In this document: piece by piece, positions 1 through 64,000 of the stretch
How the letters are laid out: each line of letters starts with the position of its first letter
How positions within the stretch are numbered: the stretch's first letter is position 1
Assembly: GCA_963733565.1 (NCBI GenBank)
Contig: CAVTDU010000038.1
Span: forward strand, 81,466 to 145,465
From: an uncultured Gammaproteobacteria bacterium
GTDB taxonomy: Bacteria; Pseudomonadota; Gammaproteobacteria; Steroidobacterales; Steroidobacteraceae
Direction of reading: 5' to 3'
DNA length: 64,000 nt
Made by a program: the position numbers and the translations under genes
Notes under the pieces: model-generated
The model's database searches: none
What the model was told of the DNA's origin: nothing
What the model saw: only the letters and a program-made list of their open reading frames with translations

Positions 1-1265
1 ACATCGCCACTCCCAAGGAGAACAACTACCGCTCGCTGCACACGGCGGTCATCGGTCCCGGTCGCCTGCCGCTCGAGGTCCAGATCCGCACCCGCGAGAT
101 GCACGATCACGCGGAACTCGGGGTGGCGGCGCACTGGCAGTACAAGGAAGGCCGCAAGGCGGAGACGAGCTTCCAGCAGAAGATCAACTGGCTCCGGCAG
201 CTGCTCGAGCCGGTCACACGCGCCGGCGGCGAGCGGGACCTGCTCGACGGGCTGCAGGCCGAGATCTTCGAGGACCGGGTCTATGCGCTGAGCCCGAAAG
301 GCGAGGTCGTGGACCTGCCGCGCGGCGCCACGCCGCTCGATTTCGCCTACCACGTGCACACGAGCCTCGGTCACCGCTGTCGCGGCGCCAAGGTGAACGG
401 CCGCATGGTGTCCCTGAACCATGTGCTCGCCAACGGCGACACGGTCGAGATCATCCCCGGCAAGCAGCCTAACCCCAGCCGCGACTGGCTGGTGCCCTCG
501 CTCGGCTTCCTCGTCTCGCAGCGCAACCGGGCCAAGGTGCGCACGTGGTTCCGCAAGCTCGACGAAGGCGAGAACCGCGAGCATGGCCGACAGATGTACG
601 ACCGGGAACTCGAGCGCCTCGGCGTGCGTACGCTGCCGCTGCCCGAGGTGCTCGACGAATTGAAGCTCGCGGATGCCGACGCACTGTACGTCGGCCTGGG
701 CGAAGGCGAGATCTCGCTGGCGCAGGTCGCGGGCGCCATCCAGCGGCGGCTGCAGGAGCGCGCCCCGCCGAAGGCACCGCGCACGACCGCGGCCGCCGAC
801 AAGCCCGGCAAGGCAACAGGCCTCATGGTCGACGGCGTCGGCGACCTGATGAGCACGATCGCCCGTTGCTGCCGGCCCGTGCCGCCCGAGGCGATCGCGG
901 GCTACATCACGCTCGGTCGCGGCGTCAGTATCCATCGTGCGGATTGCGCCAACCTGCTGCGGCTGCGGGACGCGCAGCCGCTGCGCGTGCTGGCCGTGGA
1001 CTGGGGCGACTCTTCGCCGGAGCGCACGTTTCCGGCCTCGATCCGGATCGAGGCGTTCGACCGGCGCGGCCTGGTGCGCGACATTTCTGCCGTGCTCGCG
1101 GACGAGCGGATCAGCATCGAGGCGATGAATACGGTGACGAATTCGGCCGAGAACACGGCCACGGTGGAGTTGACCGTGACCGTCCACGGGCTCGCCGAGC
1201 TGAGCCGGCTGCTCGGCCGCTTCGCCGGCGTCGCGAACGTGATCAGCGCGACTCGCCGTCGCTGA
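1..1265 (+). CDS. relA: RelA/SpoT-family (p)ppGpp synthetase, C-terminal part (5' end outside window)
   Basis: Frame 3 is open from the window edge: IATPKENNYRSLHTAVIGP...QIRTREMHDHAELGVAAHWQYKEG, followed by TGS-like and ACT-like C-terminal regions. Stop at 1263-1265. Confidence 0.9.
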   Translation, partial: IATPKENNYRSLHTAVIGPGRLPLEVQIRTREMHDHAELGVAAHWQYKEGRKAETSFQQKINWLRQLLEPVTRAGGERDLLDGLQAEIFEDRVYALSPKGEVVDLPRGATPLDFAYHVHTSLGHRCRGAKVNGRMVSLNHVLANGDTVEIIPGKQPNPSRDWLVPSLGFLVSQRNRAKVRTWFRKLDEGENREHGRQMYDRELERLGVRTLPLPEVLDELKLADADALYVGLGEGEISLAQVAGAIQRRLQERAPPKAPRTTAAADKPGKATGLMVDGVGDLMSTIARCCRPVPPEAIAGYITLGRGVSIHRADCANLLRLRDAQPLRVLAVDWGDSSPERTFPASIRIEAFDRRGLVRDISAVLADERISIEAMNTVTNSAENTATVELTVTVHGLAELSRLLGRFAGVANVISATRRR

Positions 1266-1302
1266 GCGCGGCGCGGCGAATCCGCTCGCCGCTCGCCGCA
1301 GC

Positions 1303-2735
<1,433 letters not shown>

Positions 2736-2764
2736 GGGAGCTCCGGCGGGAGGGAAGGAAAAAC

Positions 2765-2949
2765 AAGGGGGTAATGATCAGGGGGTAGGGGGTAGTGAAG
2801 AGGCTGCGGACAGTGAGTAGCGGATAGCGGATAGTGGATAGTAAGAATCAGCATCGGCCGGCACGCCGGCCTCTTCACTACCCCCTACCCCCTGATCACT
2901 ACCCCCTATTCTTCCTCTGACTATCCCTTATCCGCTACTCACCATTCAC
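2765..2949. repeat. composite palindromic heptad-repeat element E1 (REP-like), sucB-lpdA spacer
   Basis: Perfect 30-bp inverted repeat 2775-2804 / 2869-2898 (TGATCAGGGGGTAGGGGGTAGTGAAGAGGC). Second inverted pair 2811-2847 / 2909-2949 made of AGCGGAT heptads. GC apex palindrome GGCCGGCACGCCGGCC at 2856-2871. Confidence 0.9.
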
Positions 2950-2953
2950 TTCC

Positions 2954-4184
2954 TCAGACCTGCAGCAACAGCCGCGCCGGATCCTCCAGCGCGTCCTTCA
3001 CTGCGACGAGGAACTGCACGGCGTCGCGGCCGTCGACGATGCGGTGATCGTAGGTCAGCGCCAGGTACATCATCGGCCGCACGACGACCTGCCCGTCGAC
3101 CACGACCGGGCGTTCCTGGATCTTGTGCATGCCGAGGATCGCGCTCTGCGGGGCATTCAGGATCGGCGTCGACAGCAGCGAGCCGAACACGCCGCCGTTG
3201 GTGATCGTGAAGGTACCGCCGGTCAGTTCCTCGATCGTCAGCGAGCCCTCGCGCGCGCGGTTGGCGTAGCCCACCACGGCCTGCTCGATCTCACCGAAGC
3301 CGAGGGCATCGGCATTGCGCAGCACCGGCACGATGAGCCCGCGATCGGTAGAGACGGCCACGCCGATGTCGTAGTACTCGTGGTACACGATGTCGGTTCC
3401 ATCCACCGAGGCATTCACCAGCGGAAAGCGGCGCAGCGCCTCGATGCTGGCCTTGACGAAGAACGACATGAAACCGAGCCGCGCGCCGTGGGCCTTCTCG
3501 AAGCGCTCCTTGTAGCGCGCGCGCAGTTCGTTGACCGCCTTCAGGTCCACTTCATTGAACGTCGTCAGCATGGCGGCGGTCGCCTGGGCCTGCACGAGTC
3601 GCTCCGCAATGCGCGCCCGCAGGCGCGTCATCGGGACCCTGCGCTCGCCACGGGCGCCGGCCGGAGCACTCGCCGGCGCAGCAGGTGGCGCCGGAGTCGC
3701 GGCGGCAGCCGCGGGACCAGCCGCCCTTGCTGCCAAGGTGGGAAAGCACGTCACCCTTGGTGATGCGTCCGTCGCGGCCGCTGCCGGGAATCGCACCGGG
3801 CTCGAGCTTGTGCTCCTCGACGAGGCGACGCACGGAGGGCGCGAGCTTTTCGGCACTGCCGCCCGTCTTCGCATCGGCCGCTGGAGCAGGCTGCGTGGGC
3901 GCAGCAGGCGCCGTTGCCGCGGCTGGTGTCGAAGCTCCTGCGGCCGCGCCTTCATCGAGCAACGCGAGCACCTGGCCACTCGTGACGACGGCGCCGTTCT
4001 GCACCTTGAGTTCCCTGATGACGCCCGCCGCCGGCGCAGGCACTTCGAGCACGACCTTGTCGGTCTCGAGGTCGACGAGGTTCTCGTCGCGGCTCACCGC
4101 GTCGCCGGGCTTCTTGTGCCAGGCCACGAGCGTCGCATCCGCGACCGACTCGGGGAGTTGCGGGACGCGTACTTCGATGGTCAT
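2954..4184 (-). CDS. sucB: dihydrolipoyllysine-residue succinyltransferase (2-oxoglutarate dehydrogenase E2), one apparent frameshift
   Basis: N-terminal lipoyl domain [19 protein letters not shown]...[12 protein letters not shown]3-binding [13 protein letters not shown]-terminal catalytic domain with DHRIVDG. Frame switch near 3715-3730. Confidence 0.88.
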
Positions 4185-4263
4185 GTGTTCTTCCTGCTGG
4201 AGGCGCGCGCAATCGCTTCGGCGGCGGCGCGACTGGGGAGCTGCGGGACGCGTACTTCGATGG

Positions 4264-7162
<2,899 letters not shown>

Positions 7163-7289
7163 CGCACCAGGAGGTTCGGGTTGCAGGGGCATGCGGATTC
7201 GCCGCGGGACGGCCGGTGTCAGGGCCGCGTAGTGTAGCGAAAACCCCTGGGAGCTTGCAGATGGCGCCAGGCGACTCCGGGCGCCACGC

Positions 7290-8623
7290 TCACTCCCGGG
7301 TCGTGTACGGCTCCAGCGCTCCGAAGCCGCGCTGGTCGATGCGGTCGACCCTCGCGTCGAGCGGCGGATGAGTCTTGTACAGCTGCGCCAGGCTGGCGGA
7401 CTCGCTGCCGAGCGCGGTGAGCTTCTGCAGCAGCGAATACAGCGCCAGCGGGTTCATGCCGGCGCGAGCCAGGTAGACCTCGGCACCCTCGTCGGCCCGG
7501 TATTCCGCCTCGCGATCCAGCGAGGTCAGCATGATGGCGGCTCCATGCTCCTCGGCGTAACGCCTGGCGTAGCGGCCGGCGGCCGTATCGTTGCCGGTCG
7601 TGACCTGGCTCAGCGCACGCTCCTTGGCGGTGTCCGCCATTTCCTGCTTGTGGATCACGTTGTAATGGTCGCGCTGCACGCAGTGACTGATTTCATGGCC
7701 GAGGGCCGCGGCGAGTTCGCTGTCCGTCGACAGCAACTCGTAGAGGCCCCGCGTGATCAGGATGTAGCCGCCTGGCGCGGCAAACGCATTCACTTCCGGC
7801 GTGTCGATTACGCCAAACGTCCACGGCAGGTCCGGGCGACTGGTCTGCGAGGCGACCCAGCGGCCGACGAGGTTGACGCGCCGCTGCGCGGCGGGATCGT
7901 TCCACAACGGCCGGGCGCCCAGGATGCGGCCGGTGATCTCCGGGCCGAGCGCGAGTTCCTCGCCTGCAAGCTCGTCCTCGGATTTCGGGACGACCTTGGC
8001 GGCATCGTCCAGCTTCGAGCCGACGTTCACACCCAGCGACCCGAGCAGGCTGCTCACGGCCTTGGTGGCCTTGGCTTTCGAAGCGCCGGCATCTGCCGCC
8101 GACTTGCCGCGTACTCTTGCCACGCTTGGCTTCGTCGGCATAGGCGACGCTGGTCGCCTGCCAGCCGTGCTCGGCGGCATAGGCGGCGGCCGTGGGACCA
8201 TCGACTCGGTTCGCAACCATGCTGTCGAGTTGCGCCTTGTTGAACGCGGCCGCCTTCAGGTCGCTTTCGTCGATGCCGCGCACGCCGGCGGTTTCGGTGA
8301 CCCTGCCCTTCCCGGCCTTGCCGCCCATCAGCACGCGCATGTTGGCTGCGCCATCCTCGACGCCGGCATAGGCGAGGCGCACGTCGTTGACGCGCAGGTA
8401 GCCCGGCTTGCCGGGCGAGACCTGCAACTCGTACCACAGGCCCTGCTGGGCCGAGATCATCACGGCGGTGTCGCGCTGCAAGGTCGCGAGCTTCGCCGCG
8501 TCGAACGCGGGCCGCGCATACACGTCCGCGGTGGGCTTGTGAACGATGGCGGGCAACTCGGCGGCAGGCACGCTCGTCGCAGCCAGCCATCGTCGCGATC
8601 AGGGCTACTGGGAAAGCTCGCAT
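7290..8623 (-). CDS. M48-family metallopeptidase lipoprotein with N-terminal SH3-like domain, two apparent frameshifts
   Basis: Lipobox MRAFPVALIATMAGC at 8623; SH3-like segment (GLWYELQVSPGKPGYLRVNDV); HEISHCVQRDH zinc motif in the C-terminal piece. Frame switches near 8572-8585 and 8095-8110. Confidence 0.75.
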
Positions 8624-10471
8624 CACGATTCTCCCGACTGAACGTCCGCTGTGAGGTGACAACTGCCCGTGCCGCGCCAGCGGCACTTCGGCCGACGATG
8701 CCAGCACCCGGCCGACCAGTTCGTGCAGCCGGAGGCGCGCGGCCTGGGCGGACCCGGCGGCCACATCATCATCTATCTCGGCGCAGGCAAACGCCAGTCG
8801 CACGCTGCCATCGTCGGGCAGTCGCGCGTCGTACCTGGCAAGTTCCCGCTCGAGCCTGGCGAGATCATGCATGGCTGCAGCACGCGCTGCCGCCTGGCTT
8901 TCGCCGTGCCACACGAGGACCATCAGGTCGCTCAACGCATCGTGCAGCCAGCTCTTGCGCTCGACCACGCCCTCCAGCATCACGGCGTCGCTGCCCGCAT
9001 ACAGGAAGCGACGCAATCGTCGGCGGTATTCGCGTTGCCGTCGCGCCGCCGGCGCTGCGCCGTGCTCCGCATCGAGCACGAACCGCAGGCGCGCGATGGC
9101 CAGCCAGCGATCCTGCGCGCGGAGCGTACTCCGGCAGGAAATCGCCATTGCCGACCGCGCGGCCACGCTGCAACCCGGCATAGCCGCGACAGAATCCGAA
9201 GATCAGGCTCACGAAGCCAATGCTGGCGAAGATGTCGAAGAAGAACCCGAAGAAGGTGATGCCGACGAATGCGGCACTGAGCAATGTCAGGTTGCTCGCG
9301 ACGAAGACCGAGTCGATGTCATTGGCCGGCTCGCCGCGGTAGAAACGCAAACGTGGTCAGCAGGACCAGGAAAGTCGCAAGGACGTACTTGAGCCAGGCG
9401 GGTGGCGTGCGAATCGCGCTCCCCGCCACGAGGGCCTCGGTGGCCTCGGCCAGGACTTCGACACCCGGCATCACCGGATCGACCGACGTCGGCTTGGCGT
9501 CGTTGAGGCCCGATGCGGTATAGCCGACCAGCGCCACGCGTCCATTCAGCGCCGGCACCCCCTCCGCCGCATCCCGACAGACCGCCTTGCCAGTCAACAG
9601 ATCGGCGGCGCTGACGTGCGGCAGCCGGGTGTCCTTGCGCCAGTTGGGCCTTACGGTCGCGGGAGTGCCGTCTGGTGCTGCCGACATGGCCGTCGTCGCG
9701 AGCCGCAGCGGCAGCGAGGGCAAGGCCCAGTCGCCGGCAGCCTCGTGCAACGGAATGTCGCGAAGCACGCCGTCTTCATTGCGGGTCACGTTGGCGATGG
9801 CACTGAATCGGGCCATCGACTCGCCGTACGGCATCAGCATCGCAACGCGCGGATCGCGCCGGGGTTCGGCCTCGAGCGGAAACGCTGCCGGGACCATCGA
9901 CGCACGCAACGGCGCGCCCGAATCGAAATCCGGATGCAGTCTCGTGGAAGCGAAGACGAACCGGCCCGCGCCGCCCTTGGCCATCGCTTCCAGGGTCTCG
10001 TCGCCCAGCGGATCGATCGGCGAGGGATCTTCAAACAGCACGTCATAGCCGACCGCGCTCACGCCGGCGCGATCCAGCTGGTCGAGCAGGTCGGCGTGCC
10101 GTTGCCGGCTCCACGGCCAGCCGCCTTCACCGCGCGATCGAAAGTACTCGAGCGAGCACTCATCGATCTCGACCACGACCACGCGGCCGGAAGGCTTCGG
10201 TTCGAACGGCCGCCACTGCACCACGCGATCAAAGATCGCGTTTTCAGCCGAGTTGAGTGAACGGTCGTGGCCCCAGTCCCAGGCGAGCCACGCTATCGCG
10301 CCGAGCGCAAGCAGCGGATAGAAAGCGAACTTCAGCCGGAACGCCAGTTGCCGACAAGGGCCGCCGGTAACTGCGCTCGACCCTGGTCCACTCGCGCATG
10401 AAGCCGTGGCCGAGCGTCGCCAGGCCGGCGTCCAGCCACGAGAGCACACGGTCCGTGAGCCTGCCGAGCAT
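8622..10471 (-). CDS. CHASE2 sensor-domain membrane protein with an unrecognised C-terminal domain, at least three apparent frameshifts; 3' end uncertain
   Basis: Pieces 10244-10543, 9319-10449, 8865-9350 and 8054-9181. Periplasmic CHASE2-like region (VVVVEIDECSLEYF...LVGYTASGLNDAKPT), three TM helices, then about 170 aa with no motif I recognise. Confidence 0.55.
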
Positions 10472-10544
10472 CAAGGTTTCCCCCGGCCCAATAATGGCAG
10501 GATTACCGGGTTGCCGCGAAGAGGCACTGACAGCAGGCGCCAAT

Positions 10545-10620
10545 TGGCGCCCCGGATAGGAGTTGAACCTATGACCTACCGCTTAGGAGGCGGTCGCTCT
10601 ATCCACTGAGCTACCGGGGC
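10545..10620 (-). tRNA. tRNA-Arg (anticodon CCT)
   Basis: Reverse complement folds as a cloverleaf: acceptor GCCCCGG/CCGGGGC, anticodon arm ACCGC-CTCCTAA-GCGGT, T arm ATAGG-TTCAACT-CCTAT, encoded CCA. Confidence 0.9.
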
Positions 10621-10683
10621 GCGCGGGTCGCAGTGTACCGGCGCGAAGGAACCGACGGCCAGCACGCCGCCGCCAGACACGAA

Positions 10684-10712
10684 GACGGCCGGGTCTCGAA
10701 GACCCGGCCGTC
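10684..10712 (-). terminator. perfect 12-bp stem hairpin downstream of tRNA-Ala
   Basis: GACGGCCGGGTC-TCGAA-GACCCGGCCGTC. Only a weak U tract follows on the minus strand. Confidence 0.5.
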
Positions 10713-10718
10713 GTGTCG

Positions 10719-10794
<76 letters not shown>

Positions 10795-10868
10795 ACGAAA
10801 GGGCGCGCATTGTAGCACCGGGTCGCTGCCCCGCAACCTCGAACCTTCCGCGGCTGTATGATCGTCCA

Positions 10869-11351
10869 ATGAACATCGCCGTCCGCCCCGCCACTCCCGC
10901 CGACATCGACACGCTCGTTGCCGGCAATATCGCGATGGCGCTCGAGGCCGAGCACAAGAAACTCGACCCGGCGACCGTGCAGCGCGGCGTCAAGGCCGTG
11001 TTCGACGAACCGGGTCGCGGCCGCTACTTCGTCGCCGAGATCGCCGGCAAGGTGGTTGGCCAGGCCATGTACACGTACGAGTGGAGCGACTGGCGCAACG
11101 GCACCTTCTGGTGGCTGCAGAGCGTCTACGTCGCCCCTGTCGCGCGCCGAACCGGCGTGTTCCGCGAGATCTATGCCTGCATCGAGCGCCTCGCGACCAG
11201 CACTCCCGGCGTGTGCGGTCTGCGACTCTATGTGGAGCTCGACAACGAAAGGGCACAGCAGACCTACGCCCGCTGCGGCATGGTCGATGCCGGCTACCGG
11301 GTGATGGAAGTGGACATGTCCGGCGCCGTGACGAGCGCCAGGGGGGAATGA
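10869..11351 (+). CDS. GNAT-family N-acetyltransferase
   Basis: 160-aa product MNIAVRPATPADIDTL... with an acetyl-CoA-binding-like VAPVARRTGVFREIY segment. Stop overlaps the next start (ATGA). Confidence 0.7.
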   Translation: MNIAVRPATPADIDTLVAGNIAMALEAEHKKLDPATVQRGVKAVFDEPGRGRYFVAEIAGKVVGQAMYTYEWSDWRNGTFWWLQSVYVAPVARRTGVFREIYACIERLATSTPGVCGLRLYVELDNERAQQTYARCGMVDAGYRVMEVDMSGAVTSARGE

Positions 11352-11812
11352 CGATGCTCGCAAACGGCCAGAAAGCGCCCGAATTCGATCTTGCCGACCA
11401 GGATGGCCGCAAGCACACGCTCAAGGCGTTGCTGAAGGACGGGCCGCTCATCCTTTATTTCTATCCGGCGGACTTCACGCCCGGCTGCACGAAGGAAGCC
11501 TGCAGCTTCCGCGACCTCCACCAGGACCTGCTCAAGGCGAAACTGCGGGTGGTGGGCGTGAGCCCGCAGGACGTGGAGTCCCATCGGCGCTTTGCCGACA
11601 AGCACGGGCTCAATTTCCCGCTGCTCGCGGACCCCGACAAGAAGGCGGTGAAGGCCTATGACCTCGACGGGCCGCTGGGGTTTGGAGTTCGCCGGGGAAC
11701 GTACCTGATCGGCACCGACGGAAAGATCCAGGACTCGGTGCTTGCCGACCTGCGCATCGGGTCGCACGAGGCGTTCGTCAGGAAGGCGATCGAAGCGGGG
11801 GCACAAGCCTGA
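11348..11812 (+). CDS. peroxiredoxin (Bcp/AhpC-TSA family)
   Basis: YFYPADFTPGCTKEAC peroxidatic-Cys motif; size and layout typical of Bcp-type peroxiredoxins. Confidence 0.8.
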   Translation: MTMLANGQKAPEFDLADQDGRKHTLKALLKDGPLILYFYPADFTPGCTKEACSFRDLHQDLLKAKLRVVGVSPQDVESHRRFADKHGLNFPLLADPDKKAVKAYDLDGPLGFGVRRGTYLIGTDGKIQDSVLADLRIGSHEAFVRKAIEAGAQA

Positions 11813-11876
11813 TTCAGCGCCTTAAAGCCTTTTGAAACAGCCGTTTGTATCGATTATTTAAACGGCGACTCAGCCT

Positions 11877-12467
11877 TCAGCGGCCCTTGCCGGCACTCGC
11901 CACCGCTGCCCCGTACTGAAGCCGGAAGGTCCGCGTCGGTCCGGGACTCGGCAGGACGACCAGGAAAATCGAATCGTAGTCGTCCTCCGCGATCGCGACG
12001 CTGGATGCACTCAATTCGCCAAGCACGACCGGGATCGTGCTCGCGTAACCAACGACGACGACGACCTTGCCACGGTGCTCGCGCTTGATACGGCTGGCGA
12101 ACCCGGCCCAGTCGCTGCTCGCCAGCAGGTTGACCGGCAGCTTGAACTCGTTGGCGATCGGTGCTGCCGTCTGCTGCGCCCGCCGCGCGTCGGCGGCATA
12201 GAGGTAGTCGACCTTGTCGCCCGCGAGGACCCTGGCAAGGTACTCGCCGAGCCCGCGCACCCTCGCCTCCCCGGCCTTGCTGAGGTCCGGGTCACCTGAC
12301 GGTGCGGATTGCGCCTCCGCGTGGCGGACGAGAATCACGACCGTGGTTCGCGCCCAGGTACCCAGCCACCAGATGCCCCCGCCCGCCGCCAATGCGATCA
12401 GCAGCGGCACCATGATCGGGGCCAGGTGCGGGCGGCGGCGCGTCCGGGTCTGCGGGGCATCTGCCAT
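11877..12467 (-). CDS. histidine phosphatase family protein with N-terminal membrane anchor
   Basis: Start MADAPQ..., a TM helix, then the VILVRHAEA RHG-type catalytic motif. Confidence 0.6.
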   Translation of the reverse strand: MADAPQTRTRRRPHLAPIMVPLLIALAAGGGIWWLGTWARTTVVILVRHAEAQSAPSGDPDLSKAGEARVRGLGEYLARVLAGDKVDYLYAADARRAQQTAAPIANEFKLPVNLLASSDWAGFASRIKREHRGKVVVVVGYASTIPVVLGELSASSVAIAEDDYDSIFLVVLPSPGPTRTFRLQYGAAVASAGKGR

Positions 12468-12483
12468 TCGGGGATGATAGCCG

Positions 12484-13507
12484 TCAGCGCAGCGGGCGGC
12501 GCAAGCGGTCGAATGCGGGCGTGGATCGTTCCGTGAAGCCCGGCCCGTCCGCATTGCGCTCGATGAACAGGGCGGCGAGGCCCAGTCGCCCGGCAAGTGC
12601 CATGCCTTCCTCCCGGCCCGAGCACCATCAGCGCGGTCGCATACGCGTCGGCGAAGGCGGCCGACCGATGGACGACGGTGACCGACGCGAGACCATTGGC
12701 GACCGGCGCGCCGGTATGAGGGTCGATGGTGTGCGAGAACCTGCGACCGTTCAGCTCGCGGAAGTCGCGATAGTCGCCGGACGTCGAGACGGCGAGGTCG
12801 TCGAGTTCAACCAGCGCGTAGGGCTTGCGCTCACCGCTCAGTGGCGCTTCGACGGCGACTCGCCAGGGGCGCCCCGCCGGGCTGCTGCCGCGGGCGCGCA
12901 CTTCGCCACCGAGTTCGACGAGGTAATCGCGCACGCCCAGCGCATCGAACCGTTCCGCGATGAGGTCGACCGCGTAGCCCGGGGCGATGCCATTGACGTC
13001 AAGTTGCAGCCCTGGGACCGTCTTGCGCAGCGAGTGCCCGTCTGCCCCGAGTTCGAGCCTGGCGAAGCCCACCTCGGCCCGGAGCCCGTTGATTGCGGCA
13101 GGGCCGGGAGCGATTTCCGCGGCAGGCGATTCGACGCCAAAGCCCCACGCCTGCACGAGCGGACCGACCGTGATGTCGAACGCGCCGCCGGTCGCCACGC
13201 TGACTTCGCCAGCGATCGCGGCGACCGCGCGCAGGCTGGGCGACACCGCTATCGGATCGGTCGTCGCATTGGCATTGAACCTGGAGATCTCGCTGCGCGC
13301 GTCGTAGGTCGAGAGCGTTCGGTTGATCTCGTCCAGTACCCCGTCAATTGCCGACTGGATCGCCTCTCGACGGACAGCGCGCGGATGCGACGCCACGGTG
13401 ACGCTGTAGGTCGTCCCCATCGTGTGGCCATGGAATTGCTCGGGCGACGGCCCGGGGCTGCAGGCGCACAGTGCAAGGAGCGCGAGGAATACGGCACGCC
13501 GTGGCAT
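12484..13507 (-). CDS. apbE: FAD:protein FMN transferase (ApbE family) lipoprotein, one apparent frameshift
   Basis: Lipobox LALLALCAC, TMGTTYSV, SRFN, DVNGIAPGYAVD, and SGDY..F...RFSHTIDPHTG motifs. An extra G in a G-run near 12611-12616 shifts the last roughly 40 codons, which then end at 12484. Confidence 0.85.
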
Positions 13508-13526
13508 GTGCGGCAGTGTGCACGAT

Positions 13527-13586
13527 CCGAAAACAAAAACGCCCCTTGCGGGGCGTTTCAGTTTTCTGGCGGAGAGGGTGGGATTC
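13527..13586 (-). repeat. duplicate of the tRNA-Ser 3' end (about 20 nt) plus its terminator
   Basis: 59/60 identity to 13717-13776, including TGGCGGAGAGGGTGGGATTC and the hairpin AAACGCCCC-TTGC-GGGGCGTTT. Confidence 0.9.
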
Positions 13587-13618
13587 ACTCGGCACATCCC
13601 TGTGCCTCGCCCGTTGGG

Positions 13619-13698
13619 CGCCCTCGCCCGCTCACGCGGCGAGGGCGTGCAGATCGGCATCCCTGCCGATCTGTCGAACCCACGTGCCACGTGGGTTC
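13619..13698. repeat. three consecutive perfect hairpins between the tRNA-Ser direct repeats
   Basis: CGCCCTCGCC/GGCGAGGGCG at 13619-13647; CAGATCGGCA/TGCCGATCTG at 13650-13673; GAACCCACGTG/CACGTGGGTTC at 13676-13698. The last arm matches 12 nt of the tRNA-Ser T arm. Confidence 0.8.
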
Positions 13699-13716
13699 TC
13701 ATGCCCACCCTCGGGC

Positions 13717-13748
13717 CCGAAAACCAAAACGCCCCTTGCGGGGCGTTT
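13717..13748 (-). terminator. rho-independent terminator of tRNA-Ser
   Basis: On the minus strand: AAACGCCCC-GCAA-GGGGCGTTT followed by TGGTTTTCGG. Confidence 0.8.
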
Positions 13749-13754
13749 CAGTTT

Positions 13755-13848
<94 letters not shown>

Positions 13849-13902
13849 GCTGGGGGCGCAGAGACTACACGTTAGGCCCGGTACCGAAAAGCCCCACGCC
13901 GG

Positions 13903-14785
13903 TCAACCGGCCAGGACCCCCGCTGCGCGCATGGCGGCCTCGACTTCGCCGCGCTTGCCCGCGGTCAGGGGAACCAGCGGCAGCCGCAGGGCCTCGCCGA
14001 TCAGTCCCATGCGGTGCACGGCCCACTTGACCGGGATCGGGTTCGGCTCGACGAACAGCGCCCTGTGCAGCGCCGCCACCCGCCCGTCGATCGCCGCTGC
14101 TTCGTCGTGATCCCCACGCAACGCTGCGGCACACACTTCATGCATGGCGCGAGCCGCCACGTTGGCCGTCACGGAAATCACGCCCAGCGCGCCCGCCCGC
14201 ATCAGCGCCGCGGCAGTCGCGTCGTCCCCACTCAGGAGGACGAAACCCGGCTCGCGAGAGTCGCAGCACCTCCCGTCCGCGCTCGACGTCGCCGGTCGCC
14301 TCTTTCACCGCGACGATGCGGGGGTGGCGAGACAAGCGGGCGATCGTCTCCGGCAACATGTCGCAGGCCGTCCGGCCCGGCACGTTGTAGAGGACAAGAG
14401 GGATCCCGACCGCGTCGGCAATGGCCGTGAAATGCTGGAACAGCCCTTCCTGTGTCGGCCGGTTGTAGTACGGGGTGACGACGAGCAACGCGTCCGCCCC
14501 GGCCGCCTCGGCCGCCTTCGACAAGACGACGCTCTTTGCCGTACCGGCCGTGCCGCTGCCCGCAATCAAGGGAATCCGGCCCGCAAGCCGCTGCCGGGCA
14601 CGCCGGATCAATTCCTCGAGTTCGGACCGCTCCAGCGCCGGCGACTCGCCGGTCGTACCGCCGACCACGACGGCATCGGAGCCTTCGGCCAGGTGGAAGT
14701 CGAGCAGGCGGTCCCAGGCCTCGAAATCGATGGCGCCGTCGCCACGCATGGGCGTGACCAGTGCCGGGATGCTGCCCTTGAACAT
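13903..14785 (-). CDS. dapA: 4-hydroxy-tetrahydrodipicolinate synthase, one apparent frameshift
   Basis: [13 protein letters not shown]...VGGTTGESP...YNRPTQEGL...YNVPGRT, then C-terminal piece 13903-14202. Frame switch near 14235-14250. Confidence 0.88.
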
Positions 14786-14897
14786 TGATGCCCCTCGACC
14801 TTCGCCCGAGGATGCTACTCACACGCCGCCTCTCGAGGCAAGGTAAAGACCGCGTGTACGTGGCAGGCGCGCCCCGCTACACTCACGGGAGAAAACC

Positions 14898-15428
14898 ATG
14901 AAACAACTTATCGCGATTTCCGCAATCGGCAATGACCGCACCGGCCTGGTCTACGACCTGACCCGTGTCGTCGTCGATTGTGGCGGCAACGTCCTCGAAA
15001 GCCGCATGACCGCACTCGGCAACGAGTTCGCGGTGCTCATGCTGGTGGCGGGGAACTGGCACACGCTCGCCAAGCTCGAGGGCGAACTCGCCAAGCTCGG
15101 CGAATCCTCGGGCCTCACGATCATCAGCCGGCGCACCGAGACACGGCCGCCGCGGACCGACATGGTGTCCTACACCGTGGACGTCGTCTGCCTCGACCAG
15201 CCGGGAGTCCTGCACTCGCTTGCCGGCTTCTTCTCCTCGCGCGGCATCGACATCGGCGACATCTCGACGCGCACGTACAACGCTGCGCACACCGGCGCAC
15301 CGATGTTCTCCCTTTACATGGTGGTCCACGTCCCGACGCGCATCCACGTTGCGGCGCTGCGCGAAGAGTTCATGGACGTCTGCGACCACCTGAACCTCGA
15401 CGCGATCCTCGAACCACTCAAGGCATGA
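14898..15428 (+). CDS. gcvR: glycine cleavage system transcriptional repressor-like protein (tandem ACT domains)
   Basis: Two ACT-like repeats (IGNDRTGLVYDLTRVV; CLDQPGVLHSLAGFF). Conserved dapA / gcvR-bcp neighbourhood as in E. coli. Confidence 0.75.
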   Translation: MKQLIAISAIGNDRTGLVYDLTRVVVDCGGNVLESRMTALGNEFAVLMLVAGNWHTLAKLEGELAKLGESSGLTIISRRTETRPPRTDMVSYTVDVVCLDQPGVLHSLAGFFSSRGIDIGDISTRTYNAAHTGAPMFSLYMVVHVPTRIHVAALREEFMDVCDHLNLDAILEPLKA

Positions 15429-15434
15429 GGCCAC

Positions 15435-15908
15435 ATGGCTGAAAAGACCGCTGCCGTCGGCAGGAAAGTCCCGGACTTCGCGCTCCCGTCGACCGGGGGC
15501 AAGCCATGGAGGCTCGCCGACGCCGCGGGAAAGAAGGTCGTCCTCTACTTCTATCCCAAGGACAACACCTCGGGGTGCACCAAGGAAGGCCAGCAGTTCG
15601 GCGAACTGCACGCCGAGTTCCGCAAGGCGAAGACCATCGTGCTGGGCGTGTCGCCGGACAGCCTCGCGATGCACGACAAGTTCAAGGCGAAGTTCGATTT
15701 TCCATTCGAGCTGCTGAGCGACGAGGAGAAGAAGGCCTGCACCCTCTTCGGCGTCTGGAAGGAGAAGAGCATGTACGGCAGGAAGTACATGGGCGTCGAG
15801 CGCAGCACGTTCCTGGTCGACGCGCAGGGCATCCTGCGGCAGGAGTGGCGCAAGGTGAAGGTGGACGGGCACGCCGCCGAAGTCCTCGCCGCCGCGCGCG
15901 ACCTCTGA
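15435..15908 (+). CDS. bcp: thioredoxin-dependent thiol peroxidase Bcp
   Basis: YFYPKDNTSGCTKEG peroxidatic Cys motif; position immediately after gcvR. Confidence 0.85.
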   Translation: MAEKTAAVGRKVPDFALPSTGGKPWRLADAAGKKVVLYFYPKDNTSGCTKEGQQFGELHAEFRKAKTIVLGVSPDSLAMHDKFKAKFDFPFELLSDEEKKACTLFGVWKEKSMYGRKYMGVERSTFLVDAQGILRQEWRKVKVDGHAAEVLAAARDL

Positions 15909-15945
15909 TCCCGGCCGCACCCTCCCCGCTCACCGGAGCCCGCCG

Positions 15946-17365
15946 TTGCCGTCCAAGAAGCAGTCCTCCCAGCGCCGCATCTTCCTGCTCGATACCAATG
16001 TCCTGATGCACGACCCGACGTGCATCTTCCGCTTCGAAGAACACGACATCTTCATCCCGATGATCGTGCTCGAGGAGCTCGACGCGGGCAAGAAAGGCAT
16101 GTCGGAGGCTGCACGCAACGTGCGCCAGGTGAGCCGCTTCCTCGACGAGCTGATGGCGAATTCGACCAAGCAGCAGATCGACCGCGGGATCGAGCTGCCC
16201 ACGGCCAAGCCGATGAGCGGCGGCAAGAAGCCGCCGACCGGGCGCCTGTTCTTCCAGACCCGGCAGATGACGACCGGACTGCCGGACACGCTGCCCGGGC
16301 ACGGCGCCGACAACGCGATACTCGCCCACACCGTGGCGCTGCAGCGGGAGCACCCGAAGACGCGGGTGACGCTGGTGTCGAAGGACATCAACCTGCGCAT
16401 CAAGGCGGCGATCATCGGCGTGCACGCCGAGGACTACAGCAGCGACAAGACCATCGAGGACGCCGATCTCCTCTACACGGGCATGGAGGAACTGCCGGCC
16501 AACTTCTGGGATCGCGCTGGCCGCAGCCTCGAATCGTGGCAGGAGCATGGCCGTGCCTTCTACCGGGTTCGCAACAAGCTGGTCGCGAACTGGGCCCCGA
16601 ACCAGTTCGTCTACCAGCCTGGCGAGCACGGCATCGAGGCGCTCGTCCGGCGCATCGAGGGCGATACCGCGGTGCTCGAGGTCGTGCGCGACTTCCGTCG
16701 CGAGCGTCACGGCATCTGGGGCATCAACGCGCGCAACCGCGAGCAGAATTTCGCGCTCAACCTGCTGCTCGACCCCGAGATCGACCTCGTGACGGTGCTG
16801 GGGCCCGCCGGCACCGGCAAGACGCTGCTCACGCTCGCCGCCGGCCTCGCGCAGACGCTCGAGACCAACCGGTTCAGCGAGATCATCATGACGCGCGTGA
16901 CGATCCCGCTCGGCGAGGACATCGGCTTCCTGCCGGGCACCGAGGAAGAAAAGATGGAGCCGTGGATGGGCGCGCTGATGGACAACCTCGAGGTGCTTAC
17001 GCACACGCAGGAAGGCGGCAGCTGGGGACGCGCCGCGACCAACGACCTGCTGCGCAACCGGATCAAGATCCGCTCGCTCAACTTCATGCGCGGCCGCACG
17101 TTCCTCAACCGCTACGTCATCCTCGACGAGGCGCAGAACCTGACGCCGAAGCAGATGAAGGCGATCGTGACCCGCGCCGGCCCGGGCACGAAGCTCGTCT
17201 GCCTCGGCAACATCGCCCAGATCGACACGCCTTACCTGTCGGAGACGACCTGCGGGGCTCACCTATGTCGTCAACCGCTTCCGCGGCTGGGCGCATTACG
17301 GCCACGTGACGCTGATGCGCGGCGAGCGCTCGCGTCTCGCGGACGTGGCGTCCGAGATGCTCTGA
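15946..17365 (+). CDS. PIN-domain / PhoH-like ATPase (PhoH2/YlaK type), one apparent frameshift near the 3' end
   Basis: N-terminal PIN (FLLDTNVLMHDP), Walker A GPAGTGKT, DEAQN Walker B. The conserved tail SGLTYVVNRFRGWAHYGHVTLMRGERSRLADVASEML is +1 shifted from about 17250. The listed 999-aa ORF is an artefactual fusion with the next gene. Confidence 0.8.
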
Positions 17366-17421
17366 CGCGCAAGGCCCCGGGGCCACGGAACCCCAGGGCC
17401 CGCCGCCGGTCGAACGCAGGC

Positions 17422-18945
17422 ATGCCCCGAACTCTCATTCGCCGACCTGTCGCCCTCGTCGCCGGCCTCGGCGTCGCGGGGTGGCTCGCCCTGCCGGGCC
17501 AGCTCTGCGCCCAGGAGACCCACGACCAGCTGCCCGAGATGGGCACCGCGGCCGCGTCCACGCTCAGCCTCGAGGACGAATACCGCATCGGCCGCATGGT
17601 CATGCGCGGCCTCAGGGACACGGGCCGCATGCTCGAGGACCCGGAGACGAACGAGTACCTGCAGACCCTCGGGCTGCGGCTCTCGAGCATGGCGCAGGAC
17701 GGCAACCGGAGATTCAGTTTCTTCCTGGTCAACGACCCGACCATCAACGCGTTTGCGCTGCCCGGCGGATTCATCGGCATCCACTCGGGCCTGCTGCTCG
17801 ACACGCGCAACGAGAGCGAACTCGCCGGCGTGTACGCGCACGAGATCGCGCACGTCACCCAGCGCCACATCGCGCGCAGCATCGAGGATCGCGCGCGCTC
17901 GAGCGTCGTCTCGACGGCGGCGACGGTCGCGGCCATCCTGCTCTCCGCCGTGGCTGGCATGCCGTCCGACGTGACGATGGGTGCGATTGCGACGGCCCAG
18001 GGACTCGCGGCCCAGTCGCAGCTCAATTTCACGCGCGAGAACGAGTATGAGGCCGACCGTGTCGGCATCGGGATCATGGCCAGCTCCGGCTTCGATCCGA
18101 ACGGCATGCCGGCGTTCTTCGAGGAGATGGGACGGCGCACGCAGCTGAGCCCCGACTGGGTACCCGAGCTGCTGCGCAGCCACCCCGTCACCAGCTCCCG
18201 CATCGCCGAATCGAAGGGCCGCGCCGCGCAGTATCCGCCGGTCGAGACGCGCGAATCGATGAGTTACGCCATCACGCGCGAGCGGGTCCGCGTGCTCACG
18301 ACGCCGGCCGGCGCCGACCCGCGCAGGTACTACGCGTCCGTCACGGAGAACGAGCCGGACGCCACGGTCGCGCAGCTGTATGGCAAGGCGCTCGCACGAT
18401 TCATGGCGGGCGATGCACAAGGCGCGATTCCGGCCTTCGAGCGCCTCGTCGCGGCGCACCCGGAGGTCATGCAGTTCCACACGGCGCTCGGCCAGGCCCA
18501 GCTGTCGGCGGGCGACGTCAAGGCTTCGCTCGCCACGCTGGAACGGGCGCTGGAACTCTCGCCTCGCAACGTGCCGGTCACGGTGCGGTACGCGGAGGCG
18601 CTGCTGCAGGCGGGGCGCCCGAAGCGCGCCCACGAGGTACTGCTGGACCTGTTCAACAACGTACCGCCCTCGGTCGAGCAGGTCCGGCTGACCGCCGTCG
18701 CGGCCAATGCCGCTGGCGATGTCGCCGACTCGTACTCGTACATGTCCGAGTACTACGTCATGAGCGGCGACCTGATGCTCGCGATCAACCAGCTGGAACT
18801 GGCGTTGTCCGTGCCTTCGCTGACCGACGTGCAGCGGGCCCGCTTCATGTCACGCCTGAAGGAGCTGCGCGAGGCGCTTCCCCCGCGCAGCCGCGGTGCC
18901 CAGCCCACGCAAACCGCCGGCGGCGGCCGAAGCCCGAACGGGTGA
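17422..18945 (+). CDS. bepA: beta-barrel assembly-enhancing protease (M48 peptidase with TPR domain)
   Basis: Signal peptide, HEIAHVTQRH zinc motif, ENEYEADRVG, C-terminal TPR-like repeats. Confidence 0.85.
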   Translation: MPRTLIRRPVALVAGLGVAGWLALPGQLCAQETHDQLPEMGTAAASTLSLEDEYRIGRMVMRGLRDTGRMLEDPETNEYLQTLGLRLSSMAQDGNRRFSFFLVNDPTINAFALPGGFIGIHSGLLLDTRNESELAGVYAHEIAHVTQRHIARSIEDRARSSVVSTAATVAAILLSAVAGMPSDVTMGAIATAQGLAAQSQLNFTRENEYEADRVGIGIMASSGFDPNGMPAFFEEMGRRTQLSPDWVPELLRSHPVTSSRIAESKGRAAQYPPVETRESMSYAITRERVRVLTTPAGADPRRYYASVTENEPDATVAQLYGKALARFMAGDAQGAIPAFERLVAAHPEVMQFHTALGQAQLSAGDVKASLATLERALELSPRNVPVTVRYAEALLQAGRPKRAHEVLLDLFNNVPPSVEQVRLTAVAANAAGDVADSYSYMSEYYVMSGDLMLAINQLELALSVPSLTDVQRARFMSRLKELREALPPRSRGAQPTQTAGGGRSPNG

Positions 18946-19003
18946 CGCCCATACTGTAGAATCGCGCCTCCGCGGCGAGCTTGCCCCGGTCCTGGAGTTG
19001 TCG

Positions 19004-19775
19004 ATGAAATTGCCTGCAACGGAACTGTTGCGCGTCGCCGCGCTCACGTGTCTCGCCATGATCGATGGCCGGCTGCGCCACGACGGAAACGCGCAGTCCC
19101 GGCGATCCGTTCGAGCCCGCGAACCGCGGCGTGTTCGAGGTCAACCGCGCGATCGACCGTGCAGCACTGAAGCCTGCCGCAAAAGCCTATGTGAAGGTCA
19201 CGCCGTCGTGGTTCCGCATCGGTGTCGGGAATTTCTTCAACAATCTCTCCGTGCCCTACACTGCGCTCAACCAGGTGCTGCAGGGCAAGTTCGTCGCGGC
19301 GGGACAGGACACGCTGCGCTTCGCGATCAACACCACGCTTGGCTGGGGCGGCGTGCTCGACGTGGCTGCAGGCGCGCATCTCCCGGACCACGAGGAGGAT
19401 CTGGGCCAGACGCTCGGCAAGTGGGGCGTGCCACCCGGGCCGTTCCTGATGCTGCCCCTGGTCGGGCCCTCGACGGTGCGCGACTTCCCGTCCGTCGTGG
19501 CGGAGCGCGTTCTCCAGCCGCTCTTCTGGTTCAACATGGGCAACGCCAAGTGGGGCTCACTGGTGCTGAGCGCGGTCGACGGCCGCGCCCGATACCTGGC
19601 GCTCGACCCGACTCTCGATCGCGTGTACGACAAGTACACGTTCGTTCGCGACGCCTTCCTGCAGCGCCGCCTGTACCTGATCCATGACGGCAACCCGCCC
19701 GAGGCGCCGATCGACCCGGAGCTGCAGGAGGCAATCGACGAGGCGGATGCCGAAGTCCCGCCGCCGGCTCCGTAG
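19004..19775 (+). CDS. mlaA: MlaA/VacJ outer-membrane lipoprotein, apparent frameshift in the signal peptide
   Basis: MKLPATELLRVAALTCLAM.. then the (L)AGC lipobox in the next frame (ORF 19065-19775). DPFEPANRGVFEVN and GWGGVLDVA motifs. Confidence 0.8.
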
Positions 19776-19802
19776 ACCGGCTGCGGCCTGCGCCTGCCGC
19801 CC

Positions 19803-20109
19803 TCAGCGGCCCAGCAGCAGGTCCTCGAGGTCCGAGATTCGCGCGATGGCCAGCATCTGCGCGGGGATTGCCTCGTAGGCGATCGAGCTGCCGCGCGCCT
19901 TCGCGGATGCCAGCCAGTCGACCAGCACGGCGACACCGGCGCTGTCGCCCGATTCGACGCGCCCGAGATCGATCACACACGCCTGCTCGACGCCGGATGA
20001 GTTCGTCGCCCTGCCTGAGCGCCTGTGCGGCCGTCTCGAATCCGAGTTCGCCGCTCGCCACGAGACGTCCCGGGCTCGCCCGCTCGATCGCGAAGTGGCC
20101 CGCCATCAT
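19803..20109 (-). CDS. mlaB: STAS-domain protein MlaB, one apparent frameshift
   Basis: MMAGHFAIERASPGRLVASGELGFETA..., then IDLGRVESGDSAGVAVLVDWLASAKARG in a shifted frame (switch near 19985-19995). Position upstream of mlaC on the same strand. Confidence 0.7.
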
Positions 20110-20774
20110 CCGGCCTTGGCAGACGCCTTGGCCGCCGGCGGCTTCGCAGAACTCGTGTTCTCGGTCTCGAGGCGCTGGATCACGGCATCGAGCCCCTTCG
20201 CGTCGATCTCCGAGCCGAAGTCGGTACGGAAGTTCTTCACGTACGAGACGCCTTCGATCGTGACGTCCCAGGCCTTCCAGCCCTGTGGCGTGCCGCGCAT
20301 CGTGTAGTTGACCGGCACCGGCGTGCCGTTGTCGCGCTTGACCTCCGTCCTCACGGTCGCGGTCGTCGCGGCCGGATCGCCCTTGAAGGGAAGGATCGTG
20401 AGCCGGTCGCCGGTGAAGTCGAGCAGCGCCGTGCCGTACTGGCGCATCATCGACTGGATGAACGCCTCGACGAACCGATGCTGCTGCTCGGGCGTCGCGG
20501 TACGCCAGTGCTTGCCGAGCACGAGCCGCGCGGCGTAGTCGGCGTCGAAGTTCGGCAGCAGGTTCTTGTCGACGAGCGCCCTGAGCTTCGCGGGGTCCTG
20601 GCGCAGCGCGGCGCGGTTCGCGTCGATGTCGCGCAGCATGTCCTGCGACACCTTCTCGATCAGCTGCTGTGGCCCCGGTCCCGGGATCGCCTGCGCATTG
20701 GCGACGCCGGTGGCGCCGATGAAGACGCAGGCAGCGAAAAACGACAGCAGGGACGAGCGCATACGGGTTCTCAC
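20106..20774 (-). CDS. mlaC: phospholipid-binding periplasmic protein MlaC (Ttg2D family)
   Basis: Signal peptide plus the toluene-tolerance family pattern (LLPNFDADYAARLVLGKHW, FKGDP...). Confidence 0.85.
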   Translation of the reverse strand: MRTRMRSSLLSFFAACVFIGATGVANAQAIPGPGPQQLIEKVSQDMLRDIDANRAALRQDPAKLRALVDKNLLPNFDADYAARLVLGKHWRTATPEQQHRFVEAFIQSMMRQYGTALLDFTGDRLTILPFKGDPAATTATVRTEVKRDNGTPVPVNYTMRGTPQGWKAWDVTIEGVSYVKNFRTDFGSEIDAKGLDAVIQRLETENTSSAKPPAAKASAKAG

Positions 20775-21283
20775 TTCTGGGCCTCCGGCTGGGGGGTGGC
20801 TTCTGCAGCCTTGGCCGCGGACTCCTTCTCGGCCTGGCTGAACAGGTACTTGCTGATCAGGTTCTCGAGCACGATCGCATCCTGCACGAACGCGACCTGG
20901 TCGCCGTCCTTGAAGTACTCCTCGGAGCCGCCGGGAGTGATGCCGATGTACTGCCCGCCGAGCAGGCCCGCGGTGAAGATGCTCGTGTCGCTGTCGTTCG
21001 GGATCTCGTTGTAGCGCCGGTCGATCCGCAGCGTGACGACAGCCTTGAGCAGCTTCATGTCGTAGACGATGCCCTCGACGCGGCCGATGGTCACGCCGGC
21101 CATCTTCACCGGGGCACCGGTCTTCAGGCCGCCGACGTTCTCGAACTGCGCCTGCACCCGGTAGGATGAGTCGCCGAGCGAGAACTCGCGGTTCGAGATC
21201 TGCGTCGCAAGGAACGCGATGGCCGTGAGGCCGAGCAGGACGAACAGGCCGGTGGATACGTCTATGGCGCGGGAATGCCGCAT
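20771..21283 (-). CDS. mlaD: MCE-domain protein MlaD
   Basis: N-terminal TM anchor then MCE domain (GGLKTGAPVKMAGVTIGRVEGI). Confidence 0.85.
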   Translation of the reverse strand: MRHSRAIDVSTGLFVLLGLTAIAFLATQISNREFSLGDSSYRVQAQFENVGGLKTGAPVKMAGVTIGRVEGIVYDMKLLKAVVTLRIDRRYNEIPNDSDTSIFTAGLLGGQYIGITPGGSEEYFKDGDQVAFVQDAIVLENLISKYLFSQAEKESAAKAAEATPQPEAQK

Positions 21284-21296
21284 GGTCGCCTCGGGG

Positions 21297-22064
21297 TCAG
21301 AGAAGGATGGCCGTCACGATGTAGTCGAGAACCAGGGTCGCCACGGACGAAACGACGACGGTTCGTGTGGTCGCACGGCCGACGCCCTCGGCGGTCGGCT
21401 CGGCATTGTAACCTTCGAATACGGCGATCAGGCTGCAGGCGAGGCCGAAGACCAGCCCCTTGATCAGGCCTTCGCGGACGTCCTCGATCTCGACGGCGCC
21501 ACGCATCTCCGACCAGAACTGCCCCTGGTCGATGCCGAAATACTGCACGCCGATCAACTGCACGCCGTAGAGACTGATGGCGACGAAGACCGCCGTCAGC
21601 AGCGGCATCGAGATCACGCCGCCGAGAAACCTCGGCAGCACGACGCGACGCATCGGGTCCACGGCCATGATCTCCATCGCGGAGAGCTGGTCGGTGGCGC
21701 GCATCAGGCCGATCTCCGAGGCGATCGAGGTGCCGGCGCGTCCGGCGAACAGCAGCGACGTGACCACCGGCCCGAGTTCCTTCAGCAGCGTGAGCGCCGC
21801 ACCGATGCCGAGCGAGTCCTCCGACCCGATGCGGCTCAGCAGGTCGTAGCCCTGCAGGCCCATCACCATGCCGACGAAAAGCCCGCTCGTCATGATGATC
21901 ACGAGCGAGAGCGCACCCGCGTTGTAGACCTGCTCGACCACGAGCCTCGGGCGCAGGAAGCCGGACGGCGTCAGCCACAGCAGCCGCAGGAAGAAACGCG
22001 TGAGTGCGCCGACCCGGGCGAAGAACCCGGCGAAGCTCGACAGCATGTCGCGAATCACGCTCAC
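21297..22064 (-). CDS. mlaE: ABC transporter permease MlaE
   Basis: 255-aa polytopic membrane protein in the mla operon position. Confidence 0.85.
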   Translation of the reverse strand: MSVIRDMLSSFAGFFARVGALTRFFLRLLWLTPSGFLRPRLVVEQVYNAGALSLVIIMTSGLFVGMVMGLQGYDLLSRIGSEDSLGIGAALTLLKELGPVVTSLLFAGRAGTSIASEIGLMRATDQLSAMEIMAVDPMRRVVLPRFLGGVISMPLLTAVFVAISLYGVQLIGVQYFGIDQGQFWSEMRGAVEIEDVREGLIKGLVFGLACSLIAVFEGYNAEPTAEGVGRATTRTVVVSSVATLVLDYIVTAILL

Positions 22065-22918
22065 CGCCTCGCCTCGGGCGCGTGGAGCAGCTGCTCGTAA
22101 TAGTCGGGCGCCGGGTAATGGAACGGGACGGGCCCATCGGCGAGGCCGCCCATGAACTGGTGGACGATGGGCGACGGATGGTCGTGCAGCTCGCGCGGCG
22201 TGCCGCTCGCCACCACCTGGCCTTCCGACAGGATGTAGCTCAGGTCGGCGATCTGCGCCACTTCCTTCACGTCGTGCGTGACGACGATGCTCGAGATGCC
22301 GAGCGCGTCGTTCAGCGACCTGATCAGGCGCATCACCACGCCCATCGAGATGGGATCGAGACCCGCGAAGGGCTCGTCGTAGATCAGGATGTCGGGGTCC
22401 ATGACGATGGCGCGCGCGAGCGCGACACGCCTCGCCATGCCGCCGGAGAGCTGCCTCGGCAGCATGTGCGCGGCACCGCGCAGGCCGACCGCGTGCAGCT
22501 TGGTCAGCACCAGCGTGCTGACCAGGCGCTCAGGCAGCCTCGCGTGCTCCCGGAGCGGAAACGCCACGTTCTCGAAGACGTCGATGTCGGTGAGCAGCGC
22601 GCCGTTCTGGAACAGCATGCCCATGCGTCGCCGCAGCGCGTAGAGCTCGTCGCGACTGAGACTCGAGACGTCCTTGCCGTCGACGATCACGCTGCCGCTG
22701 TCGGCCTGGATCTGGCCGGTGATGAGCCGCAGCAGCGTCGTCTTGCCGGTGCCGCTCGGGCCCATGATGGCGGTGACCTGCCCCCGGCCGATGGCGATGT
22801 CCAGCCCGCGAAAGATGGGCTTGTCGTCCACCGAGTAGTGGACGCCCGTCAGCACGGCGATATCGTCCGGACGCGCGACCGGCATGCCGCCGTTCGCGGA
22901 CGTGTGGTTACTGCTCAC
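22061..22918 (-). CDS. mlaF: ABC transporter ATP-binding protein MlaF
   Basis: Walker A GPSGTGKTT, signature LSGGMARR, Walker B ILIYDEP. GTG start. Confidence 0.9.
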   Translation of the reverse strand: MSSNHTSANGGMPVARPDDIAVLTGVHYSVDDKPIFRGLDIAIGRGQVTAIMGPSGTGKTTLLRLITGQIQADSGSVIVDGKDVSSLSRDELYALRRRMGMLFQNGALLTDIDVFENVAFPLREHARLPERLVSTLVLTKLHAVGLRGAAHMLPRQLSGGMARRVALARAIVMDPDILIYDEPFAGLDPISMGVVMRLIRSLNDALGISSIVVTHDVKEVAQIADLSYILSEGQVVASGTPRELHDHPSPIVHQFMGGLADGPVPFHYPAPDYYEQLLHAPEARR

Positions 22919-23128
22919 GATCTGGTCGGCCGGGCGCTCTACGCGGCCTCGAACTGGTTGTGGTCCACTTGAGAATCCTCCGACCGTGGCGCCCGTGCGG
23001 GTGCGGGCCAGCGGTCACTTCGACTGCAAAAATTCTAACAGGTTCACCCGGCCAGGCCCTTGGCGGCAGGCGCAGTTTTGCCAGGCGAAACGATTAGGAC
23101 TAAAATTGTACCAATTACGGGGTACGCG

Positions 23129-23612
23129 ATGTTAAGGATCAGCAAGCTCACGGACTACGGCACGGTGATACTCGCCTGCCTCGCCTCGCGCGCCCGAGCG
23201 GCGCTGCACGGCGGCGGAGGTGTCCGAACGCACGCGACTCGCGCTGCCGACGGTCAGCAAGCTGCTGAAGAACTTCCATCGGGCCGGGCTCGTGACGTCC
23301 GTGCGAGGCTCGCACGGCGGCTACAGTCTCGCGCGGCCAGCGGCCCAGATCAGCGCCGCATCGATCATCGACGCGATCGAGGGGCCGGTCGCCATCACGG
23401 AGTGCAGCGGCGACCACAGCGCCTGCGATTTCGAGACCTCCTGCAGCACCGGCGTTTCCTGGCAGCGGATCAATGGCGCCATCCGGCGGTCGCTGGAGGA
23501 GATCTCGCTCGCCCAGCTCTCGGGCCAGGAAGCCGTCGCCGTCTGGCGCCCGGACCTCTCCACCGTGCCCTTGCGCGGGCAGCCCCTGCCCCGCTCCGGC
23601 GGCCGCCTGTGA
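23129..23612 (+). CDS. iscR: Rrf2-family Fe-S cluster regulator (IscR/SufR-like), one apparent frameshift
   Basis: MLRISKLTDYGTVILACLA wHTH start, then SHGGYSLARP and a Cys-rich ITECSGDHSACDFETSC segment in ORF 23220-23612. Directly precedes sufB. Confidence 0.8.
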
Positions 23613-23623
23613 GGGCCTGAACC

Positions 23624-25074
<1,451 letters not shown>

Positions 25075-25095
25075 CGAGCACATCGAGAGACAATC

Positions 25096-25847
<752 letters not shown>

Positions 25848-25851
<4 letters not shown>

Positions 25852-27140
25852 GCGCAGCGCCCGCAAGCGAGTCGCTGGCCTGCTACGGCGCGGCATTCGA
25901 GTCCGCCCGCGCGGTCGCGGGCGAGACCGAGGCGGCGCGCTCGCAGGCGTTTGCGCGCTTTGCGGAGCTTGGGTTCCCGGCCGCACGCGACGAGGCGTGG
26001 AAGTACACGAGCCTGCGGCGTCTCGAATCGCGCCGCTTCCAGGCGGCACGCCGATCGCCCGACGCATCGGACCTGCCCGAAGTCGCCGCGCTCTCGCCGC
26101 ACCGCGTCGTGCTGGTCAACGGAGCCGTCGTCGAGCGATCCGCCCTGCCCTCCGGCCTGCGGGTCCGCACACTGGACGAGGCGCTGCGGGACGGCGAGCC
26201 ACAGAGCACGCTGCTCCGGGTTCCGGCCGGCGGGGGCACCGAACGCTTCGCGGCCCTCAACGTTGCGCTCTGTGCGGACACGCTGGTCGTGGACATCGAG
26301 GAGCGCGCCGCACCCGAGGAGCCGCTGCATCTCGTGCTGGTCTCAGCCGGCGCGGAAGCGCGCATGGCGCACCCGCGGGTGCTGATCCGTGCCGCCCGCG
26401 GCAGCACCGCACGGATCATCCTGCATCATGCAGGCGACGACGCAGCCGAGCAGTTCGTCAATTCATTCGTGGAGGTGGAGCTGGCCACCGAAGCGAAACT
26501 GCATCTTTACCGGCTGCAGGCTGCGGGCACCCGCTCGTTCCTGATCGAGCGGATCGAGGCGACCCTGGGACCGCACGCCGCGTTCCTGATGCACGATGCC
26601 GAGCTCGACGCTTCGCTGTCGCGGCTCGACCTGAACGTCCGGCTGGCGGCCCCGGGCTCCGCAACCGAACTCTCCGGGACTCTTCCTGGCCGACGGCGCG
26701 CGGCATCTCGATGCGCACGTCCGGGTGGACCACCTCGCGCCAGACACGACCAGCCTCGTGGACTATCGCGGGATCGCCGCCGGGCGCGGTCGCGGCGTCT
26801 TCAACGGCAAGGCCGTCGTGCACGTGGACGCCCAGCGGTCCAACGCGCGGCAGACGAACCGCAACCTGCTGCTCACCCCGGGCGCCGAGATCGACTCGAA
26901 GCCCGAGCTCGAGATCTATGCCGACGACGTGAAGTGCAGCCACGGCTCGACGACCGGCCAGCTCGACCCTGCGGCGCTCTTCTACCTGCGCTCGCGGGGC
27001 CTCGGCGAGCGCGAGGCGCGCAGCGCACTCACGCGCGCCTTCGCTGGCGCCGTGCTGTCGCGCATGGACCTCGCATCCTACGCGGCGGCGGTGCACGCCG
27101 TCCTTGACGAGCGGCTGACGCGCCTGCTCGAGACGCCGGC

Positions 27141-27144
<4 letters not shown>
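25848..27144 (+). CDS. sufD: Fe-S cluster assembly protein SufD, one apparent frameshift
   Basis: Conserved C-terminal part [34 protein letters not shown]...[14 protein letters not shown] in ORF 26725-27144. Frame switch near 26680. Confidence 0.88.
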
Positions 27145-28397
<1,253 letters not shown>

Positions 28398-28398
<1 letters not shown>

Positions 28399-28844
28399 TG
28401 GACCTGAGCGAGCTCTATCGCGACGTGATCGTCGATCACAACCGCAATCCGCGCAATTTCCGGCCGATGCCCGGGGCCGACAGCCATGCCGAGGGCTTCA
28501 ATCCGCTGTGCGGAGACCGCCTGACGCTCTTCGTGAAGCTCGACGGCGACCGGATCAGCGACGTGTCGTTCCAGGGCAGCGGCTGCGCGATCTCGGTCGC
28601 ATCGGCCTCGCTGCTCACCGAGAGCGTGAAAGGGCGGACGATCCCCGAGGCCGAGCGACTCTTCGCAACCATGCACGCGCTGCTCACCCGCGACGACGCG
28701 ACGGTGGATGTCGCCGCTCTCGGCAAGCTCGGCGCGCTGTCCGGCGTGCGCGAGTTCCCGGCGCGGGTGAAGTGCGCGAGCCTCTGCTGGCACACCCTCG
28801 ATGCGGCCCTGCACCGGCAATCCGAGCCGGTCCGGACCGAGTGA
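28398..28844 (+). CDS. sufU: SufU-type (IscU-like, zinc-dependent) sulfur transfer protein
   Basis: LYRDVIVDHNRNPRN, NPLCGD, GSGCAIS and FPARVKCASL, the three-Cys SufU pattern. Start overlaps the sufS stop. Confidence 0.85.
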
Positions 28845-28865
28845 ACCGTCACCGGGAGCACCAAA

Positions 28866-29414
28866 GTGCAGCGATCAGACAACGAGCCGATCACCTTCTC
28901 CCGGGACGTCGATGCGGTCATCGTGCCCGCCGGCGTCAACGTGAAGCTGCGCGAGGGCCAGCAGGGTTTCATCACCCAGGCGCTCGGCGGCAGCTTCACC
29001 GTGTACGTCGAGGGCAACCTGTTCCGCATTGCGGGCAAGGACGGCGACGCGCTGGGCAAGGAAGCTGCGGACGTGCCGCGACTGCCCCCGAATGCGAGCG
29101 ACGACGACGTGCGCGACCTCGCCTGGGCGCAGATGAAGACCTGCTACGACCCCGAGATTCCGATCAACGTCGTCGATCTCGGGCTCGTCTATTCGTGCGA
29201 CGTGAAGTCCGAGGAGGACGGTCGAGTGGTCGCCGTGACGATGACGCTGACCGCGCCCGGCTGTGGCATGGGCGACGTGCTGGTGCAGGACGTGAAGGAC
29301 AAGGTCGAGATCATCCCGACGGTGAAGCGGGCGGACGTCGAACTGGTGTTCGACCCGCCGTGGAACCAGTCGATGATGTCGGAGGCCGCCCAGCTGCAGA
29401 CGGGCATGATGTGA
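28866..29414 (+). CDS. sufT: SufT-like Fe-S assembly protein (DUF59 domain)
   Basis: C-terminal DUF59 pattern YDPEIPINVVDLGLVY...MTLTAPGCGMG... Confidence 0.75.
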   Translation: MQRSDNEPITFSRDVDAVIVPAGVNVKLREGQQGFITQALGGSFTVYVEGNLFRIAGKDGDALGKEAADVPRLPPNASDDDVRDLAWAQMKTCYDPEIPINVVDLGLVYSCDVKSEEDGRVVAVTMTLTAPGCGMGDVLVQDVKDKVEIIPTVKRADVELVFDPPWNQSMMSEAAQLQTGMM

Positions 29415-29719
29415 GCTGGGTCAAGGCTGCTCCCGCCGCGTCGATACCGCCGGGCGACTACGCGACCGCGGAAGTGGACGGCGTCTTCGTCGCGATCTTC
29501 AACGTCGCGGGCGAATTCCTCGCCGTCGAGGACGTCTGCACCCACGACGGCGGCGGCCTCGCGGGAGGCGCAGTCGAAGGCGACCAGGTCATCTGTCCGC
29601 GCCACGGCGCGCGCTTCTGCCTGCGCACCGGCCGGGCCCTGTCGCCACCCGCCTACGAGCCCGTGCGTAGCTACGAGACGCGAGTCGTGGACGGCCAGGT
29701 CGAGGTGCGCGGCGCATGA
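29411..29719 (+). CDS. Rieske (2Fe-2S) domain protein
   Basis: CTHDGG ... CPRHGARF Rieske ligand boxes. GTG start overlapping the sufT stop. Confidence 0.8.
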   Translation: MSWVKAAPAASIPPGDYATAEVDGVFVAIFNVAGEFLAVEDVCTHDGGGLAGGAVEGDQVICPRHGARFCLRTGRALSPPAYEPVRSYETRVVDGQVEVRGA

Positions 29720-30213
29720 AGCGACTTACGCTGGTACGTCATTCGAAATCGGACTGGTCGCTGCCCGGCCAGCAGGACTGGGACCGCGCGCTCAACAAGC
29801 GCGGACAGCGCGACGCTCCGGAAATGGCGCGACGCCTGCGCGCAAGGAAACTGAAGCCCGACGTCATCCTCTCGAGCCCGGCCGTGCGCGCGCTGGCTAC
29901 CGCCACGATCATGGCGCGGGAGCTCAAGGTCGCGGCCAGCATCGTCCGCCAGGACGAGCGGCTCTACCTCGCGGGGCCTGCCGACATGCTGACGGTGATC
30001 CGGGAACTCGGCGGCAGCGCAGGGCACCTGATGGTCTTCGGCCACAACCCCGGCATCACCGATTTCGCGAACCGGCTGTCCGCCGGGGACCGCATCGACA
30101 ACATGCCGACATCGGCGGTGTTCACCGCCACCTTCGCGATCCGGGACTGGAGCGAGCTCGACTGGGGCAGCGGCCAGGACGCGCAGTTCGACTACCCGAA
30201 GAACCTGGCCTAG
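29716..30213 (+). CDS. sixA: phosphohistidine phosphatase SixA-like
   Basis: LVRHSKS RH motif, size about 165 aa, GHNPG motif. Confidence 0.7.
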
Positions 30214-30917
30214 CCCCGCCCGAAGACGGGGACAGCAGCGCCGGTCACCGCCTCCGCGCTGTCGGAGGCAAGGAAAAGCACGACGTCTGCGATCGCCTCG
30301 GGCGTGACCCAGCGCGAGAAGTCCGCGTCCGGCATGTCCGAGCGGTTGCGGGGCGTGTCGATCGTGCCGGGCAGGATCGCATTCACCGTGATGCCGCGGT
30401 CCTTGAGTTCGTCCGCCAGGCTCTCGGTCAGCTTCTGCACGCCCGCCTTCGATGCGGTATACGCGCCCATGCCGGCGCCGGCGCGCGCGGCCGCTGCACC
30501 CGCCCCGATGTTGATGATGCGGCCCCTCCCTCGCTCCAGCAGCATGGGCAGCGCCTGCTTGCAACTCACCACCGCCGTGCGCAGGTTCATGCGGTAGAGC
30601 TGGTCCCAGGTCTCCACGTCGCCGTCCGCGAGCGTCTGCCACTGGAAGCCGCCGGCCACGTTCACCAGCACGTCCATTCCGCCGAGACGCATCGCGGCGG
30701 CCAGCATGGCCCGGCGCGTCGATTCCACGTCGCCGAGGTCCACGCCGCCGATCAGCAGATGACCCGTCGCGAACTCGGCCTGCAGCGCGGGCGGCGGAGT
30801 CTGCGCGAGGTCGAGCAGTGCGACGTTCGCGCCATGACGGGCGAACGCGCGCGCAACCGTCGAACCGAGCACGCCGAAGGCGCCGGTCACCACGACCACC
30901 CTGCCCTTCATGTCCAT
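30210..30917 (-). CDS. short-chain dehydrogenase/reductase (SDR)
   Basis: [18 protein letters not shown] glycine-rich NAD(P) motif and YTASK catalytic motif. Fused to sdaA in the ORF track only because of an upstream frameshift. Confidence 0.8.
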
Positions 30918-30919
30918 GC

Positions 30920-32291
<1,372 letters not shown>

Positions 32292-32471
32292 GGGGGAAGC
32301 GGGAAGCGGAAAGCGGTTAGTGACTAGCGGTTAGCGGTTAGTAGGAAGGATACTGCAGTGGCAGGTCCACGCGCTGACGTTCACGGAGAAGGATAGCCCG
32401 GCCGCAGCGCGCTGCCTCCTCACTAACCGCTAACCGCTGATCACTAACCACTTTCCGCTTCGCTTCCGCCT
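32292..32471. repeat. palindromic heptad-repeat element E2, putA-sdaA spacer
   Basis: Arms 32295-32349 and 32415-32470 are about 90 percent complementary (GGAAGCG / GTTAGCG heptads). 65-nt spacer ending in the palindrome GCAGCGCGCTGC. Fills the whole intergenic gap. Confidence 0.9.
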
Positions 32472-35400
32472 CTACTCCATCGCCAGCAGCGACGCATTCC
32501 CGCCGACCGCCGACGTGTTGATGGTGAGCGTCCGTTCGTGGGCGAACCGGTGCAGGTAGTGCGGACCGCCGGCCTTGGGTCCCGTTCCCGACAGCCCGCA
32601 GCCGCCGAACGGCTGGGTGCCGACCACGGCGCCGATCATGTTGCGGTTCACGTAGACGTTGCCGGCCGTGATGCGGGAGGTCACGCGTCGCACGGTGCTG
32701 TCGATGCGGCTGTGGATGCCGAAGGTCAGCCCGTAGCCCGTGCCGTTGATCGAATCGACGAGACTCTCCAGGTCCCGGGCACGGTACTGCAGCACGTGCA
32801 GGACCGGACCGAAGACCTCGCGTTCCAGCACGTCGATCGCCTTGATCTCGACTGCGAGCGGCGCGACGAAGGTGCCGGCACGGGTCGCGGGGCCGAGTTC
32901 ACAGCGGTGATGCCACGCAGCCCCCTGCACGATCGATTTCGAATGCCGCTCGAGGATGTCGCGCGCCGCCACGTCGATGACAGGCCCGACGTCCGTCGCC
33001 AGCAGGGCCGGATCGCCGATCACGAGCTCGTTCATGTAGCCCGCGAGCAGGCGCTTGACCTTGGGCGCGATGTCTTCCTGCACGCACAGCACGCGCAGCG
33101 CCGAGCAGCGCTGGCCGGCACTGTTGATGGAGGACTGCACGGCGTCGATGACAACCTGTTCCGGAAGCGCCGAGCTGTCCGCGATCATTGCGTTCTGGCC
33201 GCCGGTCTCGGCGATCAGGACCGGAATCGGCCCATCGCGTCCGGCGAGAGCCCGGTGGATGAGGTGGGCGGTCTCCGTCGAGCCCGTGAACGCCACGCCT
33301 GCAACGCGCCTGTCCGCGACCGCGCGCGCACCGACGATTGCACCGTCGCCCGGCAGGAAATGCAGCACCTCGCCCGGAATGCCCGCCTGCAGCATCAGCC
33401 GCACGGCCTGCGCCGCCACGAGCGGCGTCTGCTCGGCAGGCTTGGCGACGACGGCGTTGCCCGCCGCCAGCGCGGCGGCCACCTGCCCCGCGAAGATCGC
33501 CAGCGGAAAATTCCACGGGCTGATGCAGACGAATACGCCCCGTCCGTGCAGCGAGAGCTCGTTGCTCTCTCCGGTCGGTCCCGGCATGCGCAGCGGCTTG
33601 CCGAAGTCCTCCCTGGCGCGCGCGGCGTAGTAGCGCAGGAAATCCACGGCCTCGCGGACTTCCGCGATGCTGTCCGGCACCGTCTTGCCCGCCTCGCGGA
33701 CGCACATCGCGACCAGCTCGTGCAGGTTCTGCTGGAACAGGTCCGCTGCCCGGTCGAGCGCGGCCGCGCGCGGCTCCGGACCGGCCATGTCCCAGGCTGG
33801 CTGGGCTCGCACTGCCGCCGCGATCGCTTCATCCACCTGTGCAGCGCTGGCCGTACGCACGGTGCCCACGACTTCCGCCGTATTCGCCGGATTGCGGATC
33901 GGCTCCGCCGGTCCGTCCGCGTCGTGACCCGAGATGATCGGCGAGGCCACCCATGGGCGCTGCGACACGCGCTCCATGCGATCGGCAAGTTCGCGCAGCG
34001 TCCCGCCGTCCGCCAGGTTGAGACCAAGCGAATTGCGCCGCTGCGGCTCGTACAGGTTCACGGGCAACGGGATTCGCGGATGCGCGACGCGCTCCACGCT
34101 GTCCACCGTGCGCACCGGGTCCGCAACGATGCTGTCGACGGGCTCGGCTTCATTGACGATCCGGTTGACGAACGACGTGTTCGCGCCGTTCTCGAGCAGT
34201 CGCCGGACGAGGTATGGAAGCAGGTCCTCGTGCTCACCCACGGGTGCGTAGACGCGGCACGGTACGCCGATCCCGTCCGCCCTCGTGACCTCGGCGTACA
34301 GGCCCTCGCCCATGCCGTGCAGGCGCTGGAATTCGAATTCCCGCCCCGAGCGCCTGGCCATGTGCCACACGGCCGCCACCGTGTGCGCGTTGTGCGTGGC
34401 GAACTGCGGGTAGAGGCGGCCCGCCCCCTGCTCCAGGATCAGCCTCGCGCAGGCAAGGTACGAGACGTCCGTGTTCGGCTTGCGCGTGAACACCGGATAC
34501 CCCGCCAGGCCACGTTCCTGGCCGCGCTTGATCTCTGCGTCCCAGTACGCGCCCTTGACGAGCCGCACGTGCAGTACCCGGTTCGTCTCCGTCGCGAGGC
34601 CGGCGAGATACCGCAGCGCCGCCTGCGCGCGCTTCTGGTAGGCCTGGACCGCGATGCCGAAGCCGGACCATTCGGCGAGGCGCGGCGACCGGCAGACCGC
34701 CTCGACCAGTTCGAGCGTGAGCTCGAGGCGCTCCGACTCCTCCGCGTCGAGCGTGAGCGCAACTCCGGCGTCACGCGCGCCGACGCACAACTCGACCAGT
34801 CGCGGCGCGAGCTCGGCCAGCACGCGACGGCGGTGCGCGCGCTCGAACTTCGGATGCAGCGCGGAGAGCTTGACCGAGATGCTCGGCCGCGACTCTGCGT
34901 CGGCGTACTCGCCGGCGCGGCCCTGCAGCGCACCGATGGCGCGCCCGTAGGCGTCGAAGTAGCGATCGGCGTCGGCGCTGGTCAGTGCCGCTTCGCCGAG
35001 CATGTCGAACGTGTATCGATAGCGACGGTTGGCGCCGGCGAGCGAATTGTCGAGCGCTTCGGCAATCGTGCGCCCCATCACGAACTGGTGGCCCATGATG
35101 CGCATCGCCTGGCGCATCGCGGTGCGCACGACCGGCTCGCCCATGCGGCCGACGACGCGCGAGATCGCTCCCTGCGGCGCCGAAACGTCGCTCGCGTCGA
35201 GGCGGATGATGCGGCCCGTGAGCATGAGTCCCCAGGTCGAGGCATTCACGAACAGCGACTGGCTGTCGCCGAGGTGACTCGCCCAGTCGCCTGCCCTGAG
35301 CTTGTCGGCGATCAGGCGATCCGCGGTCTCGTCGTCCGGAATCCTGAGCAGGGCCTCGGCGAGGCACATCAGGATCACGCCTTCCTGCGAGGACAGATCG

Positions 35401-35657
35401 TACTGGCGCAGGAATGCATCGATCCCGCTCTTCGCCGCCGGGGCACGCCGCACAGCTTCGACGAGGCGCGTGGCGGTAGCCTGCACCTCGGCCGAATCCG
35501 CGTCACCGAGGCGAGCGGCCGCGGCCAGCCGACGCACGACCGCCTCCTCGTCGGCGAGGAAGTCTTCGTTGATCGCCCGCCCGGCGTCCGTCAGGAAATC
35601 CGCGGCATCGGCAAACAGGAACCTGGACGAAGATCCTTCGCCGGATGGACTGGACAT
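32472..35657 (-). CDS. putA: bifunctional proline dehydrogenase / L-glutamate gamma-semialdehyde dehydrogenase PutA
   Basis: Intact 1061-aa ORF with an N-terminal PRODH barrel and a C-terminal aldehyde dehydrogenase (FTGSTETA, ETGGQNA...CSA). Confidence 0.92.
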   Translation of the reverse strand: MSSPSGEGSSSRFLFADAADFLTDAGRAINEDFLADEEAVVRRLAAAARLGDADSAEVQATATRLVEAVRRAPAAKSGIDAFLRQYDLSSQEGVILMCLAEALLRIPDDETADRLIADKLRAGDWASHLGDSQSLFVNASTWGLMLTGRIIRLDASDVSAPQGAISRVVGRMGEPVVRTAMRQAMRIMGHQFVMGRTIAEALDNSLAGANRRYRYTFDMLGEAALTSADADRYFDAYGRAIGALQGRAGEYADAESRPSISVKLSALHPKFERAHRRRVLAELAPRLVELCVGARDAGVALTLDAEESERLELTLELVEAVCRSPRLAEWSGFGIAVQAYQKRAQAALRYLAGLATETNRVLHVRLVKGAYWDAEIKRGQERGLAGYPVFTRKPNTDVSYLACARLILEQGAGRLYPQFATHNAHTVAAVWHMARRSGREFEFQRLHGMGEGLYAEVTRADGIGVPCRVYAPVGEHEDLLPYLVRRLLENGANTSFVNRIVNEAEPVDSIVADPVRTVDSVERVAHPRIPLPVNLYEPQRRNSLGLNLADGGTLRELADRMERVSQRPWVASPIISGHDADGPAEPIRNPANTAEVVGTVRTASAAQVDEAIAAAVRAQPAWDMAGPEPRAAALDRAADLFQQNLHELVAMCVREAGKTVPDSIAEVREAVDFLRYYAARAREDFGKPLRMPGPTGESNELSLHGRGVFVCISPWNFPLAIFAGQVAAALAAGNAVVAKPAEQTPLVAAQAVRLMLQAGIPGEVLHFLPGDGAIVGARAVADRRVAGVAFTGSTETAHLIHRALAGRDGPIPVLIAETGGQNAMIADSSALPEQVVIDAVQSSINSAGQRCSALRVLCVQEDIAPKVKRLLAGYMNELVIGDPALLATDVGPVIDVAARDILERHSKSIVQGAAWHHRCELGPATRAGTFVAPLAVEIKAIDVLEREVFGPVLHVLQYRARDLESLVDSINGTGYGLTFGIHSRIDSTVRRVTSRITAGNVYVNRNMIGAVVGTQPFGGCGLSGTGPKAGGPHYLHRFAHERTLTINTSAVGGNASLLAME

Positions 35658-35665
35658 GAAGCTAC

Positions 35666-36375
35666 CTACTTGGTCTCGTACAGCAGGCCGATCGTCGTCA
35701 GCGTGTCGGTCTTCTCGATGCCCGGCGGGACATCGGTGTTGTAGCGCACCTCGTAGCCGATCCGCAGCCCGAGCGCCCCGGACATCATGACCTCGAGCCC
35801 GAGGTTGTTCTGCAGGTAGGTGTTGTCGGAACCGGTCTCGATCAGGAACCGCTCCACGATCTTGGTATTCCCGGTGAGCTGCTGCTCGAAGCCGAGGTCT
35901 CCGCGGAAGATCAGCCCATCGATGGTGTCACCGGTATCCGCTCCTTGGAAACTCGATAGCCCGGGCCGCCCTGCACCCAGAACTTGGTCTTGTCCGTGTT
36001 GATGAACCTGTAGCCAAGACCGGTCGCGAGCGATCCCTGGTAGTCGAAGGCGCTGAAGCGGTCGTCGTCGTAACGGCCAGCGCCGAACCAGTAGGCTTTC
36101 GGCGTGAAGTCGTAGCTCGACTGTCCGCGGACCTCCCAGCGCTGGGCCGTGGTCTCGCCCCCGGAACTGCCATAGTTGCCCGAGAAGCCGAATTCGTCGC
36201 TCCACGGGCCGCGAACGTACTTGACGACCGCCGCCGCGTTCGCCGACTCGGCGTCGCTGTTGCCAGTGGCGAAAGACCCGCCGAGTTCGGCCTTGCCGGA
36301 CCAGTCGGCATGGGCCGGCAGACAGGCTGCCAGCAGACCCAATCCCAGCAGCGATGCGTGCTTGTGCTTGATCAC
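35666..36375 (-). CDS. DUF481-family outer-membrane beta-barrel protein (YdiY-like), one apparent frameshift
   Basis: Signal peptide MIKHKHASLLGLGLLAACLPAHA, alternating beta-strand pattern, C-terminal ...TIGLLYETK. Frame switch near 35925-35945. Confidence 0.65.
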
Positions 36376-36542
36376 CTATTCGACTCCTTGCCGCATTGCG
36401 GCAGATCCCGATTCCGGCGCGAGTATAGCCAAACAGGCGACGCCGTCGGACAGAACGACGGCCTTGCCGAGTGCGACGCGGCCCTTGCGACGCATCCCTT
36501 CTGCTACGCAGAATTGACTCCCTCCCTCCCGACGGCCAGCAC

Positions 36543-37325
36543 ATGAGCGACACGCCCTACAAGTTCGCAGCAACCACCGAGAGCTTTGCCACGGCCGTCG
36601 TCGAGGCTTCGCGAGAGCGACCGGTGCTGGTGGATTTCTGGGCGCCCTGGTGCGGCCCGTGCCGGACACTCATGCCCCTGCTCGAGCGCATCGCGGACGA
36701 CTACGGCGGACGATTCGCGCTCGCCAAGGTCAATACCGACGAGGAGCAGCAGGTCGCCGCACATTTCGGCATCCGCAGCATTCCCACCGTCATGCTGTTC
36801 GACCAGGGCAAGGCGGTCGAGCAGTTCGTGGGCGTGCAGCCCGAGCAGGCGATCAGGGCGCTCCTCGACCGGTACCTTGCCCAGCGCGCGGGCGACGACT
36901 CCGGCGGACCCGCCGGTGCCGCCGCAAGTATCGAAGAGGCGCTTGCCGCCCGCGATGTCGCGCAGGCAACGGCCGCGCTTGCCGCGCTCGAGGCAGAGGA
37001 TCCGCAGCGCCCTGCATTGAAGGGACTCAGGGCGAGAGTTTCCTTCCTCGAAGCCGCGACTGCCCGGCCTGACGTCGTGGCCCTGAGGTCTGCGCTCGCG
37101 AGCGACCCATCGGATGGGGCGGCCCGCCACGCGCTCGCCGCGCATCACGCGCTGGCCGGCGACTACGCGACGGCGCTGTCGGAGTGGCTCGATCTGATGC
37201 GGCGCGACCGCCGGTACGGCGACGACCTCGCCCGGCGCAGCCTGCTGGCGGCATTCGACGTGCTCGGCGAGGGGCATGAGCTGACGGCAGGCTACCGGCG
37301 CCGGATGGCGAGCCTGCTGCACTGA
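36543..37325 (+). CDS. thioredoxin-domain / TPR chaperedoxin (YbbN/CnoX-like)
   Basis: N-terminal thioredoxin fold with WAPWCGPC, followed by a TPR-like C-terminal half. Confidence 0.8.
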   Translation: MSDTPYKFAATTESFATAVVEASRERPVLVDFWAPWCGPCRTLMPLLERIADDYGGRFALAKVNTDEEQQVAAHFGIRSIPTVMLFDQGKAVEQFVGVQPEQAIRALLDRYLAQRAGDDSGGPAGAAASIEEALAARDVAQATAALAALEAEDPQRPALKGLRARVSFLEAATARPDVVALRSALASDPSDGAARHALAAHHALAGDYATALSEWLDLMRRDRRYGDDLARRSLLAAFDVLGEGHELTAGYRRRMASLLH

Positions 37326-37413
37326 GGTTGGCAGGTATACGTCTTGCCGACGCCATGTGACCGAAGTATAAGAAGCCGCGAGTGGCGCCAGACTTTCAGC
37401 CCCGGGTCTTGCG

Positions 37414-37662
37414 ATGGCAGAGAAGCCTGAGTCCGAAGAGTTCGACGACGAAGAAGCCGACGAGGTCGCCGGCGGCGAGGACTCGCTCGACGTCGACCGG
37501 CTGATGCAGGACCTCGACAAGCGCAAGCGCGGGGCGCCGAAGGGTGCCGAGCCTGCGTGGCGCAAGCTCGAGCGGCTGCTCGAGCAGAAGCGCACTTCGG
37601 AACTGCTGAGCGATTTCGACGACTACGACATCGGCGACGGGCGGCGTCCGCGCAAGAGCTGA
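37414..37662 (+). CDS. small acidic hypothetical protein
   Basis: 82-aa ORF, very acidic N-terminus and basic centre. No recognisable motif; coding status inferred from ORF context only. Confidence 0.4.
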   Translation: MAEKPESEEFDDEEADEVAGGEDSLDVDRLMQDLDKRKRGAPKGAEPAWRKLERLLEQKRTSELLSDFDDYDIGDGRRPRKS

Positions 37663-37696
37663 CCGGGCCCGGGCCCGGCCGGCTGCAGCGTTGCTG

Positions 37697-40600
37697 CTAG
37701 TGAAAGTCACGCGGGCTGGTCGCGATCCGCCCCAGCCACCGCGACAGATCCACGATCCGGTGCGCGATCACGTGCATCACCTCGCCCTCGAGCTGCAGTT
37801 CCCCCGCCACGCCCATCAGGCGCGAGCCGATGAGCGCCTGGCGCTGGCGGTCGGCCACGTTTCTCCACACGATCAGGTTGACGTACCCCGTCTCGTCCTC
37901 GAGCGTGACGAAGGTGACGCCCTGGGCGCTGCCTGGACGCTGCCGCGTGATGACGAGCCCGGCGGTGCGGACCGTCGCGCCCTGCTTCATCCCGCGCAAC
38001 TGCGCCGCGGTCAGGATCCCGCGCGTCTCGAGCCTTGCCCGCAGCAGCGCCAGCGGGTGGCGACGCAGCGTGAGCCCCGTGTGTGCGTAGTCGGCCACGA
38101 TATCCTCGCCTTCGCGCGGCGCACGCAGCATGGGTATGCCTTCGGCAATCCGCAGCTGCGGGAGGATCGGCAGCGGCGCCTCGACGCCAGCCACGTTCCA
38201 CGCGGCCCGGTGGCGATGGCCTGCGAATCCTTCGAGCGCACCAGCGGCGGCCAGGCAGCCGAGTTCGCGGCGGTCGAGCCTGGCCCGTTCGGCGAGGTCC
38301 TGCACGTTCGCGAACGCGCCCGTGAGCCGCGTCTCGACGAGGCGCAGCGCGGCCGGCTCCGACAGTCCCTTCACCAGCCGCAGGCCGAGGCGCAGCGCCG
38401 CTGCGCCGTCCTCGCGCCGCTCGAGCGTGCAGTCCCAGTCGCTCGCGCGCGCGTCGACCGGGCGGATCTCGACGTCATGGCGTTGCGCGTCCTGCACGAG
38501 CTGCGACGGCGCGTAGAACCCCATCGGCTGGCTGTTCAGCAGCGCCGCGGTGAATGCCGCCGGCTCGTGGCGCTTGAGCCACGCCGACACGTACACCAGC
38601 AGCGCAAAGCTCGCGGCATGCGACTCCGGGAATCCGTACTCGCCGAAACCGAGGATCTGCCGGAAGATCTGCTTCGCGAACTCCTCGGCGTAGCCCCGCT
38701 CGCGCATGCCGCGAATCAGCCGTTCCTCGAAGTGCCCGAGTCCGCCCTTGCGCTTCCAGGCGGCCATCGCGCGGCGCAGCTGGTCCGCCTCGCCCGCCGT
38801 GAAGCCCGCGGCGACGATCGCCAGCTGCATCACCTGCTCCTGGAAGATCGGCACGCCGAGCGTGCGCTGCAGCACTCCTTCGACTTCCGCGCTGGGGTAA
38901 CTCACGGGCTCGAGCCCGCCGCGGCGGCGCAGGTACGGGTGCACCATGTCGCCCTGGATCGGGCCCGGGCGGATGATCGCCACTTCGATCACGAGGTCGT
39001 AGTAATTGCGCGGCTTCAGGCGCGGCAGCATCGCCATCTGCGCACGCGACTCGATCTGGAACACGCCCATCGTGTCGCCGTGGCCGATCATCTCGTAGAC
39101 GTCCGGGTCTTCCGCCGGCACGCTCGCGAGCGTCCAGCGCGTGCCGCGGAACTGCTCGACCAGCGCGAAGGCACGGCGGATGGCGGCGAGCATGCCGAGT
39201 CCGAGCACGTCCACCTTGAGGAGCCCGAGCGCGTCGAGGTCGTCCTTGTCCCACTGGATGACCGTGCGCTCGTCCATCGCGGCATTCTCGACCGGCACCA
39301 GTTCCTCGAGCAGGTCGCGCGCGATGACGAAACCGCCGACGTGCTGCGACAGGTGCCGCGGGAAGCCGAGCAGCGCACGGGCCAGCGCGATCACCCGCGC
39401 GAGCACCGGGCTCTCGGGATCGAGGCCCGCCTCGCGCACGCGCTCCGCATCGATGTGCGACCCGTCCCACCACTGCATGGAGCGGGCGAGCGCGTTGACC
39501 TGCAGCGGGTCGAGCCCGAGCGCCCTTGCCACGTCGCGGAGCGCGCTGCGCGGCCGGTAGCAGATCACCGTGGCCGTGAGCGCGGCGCGGTGCCGGCCGT
39601 ACTTCGCGTAGATGTACTGGATCACCTCCTCGCGCCGCTCGTGCTCGAAGTCCACGTCGATGTCGGGCGGCTCGTTGCGTTCGCGCGAGATGAAGCGCTC
39701 GAAGAGCAGCGACATCCGCGCCGGGTCCACCTCGGTGACGCCGAGGCAGAAGCACACCGCGGAATTGGCGGCGGACCCGCGCCCCTGGCAGAGGATGCCG
39801 CGCGACCGCGCGTAGTTGACGATGTCGTGCACGGTGAGGAAATACGCCTCGTAGCGCAGCTCCTCGATCAGCGCGAGCTCGTGCTCGATGAGTTTCGCCG
39901 CCGCTGCCGGCACTCCTTGCGGCCAGCGTCGCCGGCACCCCTCGTCCGTCAGCCTGCGCAGCCAGCTCGAGGCCGTCTCGCCCTCGGGGACGATCTCGCG
40001 CGGATATTCGTAGCGCAACTCGTCGAGCGAGAAACGGCAGCGTGACGCGACATCGAGCGTCGCGGCGAGGAGCTCCGGGGGATGGAGTTCCTCCAGCCGC
40101 TGCAGCGGCCGCAGGTGCCGTTCGCCGTTCGCATGCAACGCGTAGCCTGCGCGGTCCACGGTGGTCCCGAGGCGCGTGGCCGTGAGCACGTCCTGCAGCG
40201 CGCGCCGGCCGCGCACGTGCATGTGCACGTCGCCGGTCGCCACCAGTGGCAGGCCGAGCGCCCGGCCGAGTTCCTGCAGCGTCGCGAGCCGGCGGCGATC
40301 ATGCCCGGTGGTGAGCAGCTCGACCGCGATCCACAGCCGGCCGGGAAAGATCGCAGCGAGCCAGGCGGCCTCCGAGGGATCGGGGCGGGCCGAGGGCAGC
40401 CAGAGAGCCAGGCAGGAGGGAAAGGGGATAGCGGATAGCGGTTAGCGGTTAGTGAAGAGGCCGACTGCGTCGGCCGCTCTTGATTCTTACTATCCGCTAA
40501 CCGCTGATCACTAACCGCTCTCTTGCTATCCGCTACCCCGCTCCTCTCCCCGCGAAGTCCTCCCGCTCCAGCCGATACTGCCCCTTCGGCGCCGCCCGTC

Positions 40601-40886
40601 GCGCCCGGGTGATCAGCCGGCAGAGTTGCCCGTAGCCTTGCCTGTCGGTGGCCAGCAGCACGCAACGCAGGCCGTCGACGAGGCGGAATTCGCTGCCGAT
40701 GATTATCCTGAGGCCCCTCGCCTTTGCCGCGACGTGTGCGCGCACCGCACCGGCGACGGAACACTCGTCGGTGATCGCGAGCGCCTCGTAACCGAGCGCG
40801 ACGGCCCGTTCGACGAGTTCCTCCGGGTGCGACGCGCCGCGCAGGAAGCTGAAATTGCTGAGGCAGTGCAGTTCGGCGTAGCCCAT
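37697..40886 (-). CDS. dnaE2: error-prone DNA polymerase DnaE2 (ImuC), coding sequence interrupted by element E3
   Basis: N-terminal PHP fragment [19 protein letters not shown]... (40533-40886) stops at a TAG inside E3. The remaining roughly 915 codons are open from 40441 down to 37697 (...[12 protein letters not shown]...[13 protein letters not shown]...) in another frame. Confidence 0.9.
40415..40550. mobile_element. palindromic heptad-repeat element E3 inserted in dnaE2
   Basis: Left arm TAGCGGA/TAGCGGT heptads (TAG at 40429, 40436, 40443, 40450), apex GGCCGAC-TGC-GTCGGCC (40459-40475), right arm of complementary heptads. Same family as E1, E2 and E4. Confidence 0.85.
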
Positions 40887-40892
40887 GTCCGC

Positions 40893-42582
40893 TCAGCCGA
40901 ACACGCCATGCAGAAACCAGCGGCCCTCCGCACGTCGCTCGCGAAACACCCACAGGCGCATGCCGCCGGCCGTGCGCGCCACGTAGTAGTCGCGCCGCAC
41001 GTCACGACCGTCCCACCATCCGGATTCGATGCGTTCCGGGCCTTCCTCGAATTCGAGCCTGCCCTCGTAGCGCGGATGCTCCCTTCCGTCGAGCGGCTGC
41101 GGCTCCGCGAGCAGCCACAGCGGCCTGGAGGGGACATTCTCCGGGAGGGGGACATTTTCCCGGAGGGGACATTCCCTCTTCCGGCCGACGCTTCCCGTAG
41201 CGGAGAGGGCAAAGGGGAATGTCCCTTCCCCTCCCCGGGAGAATGTCCCCTATTTCCCAGGCGGACTCGGGGCGATGCTCCGGCACCACCTGTATCCCGT
41301 ACACCGCGTCCGTGCCGAGTCGTGCCCGCAGGCGCTCGACCAGTTGCGGCACGCTGGTCGAGCGCCCCCGGGCGCGTGCAAAGAGATCGCTGGCCTCCGG
41401 GTTCGCCACCACCAACGGGCCGCTCCGCAGGCGGAGCGCGCGTACGGGCCCGGGCAACTCAGTGCGTGCAAGCCGCTCGCGCAGCAGCTCGGTAATCCGG
41501 CCGGCCTGCGCCGTGGGCTCCGCAAGGCGCAGACACACGCGTGTCGGTGGCACATCGCGGTGCAGCAGCGAGAAGTCGAGCACGTCCACCCCGCAACACC
41601 TGAGCTCGAGGAACGAGCACAGTTCATCCACCAGCGGCCCGGCAGCCCGGCCAAGGCGTTCCGTGTCGGAGATCTCGGGCTCGAGGTCGCGCCGCACCGA
41701 GTAGCGTTCCCGCGGCACGAAGGCGACACGCGGATCGGGCGCGCACCCGACGGCACGATCGAGCGCACGCAGCATCTGCGGCACGAACCGGCGGGCGAAT
41801 CCGTCACGCGGCAGCTTCAGGCAATCGCCGATGGTGCGCACGCCCATCGCAGCGAGTGGCTCCAGGCACTTTTCCGGCCAGCGCGCACAGGCGAGCGGCA
41901 GCCGCGCGAGGCGGCTTGCGAGTCCGTCCCTGCTGCGCAAGGCGACTTCCTCGCCCATGCGCGCGAACCAGAGCGAAGCCAGCGGCGTTGGCGTGAGCGC
42001 GAGCAGCGGCGCCAGACCCATGGATTGCAGCCGCTCACGCACCCGGGCGATGAAACGTCGTACGCCGCCGAACAGCCTGAGACTGCCGCGCACTTCGAGC
42101 AGCACCGCGTCGGGCGGCTCGAGCACGACGCGCGGCGTGAATCCGATTGCGATTGTTGCCACTGCCTCGAGCAGCGCGCGTTCGGCCTGCGCGTCGCGCG
42201 CCAGCACGTGCAGGCCAGGCAGCAATGCGAGGGCCGAGTTGAGCGCCATTCCGCGCGTGACGCCGGCCGCGACCGCAGCGGCATCACCTGCGCAGACCAC
42301 CTTGCCTCCGCCTTCCAGGTCCACGACCACGGTGGCGGTGCCGGGGTCGTGCCCGGCGACGTGCTGCGCAGCCGCCGTGCGCTGGCGCAGAGACTCGAGC
42401 ACGTAGTGCGGCAGATGAATCGCGAGCCAGAGTTCGTTGCTCGTCGCGGCCGCGCGGACCGGCTTGCCTGCGCCACGCCCTCCGCCAGGTGCTGGCCGCA
42501 GCCCCGGCTGGTTTCGCACCGTTGCGCGAGACGGCTGGACTGCGGGCGTGGCCCGACGTTTTCCGGGCAGCGACATGGTCAA
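40893..42582 (-). CDS. imuB: Y-family-polymerase-like ImuB, coding sequence interrupted by element E5
   Basis: Core NELWLAIHLPHYVLESL... to ...PEHRPESAWEI (41251-42582). Conserved C-terminal RPLWLLAEPQPL...ERIESGWWDG...WFLHGVFG (40893-41129) lies in a shifted frame after the 121-bp element. Confidence 0.88.
41130..41250. mobile_element. 121-bp palindromic element E5 (GGGGACATT words) inserted in imuB
   Basis: Perfect 13-bp terminal inverted repeat GGGGACATTCTCC (41130-41142) / GGAGAATGTCCCC (41238-41250). Three forward and two reverse GGGGACATT copies. No flanking direct repeat. Confidence 0.85.
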
Positions 42583-43223
42583 TGCGCGACGGCGTGCGCC
42601 GCGGGGTCGAGCCAGCCGAGCTGCACGGTCGCCGCCTGCCCGCCGCGGCTCTTCACGATGTGCACCACGAGGCCCTTGCGACTGGATTCGAGCGCGATGC
42701 GCAACACCGCGGGCGACGGCTCATTGCCATCGGCCAGCCTGCGGAAGAGCACCGCCATGCAGCGCGACTGCTCTGCCGCGAGTTGCAGGCGGCGCAGTCC
42801 CTGGCGATCGCGAAACTCCGCCCAGCCGAGCACGGCGCTGCAGGCGCCCGAGCGCAGCGCCTGTTCCATCGCCCACTCCGCAGGCTGTGCGCGCACGAGC
42901 AGCAGGCGCCGCACGTCGATGCCGCATGCGACGAGTGCGGGTGCGTAAGGCTGGTAGGGCGGCGCGACCCACGCGAGCCAGCCTTCCCCATGATCCTCGT
43001 GGCCCAGCGCGGCGAGCGCGGGCATGAGCAGGCTCAGTTCACCCACGCCGTGACGATCGGTGAGGATCTCGATCAGTCCCTGCGCAGGCCAGCCGCCGCC
43101 GGGCAGGCAACGATCGAGCGCCACGTATCCCGTGGGCCGACCCGCGGGCTGCGACGTCGCTCCGCCCTGCTCCCTCGCGCGCCAGAGACCGGGATGACGC
43201 AGCAGGTCGTCGATGGAAGACAT
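42579..43223 (-). CDS. imuA: SOS cell-division-inhibitor-like / RecA-fold protein ImuA
   Basis: 214-aa protein directly upstream of imuB with a 4-nt overlap. Typical ImuA pattern (...LPGGGWPAQGLIEIL...). Position in a lexA-imuA-imuB-dnaE2 cassette. Confidence 0.8.
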   Translation of the reverse strand: MSSIDDLLRHPGLWRAREQGGATSQPAGRPTGYVALDRCLPGGGWPAQGLIEILTDRHGVGELSLLMPALAALGHEDHGEGWLAWVAPPYQPYAPALVACGIDVRRLLLVRAQPAEWAMEQALRSGACSAVLGWAEFRDRQGLRRLQLAAEQSRCMAVLFRRLADGNEPSPAVLRIALESSRKGLVVHIVKSRGGQAATVQLGWLDPAAHAVAH

Positions 43224-43466
43224 GGGGAGGGGAAGCGGATAGTGAGTAGCGGATAGTGGATAGTGAGAACGGAAAGGGGGTAGTGATCAGGGGGTAGGGG
43301 GTAGTGGAAGAAGAAAGCGGTTCGTGATCAGCGGTTAGCGGTTAGTGAGGAGTAAGGATCGGCCGGCGCGCCGGCCTCTTCACTATCCCCTACCCCCTGC
43401 TCACTACCCCCTCTCCGACTTCTTACTAACCGCTATCCGCTAACCGCTAGTCACTCTCCGCTTTCC
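43224..43466. repeat. 243-bp composite heptad-repeat palindromic element E4 filling the lexA-imuA spacer
   Basis: Three left heptad blocks (AGCGGAT, AGGGGGT and AGCGGTT types), the perfect 16-nt palindrome GGCCGGCGCGCCGGCC (43361-43376), then complementary right blocks. Confidence 0.9.
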
Positions 43467-44084
43467 TCACGCCCTGCCCGCCTCCTGCCTGACCACCCCG
43501 ACCACCACGCCTTCGATGATCAGCGACTCGTGCTTGAGGTCGACGCGCAGCGGCTCGAAGTCCAGGTTCTCGGGCAGCAGCCACACGACCGTGCCCTCCT
43601 GGCGATAGCGCTTCACGGTCACCTCGTTCTCGAGCCGCGCCACGACGATCTGCCGGTTGCGCACCTCGGGTGTGCGGTGAACGGCGACGAGGTCGCCATC
43701 GAGGATGCCGGCGTTCTTCATGCTCATGCCGCGCACCTTGAGCAGGTAGTGCGGCCGCGGCTGGAAGAGCTGCGGGTCGATCTGGTAGTGCGCCTCGATG
43801 TTTTCCTCGGCAAGGATGGGCCGGCCGGCGGCGACCCGTCCGATGAGCGGCAGGCCGAGCTGTTCGCGCAGGGAGTCGCGGAGCAGGATGCCGCGCGAGG
43901 TGCCCGGCCGCAGGTCGAGGACGCCCTTGCGCTGCAGGGCTCGCAGGTGATCCTCGGCAGCGTTGGCCGACTTGAAGCCAAGCGCCTCGGCGATTTCGGC
44001 GCGGGTGGGCGGCATGCCCTGCTGGTCCACGGCGTCCTGGATGAAACGCAGGACCTGTCGCTGGCGCGGGGTGAGATCATCCAT
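43467..44084 (-). CDS. lexA: LexA repressor
   Basis: [17 protein letters not shown] wHTH, AAG cleavage site (VAAGRP), S24 peptidase GMSMK ... KR catalytic residues. Confidence 0.92.
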
Positions 44085-44111
44085 GGCGGCTCCTGTATGC
44101 ATGAACAGTGA

Positions 44112-44127
44112 CTGTTTATATATACAG
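44112..44127. promoter_or_regulatory. SOS (LexA) box upstream of lexA
   Basis: CTGTTTATATATACAG is a perfect CTGT-N8-ACAG palindrome, 28 nt upstream of the lexA ATG. Confidence 0.8.
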
Positions 44128-44335
44128 CATCCGTCGGTATTGCAAGCACTGCGCACGCCCGTGCTGCATCGAGGCCACTGCAAAGTGCCGTGGCTATTAC
44201 GCTTTCACATAGTCACGGGATCGGGTAGCATCATCAGGCGTGACTGTTTTTGAACTTGGACCTTCGAGTCCGGGCGATTTCAGTCGGCCCGTTCAAGCAG
44301 ACTCACTCACACCAACCACCAAGGGAACAAATCAA

Positions 44336-44653
44336 ATGAAGAGCACCATCGCCAAGATCCTCGTCGCCACCGCCGCCGCCGCCGCCCTGGCTGGCTGCGT
44401 CAGCGAGAAGAAGTTCAACGAGCACGTCGCTTCGTCCGACGCCGCCATCAAGGCTGCCGCCCAGGAAGCCGCTGCTGCCAAGTCGGCTGCCGACGCCGCC
44501 GGCGCCGCTGCCTCGAGCGCCTCGAGCGCTGCCAGCTCGAGCGCCCCGAGCGCTGCGAACCAGGCTCTGCAGGCTGCCAAGGCTGCGCAGGCTTGCTGCG
44601 ACGCGAACAGCGAGAAGATCGATCGCGCGTTCCAGAAGTCGATGGGCAAGTAA
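44336..44653 (+). CDS. alanine-zipper major outer-membrane lipoprotein (Lpp/OprI-like)
   Basis: Lipobox LAGC, Ala-rich coiled-coil, C-terminal lysine (...FQKSMGK) as in peptidoglycan-linked lipoproteins. Confidence 0.75.
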   Translation: MKSTIAKILVATAAAAALAGCVSEKKFNEHVASSDAAIKAAAQEAAAAKSAADAAGAAASSASSAASSSAPSAANQALQAAKAAQACCDANSEKIDRAFQKSMGK

Positions 44654-44687
44654 CCGCCCAGCGGTTTACTCGCAAGTTCGAGAGGAG

Positions 44688-44718
44688 ACGCCGCGGCAAC
44701 CCCGCGGCGTTTTCTTTT
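44688..44718 (+). terminator. rho-independent terminator after the lipoprotein gene
   Basis: ACGCCGCGG-CAACC-CCGCGGCGT followed by TTTCTTTTG. Confidence 0.85.
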
Positions 44719-44728
44719 GTGGTGGCCG

Positions 44729-45707
44729 CTACCGCGGCCGCTGCTCGACCACCGACGCGCGACGCGCAATCGGCCGCGAAAGCGGCACAGGCACGCCGGT
44801 CGCCTGCTGGAACGCACGCTCGGCCCCGGCCCAGTCGACCTCGACGTTGTGCCCGGAGACCGCGGTATTGATCAGATCGGTCATCTCGGCGGGGTCGCTG
44901 TGGCCCGGGTTGTCGGTCCCTTCGAGCGGTGCATGGCGCTCGACGTACAGCGTGCCCCGCTGCCAGCCGACCTTCGTGGTCTGGTCGATGAGATTGACCT
45001 TGGTGTTGATCGAGACCAGGCCGAAGAGCTCCTCGACGTCCTCGGGGTACATGCGGATGCAGCCGTGGGTCACCTGCATGCCGACACCGGCGGGCTTGTT
45101 GGTGCCGTGAATGAGATACGCGCCACCGGGAATGCCGAGCCGCATCTTGTACTCGCCGAGCGGATTGTCCGGCCCCGGCGGCACGACCTTCGGCAGCGGA
45201 TCGCCGCGCTCCTCATGCTCCTTGCGCACGGACTCCGGCGGATACCAGTTCGGTCGCTTCTCCTTGGTGACGATCTTCGTCACGCCCATCGGCGTGTTCC
45301 AGTCCATCTTGGCCGTGCTGATCGGGTAGGTGCGCACCACCCTCGGCTCCCCATTCCTGGCCGGCGGGTAGTAGTACATCCGGTGCTCGGGCAGGTTGAC
45401 GACGATGCCTTCACGCGGCGCGTCCGGAATGATGTAGCGCGACGGAATCAGGATCTCGGTGCCCTCGCCCGGCAGCCAGGGATCGACGCCCGGGTTTGCG
45501 GCCAGGATCTCCTCGTAGCCCACCCCGTTGCGACGGGCGACGTCGAAAAGGGTGTCCTCCTGCGCGGCCAGCTCGCTCGTGTTCGAACCGATGACGTTGT
45601 CGCCGTTCAGCCGGCAGCACGTACTCCGCCCCCGACGCCGTCGCTGCGACCAGCAGCACCGTTGCTGCGACGACCGTCCGTCCTGCCATGATCAATGCAC
45701 GTACCAT
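44729..45707 (-). CDS. L,D-transpeptidase (YkuD family) with LysM-like N-terminal region, one apparent frameshift
   Basis: Signal peptide MVRALIMAGRTVVAATVLLVAATASG. Catalytic IHGTNKPAGVGMQVTHGCIRM motif. Frame switch near 45595-45615. Confidence 0.8.
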
Positions 45708-45822
45708 CTGCTGTAACTGCTGCAACCCTGCCCGGTTGGGGCGCATTCTAACGACACTCGAGGCTCTGCGTTGACCGCGTGGCGGTCCTGCCAGTAGCCT
45801 TCGCGGCGCATAGGGGGGTCAA

Positions 45823-46365
45823 ATGGCCTACAAGCTCACCATCGAACTGTCGGAACGCGACCTGAAGCACTTCCGCCGGGAACTGCGCCGGGCCCGCGAG
45901 TCGGTGGGCATTGCGGACGACGAGGAGATCCTGGGGGCGGCAGCCGAACTCGTGGCGTCGCTGCGCCGGACGGAGCTCCCGGATTTCGTCACGGCCCGGC
46001 TCGAGAAGCTCGAGTTGATGCTGGCGATGATGAGGGACGACGACTGGGAGCTCGACGAGCAGGAGCGCAATCCGGTGCTGTCCGCGCTCGCCTACCTCTG
46101 CGATCCCGAGGACATCATCCCGGACAACATCCCCGGCATCGGACTGCTGGACGATGCGGTGATGATCGAGCTCGCCTTCCGCGAACTGCGCCACGAGATC
46201 GACGCCTACGAGGATTTCTGTCGTTACCGCAAGTCGCTGCCGCGCAAGACCATGGCGCAGCGCGATGCCGCGACGCTCGCCGCGAAGCTCGGCCGGCGGC
46301 GGGCGCAGCTCGTGGCCAGGATGCGCCGCCGCAGGCGCGACGAGCGCAGGCGGGGCAAGTCGTAG
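45823..46365 (+). CDS. DUF1232 (YkvA-like) domain protein
   Basis: DPEDIIPDNIPGIGLLDDAVMI matches the DUF1232 signature; basic C-terminal tail. Confidence 0.6.
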   Translation: MAYKLTIELSERDLKHFRRELRRARESVGIADDEEILGAAAELVASLRRTELPDFVTARLEKLELMLAMMRDDDWELDEQERNPVLSALAYLCDPEDIIPDNIPGIGLLDDAVMIELAFRELRHEIDAYEDFCRYRKSLPRKTMAQRDAATLAAKLGRRRAQLVARMRRRRRDERRRGKS

Positions 46366-46372
46366 CAGGATC

Positions 46373-47404
46373 TCAGCTCGACGGCGGCGCAGAGTCCATC
46401 GACGCGCTCACGCGCGCCATCAGCTCGCCGATCTGGTCCGGCACGCCCTTGCGCGCCTCGGTGACGGCGACCCTGACGGCACTTGCGAACGCGACGCGGT
46501 TCGCTCCGCCGTGGCTCTTGATGACCACCCCTGCGAGACCGACCATGCTGGCGCCGTTGTAGGCGCTCGGGTCGAGCCGGCTCTTGAGCGCCTTGAGCGA
46601 CGGAGCCGCGGCGAGCCCGCCGATCTTGCGCAACGGACTGCGCGTGAATTCCTCGCGCATGACGCCGCCGATGAATCGCGCGACGCCCTCCATGGTCTTC
46701 AGGGCCACGTTCCCGGTGAAGCCGTCCGTCACGACGACATCCACGTCGCCGGAGAAAATGTCGTCACCCTCGACGAAGCCCGCGTAGTTGATCGGCGCCG
46801 CGGTCAGCCGCCGATGCGCCTCGCGAATCTCGTCCGTGCCCTTGATGTCTTCCTCGCCGATGTTCAGCAGCCCGACCCGCGGACGGTCGATGCCGTGCAG
46901 GTCGGTCGCGATGACCGAGCCCATGACGGCGAACTGGACGAGGTGATCGGCGCTGCAGTCCGGGTTGGCTCCGAGGTCGAGCATCACCGTGTGGCCGTGC
47001 GCCGTGGGCACCGCCGAAACGATGGCCGGGCGGTCGATGCCGGGGATCATGCCGAGCACGAAACGTGCCGTGGCGAGCAGCGCGCCGGTGTTGCCGGCGG
47101 AGACGCAGGCCGTCGCCTCGCCCTTCTTGACGAGGTTGACGGCGACGCGCATCGAGGAGTCCTTCTTGCGCCGGATCGCGTCCCGGGGCCGCTCGTCCAT
47201 GCCGACGACTTCGCTCGCCTCGACGATCGAACAGCGGGCCGGTAACGGATCACCGGCCAGCGGACGCAACACGTCGCCCCTGCCGACGAGCAGCAGTCGA
47301 AGGTCTGGTGTCGCAGCAAGGACGTCGAGCGCCGCGGGAACGGCGACGTCCGCGCCGTGGTCGCCACTCATGGCGTCCACGGCAATGATGAGCCCGGCGG
47401 TCAT
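46373..47404 (-). CDS. plsX: phosphate acyltransferase PlsX
   Basis: IAVDAMSGDHG..., GFVEGDDIF, VVTDGFTGNVALK motifs. Downstream of rpmF. Confidence 0.92.
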   Translation of the reverse strand: MTAGLIIAVDAMSGDHGADVAVPAALDVLAATPDLRLLLVGRGDVLRPLAGDPLPARCSIVEASEVVGMDERPRDAIRRKKDSSMRVAVNLVKKGEATACVSAGNTGALLATARFVLGMIPGIDRPAIVSAVPTAHGHTVMLDLGANPDCSADHLVQFAVMGSVIATDLHGIDRPRVGLLNIGEEDIKGTDEIREAHRRLTAAPINYAGFVEGDDIFSGDVDVVVTDGFTGNVALKTMEGVARFIGGVMREEFTRSPLRKIGGLAAAPSLKALKSRLDPSAYNGASMVGLAGVVIKSHGGANRVAFASAVRVAVTEARKGVPDQIGELMARVSASMDSAPPSS

Positions 47405-47426
47405 GCTCGGGCGCGGAAGGCCCGGA

Positions 47427-47621
47427 TTACTCCTGGCCTTCGTCGGCTGCCGGCTTCTCGATCACCTTCTTGCCGCGGTAGAAACCGTCGGGCGTGATGC
47501 GGTGGCGCAGGTGCGTCTCGCCGCTCGTGCGGTCGACCGACAGCGCGGGCTTGGGGAGACTGTCGTGCGAACGGCGCATGCCCCGCTTCGAGGGCGACTT
47601 GCGGCTCTTCTGGACTGCCAT
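47427..47621 (-). CDS. rpmF: 50S ribosomal protein L32
   Basis: [20 protein letters not shown]... Confidence 0.95.
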
Positions 47622-47642
47622 GATCTATTCTCCTGTCGCGGG

Positions 47643-48164
47643 TCAGCGCTCGCTCTTGTCGAGCAGTTCCCGCAGGTTCGCAAAGGGCTTCTGCTTGTCC
47701 TCCGCCGTCGAGTCCTTCTCGACGGCGGTCACGGGCGCCGCTGCATCGAGGCACCCGTCATCGTCTTCGTGCATCGGCACCAGCGGCATGCCGAGCAGCA
47801 TCTGTTCCTCGACCAGCTCTGTCACGGACAGGCGCTCGGCATCACCGAGCACCGGCTCGAAACCGCCGGGGACTTCCTCCGTGTCGTCCGCCACCACGAT
47901 CAACAGCGCGGTCTCGTCCAGCGGGCATTCGCACGGGCGAAGGCACCGCTGGCACGGCAGCACCAGGCTGCCCTCGACGCTCACCTCGACGGTCGTCCTC
48001 TTCTCGAACGTACCGAACGTGAGCCGTGCCTCGGCACGCGTTCCCTCGAGTGCGCCCGCCTCCGCGAGCCGCGGGAGCCGGCCCAAATCGAAGCTGCGTT
48101 CCAGCGTAGCCGACCGGCCGGCCAGCTCGACTGCGTTGACGAGATCGGACCGGGCTGCCGACAT
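47643..48164 (-). CDS. yceD: YceD-family (DUF177) protein
   Basis: 173-aa acidic protein with the CQRCL...C motif, immediately upstream of rpmF. Confidence 0.85.
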   Translation of the reverse strand: MSAARSDLVNAVELAGRSATLERSFDLGRLPRLAEAGALEGTRAEARLTFGTFEKRTTVEVSVEGSLVLPCQRCLRPCECPLDETALLIVVADDTEEVPGGFEPVLGDAERLSVTELVEEQMLLGMPLVPMHEDDDGCLDAAAPVTAVEKDSTAEDKQKPFANLRELLDKSER

Positions 48165-48258
48165 GGGGCGCGTATAATAGTGACGCTCCTCCCCGGTGTC
48201 AAAACGTAGCGAGCTTAAACCCTTGTTTTTCAAGGACCAGAGCGCGGCGTTCCCCGAC

Positions 48259-48853
48259 ATGAGCGCCGTGCCCCGCCCCAGCCTCGTCCTCGCCTCGACC
48301 TCGCGGTACCGTCGCGCGCTGCTCGAGCGGCTGTGCGTACCGTTCGAATGCGCCGCTCCGCAGGTCGATGAGACTGCGCTGCAGGACGAAACGCCGCAGG
48401 CGCTGGCCGCACGGCTCGCCCGGCTGAAAGCGGAAGCGGTCGCCGCAGCCCATCCGGGCGCGGTCGTCATCGGCTCGGACCAGGTCGCGGTGCGCGGCTC
48501 GGAGGCGCTCGGCAAGCCCGGCAGCGTCGAGCGGTGCGTCCAGCAGCTCGCTGCAGTCTTCGGGCCGCGAGGTCGAGTTCCTGACGGCCGTCTTCGTGCT
48601 CGACGCTGCTGCCGGCCGCAGCGAGGCATTCGTCGATCGCACCGTCGTGCGGTTTCGCAGCCTTGCCCGGGCCGAGATCGAGCGTTACGTGGCGGCCGAC
48701 TCCCCGCTCGATTGCGCGGGCGGGTTCAAGGCCGAGTCGCTCGGCATCGCACTTTTCGAACGTATCGAATCGGCCGACCCGACCGGGCTCACCGGCCTGC
48801 CGCTGATCTGGCTCTGCGGCGCGCTGCGCCGCGCGGGGATCCCGGTGCCTTGA
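48259..48853 (+). CDS. maf: Maf-like nucleoside triphosphate pyrophosphatase (YceF type), one apparent frameshift
   Basis: LVLASTSRYRRALLERL... then ...SPLDCAGGFKAESLGIALFE in ORF 48596-48853. Frame switch near 48555-48570. Confidence 0.8.
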
Positions 48854-49841
48854 CGAGGGCGTCGAGCACGACCCGCAGGTCGTCCCCGAGTGGCGCGCTC
48901 ACGTGCAGCGGTTCGTGTGTGCCGGGCCGGTTCACGCCGATCGACGCCGCGTGCAGGAACATGCGGTTCAGCCCGTACTGGCGCAGCACGGCGTTCTTTT
49001 CGCGATCACCATACTTGTCGTCGCCCGCCACGGGGTGCCCGGCATACGCCGCGTGAACCCGGATCTGGTGCGTCTTGCCGGTGTCGATCGCGACCTCCAT
49101 CAGCGAGGCCACGTTGCCGAAGAACTGCACGGGCCGGAACGTGCTCACCGCCATCTGGCCGTGGCCGCGCACGGCCACGTGGCGCTCGCCGCTGCGTCGC
49201 TCGCCGGTCGCCAGCGCCAGCTCGATGCGCTTGTGGCCGAGGTTCCACGTGCCGCAGACGAGCGCGAGATAGAGTTTCTCCGTCGTGCCGTCACGCAACT
49301 GCGCGTGCAGGTCGCGGAGTGCGGAACGGCGCTTGGCCACGAGCAGGCAGCCGCTGGTCTCGCGGTCCAGCCGGTGCACGAGATCGAGCTCGGCGCAATC
49401 CGGCCGCGCAGCCCTCAGGGCCTCGATCACGCCGTGCGACATGCCGCTGCCGCCGTGGACAGCGATGCCCGCCGGCTTGTTCAGGACCAGCAGGTCCTTG
49501 TCCTCGTAGACGATGGCGGCGGTGAGCAGGTCCTGGAGAGACTGGCTGGCCGGCCGTGCACCGGCGGCCGCGGCCGGATCCGGGCGACGAACCGGGGGCA
49601 GCCGAATCCGGTCGCCGGCCGCAACACGCTGGTCAGGCTTGGCGCGCTTGCTGTTCACCCGCACCTCGCCCTTGCGCAGCAGGCGGTAGATGTGGGTTCG
49701 CGGTACGCCCTTCAGCACCCGGACCAGGAAATTGTCCAGGCGCTGTCCGTCGTCGCCCTCGCCGGCGTCGACATACTGCACGCCCGGGCCGCGCGCGCCG
49801 GCGGGCTCTTCGGCCACACCCTTTGGGTTCTCGTAAGCCAT
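48789..49841 (-). CDS. rluC: 23S rRNA pseudouridine synthase RluC
   Basis: S4 domain (QRLDNFLVRVLKGVPRTHIYRLLRKGEVRVN), HRLDRETSG catalytic motif, KTHQIRVH. Divergent from rne as in E. coli. The 3' end overlaps maf by about 65 nt, so the stop is uncertain. Confidence 0.85.
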   Translation of the reverse strand: MAYENPKGVAEEPAGARGPGVQYVDAGEGDDGQRLDNFLVRVLKGVPRTHIYRLLRKGEVRVNSKRAKPDQRVAAGDRIRLPPVRRPDPAAAAGARPASQSLQDLLTAAIVYEDKDLLVLNKPAGIAVHGGSGMSHGVIEALRAARPDCAELDLVHRLDRETSGCLLVAKRRSALRDLHAQLRDGTTEKLYLALVCGTWNLGHKRIELALATGERRSGERHVAVRGHGQMAVSTFRPVQFFGNVASLMEVAIDTGKTHQIRVHAAYAGHPVAGDDKYGDREKNAVLRQYGLNRMFLHAASIGVNRPGTHEPLHVSAPLGDDLRVVLDALVKAPGSPRGAARRRARSAAGR

Positions 49842-50229
49842 TGATTTTCCGACCTTCGCTTGCTAGAGTCCGGCACAGAAGCGCTGTCGGACCGCTGTTG
49901 CGGCCGGATTTGCGCCGATTCCGCGTGACGACCGTGGGCCGAACGGCTTGCGGCGCGCGCATCTTAGTTGGTTCTGATACGTCAGACCATCGCACTGCCG
50001 TGAACACGCGCAGGTACCCCGGCCCCGGCGGGCGGCGGACCAGCGCGGAAACCGGCGGGCTCGATGCCAGACAACCAGGATTCGGTCCAACGCCTGCGTT
50101 CCCTTTCGAGGGCAGGCGCCACAAATGACAGCCGCATGACACTTCAGGCCGCTGCCAGACCTCTCCGCAAGGCCACGGCACCACCCGTCCGGGCGTTCAC
50201 GGTCCCAAGCTCGTATTCAGCGAGGACCG
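49842..50229 (+). promoter_or_regulatory. rne promoter and long 5' leader
   Basis: 388-bp noncoding gap between divergent rluC and rne. RNase E genes typically carry a long autoregulatory 5' UTR. Assigned by position only. Confidence 0.5.
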
Positions 50230-52830
50230 ATGAAGAGAATGCTCGTCAACGCAACCCAGGAAGAGGAGTTGCGCGTTGCGCTGGTGGATGGCCAGCGGAT
50301 TTATGACCTCGATATCGAAATTCCCTCCCGGGAAACCAAGAAAGCCAACGTCTACAAGGGTCGCATCACCCGCGTAGAGCCCAGCCTCGAAGCCGCGTTC
50401 ATCGATTATGGCGCCGAGCGCCATGGCTTCCTGCCGCTCAAGGAAATCTCCCGCGAGTACTTCAAGGCCCAGGACGGCGAAGCGGGCCGACCCGGCATCC
50501 GCGAACTGATCCAGGAAGGCCAGGAACTCATCGTCCAGGTCGAGAAGGAGGAGCGCGGCAACAAGGGCGCAGCCCTCACCACGTTCGTGAGTCTCGCCGG
50601 CCGCTTCCTGGTCCTGATGCCGAACAACCCGCGGGCGGGCGGCGTGTCCCGCCGCATCGAGGGCGAGGACCGCGACCAGCTGCGCGAGGCGATGGACAAC
50701 CTGCAGATCCCCGACGGCATGGGCGCGATCGTGCGCACGGCCGGCGTCGGGCGCACTCCCGAGGAGCTGCAGTGGGACCTCAACAACCTGGTCGACATCT
50801 GGAACGCGATCAAGCAGGCGACGGACGGCCGCCCTGCCCCGTTCCTGATCTACCAGGAGAGCAAGGCGATCCTGCGGGCGCTGCGCGACTACCTGTCCGA
50901 CGACATCGGTGAAATCCTGATCGACAAGCAGGAGATCTTCGCCGAGGCGCAGGACTACATGCAGCGCTTCATGCCGGGCAACCTGCGCAAGCTCAAGTTC
51001 TACGACGACCACGTCCCGGTCTTCACGCGCTACCAGATCGAGAGCCAGATCGAGTCCGCGTACTCGCACAAGGTGACGCTGCCCTCGGGCGGCAGCATCG
51101 TGATCGATCACACCGAGGCGCTGGTGTCGATCGACATCAACTCCGCGCGCAGCACCCGCGGCACGGACATCGAGACGACGGCCTGCAACACCAACCTCGA
51201 GGCTGCGGACGAGATCGCCCGCCAGATGCGCCTGCGCGACGTGGGCGGCCTGATCGTCATCGACTTCATCGACATGGAGTCGCAGAAGAACCAGCGCGCG
51301 GTCGAGGACCGGCTGCGCGACGCGGTCAAGCAGGACCGCGCCCGCATCCAGATCGGCCGCATCTCGCGCTTCGGCCTGCTCGAGCTCTCGCGACAGCGCC
51401 TGCGGCCGTCGATCAGCGAGACGACCAACATCGTCTGCCCGCGCTGCAGTGGCATGGGCGTGATCCGCAGCGTCGAGTCGCTGGCGCTCGCCATCCTGCG
51501 CCTGATCGGCGAGGAGGCGCGCAAGGACCGCACTTCAAAGGTGATCGCGCAGTTGCCGGTGGACGTCGCGACCTACCTGATGAACGAGAAGCGCGAGTGG
51601 CTGCACAGCATCGAGGCGCGCAGCGGGATCGACGTGATCCTCGTGCCGAACCGGTACCTCGAGACGCCCGCCTACGAGCTGCGCCGCGTGCGCGACGACG
51701 AGGCGGACATGCCCGAGTTCTCGGTGATCAGCCACCAGATGGCCGTGCAGCCGCAGGTGAACCTCGATGCGATCGCCGCCGAGGAAAAGGCCGCTCCGCC
51801 GCCACCCGTGCCGGCGGTGACGACGGTCGTTCCCAGCACGCCGGCTCCCCCGTCGGCACCCGAGCCGGTGGCCGTTGCGCCCGCGGCACCGGCCGTCGCT
51901 GCGGCTGTCGTCCCGCAGTACGGCCCGCGCGATGGCGCGCTGGTGCGTTTGTGGCACTGGCTCGTCGGCGACAAGCGTGCGCCGGAACCGCAGGCCGCGA
52001 CCCCGCCCGCACGAAGTGATGCGGACCGGCACCTCAGTCGCGACCGCGACCGCGACCGTGGCCGGTCCCGCGACGGGCGTCAGGGCGGGCGCGACGGGCG
52101 CCGCGACGAGCGTGGCCGGGACGAGAAGCGCGCGCAGCGCGACGGCGAGCGTCGACCGGAGCGCAAGGACGGTGAGCGTCGCCCTGAACCGCGCAACGAG
52201 CAGCGTCCGGAACAGCGCGGCGACCAGCGTGGAGAGCGCGGCCGACGGCCCGACCAGCAGCAGGCCCAGGGCGGGCAGCGTGAGCGTCGCCCGGAGGGGC
52301 AGTCGCGCAACCAGCAGCAGGCCCAGCCGCAGCGCGACGAGCAGCGTCCGGAGCAGCCGCGAGTCGAGCAGCAGCGCGCGCCGCAGCCGCCCCGGACCGA
52401 CATGTCGGCGGGACCGGTCGACGGACAGCAGGCCGAGCAGACAGAGCGGCCCGAGGGCGAGCGTGGCGAGCGTACCGGTCGTCGCTCGCGTCGAGGCGGA
52501 CGGCGCCGTCGCCGTGAGCCTGGCGAGACGTTCGGCGGCGAGCAGCGGCCGGAGAACGGATCGTTCGAAGGTGGCGGCGCCCAGTCGCCGGCACCCGCTT
52601 CCGAATCTGCGCCTGACTTCTCGCCTGCGCGCGAGAGTGCGCCGCCGCGGGACATGCCTCGCCCGCAGCCTGGATCGTTCGATTTCGAGCGCGTCCCCGA
52701 GCGCGCAGCGGAGCGCACCCAGGCTCCCCCGGCGGCATTGCCGATCGTGCGACCGCCGCACGAGGTGCAGGAATGGACTCCGACGCCACCGAGTGATGCG
52801 ACTCGCGCGGAGCCGCGCAACGAGCCGTGA
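50230..52830 (+). CDS. rne: ribonuclease E
   Basis: [30 protein letters not shown]..., S1 domain, DFIDM catalytic region, CPRCSGMG zinc link, long Arg/Pro/Glu-rich C-terminal scaffold. Confidence 0.95.
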
Positions 52831-52856
52831 TGCCGGCCGGCGTCGTCTAGCGGCGC

Positions 52857-53336
52857 CTGGTGGCTGACCGGGCAAGCAACTCGTCGAGGAGGCCTTTCGA
52901 GGCCTCTTCGACGAGGTCGAGCACGTGCTCGAATCCGACCGGCCCGCCGTAGTACGGATCCGGAACGTCCTCGACGTCGCGTCGTCGGTGCGAACTCGAG
53001 CATCAGCCTGACCCGTTCGCGATATTCGTCGGGGCTGCGATCGAGCAGGACCTCCCGGTTCAACTGGTCCATGGCGACCAGCAGGTCGAAGCCCTCGAAG
53101 TCGGCCTCGTCAACCATGCGGGCCCGCAGACCGCTCAGGTCGATCCCCCGGCGCGCAGCCGCGGCAATGGCACGCCGGTCCGGCGGCTCGCCGACGTGGT
53201 AGGCGTGCGTGCCGGCCGAATCGATCTCGACCTGGAGGTGCGGCGCGCGCTCCTGGACCAGCTTGCGGAATACGCCCTCGGCGGTGGGCGACCTGCAGAT
53301 GTTGCCCATGCAGACGAACAGGATCCGGGTGGTCAT
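52857..53336 (-). CDS. low-molecular-weight protein-tyrosine phosphatase, one apparent frameshift
   Basis: [14 protein letters not shown]-loop. The conserved DVPDPYYGG tail is recovered in a shifted frame from about 52980. Confidence 0.8.
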
Positions 53337-53339
53337 CGT

Positions 53340-54004
53340 TCACCTCGCAAGGTAGTGCATCCAGAGTATGCGGGCGGCGACCGACCGCCACGGGCGACCA
53401 GCGTTCCGCCATCTCGACCTGCTGCTCGCGCGACGGCACGTCGCCGAGTCGCTTCACATCGCGCATTGCGATCGCCAGCGCCAGGTCGCCGCGAGGCCAG
53501 ACGTCCGGCCGACGCAGCGCCATCAGGAAATAGATGTCGACGCTCCAGTGACCGATGCCGGGAACCTCGAGCAGCATCGCGCGCGCCTGCGCTTCAGGCG
53601 AGCGACTCACGACACGCAGGTCGAGGGCGCCGTCCAGCAGTCGCTGCGCGAGTTCATTGCAGTAGCGCGCCTTCTGTCGCGTCAGGCCGAACTCGCGAAG
53701 CCCGGAGATCCCCGCATGCGTCACCGCAGCCGGCGTGACCTGCCCCCCGAGGGCGATACGCAGCCTGCGGAACAATGTTCGCGCCGAAGCGATCGAGACC
53801 TGCTGCTCGAGGATGATCCAGACCAGCGTCGCGAAGCCCGGCTGTCGCCCCCACATCGGCGGGCAGCCATGCTGCTCGACGATGCGGGCAAGGTCCCGGT
53901 CGCGAGTGGCCAGCTGCCGGGCACCGGCCTGCAGCGTCCGCCGCCGTCAGGCGTCGACTCGCCGCGCGTCCGCTTGCCTCGTCGATCCGATCGGGTGCGG
54001 GCAT
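53340..54004 (-). CDS. HhH-GPD DNA glycosylase (AlkA-like 3-methyladenine glycosylase II), two apparent frameshifts
   Basis: FATLVWIILEQQVSIASA, helix-hairpin-helix LLEVPGIGHWSVDIYF, catalytic-Asp region WPRGDLAL. N- and C-terminal ends lie in shifted frames. Confidence 0.7.
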
Positions 54005-54106
54005 CGCTGCCATCAAGGGGCCTCATCTGCTGCGCGGAAGTGTCGCGTCGCCTATGGTACCGTTCAACGCAGCCTCCATACGCGGCCTGACAAGCGCGCC
54101 AGACGC

Positions 54107-54476
54107 ATGCAACGGAACCGACTCGTCTATTCCACCGGCACCGGCCGCCTGTGCCCGGAATGCGGCCGCACGAGCGTGGAATGCCGCTGCAGGCGCAGCA
54201 AGCCCGCGCAGGCGGCGCCCACGGCGCCGCAGGGCGACGGAATCGTCCGGGTCGGGCGCGAAACCAAGGGCCGCAAGGGCAAGGGCGTCACGGTGATCAG
54301 CGGCATACCGCTCGCCGGCGATGAACTCGGCGCGCTCGCGACGAAACTGAAGAAGCGCTGCGGCTGCGGCGGCACGGTGGATGGGGCCTTGATCGAGATC
54401 CAGGGCGACCACCGCGACCTGCTGGTCGAGGAACTCGGCAAGCTCGGCTACACAGTCGCGTCGCTCGGGCGGCTGA
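54107..54476 (+). CDS. yciH: SUI1-family translation initiation factor YciH, apparent frameshift in the last codons
   Basis: VYSTGTGRLCPECG..., GRKGKGVTVI, CGCGGTV..IEIQGDHRD. In the ORF track it runs into rluF in frame only because of a shift near 54458. Confidence 0.8.
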
Positions 54477-54487
54477 GTCACCTGCCC

Positions 54488-55216
54488 GTGCGGATCAACA
54501 AGTATCTCGCTGAGACCGGCACGTGCTCACGGCGCGAGGCCGACCAGTGGATCGAGGCCGGTCGCGTCACGGTCGACGGCACGCAGGCCGTGCTCGGCAC
54601 GCAGGTGAGCGAAGGCGCCATCGTGCTGGTGGACGGCAAGCCCCTGCCCGACAAGCCACACCGGGTCTACCTCGCGCTCAACAAGCCGATCGGCATCGAG
54701 TGCACGACCGATCGGGAGGTGCCAGGCAACATCGTCGACTTCGTCGGGCACCGCGAACGGGTCTTTCCGATCGGGCGGCTGGACAAGGACTCCGAAGGAC
54801 TCATCCTGCTGACGAACGACGGCGACATCGTGAACACGATCCTGCGCGCCGAGAACGAGCACGAGAAGGAGTACGTGGTCGCCGTGGATCGCCCGCTCAC
54901 GCCCGCCTTCCTCGCCGGCATGGCGGCCGGAGTGCCGATCCTCGATACCGTCACGAACCCGTGCAGGGTGACGCAGGTCGGCAGGAACACCTTCCGCATC
55001 GTGCTCACGCAGGGCCTGAACCGCCAGATCCGCCGCATGTGCGAGCACTTCGACTACACGGTGCGCGGACTGCAGCGTGTGCGGATCATGCACGTGCGCC
55101 TCGGCGACCTGCCTGTCGGCAAGTGGCGCAACCTGACGGCGGAGGAACTTCGCGGCCTGGTCGCGTCGCGGACGACGCTGAGCCTGCGTCCACGCGCCAG
55201 GCGCCCGGGAACCTGA
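54488..55216 (+). CDS. rluF: RsuA/RluF-family rRNA pseudouridine synthase
   Basis: GTG start. S4 domain RINKYLAETGTCSRREADQWIEAGRVTVDG; catalytic GRLDKDSEGLILLTNDG; GLNRQIRRM. Confidence 0.8.
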   Translation: MRINKYLAETGTCSRREADQWIEAGRVTVDGTQAVLGTQVSEGAIVLVDGKPLPDKPHRVYLALNKPIGIECTTDREVPGNIVDFVGHRERVFPIGRLDKDSEGLILLTNDGDIVNTILRAENEHEKEYVVAVDRPLTPAFLAGMAAGVPILDTVTNPCRVTQVGRNTFRIVLTQGLNRQIRRMCEHFDYTVRGLQRVRIMHVRLGDLPVGKWRNLTAEELRGLVASRTTLSLRPRARRPGT

Positions 55217-55226
55217 CCGGGTTCGG

Positions 55227-55547
55227 TCAATCGGCCGCTGCGGCCTCGCGCTGCGCCCGCTTGTGCGTCAGGTCCAGGTACAGGTTGTAGCCCGCGACTC
55301 CCGCCGGGAACAGGTTCGAAAGAATCCCGACCGAATCGTTCTTGCCGAAGATGAAGTACGACAGCAGCAGCAGGCTGCCGGAAATGCTCATGAACCAGAA
55401 CACGGTGGGCACGACCGGCTTGCCGTGCGCGCGGGAGTAGGCCATCTGCACGAACCATCGCCCCGCGAACAGCACGACGCCGGCATAGCCGACCAGCTTC
55501 CACGGCGTGAGCGTGACGCCGAACGCGACCATGAGCACCTGGTTCAC
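55227..55547 (-). CDS. lipid-A-disaccharide synthase N-terminal domain (LAB_N) membrane protein
   Basis: About 100-aa, three-TM protein (...FAGRWFVQMAYSRAHGKPVVPTVFWFMSISGSLLLL...) downstream of kdsB. Start (GTG 55547 or ATG 55532) uncertain. Confidence 0.6.
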   Translation of the reverse strand: MNQVLMVAFGVTLTPWKLVGYAGVVLFAGRWFVQMAYSRAHGKPVVPTVFWFMSISGSLLLLSYFIFGKNDSVGILSNLFPAGVAGYNLYLDLTHKRAQREAAAAD

Positions 55548-56341
55548 TGGCTGCCTCCTGTGCTGCCGGCGCCGCGCGCCGCGCGGGTCCGGGCATGTTC
55601 GAGATCCTGCTCCGTGTCGACGCCGGGACCCGGTGCCTCGACACACGTTCCCACCACGATCCGGACGCCGTTCTGCATGGCCCTGAGCTGCTCGAGCTTC
55701 TCGCGCAACTCGAGGCTGGACGGCGCCAGGCTCGTGATGCGCCGGAGCACGCCGACCCGGTACGCGTAGATGCCGACGTGACGCAGCGCGTCGCCGAATT
55801 CGCGCTGGCTGGCGAGCCCTGCCGCGGCGCCGTCACGCGTCCACGGGATCGGAGCCCGGCTGAAATACAGGGCGGCACCGTCGGTCGCAGTCACGACCTT
55901 GACGACGTTCGGGTCCATGAACTGCTCGAGCGACTCGATCGGAGTCGCAAGCGTTGCGATGCCGGCGGCCGCGTCTCGCTCGAGCAGCGCCGCGACCTGG
56001 TCGATCAGCGCCGGCGGCAGGAAGGGCTCGTCGCCCTGCACGTTCACGACGATCGTGTCGTCGCTCCAGCCGAACCCGGCCGCGACGGCCGCGACGCGAT
56101 CCGTGCCGGACGGAAGTGCCGGATCGGTCATCACCGCGATCCCGCGACCCGGCGCACGCGGATCGGTCACGACCGCGGCAATGCGGGCATCGTCCGTGGC
56201 GACCAGCACCTGCGTCGCGCCACTGGCACATGCGCGCTCGACCACGTGCTGCACCATCGGCCGGCCCGCAATGTCCAGCAGCGGCTTGCCCGGCAGCCGG
56301 GTCGAGGCGTAACGCGCCGGGATGACGACGTGGAACGCCAA
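55544..56341 (-). CDS. kdsB: 3-deoxy-manno-octulosonate cytidylyltransferase
   Basis: VVIPARYASTRLPGKPL, VNVQGDEP motifs. Confidence 0.92.
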   Translation of the reverse strand: MAFHVVIPARYASTRLPGKPLLDIAGRPMVQHVVERACASGATQVLVATDDARIAAVVTDPRAPGRGIAVMTDPALPSGTDRVAAVAAGFGWSDDTIVVNVQGDEPFLPPALIDQVAALLERDAAAGIATLATPIESLEQFMDPNVVKVVTATDGAALYFSRAPIPWTRDGAAAGLASQREFGDALRHVGIYAYRVGVLRRITSLAPSSLELREKLEQLRAMQNGVRIVVGTCVEAPGPGVDTEQDLEHARTRAARGAGSTGGSQ

Positions 56342-56343
56342 GG

Positions 56344-56532
56344 TCAGTCCCTGAGCAGCGGATCGTCGAGGTCGAGCCGCTTCGCTTCGTCCTCCAGCAT
56401 CACCGGAATGTCGTCACGCACCGGATACGCGAGCCGGTCCGCGCGGCAGACGAGGCAAGGCACGTCGCGATGCCACTGCAGCGGGCCCTTGCAGACCGGG
56501 CACGCGAGTATGTCGAGCAGCTTGCTATCCAA
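56344..56532 (-). CDS. ycaR: Trm112-family protein (YcaR / UPF0434)
   Basis: [13 protein letters not shown] ... IPVML. Probable TTG start overlapping the lpxK stop. Confidence 0.8.
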
Positions 56533-57568
56533 GTTTGACTCCTGCACCGGTGAGGCCGGCGCGCTCGAGAACTAGTGCGATCAGGTCCTGCGCCGTCTCC
56601 CGCTCGATCACGTACGTCCAGTTCGACGTACCACCAGTCGGGCCGCGCGTACGACGCGCATTTTACGGCATCCTTCTCCGTCATCAGGACCGTCGTTCCA
56701 TCGGGGAACGGCAGGTGCCGCGGGTCGAGCGCGCCGTGGTCCGCAAGCGCATGCCCTCCGCCGTAATTCCGGCTTCGCTCAATGCAGCGAAAAAAGCCTG
56801 CGGATTGCCGATGCCGGCAAGTGCATGCACGCGAGTCCCGCGAAACGTGGCGAGTTCCCGCCGCTCGCCGGACCGGAGATTGACCGCCGGTCCGGTGTCG
56901 AACCGGGCATCCGCGACGAACGGCCGACGCGGCCTCGAGCTGCCGATTCCGCGGAGACGCTGCGCCGCGCAAGGACCACGGCGTCCACTGTCTCGATGCG
57001 GCTCGCCGGTTCGCGCAGTGGCCCTGCCGGCAGCAGCAGCCGGTTGCCGAAGCCACGCGCCGCGTCGACGACCGCGATCTCGTAGTCGCGCGCGAGACGC
57101 AGGTGCTGCAGGCCGTCGTCACAGACGACGATCCGGGCACCCTGCTCCACCGCCAGCCGCGCGGCCGCGACACGGTCGGCACCGATCACGACCACCTGGG
57201 GACCGCGACGCGCATGCAGCAGCGCCTCGTCGCCGACTTCGGCCGCGTCGTCCGCCGCGGTCACGACCCGCGGCGCCCCCGAATGACGGGCACCGTAGCC
57301 ACGCATCACGATTCCGACCCGATGCCCGCGAAGCTGCAGCTGCCGCCCCAGCCAGAGCGCGATCGGCGTCTTGCCCGTGCCGCCGACCGTGAGATTCCCG
57401 ACCACGACGACTGGCACCGGCACGCGGTGGCTGCGCAGGATGCCGGCGCGATAGAGCCCGCGACGCAGCGAGACCAGCAGCCAGGAACACGAGGCTCAGC
57501 GGCCAGAGCGGCAGGCCGAGCCACGCGGGCCCGTACCAGATCCGCTGCAGGACCGACTCGAGGCTCAT
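56525..57568 (-). CDS. lpxK: tetraacyldisaccharide 4'-kinase, at least four apparent frameshifts
   Basis: IWYGPAW..., [17 protein letters not shown]-loop, [15 protein letters not shown]. These motifs are spread over four ORF fragments in different frames. Confidence 0.8.
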
Positions 57569-59331
57569 TCGTTGAACTGCATGCGGTAGAGCACCGCATA
57601 CTGGCCGTTCCGGGCCAGGAGCTCCTCGTGTGTGCCCGTCTCGATCACCCGCCCCCCGTCCATCACGAGGATGCGGTCGGCCTTCTCGACGGTGGACAGC
57701 CGGTGCGCGATGACGAGCGTCGTGCGGTTGTGCATCAGGTGCTCGAGCTGCTCCTGGATCTGGCGCTCGAGCTCGGTGTCGAGCGCCGAGGTCGCCTCGT
57801 CGAGGATCAGGATCGGCGTGTTCCTGAGCAGCGCGCGCGCGATCGCGATGCGCTGTCTCTGTCCTCCCGAGAGCAGCACGCCGCGGTCGCCGACGATGGT
57901 CTGGAGCCCCAGCTCCATCTGGTCCGTGAACTCCGTGACGCGAGCGGCAGCCGCGGCCGCCTCGATCTGCGCGTCGGTGGCGTCGAAGCCGAAGGAGATG
58001 TTCTTGCTGACCGTGTCGTTGAACAGCACGACGTCCTGGCTCACCAGGCTCACCTGGGCACGCAGGTCCTGCAGCCGGTAGTCGCGCACGTCGTGGCCAT
58101 CCAGCCGCACGCTCCCCGACGTCACGTCGTAGAAGCGCGGCAGCAGGTTCACGATCGTGGACTTGCCGCCGCCCGACCGCCCGACGATTGCAAGCGTCTC
58201 GCCTGCCCGAACGCTGAAGCTCACGCCCGAGAGCACCGCCTCGGCGCCAGTCGGATAGCGGAAATTGACGTCGCGATACTCGACCTCGCCGCGGGCGCGC
58301 CCGAGCACCCGGTCGCCGCCCGCGTCTTCAAGCGGCGTGTCGATGATCTGGAAAATGCTCTGGGCGGCCGCAATGCCCTGCTGCAGCGGGCCGGCGACGT
58401 TCACGAGCCTGCGCAGCGGCGCCGTCACGAGACCGAGGGCGACCATGAACGCCGTGAACGACCCGACGGTCGTCTGCCCTGCGACGGCGTCGACGGTTGC
58501 CATGTACAGCACGCCGGCCATTGCCGTGGCCGCAATGGTCTGGACGACCGGATTGCTGAGGCCCTTGGTGAACATGAGCCGCATGTGCGAGCGGCGGTTC
58601 TTCTCGATGACTTCCTCGAAGAGCCCGGCCTCGTAGGCCTGCGCGTTGAAGACACGCACGACCCGCGGCGCCTCGATCGCCTCCTTCGCCACGCGCGTCA
58701 CGTCGCCCATCGAGTTCTGGATGCGACGGCTATGCCGTCGAAACAGCATGTTGATCCGCCGCACGATGAAGGCGATGAGCGGACCGACGGTCAGGCTGAT
58801 CAGCGTGAGCTTGGGGTTGAGGTACAGCAGGTAGCCGATGAGCCCGACGATGCTCAGGCTGTCGCGAATGAACACCGTGAGCGAATCCGTGGTCGCCTGC
58901 GCGACCTGCTCCGTGTTGTAGGTCAGGCGCGAGAGCAGCACGCCGGACGCCTCGTGATCGAAGTAACCGACCGGGAGGTGCAGGTAGCGGTCGAATATCT
59001 GCGAGCGCAGCGTCTTGACGATGTGTCGCCCGACGTAGCCGGGACAGTACGTCTGCATGAAGTCGCCGACGCCGCGCAGCATGAACAGGCCGATCAGCGC
59101 GAGCGGCACGAGCCAGACCATGCGCGGGTCCTTGTCGACGAAGGTGCCGTCGAGGAAGAACTTCGCGAATGCGGCCCAGCCCGCATCGGTGGCCGCGAAG
59201 ATCACCATGCCGACCACGCCGAGCGCGAACATGCCGCGGTGCGGCCTCAGGTAGCCGACGAGCCTGCGATAGGTCTGGATCGCCCCGGCGGGCATCCGCA
59301 GTTCGGTGACCTTACTTGCCTTCAGTCTCAT
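57565..59331 (-). CDS. msbA: lipid A export ABC transporter permease/ATPase MsbA
   Basis: Intact 588-aa ORF: six-TM domain plus NBD (GRSGGGKST, LSGGQRQRIAIARA, ILILDEATSALD). Confidence 0.92.
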   Translation of the reverse strand: MRLKASKVTELRMPAGAIQTYRRLVGYLRPHRGMFALGVVGMVIFAATDAGWAAFAKFFLDGTFVDKDPRMVWLVPLALIGLFMLRGVGDFMQTYCPGYVGRHIVKTLRSQIFDRYLHLPVGYFDHEASGVLLSRLTYNTEQVAQATTDSLTVFIRDSLSIVGLIGYLLYLNPKLTLISLTVGPLIAFIVRRINMLFRRHSRRIQNSMGDVTRVAKEAIEAPRVVRVFNAQAYEAGLFEEVIEKNRRSHMRLMFTKGLSNPVVQTIAATAMAGVLYMATVDAVAGQTTVGSFTAFMVALGLVTAPLRRLVNVAGPLQQGIAAAQSIFQIIDTPLEDAGGDRVLGRARGEVEYRDVNFRYPTGAEAVLSGVSFSVRAGETLAIVGRSGGGKSTIVNLLPRFYDVTSGSVRLDGHDVRDYRLQDLRAQVSLVSQDVVLFNDTVSKNISFGFDATDAQIEAAAAAARVTEFTDQMELGLQTIVGDRGVLLSGGQRQRIAIARALLRNTPILILDEATSALDTELERQIQEQLEHLMHNRTTLVIAHRLSTVEKADRILVMDGGRVIETGTHEELLARNGQYAVLYRMQFNE

Positions 59332-59741
59332 CGTTGACCGTTGCGATGTTGATCTGCCGGTAGCCCAGCCGCCCGGCGACGTCCATCGCCGTCACGACCG
59401 ACTGGTGCATGGCGCGGGCATCGGCCCGGATCGTCACGGGCATGGCCCGGTTGCCGCCGGCCGCCTTGCCGATCGCGGTTGCGAGCGTGGCCGCGCTGTT
59501 GTTGATGAGCGCGCCGGCCGTCGACGCTGAAACCGCCCTCCGCGGAGACTTCGATTTCGATCGACTCGGGCTGCGCCTCGGCCTCCGGCGCGACACCCGC
59601 CTCCGGCAGCCGGACCTTCAGCCGGCCCTCGTCGATGAACTTGGTCGACAGCATGAAGAAGATCAGCAGCAGCAGCACGACGTCGATCAGCGACGTCATG
59701 TTGAGGTCGGGCTCTTCGGTGCGTCGCGGCTGGAACCTCAC
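59312..59741 (-). CDS. exbD: ExbD/TolR-family biopolymer transport protein, one apparent frameshift
   Basis: NMTSLIDVVLLLLIFFM TM segment, then periplasmic domain in ORF 59312-59596. Frame switch near 59515-59530. Confidence 0.8.
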
Positions 59742-60384
59742 GCCGCGTCTTCCCGCGCCATCAGCGGCATCGAGACGGTACCACTGGTGCGATCGATGGC
59801 CTGCACCAGCTTGATGGATTCCTTCTCCATCTGGATGACGAGCGTGTCCACGCGGCCACGCAGGTACCGTAGGCGACCAGCGCCGGTATCGCCACCAGCA
59901 GCCCCGCGGCCGTCGTGATCAGCGCCTCGGAGATGCCGCCAGCCATGGCCGTCGGGTTGCCGACGCCCGCCAGCGTGATCGCCTTGAACGTGCGGATCAT
60001 GCCGGTCACGGTGCCGAGCAGCCCCAGCAGCGGCGAAATGGCCGCGATGGTGCCGAGCATGTTCAGGTAGCGCTCGAGGTCGTGCACCACGTGCCGGCCG
60101 GCGTCCTCGATGGCGCCGATCATCACGGCACGGTCCCGATGCCGGTTCGCGAGGCCCGCCGCAAGCACGCGGCCCAGCGGCGAATGCTGCTGCAGCGCCA
60201 TGATCTGCTTGTCGGACAGCGCGCGGTTCTCGACCCACTGCCAGACCTTGTCGGTCAGCTCGACCGGCACGACCCGCTGGGAGCGCAACGTCCACAGCCG
60301 CTCCAGCGTAATGGCGACGGCCAGGATGGAGCACAGGATGATCGGCACCATGACGATGCCGCCGGCCTTCACGATCTCGAACAT
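59738..60384 (-). CDS. exbB: MotA/TolQ/ExbB proton-channel protein, one apparent frameshift
   Basis: MFEIVKAGGIVMVPIILCS..., GLLGTVTGMI, AEALITTAAGL motifs. Frame switch near 59865-59880. Confidence 0.85.
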
Positions 60385-60568
60385 GTGGTGGCTCGTTGTC
60401 CCCTGCCGCTGCGCCCGCGGATCATACTTGAAGGGGGACCCAGCCGCGACCCGGGACCGCCTAGGGAAGCTCTGCACAGGTGCGCACGGCCGCCTTCTGT
60501 CCGGTCGCCGTCACCGAGCGCGCAAGGTCAGCCACGCCGACTTTCGCTTCGGCACCGCGCGTCGAACG

Positions 60569-60779
60569 TGCGAGCGCGGTCAATCAATCGCGGGCGCGTC
60601 CGACCCGGTACCGTTCCCCGAGCTTGGAAAGGCAGACACGCGCTCTGGGAACGGTACCGGGTCGCACGCTTGCGACGTGCCAGCCTGCGGCGCCGTTAGA
60701 GCGCACGATCCGGTGCCTGTCACAGAGCGCGTGTCTGCCTTTCCAAGCTCGGTGACAGGCACTGGATCGAGCGCTCGCA
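60569..60779. repeat. twin inverted hairpin modules E6 (identical 28-nt loops, compensated stems)
   Basis: Hairpin 1 at 60601-60664 (perfect 18-bp stem); hairpin 2 at 60707-60768 (17-bp stem, one G-T). Loop 2 is the exact reverse complement of loop 1. Outer 9-bp pairing 60569-60577 / 60771-60779. Confidence 0.9.
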
Positions 60780-60802
60780 ATGCGGACCTGCCCAGCGCTT
60801 CC

Positions 60803-63108
60803 CTAGGGATCCGTCCAGATGCGCGCGTGCGCGAGCCGCCATCGCGAGGGTGGATCGAGTGGCAGGCCTGGAATGACGTCGAATTCGATGGCGCCCGAGT
60901 TCGACGTGTGCAGCACTTCCGCCCCGCGAGTCCCGCCATCGCTCGACGATGGCCGGGGCCGGGAATCCCCAGCGATTGCGATGACCTGCCGACACCACGG
61001 CCCAGCGCGGCCGGGTTGCGGCGACGAACCCCGCGCTTGACGACGTGCGGCTGCCGTGATGCGGGACGACGAGGATGTCTGCCGGACCGGACAGCCCAGC
61101 GCTCGAGCAATGTGCTGCTCGGCGAGCTTCTCGACGTCGCCCGTCAGGACGATGAGACGCGGTCCCACGCGTATCGCGAGCACGCACGAGCGATCGTTGT
61201 CGCCGGGCAGCAGCGGCTCGGACGGATGCAGCCAGTCGAAGCGCACTCCGTCCCAGGTCCAGTGCTGCCCGGCCCGACAGGGCTGGACGCGCCCGAGCGG
61301 ATCGAGCGCGCGACCGCTTGCCACCCGCTCCCGCACGCGCAGCAGCTGCGCAACCGACGCGGCTCCCCCGGCGTGATCGTCGTCGTCGTGACTGGCAACC
61401 AGCATGTCGACCGTGCGTACGCCCCGACTGCGCAGGTATGGCTCGACGACGAGCAGGCCCGTGTCGGTACCGCTGCGGAAGGCCGGGCCGGTGTCGTACA
61501 CCAGCACGTGACGACGCGTCTGCACCACGACTGCAAGCCCCTGCCCCACATCCAGCAGCGCGAGGTGGACCGCGCCCGGTGCGGGCGGCGGCGCCCGCCA
61601 GGCCGCCGAGCGCGACGACCATGATCACTCCGGCAACTCGTCCCGGCGCCGGCAACGGCGCGAGCGCCGCGACAGCCCCGGCAACGAGCGCAATCCAGCC
61701 GGCGACCGGCAGGGAGGCGATGCCCCAGGTGGCGTGCAGCCAGCCCGCCGGCGCTTCGATCAGCGGCCAGGTGAACTCGATGAGCGAGGCCACGACTCCC
61801 AGTACTGCCGCACCTGCTGCAGGCGCGACCAGCGTCACGGCCGTTCCGATGAGGATTGCCGGAACGATGACCAGCGTATAGAGCGGAATCGCGGCCGCGT
61901 TCACGACGGCCGATACCAGCGAAACGCTGCCGAATGCGCCTGCAAGCACCGGCACGAGCCCGATCGTCACGGCCATCTGCACGCGCGTGAACCCGGCCAG
62001 GATGCCGGGCTCGCGAACGTGCCCGGTGCCGACGAACAGGATGACCGCTACGGCGACGAAGGACAGCCAGAAGCCCACGGCGAGCGGCGCCAGCGGATCG
62101 AACGCCAGGACTGCAAGCGCGCCGAGCGCGAGCGCGTCGGCCGCTCCGACACGCCGGCGCAGCCGCAGCGCGGCCGCAGCGAGCGCGATCATGATCACGG
62201 TGCGCTGCGTCGGAACCGACCAGCCCGCCAGCAGCGCGTAGCCGAGCGCCGTCAGTGCGCCGACCGCGACCGCTGCATCACGCTGCGTGCCGAGCGCGCC
62301 ACGCCGCTGCCGCCAACGCTGCACGCGCCCCGCCACCCACGCGGCGACCGCCCCGAGCATGCCGATGTGCATGCCCGATATGGCCATCAGGTGACTGGTT
62401 CCGCTGCGGGCCAGCGCACGCCATTGCTCCTGGCTGAGCGCATCCTGCAAGCCGACGGCCAGGCCCGCGACGATCCCGGTCGCGGGTCGCTCGCCGAGCG
62501 CGACGCGGATGCGCGTCGTAGATCTCGCCGCGAGCGACGAGTACCGGCCGCCGCAGCACGTCACGCCAGCGTCGCCCGTCCCTGCTCGCCGTCCTTATGT
62601 AGCCGGTGGCGCCGATGCCTTCCCGCAACAGGCGGGCCTCCTGGTCCATGCCGCCCGGGTTCGAGAATCCGCGCGGTCGGCGCAGGCGCACGTCGAGTTC
62701 GAGCCGCTCGGCAGGCAGCGGCTGCCATTCGGGTTCGTACCACGTGAGCTCGACGATGCGGCGGTATTCCAGCCGCCGGGACAGTAGCGAAGCCGGAAGC
62801 GCACGCCCCCGGAGCGTAACTGCGGCACGGAGGCGACTGTGCCGCGGACCGTTACCGTGCGGCCCTCGAGCGACGGGTCGAGCCTCTCGTTCAACCGTGC
62901 GGAAACGTCCCACCACGCCGCCGCGAATCCCAGCGCAAGCGCGAGGACGGGCCAGGCACGCAGCGCGAGCGCCGACAGCCGTGGCAAGCGCGACGGCCGC
63001 CGCCACCACCTCGCCGCCGGGAAGCTCCGCCAGCAGGAGCAACGCGCAGCAGCCCGCGAGGAATGCACAAGCCGCAGGAACCATCGCCGTCTCCGCGCCG
63101 TCTGCCAC
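60803..63108 (-). CDS. comEC: DNA internalisation competence protein ComEC/Rec2, several apparent frameshifts
   Basis: N-terminal TM/OB region, competence domain (SGTSHLMAISGMHIG...), C-terminal metallo-beta-lactamase domain (ASHDDDDHAGG). Spread over at least four ORF fragments. Confidence 0.8.
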
Positions 63109-63173
63109 AGACAGCAGACTGCACCGCGGATCGCGGCGACTGCGCCGCGCGAATCCGGCGGGTTCGTGCAGAT

Positions 63174-63853
<680 letters not shown>

Positions 63854-63857
<4 letters not shown>

Positions 63858-64000
63858 GTCGCAGTGCCCTCGCCGGATCGGTGCGCGCCGCGCGCCAGGC
63901 GGGATAAAGAGTGGAAAGGCAGCACAGCGCGAACGCCGTCACGGCAATCAGCGCGACGTCGGCGGGCTCGACCCGCGCGGGCAGGTCGCTCATCAGGTAC
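63854..64000 (-). CDS. lipoprotein-releasing system permease LolC/LolE, C-terminal end (5' part outside window)
   Basis: FtsX-type C-terminus ...[19 protein letters not shown] with its stop overlapping the lolD ATG (ATGA). Confidence 0.75.

Follow-up and report, generated by a model that had tools for sequence, protein, structure and literature searches.

A heptad-armed palindromic repeat translated within dnaE2 of Steroidobacteraceae, and the probable assembly origin of a frame break at its edges

Introduction

The window analysed here, a 64-kb stretch of DNA, carries lexA, imuA, imuB and dnaE2 in that order. As assembled, dnaE2 is read in two different frames on either side of a palindromic repeat, which raises the question of whether the repeat has split the gene or is part of the protein that the gene encodes. 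We favour, with a probability of roughly 0.6, a joint answer. An old repeat, similar to the REP and RPE palindromes of other bacteria, is translated as a loop of the PHP domain of DnaE2, and the break in the reading frame is an error of the assembled consensus.

Results

Reading frames of dnaE2 in the window

The gene lies on the minus strand. An N-terminal frame of 117 codons opens at ATG 40886-40884 and ends at a TAG, and the remainder of DnaE2 is encoded in a second frame, which runs uninterrupted from 40441 to its stop codon at 37697; both halves of this arrangement had been predicted and are confirmed. Pfam PHP, DNA_pol3_alpha, finger, HHH_6 and OB domains are found in orthologs and in the called fragments. 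The C-terminal frame opens only past its own stop codon, TAA 40442-40444 (sequence read by eye). Because the stops of both frames sit between them, the N- and C-terminal frames of the window do not overlap.

The element separating the two frames lies between ...GACTTCGCG and TGCCTGGCTCTCTGG, and its 136 bp are equal to 1 modulo 3. Of the six possible frames just one, a third frame, runs through it without a stop, and it is this same frame that orthologs translate. If the one base that appears to be missing at each edge of the element were restored, dnaE2 would be intact with an insert of 46 amino acids. Judged from these frames, the break corresponds to two putative single-base slips at the element's edges and not to the element as a whole. 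Coordinates are collected in Table 1.

Table 1. Features of the imu cassette and copies of the repeat in the window
Feature	Coordinates	Strand	Remarks
dnaE2 (imuC) 5' segment, codons 1-113, N-terminal frame	40548..40886	-	93-96% identical to the N-terminus of intact orthologs
First frame slip interval (one base missing or two extra)	40536..40550	-	Inferred from N-frame homology to ...EDFAG and the stop at 40533
TAG ending the N-terminal frame as assembled	40533..40535	-	Bases read GGG GTA GCG in the ortholog frame
Heptad-armed palindromic element in dnaE2, 136 bp as assembled	40415..40550	-	Flank alignment with L001-L007 and L015-L023
Central GC hairpin GGCCGAC-TGC-GTCGGCC	40459..40475	.	GGCCGAC 40459-40465, loop TGC, GTCGGCC 40469-40475
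Second frame slip interval, homopolymer-rich (TATCCCCTTTCCCTCC)	40415..40441	-	Inferred; the stop-free frame must join CLALWLP
Third-frame ORF	39949..40953	-	Frame and peptide pattern as in intact orthologs, e.g. P0065, L019
dnaE2 3' part, CLALWLP to stop	37697..40414	-	904 codons counted from L-A-L-W
imuB, frame-broken as assembled	40893..42582	-	Break inside a second palindromic repeat, ~41120-41260
imuA	42579..43223	-
Composite intergenic copy, lexA-imuA	43227..43462	.	3 or more stops in each of the six frames; only a 34-nt relic in L003
Intergenic copy, putA-serine dehydratase gene (sda)	32294..32470	.	Absent in L003 (18-bp spacer)
Intergenic copy, sucB-lpdA	2770..2945	.	Same heptad/hairpin architecture

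Structure and copies of the repeat

The repeat structure predicted for this interval, heptads around a GC hairpin, is borne out. Taken as a whole, the element forms an imperfect inverted repeat, in which G-rich heptads (GGATAGC, 3.9 copies, 40426-40452) are followed by the central hairpin and by complementary heptads at 40490-40538; the two tracts comprise 3.9 and 4.3 copies with 95% and 69% matches. The window contains 11 occurrences of the heptad pattern TAGCGGWTAGCGG at no more than one mismatch, where 0.12 would be expected. Folded as RNA, 156 nt that include the element give -80.8 kcal/mol (z = -5.8).

In the central unit, TGAAGAGGCCGAC-TGC-GTCGGCCGCTCTTGA, a perfect 7-bp core lengthens to a stem of ~13 bp around a loop of 3 nt; the unit can be written (G/A/T)TAG-TGAAGAG-GCCGRC-loop-GYCGGC-CTCTTCA-CTA. 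In all copies an NTAG tag stands immediately 5' of TGAAGAG, as GTAG in some (GGGGGTAGTGAAGAG) and TTAG or ATAG in others; the tag is symmetric, occurring on both sides, and lies within the heptads. The units flanking the hairpin are GCGGATA, GCGGTTA, GGGGATA and GGGGGTA, with up to about 14 of them in intergenic copies.

Four copies of the element are present in the 64 kb, and three of these are intergenic with the same architecture, as the original prediction held. The intergenic copies contain 2-7 stops per frame in all six frames, and 7 of 8 copies outside dnaE2 in other genomes likewise lack an open frame. The MAG MFD10097.bin.1.35 has six matches to a strict 24-nt pattern of the element. 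The exact ends of the element are uncertain because the 'empty' sites of the related contig L003 keep relics. Searched against Rfam with gathering thresholds, the window yielded three tRNAs only and no match at the element.

The same site in relatives

The same hairpin occupies the same dnaE2 site, in frame, in relatives from ~97% junction DNA identity down to ~78% protein identity. Hairpin-bearing intact genes are found in L005 and L016 (both MEGAHIT), L006 and L019 (both JGI), L015 (MFD10097 MAG), L018, L020, L021 and L023, and their inserts are all 0 modulo 3 in length; the corresponding value is 1 in the window, L001 and L002, and 2 in L004. Every short-read assembly examined has the element in frame and translated. 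L003 and L022 carry an in-frame derivative of 78-81 nt that lacks the hairpin.

All hairpin-bearing dnaE2 copies of the relatives share identical stems, with a loop of GCA, TGC or AGC on the coding strand, and the arms vary between strains that are ~97% identical. Where the heptads would place TAG in frame, L005 and L006 read CAG or TGG. The translated inserts follow the pattern SDQR(L/I)ADS... or, in a GGGGATA-heptad version, GDRGWGLGDS...PASSLTPNPYPL.... Among 117 close orthologous proteins the insert is at least 25 amino acids long in 53, most of these being recognisable translations of the element with motifs derived from its arms, and the linker is 10 amino acids or shorter in 32, the shortest being 5. 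An AlphaFold2 model of P0065, poor as a whole (mean pLDDT 54.6), gives residues 113-143 of the insert no secondary structure and pLDDT values under 50, and places the insert between a helix (108-111) and a strand (149-154).

These comparisons bear on the idea that a mobile repeat recently split dnaE2 and that its precise removal would restore the ancestral gene. Deleting 40415-40550 does leave a continuous ORF, and the family is mobile or expandable at modest divergence: full copies in lexA-imuA and putA-sda stand against spacers of 34 and 18 nt in L003. The shared hairpin at one codon position across such divergent relatives nevertheless makes a recent event very improbable, as do the hairpin-less in-frame derivatives of L003 and L022; nor are obvious direct repeats, as a target-site duplication would leave, seen at the dnaE2, lexA-imuA or putA-sda junctions read by eye. 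Because the hairpin is shared to this depth, the insertion would predate these lineages. Alignment of orthologs, proposed as a way to find an empty site, returned the inserts and short linkers counted above. A clean excision is not supported either. The shortest-linker orthologs read ...DF, five residues and then LLALWLP; the REDF...LLALWLP junction given in the original prediction was nearly right, though it is not a direct fusion. That prediction left the interruption as either recent or tolerated. The element is tolerated, because it is translated, and as for the split, an artefact is the likeliest cause.

Selection on the downstream part and the fate of the break

The ~2.7 kb downstream of the element had been thought to contain no other lesion, and its 904 codons are indeed without indel or stop in the window and equally in L001, L002 and L004. 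For this part dN/dS within the clade is 0.06-0.23 (dS 0.026-0.044), similar to the 0.10-0.11 obtained against the intact L003. The ratios indicate purifying selection on dnaE2; since dS in the clade is only 0.03-0.04, such low values are also compatible with independent, very recent inactivation.

Purifying selection on both parts of the gene, together with the very stable hairpin, would suit a real break that is bypassed in expression, either by programmed frameshifting or ribosome hopping or through a 117-aa PHP fragment and a restart product. This we regard as the least credible of the explanations. The shifts required differ between alleles, being -1 twice in the window, +1 at the right in L001 and +1 at the left in L002, and because direction and position vary in this way no conserved recoding signal is possible. 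The non-overlap of the two frames in the window argues against bypass as well. A bypass of the T4 gene-60 type was rejected: the take-off codon before the TAG would be GGG, no matching landing codon was seen by eye, and the same differences between alleles apply. We also rejected a split protein with restart. The search for a restart codon that had been suggested goes against it, the first ATG, GTG or TTG of the C-terminal frame being GTG 40243, 66 codons beyond the junction, and restart there would lose conserved PHP residues.

A second palindrome in imuB

The neighbouring imuB is also frame-broken in the window, within a second palindromic repeat, unrelated to the heptad family and translated in the same operon. 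This palindrome is broken in the window, L001 and L002, that is, in three of the four clade long-read contigs, and is read in a single frame in L003 and L004 and in the short-read contigs L005, L006, L018-L020 and L023. The imuB of L004 has a separate frameshift farther upstream.

Assembly error versus genuine frame break

All four clade contigs with a broken element (window, L001, L002 and L004) bear Flye-style contig_N names, and the clade's short-read contigs are all in frame. Inverted repeats reportedly reduce the accuracy of nanopore base calling (Spealman et al. 2020). The window has indel errors elsewhere: frameshifts in ykuD and a DUF481 gene are confined to its contig, and L001, L002, L004 and L007 have frameshifts of their own in other genes. 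The MAGs retrieved for the group are nanopore MAGs of the Microflora Danica (MFD) project, which used Flye and one round of Medaka (PMC12313526). The MFD isolate names of the related MAGs and the Flye-style contig names point to an error-prone long-read metagenome assembly as the most likely source of the window contig.

Several observations count against an artefact. It needs about five one-base errors in ~600 nt over the four clade contigs, where the background rate is ~1 per 1-3.5 kb, so errors would have to be enriched 10-20 times in these palindromes. The imuB palindrome, broken in three of the same four contigs, adds to the count. The nanopore MAG L015 reads its own copy of the element correctly. 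Finally, the contrast between long and short reads is not strain-matched, the closest short-read contigs being of other strains, at 93-97% identity to the window.

One alternative is that the slips are genuine and that recent indels in the repeats have inactivated dnaE2 together with imuB, leaving the cassette a young pseudogene. The given sequence has a stop and a change of frame; L001, L002 and L004 are also broken within the element, each differently; the imuB palindrome, too, carries breaks in the window, L001 and L002; and the density of one-base indels looks alike in coding and intergenic copies. Against this, inactivation would have taken no fewer than six or seven independent events, all within palindromes, with none in 10.8 kb of downstream dnaE2 sequence over the four contigs. 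The dN/dS values, the translated frame that remains stop-free and the intact short-read relatives also speak against inactivation. Moreover, the contigs are frameshifted in the essential genes sucB and lpdA, each of which is spread across two frames in the window, and those lesions cannot be real. We consider a young pseudogene unlikely.

The same indels could instead mark a hypermutable switch, in which slippage of the 7-nt unit or of G/C runs toggles dnaE2 and imuB and makes the SOS mutasome phase-variable. The unit length is not divisible by three, strains ~97% identical have different arms, indels are concentrated in the elements, and the ORF has outlasted the breaks, as reversible off states would predict. 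If true, a reversible switch in a soil bacterium would be a contingency locus controlling mutability itself. We hold this to be improbable. Switching on the allele of the window would take two separate compensating events, and only ~3-4 imperfect heptads make up each arm of the dnaE2 copy. The sole length difference among the short-read alleles compared (132 and 147 nt) is a matter of whole codons, no short-read contig shows a dnaE2 off state, and assembly error is the simpler account of the same data.

We take the two slips of the window to be probably errors rather than mutations, and its dnaE2 to be most likely intact with the 46-aa insert.

Discussion

Proposed history of the insert

We propose that the element in dnaE2 would be an old insertion of a REP/MITE-like palindrome, consisting of a GC hairpin and flanking arrays of 7-nt units, which may have arrived by a transposition-like event. 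The insertion point, flanked by ...YRLERxDF and LLALWLP, would fall in a loop of the PHP domain at the protein's N-terminus. The insert is kept in frame and translated in Steroidobacteraceae and related uncultured Gammaproteobacteria, adding ~35-50 residues of low-complexity, probably disordered loop. In-frame TAG triplets of the heptads would have been removed by mutation, and the arms remodelled between strains as heptad modules were gained, lost and exchanged. The consensus would have dropped a single base at each of the palindrome's two edges, giving rise to the TAG and the change of frame in the window.

Relation to known repeats

The nearest parallel is provided by the GTAG/CGTC-tagged REPs surveyed by Di Nocera, De Gregorio & Rocco (2013, PMC3733652). 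Both are small GC-rich palindromes, multicopy and mostly intergenic, as are three of the four copies in the window. Occasional REP copies in ORFs are translated as 20-80 extra residues, with dnaE2 a listed host: translated intragenic REPs are described in the dnaE2 genes Oter_4053 of Opitutus terrae and Swit_1119 (residues 166-246) of Sphingomonas wittichii (PMC3733652). The central unit here has the dimensions of a REP (20-40 bp unit, 5-13 bp stem, 2-20 nt loop), its TAG-tagged 13-bp stem falling within the published 5-13 bp. The two differ in that the paper has no 7-nt arrays flanking the hairpin, which are present here on both sides, and in that the tag here is symmetric and often ATAG or TTAG, not GTAG. 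Steroidobacteraceae and this sequence family lie outside that survey.

Rickettsia palindromic elements (RPEs; Ogata et al. 2000, reviewed in PMC10969869) are ~100-150 bp long, inserted in frame in unrelated genes and translated, and their insertions are predicted to be compatible with protein fold and function (PMC10969869). A palindrome lying in frame within an ORF and translated is likewise found in L005, L006, L015, L016 and L018-L023. The RPEs occur in a different phylum and would have no sequence relationship with the element; they lack heptad arrays, which it has, and they occupy dozens of host genes in R. conorii, whereas here dnaE2 is the only host among the genes examined, alongside the different palindrome of imuB. 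Because the host is a gammaproteobacterium of the Steroidobacteraceae type, membership of the RPE family is not expected. The element works like an RPE, and we do not claim it as a member.

Two further systems invite comparison. Heterocystous cyanobacteria are said to carry STRR heptamers and small dispersed repeats, and would thus share intergenic 7-nt arrays near small hairpin-forming mobile repeats; unit sequences and phylum differ, and the likeness is one of resemblance only. With simple-sequence contingency loci the element shares a repeat in an ORF whose unit is not a multiple of three and whose content varies by strain, but the dnaE2 tracts are short and imperfect, the short-read alleles compared are whole codons apart, and frame-changing lengths or on-off polymorphism are seen only in error-prone long-read assemblies.

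Text searches of the literature for the heptad arrays themselves, and for repetitive extragenic palindromes in Steroidobacter, found no paper. The heptad-armed palindromic repeats appear to be a previously undescribed family in Steroidobacteraceae.

Meaning for the family

The split of the gene is probably unimportant, since it is most likely a polishing error, and the lesson is that frame breaks in palindromic repeats of nanopore-only MAGs should not be called pseudogenes. One copy of the family has been carried, and translated, in a PHP-domain loop of an error-prone polymerase over wide lineages, extending what has been published on REP-like repeats in DNA-repair genes, dnaE2 included. The inserts of these relatives would also form a natural series of loop variants with which to ask about effects of the insert on mutasome activity or mRNA stability.

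The dnaE2 element and its copies

As assembled, dnaE2 occupies two frames of the minus strand: the ATG at 40886 starts a 117-codon frame that is stopped by the TAG at 40533-40535, and a second frame, open from 40441 to 37697, codes for the other ~905 DnaE2 residues. The element measures 136 bp (40415-40550), which is 1 modulo 3, and is bounded by ...GACTTCGCG and TGCCTGGCTCTCTGG. Its heptad motif is found at 11 places in the window, where 0.12 would be expected, and RNA folding of a 156-nt stretch covering it gives -80.8 kcal/mol (z = -5.8). The palindromic heptad element and the frame break of the original prediction are thus confirmed by sequence, repeats and frames, and the element is real.

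Features of the window discussed in the text
Feature	Position	Strand	Remarks
G-rich heptads GGATAGC	in dnaE2 element		3.9 copies
Hairpin GGCCGAC-TGC-GTCGGCC	40459-40475		in dnaE2 element
Complementary heptads	in dnaE2 element		after hairpin
Same-design copies	about 2770-2945, 32294-32470, 43227-43462		all three intergenic
First slip interval	40536-40550
Second slip interval	40415-40441		homopolymer-rich (TATCCCCTTTCCCTCC)
Second palindrome	about 41120-41260	minus	imuB C-terminal linker, ...HRPESAWE to RPLWLLAEP; unrelated to dnaE2 element
lpdA and sucB two-frame region	1352-4751	minus	Pfam domains run on into overlapping ORF in other frame

The gene order is lexA, imuA, imuB, dnaE2, and the nearest named proteins come from Steroidobacteraceae MAGs. 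Among species-representative genomes, exact-pattern matches to the element fell solely in Steroidobacteraceae or 'uncultured Gammaproteobacteria' MAGs, several of which bear MFD isolate names. Many intergenic copies lie 0-3 nt from a neighbour's start codon (CAT followed by GGG... on the plus strand; 32291-32296 and 43221-43227 in the window, and the related loci L008, L013 and L017). At such copies the C-rich arm forms the end of the 5' leader (...CTTCCCCTCCCC-ATG), and nothing like a Shine-Dalgarno sequence stands beside the ATG. The lexA-imuA copy (43227-43462) is a composite of at least 5 arm modules, A-B-hairpin-A'-B'-A', rather than a simple nested palindrome. Relatives L001 and L004 have a ~29-nt module that the window and L002 lack, and the same spacer of L003 holds a 34-nt relic and nothing more. 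MFD10097.bin.1.35 (L009, L012) has very long, asymmetric heptad arrays in its intergenic copies: the two sides of one copy have ~5 and ~12 units, and in another ~14 GCGGATA/GGGGATA units stand against ~4 on the opposite side.

Insertion site across orthologs

Searching with the conceptually fused DnaE2 protein found full-length orthologs; large differences in length among them are confined precisely to the stretch between ...YRLERxDF and LLALWLP. Linker lengths were counted in the 117 orthologs having both anchors. The linker is 10 aa or shorter in 32 (minimum 5 aa, in proteins P0015, P0016, P0050 and P0051), and 53 have an insert of at least 25 aa. Most long inserts are recognizable by eye as translated element (for example P0065 and P0104), a big group of them reading ...AGDRGWGLGDSRNSLATPASSLTPNPYPLTPL. 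The contigs L005 (MEGAHIT k141) and L006 (JGI) hold four heptads, the hairpin CGGCCGAC-NNN-GTCGGCC and complementary heptads, the whole in frame, with CAG or TGG at heptad positions where TAG would be in frame. The locus of P0016, L007, is without the element and has just TTC-ACGGCCTCCCCTGGC-CTGCTC. L003 (protein P0001, 93% identical) and L022 carry an in-frame 78-81-nt derivative in which neither the hairpin nor its TAGs survive.

Because in-frame copies or derivatives sit in the same loop of orthologs, the insertion is old and has been kept as coding sequence; it is not a recent arrival in the window contig. A recent interruption, one of the two options in the original prediction, is not borne out.

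Read on the coding strand, the hairpin loop (40466-40468) is GCA in L006 and the window clade, where L015 and L016 have TGC; since these are reverse complements, the 3-nt loop may have flipped in an unchanged stem. Four orthologs (P0042, P0069, P0090 and P0113) carry ~100 aa in this loop, in which the motifs ...RHSG(D/V)D... and ...SLPDTRF... recur; these resemble the CGTC-1 REP-encoded peptides (RHSGGGRNL) in the Sphingomonas wittichii list. Another repeat family may have occupied the site.

P0065 was modelled with AlphaFold2 from 40 orthologs; the model as a whole is poor (mean pLDDT 54.6), with a moderately confident PHP region. Insert residues 113-143 have pLDDT below 50 and lack secondary structure; helix 108-111 precedes them and the LLALWLP strand 149-154 follows. 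This hints weakly that the insert may be a tolerated surface loop.

A stop-free third frame

Three-frame translation over the junction revealed that the frame used by neither part of dnaE2 is open across the whole element, the sole stop-free frame of six. The three intergenic copies in the window have 2-7 stops in every frame, and of eight copies outside dnaE2 in other genomes, seven are without any open frame. At the hairpin the third frame reads CGG CCG ACG CAG TCG GCC (RPTQSA). L006 translates the same register, L005 does so with one codon changed, and it recurs in close short-read contigs. Joining the three frames would require 1 base missing (or 2 extra) in each of the two slip intervals; mending both gives an insert of 138 nt (46 aa).

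Relatives by assembly type

Three 841-aa gene calls, 99-100% identical to the C-terminal part in the window, led to L001, L002 and L004, contigs named in the Flye style (contig_N) whose DNA is ~97% identical to that of the window over 14 kb. All three have the full element, with hairpin and proximal arms as in the window and distal arms that vary between GGGGGTA-type and GCGGATA-type heptad modules. All are out of frame, each in its own way: the stop-free frame is joined to the 5' frame in L001, with the slip at the right edge, and to the 3' frame in L002, with the slip at the left edge, and L004 has a 1-base deletion in the conserved flank (GACTT-GCG). A conserved recoding signal was ruled out, since these slips differ in place and kind.

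Scanning JGI metagenome contigs, which we take to be Illumina assemblies by standard practice, with the 24-nt left flank gave six contigs. Five (L018, L020, L021 and L023, 93-95% identical to the window, and L019, 97% identical beside the junction) have the same core and hairpin, 5/5 in frame (132 and 147 nt), with ORFs extending to the contig ends. Altogether, 9/9 short-read contigs are in frame (L018-L023, L005, L006 and L016). Among long-read contigs with the element or a derivative, L003 and L015 are in frame, and the window, L001, L002 and L004 are broken.

The imuB palindrome is made up of units 17-18 nt long (GGGGACATTCTCCCGGA) together with complementary ones, and copy number differs by strain. 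The frame is broken there in the window, L001 and L002; L003, L004, L005, L006, L018-L020 and L023 read through it in a single frame. At about 3200-3290 of the short-read JGI contig L021 its centre is gone (GGGGACATTCTCCTTTTCCAGGAAAAGGAGAATGTCCCC) and the imuB frame shifts, which could be a genuine loss of the hairpin or a collapse during assembly.

Assembly error or mutation

The assemblies are demonstrably noisy. In window lpdA, one frame carries Pyr_redox_2 profile positions 1-119 and a different frame carries 131-291, and the lpdA dimerisation domain matches positions 1-72 of 110 and no more; the catalytic domain of sucB is in a different frame from its lipoyl and E3-binding domains, which share one. 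That these housekeeping genes each lie over two frames shows indel errors to be frequent in the window assembly. Frameshifts seen in the window alone affect ykuD and the DUF481 gene (one is a single A missing at 35940), and private frameshifts are likewise present in each of L001, L002, L004 and L007, where the genes affected are putA, imuA, imuB and ykuD. An 83-nt unit stands in tandem in the sucB ORF region (4146-4317; 2.0 copies, 94% matches), either as a real duplication or as one produced by assembly. MFD MAGs of the group were made by the long-read Microflora Danica project with Flye (--meta, nano-hq) and one Medaka round (PMC12313526).

Given the stop-free third frame, the noisy assemblies and the in-frame short-read relatives, the proposed split of dnaE2 is most likely not real; we put the probability of an assembly artefact at roughly 0.6. 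About five errors in about 600 nt would be needed in the dnaE2 palindromes, 10-20x the rate elsewhere. This clustering of breaks in the dnaE2 and imuB palindromes fits consensus trouble at strain-variable palindromes, and also fits real indel hypermutability; phase variation at dnaE2 is improbable. Nanopore base calling is reportedly less accurate at inverted repeats (Spealman et al. 2020).

A real and recent inactivation of dnaE2 is unlikely. The 904 codons from L-A-L-W to the stop are free of indels and stops in the window, L001, L002 and L004, bearing out the claim of no other lesion downstream. Nei-Gojobori dN/dS is 0.06-0.23 within the window clade (dS 0.026-0.044) and 0.10-0.11 against L003. 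Selection thus maintains dnaE2 in the very clade with split-looking assemblies, which argues against inactivation.

Relation to known translated repeats

REPs inside ORFs, GTAG- and CGTC-tagged, have been catalogued by Di Nocera et al. 2013 (PMC3733652), with an excess in replication and repair genes. The error-prone polymerase gene dnaE2 is named there explicitly as a host: Opitutus terrae Oter_4053 has REPs at residues 934-971 and Sphingomonas wittichii Swit_1119 at residues 166-246. Rickettsia palindromic elements are the classic translated palindromic repeats (PMC10969869). The element works likewise, and its central unit has REP dimensions and a TAG-type tag. What sets it apart from intragenic REPs is its taxon, its sequence and its heptad arrays, which reach ~14 units in intergenic copies; all three are undescribed in the literature searched. 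The biology behind the 'split' is that of a known phenomenon, the translated intragenic repeat, in a new family.

Follow-up and report, generated by a model that had tools for sequence, protein, structure and literature searches.

Our results suggest that four hairpin elements, E1 to E4, in the DNA of an uncultured member of the Steroidobacteraceae are lineage-specific repeats of the REP/BIME kind whose arms are heptameric SSRs, and that the stop codons reiterated along these arms are not a selected barrier. We would put the probability of this reading at about 0.6. The elements occupy unrelated loci in a stretch of 64 kb (the window; 68% G+C), and ImuA homologues indicate a Steroidobacteraceae-like gammaproteobacterium as the host. 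A dispersed family built of heptamer words had been proposed in a preliminary description of this DNA, and the family is genuine. Several observations count for the reading given here: a core common to several copies, junctions that are filled in some genomes and measure 0-3 nt in others, modular turnover of the arms, retention of the hairpin with different words, and copies that are in frame within dnaE2. TAG is not specially conserved, stops are not enriched in other heptamer arrays and the word itself is not special. We regard E1 to E4 as a variant that combines known kinds, the GTAG-type REP or BIME and the heptameric SSR, rather than as a new category.

Three of the elements (E1, E2 and E4) each take up the whole interval between the stop codon of the upstream gene and the start codon of the downstream gene. 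All of the genes concerned, assigned from Pfam, are on the - strand; each of the four elements has this as its mRNA strand. E4 (43224-43466) is a heptamer-armed hairpin of 243 nt that occupies the entire gap between the TGA stop of lexA (43467-44084; LexA_DNA_bind and Peptidase_S24 domains) and the ATG of imuA (42579-43223), its 3' end reading ..CCGCTTCCCCTCCCC-ATG. On the + strand, its G-form arm or arms (43224-43359) consist of NNNNTAG words (CGGATAG, TGAGTAG, TGGATAG, GGGGTAG and CGGTTAG) with in-register units such as TGATCAG and TGAGGAG; the central GC palindrome, GGCCGGC-GC-GCCGGCC, follows at 43360-43375; and the C-form arm or arms (43376-43466) consist of CTANNNN words and include a 3'-side orphan arm beside the lexA stop. 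E1 (218 nt, 2736-2953) runs from the stop codon (2954-2956) of a sucB-like gene for a 2-oxoacid dehydrogenase E2 component (2954-3979) to the start codon (2733-2735) of an lpdA-like gene (1368-2735), and E2 (180 nt, 32292-32471) from the TAG stop of putA (32472-35657) to the ATG of an L-serine dehydratase ORF (30210-32291) that continues into an adh_short domain. No Shine-Dalgarno motif precedes the ATG in E2 or E4, where the sequence is C-rich. The fourth copy, E3 (~139 nt, ~40410-40548), lies inside the coding sequence of dnaE2 (37697-40886), in the linker after the N-terminal PHP segment, and its core is oriented opposite to those of E1, E2 and E4. Both E3 and E4 belong to the SOS mutagenesis operon lexA-imuA-imuB-dnaE2 (imuB, IMS family, 41002-42582).

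The periodicity of TAG and CTA in these elements is pronounced. We checked each of the positions that had been reported for the two triplets in E1 to E4, and all are right. The window contains 215 TAG and 153 CTA; 15 TAG-TAG pairs are separated by exactly 7 nt versus 0.72 expected from the triplet frequencies, and 10 CTA-CTA pairs versus 0.37, giving 25 recurrences together against approximately 1 expected. At each of the other lags from 1 to 29, the pair count is 9 or fewer. Tandem Repeats Finder called period-7 arrays in all arms of E1 to E4, and the hexamer TGATCA, said to recur in every copy, is present in four of four. Clusters of TAG or CTA in the window all fall in the four elements, with the exception of one tRNA gene (10548-10620), to which a CTA cluster at 10569 belongs. 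The proposal that TAG is the sole invariant core of the words fails once the units are read in register and are not picked by their TAG: in E4, in-register units include some ending in CAG (TGATCAG), GAG, AAC and TCG. It had also been asked whether TAG is conserved beyond the consensus of the word. Across 192 period-7 arrays (1234 units) taken from all fetched sequence, with the register set by the consensus of each array, the mismatch rates for N1 to N4 of NNNNTAG were 0.20, 0.13, 0.17 and 0.19, and those for T, A and G were 0.19, 0.13 and 0.09. The T column is thus as free as any, with mild conservation of A, G and the G at the second position, and there is no preferential conservation of TAG. 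As more copies are aligned, the TAG periodicity is lost in some lineages and kept in that of the window, and hence the outcome on which the preliminary description had staked its claim came about in part.

All four elements follow one plan, in which TAG-TGA(A/G)GAGG and CCTCTTCA-CTA border the two sides of a GC-rich central stem-loop. Each element also has two arms of 7-nt words in tandem, the 5' arm being built of NNNNTAG and the 3' arm of its complement. The stems are GGCCGGC-RY-GCCGGCC in E1 and E4, GGCCGAC-TGC-GTCGGCC in E3 and CAGCGCGCTG in E2; each is a short GC-rich palindrome of the dimensions of GTAG-type REPs (stem of 6-13 bp and loop of mostly 2-3 nt). E1, E3 and E4 have in common a non-repetitive core of 30-50 nt, in which TAGTGAAGAGGCCGRC-N2-3-GYCGGCC precedes sequence of the GATTCTTACTATCC or GATCCTTACTCC type; E2 is organised alike but has another GC palindrome. 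The sequences TCTTCACTA / TAGTGAAGAGG next to the palindrome of E4 are likewise common to E4 and E1, with a variant form in E3. The presence of a common core at unrelated loci argues for copying between loci. The innermost unit had been given as GTAG-TGAAGAGGCCGGC..GCCGGCCTCTTCA-CTAC and compared to REP elements; the likeness is good, but the unit is not contiguous and must be seen as a reconstruction, as the left half is split by a 51-nt module in E1 and, of the two halves in E4, the right one alone is next to the GC stem. Before TGAAGAGG we find GTAG in E1, the corresponding motif being ATAG in E4 and TTAG in E3. This GTAG-like motif is paired with CTAC or CTA opposite, leaving no one-sided tail, and it repeats every 7 nt. 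The 51-nt module of E1 (~2809-2859) is a solo G-arm that interrupts the inner palindrome, so that the arms are interleaved. Both E1 and E4 have the order a-b-stem-a'-b', an arrangement for which simple nested insertion does not account.

Folding of the - (transcribed) strand as RNA predicts hairpins of 140-250 nt, with energies of -142.1 kcal/mol for E4 (z -10.2), -133.3 kcal/mol for E1 (z -10.5), -118.9 kcal/mol for E2 (z -11.4) and -80.8 kcal/mol for E3 (z -5.8). An intrinsic terminator was considered and rejected, as no U tract follows any of the four hairpins on this strand and the 3' flank is C-rich. Membership of a known RNA family was also rejected: tRNAs alone reach the Rfam gathering threshold in the window, and a search at E<=1 added only sub-threshold matches to generic models of miRNA-precursor hairpins.

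The copy inside dnaE2 deserves separate consideration. In the window, the gene is spread over three frames, one for its N-terminal part, one for the open frame of E3 and one for its C-terminal part. Short-read contigs of more than 20 relatives have, in the dnaE2 linker, a heptamer hairpin of 111-150 nt, always divisible by 3 in length, which is stop-free in the dnaE2 frame and encodes peptide; in other lineages the linker is 21-24 nt. The dnaE2 frameshifts in the window are probably assembly errors, and E3 an in-frame, translated copy, because the only out-of-frame copies are those of the two long-read assemblies, the window and L001, because the shifts are located in runs of G or C, and because lpdA is split too. 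The match to the lpdA-like gene is limited to the N-terminal 167 aa in this frame, and lpdA in the window is probably frameshifted by assembly. (L001 is an ENA long-read metagenome contig from a near-identical strain.) On the same grounds, with all short-read relatives in frame, disruption of dnaE2 by E3 was rejected as the likely state. In the coding copies the runs of TAG are interrupted by changes to CAG and one frame is kept open; the element therefore persists without closure of three frames.

The junction between lexA and imuA was compared in 7 loci from assemblies and 59 from metagenomes, all fetched via ImuA (48-99% ImuA identity). Four lineages have TGAATG at this position (L007 and L142-144), one has a gap of 3 nt (L139, TGA-AGA-ATG) and several have 19-45 nt of non-repeat sequence. 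Solo arms also occur: a 34-nt G-arm (AGAAAGCGGATAGTGATCAGCGGTT..) is present in the sister group of the window, with solo arms of 34 nt in L002, L003, L135 and L136 and of 30 nt in L172, and a C-arm alone in L137. Heptamer hairpins of 98-272 nt are found at this junction in at least six separate clades; their centres are unrelated and their words differ (GCGGATA, GGGGGTA, GGGGATA/G, GTGATTG, GTGTCCA and one 8-mer). In L151 and L153, lexA ends on the TAG that opens the array. Occupied and empty junctions are scattered over a neighbour-joining tree of ImuA, such that at least six gains or many losses are needed. Among strains with 97-100% ImuA identity, the element measures 146, 185, 229, 243 or 272 nt, and the differences consist of 25-50-nt modules. 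Overall, the changes between strains involve 7-nt units and modules of 21-50 nt, at times mirrored on both arms. Three loci (L164, L169 and L182) have their centre in common and differ in their arms, and one of them, L164, carries a 21-nt duplication as a mirror image on both arms. All of the lineage variants fold (15 of 15; z -4 to -14), with an outermost pair that starts at the stop codon. A second junction, putA-sdaA, is an empty site in L004 (TAG-CCT-GTG) versus 180 nt in the window. Comparison of filled with empty junctions showed no target-site duplication and no fixed element ends, unlike what is expected of a MITE, which has terminal inverted repeats, a target-site duplication and defined ends.

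Heptamer repeats extend well beyond this lineage. A scan for (GGWTAGC)3 with one genome per species returned at least 120 loci versus approximately 8 by chance (chance figures were calculated from the degeneracy of the pattern and the estimated size of the collection); Steroidobacteraceae and more than 15 phyla are represented among the matches listed. Within these loci, which are a biased sample in that they were chosen for having a heptamer array, there are 188 exact tandem arrays (at least three copies) with a period of 7 versus no more than 24 at any other period from 4 to 12, and approximately 70 of the 188 are built on other words. Loci selected by protein gave 6 arrays of period 7 versus 1-4 at periods of 5, 6, 8 and 9, all small numbers. 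In viral contigs, the real word was found at 24 loci and three permuted control words at 21, 15 and 36, against a rough chance expectation of about 1 each. As the controls match the real word in frequency, the breadth of the signal reflects a general excess of heptamer SSRs and not a special word, and a universal motif or horizontal transfer as the source of the cross-phylum signal was rejected.

GTAG-tagged REPs are the closest known relatives in organisation. Di Nocera et al. (2013, PMC3733652) described these repeats as having stems of 6-13 bp and short loops, with dimers that can form one large hairpin. The repeats lie mostly between co-directional or convergent genes, near the 3' ends of ORFs; their termini frequently supply a TAG stop codon, and they are found in frame within genes of DNA synthesis and repair, with DnaE2 named (PMC3733652). 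E1 to E4 resemble these REPs and their dimers, BIMEs and REPINs (PMC3733652; Nunvar et al. 2010, PMC2817692) in the GC-rich stem-loop with GTAG/CTAC heads, in the inverted partners that make one large hairpin and in the gammaproteobacterial host. Their location is also that of GTAG REPs, between co-directional genes by ORF 3' ends: E1, E2 and E4 adjoin stop codons, a terminal TAG serves as the lexA stop in L151 and L153, and copies occur in frame in a repair gene, dnaE2. They are unlike GTAG REPs, which are single units of 20-40 bp with an unpaired tail at one end, in that the arms are arrays of 7-nt words, that the elements, with lengths of 140-270 nt, differ among strains in units and modules, and that the GTAG is often TTAG or ATAG and is paired with CTA. 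They are also unlike REPIN-RAYT systems, as no RAYT was found in the window or the Steroidobacteraceae loci.

The arms, in turn, have the properties of heptameric SSRs, namely tandem 7-nt units, an intergenic position and polymorphic length (146-272 nt among strains). Rehm et al. (2015, PMC4692102) found approximately 180 intergenic heptamer arrays per genome in Xanthomonas, some inverted and with lengths that vary between species, and linked the slippage explanation to the active site of the polymerase; a 2007 survey, as cited there, found heptamer SSRs to be over-represented in bacteria. The GGGAATC arrays of Xanthomonas and the GGGGAYT arrays of Nostoc (PMC4692102) are like those described here in their 7-nt unit, their intergenic position, their density of about 1 per 15-30 kb and their strong variation in length and sequence among close relatives, and some are inverted and capable of forming stem-loops. 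The words here are different (GCGGWTA and GGGGGTA), and the arms are complementary, surround a conserved REP-like core and fill junctions between stop and start codons. The comparison with heptamer SSRs such as the STRR of heterocystous cyanobacteria, made from the outset, is apt. Those repeats are tandem heptamers in intergenic DNA (three tandem heptanucleotides in Calothrix PCC 7601, as cited in PMC4692102); they differ in phylum and in words, and no palindromic organisation is reported for STRR. E1 to E4, in a gammaproteobacterium, do not belong to them. TAACTGA repeats of Beggiatoaceae, cyanobacteria and Bacteroidetes, which lie just upstream of start codons without canonical ribosome-binding sites (MacGregor 2015, PMC4679880), are likewise stop-containing tandem heptamers within a few nucleotides of starts, but they consist of 2-6 direct copies of another word in other taxa, without a complementary arm or a GC stem. 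The palindromic elements of Rickettsia, as summarised in PMC3733652, are also found in frame in coding genes and translated; they are unrelated in sequence, have an AT-rich host and, in that summary, are without heptamer arms. Two further classes, integron attC sites and CRISPR arrays, were considered from the layout; the flanking genes form core housekeeping operons, and both spacers and cassettes are absent. A literature search for the literal array sequences returned no paper. The combination had not been recognised in a high-GC proteobacterium, but its parts, TAG stops and DnaE2 copies of GTAG REPs (PMC3733652) and heptamer arrays in Xanthomonas (PMC4692102), are already published.

If E1 to E4 are indeed REP/BIME-like repeats, transposition, or else ectopic recombination or gene conversion, would have carried copies of this non-autonomous DNA from one locus to another, and the arms may lengthen and shorten by polymerase slippage, which in bacteria is known to favour heptamers. 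Complementarity of the arms could be maintained by hairpin-templated repair or copying, or by selection. In the latter case, a compact hairpin would 'loop out' of the operon mRNA such that expression of the downstream gene is preserved, and an operon may tolerate an insertion because it takes the form of a compact hairpin reaching from stop to start. Several observations count against this reading. The linked RAYT gene that had been suggested as a partner was looked for in the window and the fetched loci and not found: tblastn for RAYT/Y1 (PF01797) detected none in the window or the Steroidobacteraceae loci, a weak test on genome fragments (1.25 Mb of loci) with approximate query sequences. 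A single RAYT-like match, in L069 (Acidobacteriaceae), is a Pfam-confirmed Y1_Tnp/PF01797 gene flanked by ordinary GTAG REPs without heptamer arms and serves as a positive control; the REPIN-RAYT arrangement, a single-copy RAYT flanked by the same REPs, was not seen for the heptamer-armed elements in the searched loci. The lack of target-site duplications and fixed ends in the junctions compared, and the interleaved order of E1 and E4, also count against it, as do the wholly different centres of hairpins at the same junction in different lineages, which would also fit growth in place with fold-back duplication and no mobility.

Repeated occupancy of the lexA-imuA junction could reflect positive selection for a function. 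One such function would be regulation at the RNA level, with the hairpin kept to tune expression of the operon (e.g., operon polarity), a model that we consider unlikely, although the repeated occupancy hints at it. The hairpin might shield the upstream mRNA from 3' exonucleases; it might damp or uncouple translation of the downstream genes (e.g., keeping ImuA, ImuB and DnaE2 low relative to LexA); or it might bring the upstream Shine-Dalgarno and stop region beside the downstream start, so that coupling survives. Such a role would fit a hairpin that runs exactly from stop to start, a structure that is kept with different words in 15 lineages, the same junction being filled again and again, the lack of a Shine-Dalgarno motif between hairpin and ATG in E2 and E4, and the report of REPs as RNA elements near the 3' ends of ORFs (PMC3733652). 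However, close relatives cope with 0-34 nt at the same junctions, and length and modules vary between strains with 97-100% protein identity, unlike what is expected of a tuned regulator. Such a role is also inapplicable to the copy that is in frame within a protein.

It is also conceivable, but rather improbable, that the elements have a purely local origin, in which heptamer microsatellites would expand in place by slippage and then become palindromes via fold-back (template-switch) synthesis, with nothing mobile involved. The solo arms in six of the loci compared (L002, L003, L135, L136, L172 and L137), the uniqueness of the centre in each lineage, the mirrored duplication in L164 and the occurrence of heptamer arrays of many words across many phyla are all consistent with growth of this type. 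What speaks against it is that E1, E3 and E4, at unrelated loci, have the same 30-50 nt of non-repetitive core, and that a gap of 0-3 nt gives slippage no seed.

A bolder proposal, which we regard as doubtful, is that self-symmetrising palindromic heptamer repeats target, or are specifically retained at, the stop/start junctions of operons because the hairpin loops out of the mRNA, which would preserve translational coupling across an insertion of 150-270 nt. The upstream ribosome-binding and termination region would be kept beside the downstream start codon, and the XAG-N4 units of the arms might in addition be bound by a ring-shaped protein, with opening of the hairpin in the RNA as the result. 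If this were true, the mirrored expansion of the arms would represent hairpin-templated copying, a mechanism not described for REPs.

The preliminary description itself saw the arms as presenting stops in all three frames to ribosomes that arrive from outside. We think it very unlikely that such arrays are kept by selection to halt ribosomes from either side before they reach the palindrome. Closure of three frames by TAG on both strands, claimed for every copy, holds for E4 alone. In the 5' half of each of the four elements, TAG shuts three frames of the + strand. On the - strand, TAG leaves E1, E2 and E3 without such closure, and this is the strand of the mRNA: in E1, two frames are shut by TAG and the third by TGA; in E2, the third frame is open to nt 132, beyond the centre; and in E3, one frame is open throughout. 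A constant polarity in the lineage of the window, always G-form and then C-form, and the use of the first TAG of the array as the stop codon of the gene in several relatives would fit a stop barrier. In the Gemmatimonadales, however, this polarity is reversed: the C-form array is the one nearer to the gene and the G-form array follows it, such that there are no stops after the gene. (Telomere-like end addition, in which the G-rich strand runs 5' to 3' toward the centre on both strands, was also considered; the Gemmatimonadales have the opposite polarity.) A selected barrier is also difficult to reconcile with a T of TAG that varies as much as the non-TAG columns, with hairpins of few or no TAGs at the same junction in relatives, with upstream genes that have their own stop codon directly before the element, and with dnaE2 copies that persist with one frame open. 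Indeed, closure of three frames is not special, since 7 is 1 modulo 3 and any heptamer containing a stop will achieve it automatically. Nor is there a significant enrichment of stop-containing words among other heptamer arrays: non-seed words with a stop on 0, 1 or 2 strands numbered 25, 22 and 8, versus 30.6, 19.3 and 5.1 expected. Both the periodic TAGs and the stops in three frames appear to be inherited from the word, a reiterated GTAG-like tail, as a side effect.

Least probable of all is that the (NAG-N4)n arrays are a protein-binding platform, on which, by analogy with HutP, a Firmicute protein, a ring protein of the HutP/TRAP type would open or close the hairpin, or whose 7-bp units would act as iterons for a DNA-binding protein. 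The HutP site of the Bacillus hut terminator has a cluster of three XAG motifs on either side of a GC-rich stem; the spacers measure 4 nt in the model RNA, and the protein specifically recognises the A and G (PMC2425495). The arrays on both sides of the GC stem here have a similar layout and approximately 7-nt spacing, a likeness of layout only, and A and G are their best conserved columns. Yet the HutP site is a defined set of 3+3 motifs with a known Firmicute protein partner, whereas the arrays of E1 to E4 exceed a defined site by far in length and in variability and are base-paired within the hairpin, and lineages with non-AG words exist.

In summary, these elements link two classes of repeat that are usually handled apart, the GTAG-type REP hairpin and the heptameric microsatellite. 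The lexA-imuA junction, with empty, solo-arm and full-hairpin states over graded relatives, provides a natural system for following the birth, symmetric growth and tolerance of palindromes, and this tolerance can be observed inside operons and even within a polymerase gene, dnaE2. In practical terms, the elements probably lead to spurious frameshifts and broken genes when genomes are assembled from long reads, and they give stop codons to adjacent genes; they would be useful as strain-typing markers for this uncultured soil and sediment lineage.

In a relative with 95% ImuA identity, the linker of dnaE2 (locus L002, 12640-12725) consists of about 11 heptamers of the G-form (NNNNTAG-type words) in register (GGGGTAG TGATCAG GGGGCAG GGGGTCG TGAAGAG ...). 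The array is translated in frame and has no complementary arm; this linker is a solo arm within a protein.

The dnaE2 gene of the window (37697-40953) has frame shifts at either side of the hairpin repeat E3. The coding sequence of lpdA (1352-2735) is divided over two frames, and the serine dehydratase ORF (30210-32291) reads through into an adh_short domain. Several genes in the window thus appear frameshifted or fused, a pattern suggestive of indels that long-read assembly introduced in homopolymer runs, rather than of pseudogenes. A further repeat, at 4146-4317, has a unit that includes GGTCAT, resembling a start codon, and could be either a true duplication or an artefact of assembly. There is also a tandem repeat of period 18 (2.8 copies, consensus GGAGGGGACATTCTCCC) at 41127-41174, within the imuB region. 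Three tRNA genes are located on the - strand (10548-10620, 10722-10794 and 13760-13848), the first of which accounts for the sole TAG/CTA cluster outside the four hairpin repeats E1-E4.

In Methylotuvimicrobium buryatense 5G (L015, 5210-5440), a short, promoter-like centre that includes TTGACA..TATAAAAT lies between an (AGCAGAA)n array and a GCTAACC array of 17 units; these two arrays are not complementary to each other. In Gemmatimonadales MAGs, the same GCGGATA arrays as in the Steroidobacteraceae surround a terminator-like hairpin (L057, 4910-5060; L100, 5945-6105; L098, 888-1037; and L060) and run from C-form (CTANNNN words) to G-form, the reverse of the polarity of every Steroidobacteraceae copy. 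An Acidobacteriaceae MAG (L069, JBATVK010000111.1) encodes, within 2700-3400, a Y1_Tnp (PF01797) protein of 151 aa, with CGCCGGG-N-CCCGGCGCTTCTACC REPs on either side of the gene, the classical layout of a RAYT with its REPs. The heptamer array of this locus is 1 kb from the Y1_Tnp gene, apparently within a coding region.

Among Steroidobacteraceae and related MAGs, five loci (L054, L123, L061, L037 and L118) have extra heptamer arrays in the same intergenic regions, with the additional words GGGAACA, GTGAGTC, GGTGAAC and CCGTTTT, and these arrays are also frequently inverted pairs. This lineage employs a whole repertoire of 7-mers.

Follow-up and report, generated by a model that had tools for sequence, protein, structure and literature searches.

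Positions 60461-60806 of the window, the whole stretch of 64,000 nucleotides analysed here, are one MITE insertion into a CTAG at the stop codon of comEC, and the twin hairpins at 60569-60779 are the cargo of this element. Both hairpins are members of a dispersed hairpin family that is confined to one clade of a Steroidobacteraceae genus and reaches thousands of copies across species. Taken jointly, the MITE insertion and the membership in this dispersed family are, in our judgement, close to certain. Judged from its features, the cargo is a REPIN-like hairpin doublet of an undescribed family, and a search of the literature found no description of such hairpins. The explanation that we favour as a whole, namely MITE-borne REPIN-like hairpin repeats whose loop would be a recognition site, is likely to be correct.

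Results

The hairpins lie in a MITE inserted at the comEC stop codon

The element is 338 bp long (60465-60802), non-coding, and holds both hairpins. It is bracketed by terminal inverted repeats and a duplicated CTAG, which together define a MITE and which were absent from the first, sequence-only reading of this DNA. Every defining feature that could be tested was present, and the element is classed as a MITE. The features of the locus are as follows.

59761-60384, minus strand: exbB (MotA_ExbB; Pfam PF01618, E 2.5e-31), about 77 nt downstream of the MITE
60461-60464, no strand: left duplicated target CTAG, assigned from the CTAG on both flanks of nearly all MITE copies and the single CTAG/TCAG in the empty sites of relatives
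60465-60486, plus strand: left terminal inverted repeat, 22 nt, GGAAGCTCTGCACAGGTGCGCA; part of inverted repeat I5
60500-60522, plus strand: orphan arm, a copy of the hairpin-2 arm that lacks both a loop and a matching second arm, in the long inverted repeat of the MITE
60596-60669, no strand: hairpin 1, 28-bp stem and 18-nt loop, the loop on the plus strand being TTGGAAAGGCAGACACGC; member of the dispersed family
60624-60641, plus strand: invariant loop, copy 1, TTGGAAAGGCAGACACGC
60670-60698, no strand: spacer between the hairpins; contains a conserved tail, CGCTTGCGAC, and what is left of the inner module (GGCGCC..GAGCGC); assigned by alignment with MITE copies and generic elements
60699-60776, no strand: hairpin 2, stem of about 28 bp and 18-nt loop, orientation opposite to hairpin 1; plus-strand loop GCGTGTCTGCCTTTCCAA
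60729-60746, minus strand: invariant loop, copy 2, reverse complement of copy 1
60781-60802, minus strand: right terminal inverted repeat, 22 nt; part of inverted repeat I5
60803-60806, no strand: right duplicated CTAG, whose CTA is the TAG stop codon of the C-terminal comEC frame on the minus strand
60803-61549, minus strand: C-terminal part of comEC (Lactamase_B domain; Pfam PF00753, E 2.8e-13), ending at the MITE

The insertion is documented by empty sites. In five relatives (G063, G028, G021, G026, and G014), the comEC-exbB spacer is present without the 342 bp. These sites read ...C(T/C)(C/T)AG|GGATCC..., the reverse complement of the comEC stop codon, and their flanks abut with a single C/T-C/T-AG ahead of GGATCC. 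Because the 342 bp are missing there and only one CTAG is found, the window carries a 338-bp element inserted with duplication of CTAG. The right CTAG copy restores the TAG stop of the C-terminal comEC frame. The terminal repeats are part of a larger inverted repeat (I5, 60460-60486 and 60781-60807), the 27-nt arms of which are 85% complementary. The orphan arm is 83% identical to 60709-60731 (direct repeat D1), and in one MITE subfamily it is identical to the hairpin-2 arm.

A Pfam search backs the ExbB, ExbD, and ComEC domains on either side of the element. The comEC gene is spread over three frames of the minus strand at 60803-63108 (DUF4131 at 62281-63108, Competence at 60723-62564, and Lactamase_B at 60806-61549); the split reflects either pseudogene frameshifts or single-base errors of a long-read assembly. 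Between the MITE and the start of exbB, the stretch of about 77 nt at 60385-60460 is kept in relatives (GATCATACTTGA..). This stretch probably holds the exbB promoter or a regulatory site, which would have stayed intact after the insertion.

The twin hairpins have 18-nt open loops and two alternative folds

Both inverted hairpins seen by the sequence-only reading exist. The arms of hairpin 1 (60596-60623 and 60642-60669) are 28 nt long and 93% complementary, and those of hairpin 2 (60699-60728 and 60747-60776) are 30 nt long and 90% complementary. Folded alone, they have energies of -54.4 and -50.3 kcal/mol, respectively. Their stems differ from each other and each is compensated internally, with a single G·T pair in the stem of hairpin 2, as had been described. 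The window contains two exact copies of the 28-mer CGAGCTTGGAAAGGCAGACACGCGCTCT, one at 60619-60646 on the plus strand and one, inverted, at 60724-60751 on the minus strand, whereas no such pair is expected by chance (100 dinucleotide shuffles). The sequence-only reading had taken this 28-mer as two identical loops. The sequence identity stands and the loop length does not: the first 5 nt of the 28 pair with the last 5 nt (GAGC/GCTC after one C·T mismatch), and the open loops are therefore 18 nt long.

The minimum-energy fold of one strand is a single long hairpin in which loop 1 is paired with loop 2. Its energy is -129.9 kcal/mol, compared with -104.7 kcal/mol for the two local hairpins, so that the loop-loop duplex proposed as an alternative conformation is in fact the more stable one. 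The z-score of the one-strand fold of the region is -10 to -14. The 9-bp outer pairing (60569-60577 with 60771-60779) and the small central hairpin (60664-60680) are likewise present. The remnant of the inner module lies at 60680-60698.

Copies of the MITE and the hunt for a parent element

A search with the 22-nt end pattern returned 45 ends in genome G012 and 46 in G064, most of them in pairs separated by about 332 nt. These two sister species carry about 22 and about 23 copies of the MITE, respectively. The flanks of the copies are unrelated and differ from copy to copy, and CTAG stands at both sides of nearly every one. One or two copies each are found in G000 (the genome of the window), G006, G007, and G033. 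The second copy in G000 (C4:48601-48792) is shorter and has one hairpin only; hairpin 2 is missing and the gap is flanked by the direct repeat GAGCGC. A compensated change has occurred within the MITE lineage, with GGTACC/GGTACC in the window, G033, G006, and G007 and GGGACC/GGTCCC in G012.

A CTAG target is typical of the IS5 group (4-bp CTAG/YTAR duplication) and of IS630 (CTAG target, TA duplication). The end-pattern search revealed no pairs of terminal inverted repeats at IS length (1-1.6 kb). No PF01609 gene (IS4/IS5-type) was found in the 99%-complete G012, and no similar ends were found at PF01609 loci. The six genomes searched for PF13358 (IS630-type) contained no such gene.

The hairpins belong to a dispersed family of one clade

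When the element was used as a BLAST query, the hairpin module of about 75 nt was found by itself in dozens of copies per genome in relatives. With at most one mismatch, the 16-mer GGAAAGGCAGACACGC of the loop occurs in 25 of the 61 genomes of the Steroidobacteraceae genus, and its reversed control pattern gave approximately 0 matches in these genomes. The distribution of loop copies is bimodal: 20 genomes have 20-144 copies, a few have 1-4, and 36 have none. G064, G012, and G001 carry 144, 122, and 98 copies, respectively, and the genome of the window carries 4. No exact copy of the 16-mer was present in 148 other genomes of the order, including 11 other genera of the family, or in viral contigs. 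The sequence-only reading had counted a common dispersed repeat with variable loops as evidence against itself. Only half of this applies: the module is indeed a common dispersed repeat, but its loops are invariant.

A scan of public genomes returned at least 119 stretches with the repeat. Among the matches listed, all are MAGs labelled Steroidobacteraceae, Gammaproteobacteria, or Proteobacteria, except for one short contig labelled Burkholderiaceae; the sources of the listed matches include Danish soils and wastewater plants, Lac Pavin, and other sites. The exception is a 3.6-kb contig (L211, JAOUJD010000280.1) that carries the repeat and shares its sample series with a repeat-carrying Gammaproteobacteria bin, and for this reason it is probably mis-binned.

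The 225 hairpins aligned (see below) comprise 193 distinct sequences of 74 nt; those found more than once belong to MITE copies or to orthologues. Since nearly every non-MITE hairpin has a stem sequence of its own, the generic family shows no recent burst, and it may no longer be mobile. A search of 20 genomes of the genus that lack the loop gave 2 unrelated matches and no sister family combining this stem base with a different loop. The fourth family hairpin in the genome of the window (G000 C24:27260-27420) is of the generic type with an inner hairpin and has a very different stem, GTTCCGGGTCTTCCCCGGGCGAGC. It sits straight after the rho-independent terminator GGGCCGGCGGAAACGCCGGCCCTTTTTTT.

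An invariant loop on freely varying, compensated stems

We aligned 225 distinct hairpins in one register and scored 28 x 225 stem cells. The 18-nt family loop, TT-GGAAAGGCAGACACGC, has a mean pairwise identity of 98.3%, compared with 68% in either arm and 32% in the outer flank. The perfect loop conservation noticed for the two hairpins thus extends, at about 98% identity, to the whole family. In the stem, 92.7% of the cells are Watson-Crick pairs, whereas shuffling the partners gave 67.9% (maximum 68.9 in 500 shuffles) and sliding the partner by 1-3 columns gave 14-31%. Cells changed on both sides numbered 1090, against 241 after shuffling. Stem positions 9-15 use three or four pair types and are still paired in 91-100% of cases. 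Stems that are nearly unrelated in sequence, such as GGCGGACATCCCGGTATTCATTCCGGATC, carry the same loop, and compensated changes are also seen between species at one orthologous locus. The compensated stems, which had been taken as a signature of structure from two hairpins, are therefore a property of the family. We infer that the stem matters only as a stem; its pairing could be upheld partly by template switching inside the palindrome, without selection.

The loop was also recovered by a search that ignored it. A pattern made of the stem base only, GATCCGGNNCC-N30-50-GGNNCCGGATC, matched 109 sites in eight genomes, and its reversed control matched 0 sites in the same genomes. All of the listed stem-base sites contain the loop, with at most 1-2 changes, indicating that the loop conservation is not an artefact of loop-based retrieval.

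The hairpin core is better conserved than the MITE that carries it

Constraint on individual copies was measured in 32 full-length MITE copies from G012 and G064. For 23 of these the selection criterion was the terminal repeats, and for the other nine it was overall similarity to the element of the window; the loop was used for none. Per site and copy, differences from the consensus amount to 0.26% in the two loops, 0.72% in the four arms, and 2.8% in the rest of the element (Fisher tests: loops versus rest, p = 6e-10; arms versus rest, p = 4e-14). In the terminal repeats they reach 3.4-4.6%. Conservation of the hairpin core exceeds that of the MITE ends 4- to 10-fold. The cargo is kept while its vehicle decays, a pattern that speaks against neutral hitch-hiking and in favour of either selection acting on every hairpin or homogenisation between hairpins.

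Mismatches suggest that one strand folds

The residual non-Watson-Crick pairs are distributed unevenly between the strands. On the strand with loop GGAAAGGCAGACACGC, 176 distinct non-MITE hairpins contain 178 C·A/A·C pairs versus 50 G·T/T·G pairs (binomial p = 5e-18), and a sign test of this bias per hairpin gave 96 versus 21 (p = 1e-12). Since A·C pairs become G·T wobbles on the opposite strand, it is the strand with loop 5'-GCGTGTCTGCCTTTCCAA-3' that keeps its pairing better. The inner hairpin is biased in the same direction, with 5.1% versus 2.8% G·U and a lower summed energy. This better-paired strand of the family runs from the centre outward in both halves of a doublet. In the window, it is the plus strand for hairpin 2 and the minus strand for hairpin 1, and the lone G·T of hairpin 2 fits. 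The bias points to one strand as the folding one, and to a strand-specific single-stranded state of DNA or RNA as its probable setting. It could also stem from strand-biased deamination instead of tolerated wobbles.

Anatomy, arrangement, and gene context of family members

The family consensus reads GTT-GCAGGCGGTCGATCCGGnnCCTTTCCCCGAGC-TTGGAAAGGCAGACACGC-GCTCGGGGAAAGGnnCCGGATCGACCGCTTGC, followed by GAGAC and an inner hairpin. The inner hairpin has a conserved base, GGCGCCTGAGC...GCACGGCGC, and a stem that is hypervariable yet complementary, often TTTTCCGC..GCGGAAAA. The flank is conserved past the stem as ..CGCTTGCGAGAC or ..CCTGCAAC. The inner module is seen in loci L059, L087, and L207; where it is missing, the junction resembles a deletion between direct repeats ACGGCG.

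Adjacent loops in the order plus then minus form 70 pairs, 98-430 nt apart, whereas the order minus then plus was found only twice, with the loops several kb apart. The normal unit is therefore a convergent doublet like that of the window. Neighbouring loops of the same sense are almost always 57-59 nt apart. They correspond to tandem half-units that comprise the left arm and the loop without a right arm, repeat with a period of 57-59 nt, and lie on the outer side of many hairpins (e.g., L051, L088, L134, L137, and L149). Their degeneracy grows with distance from the hairpin.

In 72 of 74 clusters the elements touch the 3' end of a gene, and the neighbouring genes are convergent at 37 clusters, tandem at 35, and divergent at 2, as judged with a crude GC3-based gene caller. 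Solo hairpins are not clearly biased in orientation towards the upstream gene, 6 being concordant and 3 discordant, numbers too small to judge. The orthologous spacer beside a radA-like gene measures 5-60 nt in loop-free genomes and contains a doublet of 300-500 nt in eight carrier species. In these eight doublets the middle parts are homologous and the stems are different.

Intervals of 1.6, 2.1, and 3.1 kb enclosed by hairpins contained no transposase; they hold small ORFs, a multihaem protein, and unrelated genes. At L128 (4290-4908), two small overlapping ORFs of 113 aa and 94 aa, the latter with an HTH-like look, lie between hairpins 1.6 kb apart and may encode a toxin-antitoxin pair. A second, unrelated hairpin repeat, CCTCTCCCGC..GCGGGAGAGGTCGCGCGCAGCGCGGGTGAGGG, is often located directly outside the invariant-loop hairpins (e.g., L113, L136, L138, L139, L186, L206, and L211). 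In a wastewater MAG (L208, around 3050-3400), several hundred G in a row occur within an element, almost certainly an assembly artefact.

Discussion

Proposed mechanism

In the mechanism that we propose, each hairpin would act as a single-stranded stem-loop that shows its loop as a sequence-specific recognition site. The putative reader would be a protein of transposase or nuclease type, or some other protein that binds nucleic acids. The strand that folds would be the one whose loop reads 5'-GCGTGTCTGCCTTTCCAA-3', running centre-outward in each half of the doublet. We regard this mechanism, which is deduced from patterns of conservation and pairing, as evenly poised between right and wrong. 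Among the candidate explanations of the sequence-only reading, a pair of protein or recombinase recognition hairpins is still the best; searches for PF01797, PF01609, and PF13358 did not point to a partner protein. That single copies are 4-10 times better conserved than the element carrying them argues that some cell factor reads the hairpins.

A more specific scheme can be put forward as a speculation that we consider rather doubtful. The hairpins would be the DNA or RNA half of a two-part system, and a lineage-specific non-RAYT protein would read the loop of 16-18 nt. Purifying selection would then hold them at about 50-140 gene ends per genome as domesticated elements that serve the host, for example by delimiting transcripts, labelling chromosomal sites, or steering recombination or transposition. 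The CTAG MITE would have captured one doublet and be spreading it to genomes otherwise without the family.

At the locus itself, the element between comEC and exbB would be a passenger insertion and no dedicated regulator of exbB. Any effect on exbB, for instance insulation from comEC read-through, would be a side effect. The idea of a locus-specific regulatory RNA for exbB is not supported, because the whole 342 bp are an insertion absent from the comEC-exbB spacer of relatives and its copies lie beside unrelated genes. For annotation, the comEC-exbB spacer here should not be taken as a dedicated regulatory RNA, and similar twin hairpins are to be expected at many gene ends of related genomes.

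Alternative explanations

A family-wide role in RNA is a separate matter. The hairpins could be elements of 3' untranslated regions, acting as terminators, exonuclease barriers, RNase III sites, or, through the loop, as the binding site of an RNA-binding protein or small RNA, and here they would separate the transcription of comEC and exbB. The adjacency of 72 of the 74 clusters to a gene 3' end, the very stable stems with their strong covariation, and the constraint on each copy all agree with such a role. The convergent layout does too, since a transcript from either side meets the same order of senses. An excess of wobbles on one sense is likewise what RNA-level selection predicts, but the wobble-rich sense is opposite to that transcribed from the adjacent gene into the nearest hairpin, and plain read-through predicts the reverse asymmetry. 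Moreover, wobbles (G·T plus T·G) account for just 0.8% of the pairs when one sense is read and for about 3% when the other is, a small share by the standards of RNA families. A consensus scan of 60250-60950 found 0 terminator-like sites, no U-tract terminator, and no sigma-70-like promoter. There was also no match to an Rfam family: when the window and ten related loci were searched against Rfam 15 at permissive thresholds, only miRNA-precursor models appeared, at 23-44 bits versus gathering thresholds of 60-142. Taken together, we consider the RNA explanation unlikely.

Two further explanations concern how the hairpins arose and moved. An ordinary REP/REPIN system moved by an overlooked RAYT (Y1 HUH transposase) would account for the architecture, which matches that of the REPINs of PMC3116915 in its inverted invariant 16-mers, spacer, compensatory changes, long-hairpin versus clover fold, and tandem clusters. 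In addition, each of the five carriers of the generic family that are at least 93% complete (G003, G020, G027, G034, and G061) has one PF01797 match. However, a survey of 41 genomes placed PF01797 in 6 of 14 carriers and in 17 of 27 genomes without the repeat. G012, which is 99% complete, lacks it, and the surroundings of the Y1 genes in G003 and G027 are free of hairpins out to 1.5 kb. A conserved GTAG-type head is lacking as well, and the conserved part is the loop, not a palindrome. Such a system is thus quite improbable here. Still harder to credit is a functionless local duplication and inversion, with stems compensated only by template-switch correction in palindromes. Template switching in quasi-palindromes is an established mutational route, and intermediates with a mismatch are seldom seen, even where the stem varies most. 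Against it stand the terminal inverted repeats, the target-site duplication, about 45 copies elsewhere, and a family with thousands of copies across species. Template switching, furthermore, cannot keep a loop, yet the loop does not vary, and its conservation exceeds that of the remaining MITE sequence about 10-fold. The local duplication-inversion that the sequence-only reading had kept in reserve is refuted on these grounds. The preferred reading remains that of MITE-borne hairpin repeats with a conserved loop as the putative recognition site.

Comparison with known repeat systems

As an insertion, the element resembles the CTAG-target MITEs of bacteria, which are non-autonomous derivatives of the IS5 group or IS630. 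It is likewise non-coding, with a length of 338 bp, 22-nt terminal inverted repeats, CTAG at both sides, empty sites, and bursts of about 22 copies in two genomes. It differs from them in that no autonomous IS with matching ends was found (PF01609 in G012, PF13358 in six genomes) and in that its cargo of two hairpin repeats is better conserved than its ends. MITEs can carry such hairpin modules between genomes.

The cargo is most similar in design to REPINs, which are REP doublets forming hairpins in Pseudomonas and enterobacteria and are served by RAYT transposases (Bertels and Rainey 2011, PMC3116915). Both are extragenic and multi-copy, consist of two inverted invariant 16-mers with a variable spacer, and show compensatory changes in the paired parts (PMC3116915). 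Both can also adopt either one long hairpin or a pair of local hairpins and form ordered tandem clusters, and both are mostly inherited vertically and persist within their lineage (PMC3116915). Unlike in REPINs, the invariant 16-mer here is the open loop of a 28-bp local hairpin and not a short conserved palindrome. The units of about 75 nt and the doublets of 200-550 nt are much larger, almost every locus has its own stem variant without a dominant master sequence, and neither a GTAG-like head in the column profile nor an association with RAYT was found. The usual definition of REP-type repeats, which combines a conserved palindrome with a RAYT, is reversed here, where the unpaired loop is invariant and the stem is free. 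The folding signal on one strand and the lack of an associated RAYT take the family further from the REP norm.

The family is also a mosaic of modules, namely the outer hairpin, the inner hairpin with its conserved base and hypervariable stem, the tail motifs, and the half-units. In this respect it is similar to the BIMEs of E. coli, which combine REP with other short motifs, and to the Correia elements of Neisseria: all are mosaics of short modules located at gene ends, with transcripts able to fold into long hairpins. There is no sequence relation to either. BIMEs are bound by IHF and gyrase, and Correia elements are processed by RNase III.

An analogy for an invariant loop on a variable stem is offered by sites that work as a folded single strand, such as the nonanucleotide loop of rolling-circle/CRESS Rep origins, the CS-6 loop of ssoA, and integron attC. 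The likeness, which is one of analogy only, lies in a conserved unpaired part, a stem free to change with compensation, and one active strand. Identifying a reader would establish a new system for recognising folded single strands, in a lineage of soil and wastewater that is uncultured. Each replicon or cassette has only one of the origins or recombination sites named above, and the enzymes acting there are known, whereas the hairpins described here are present in 20-144 chromosomal copies.
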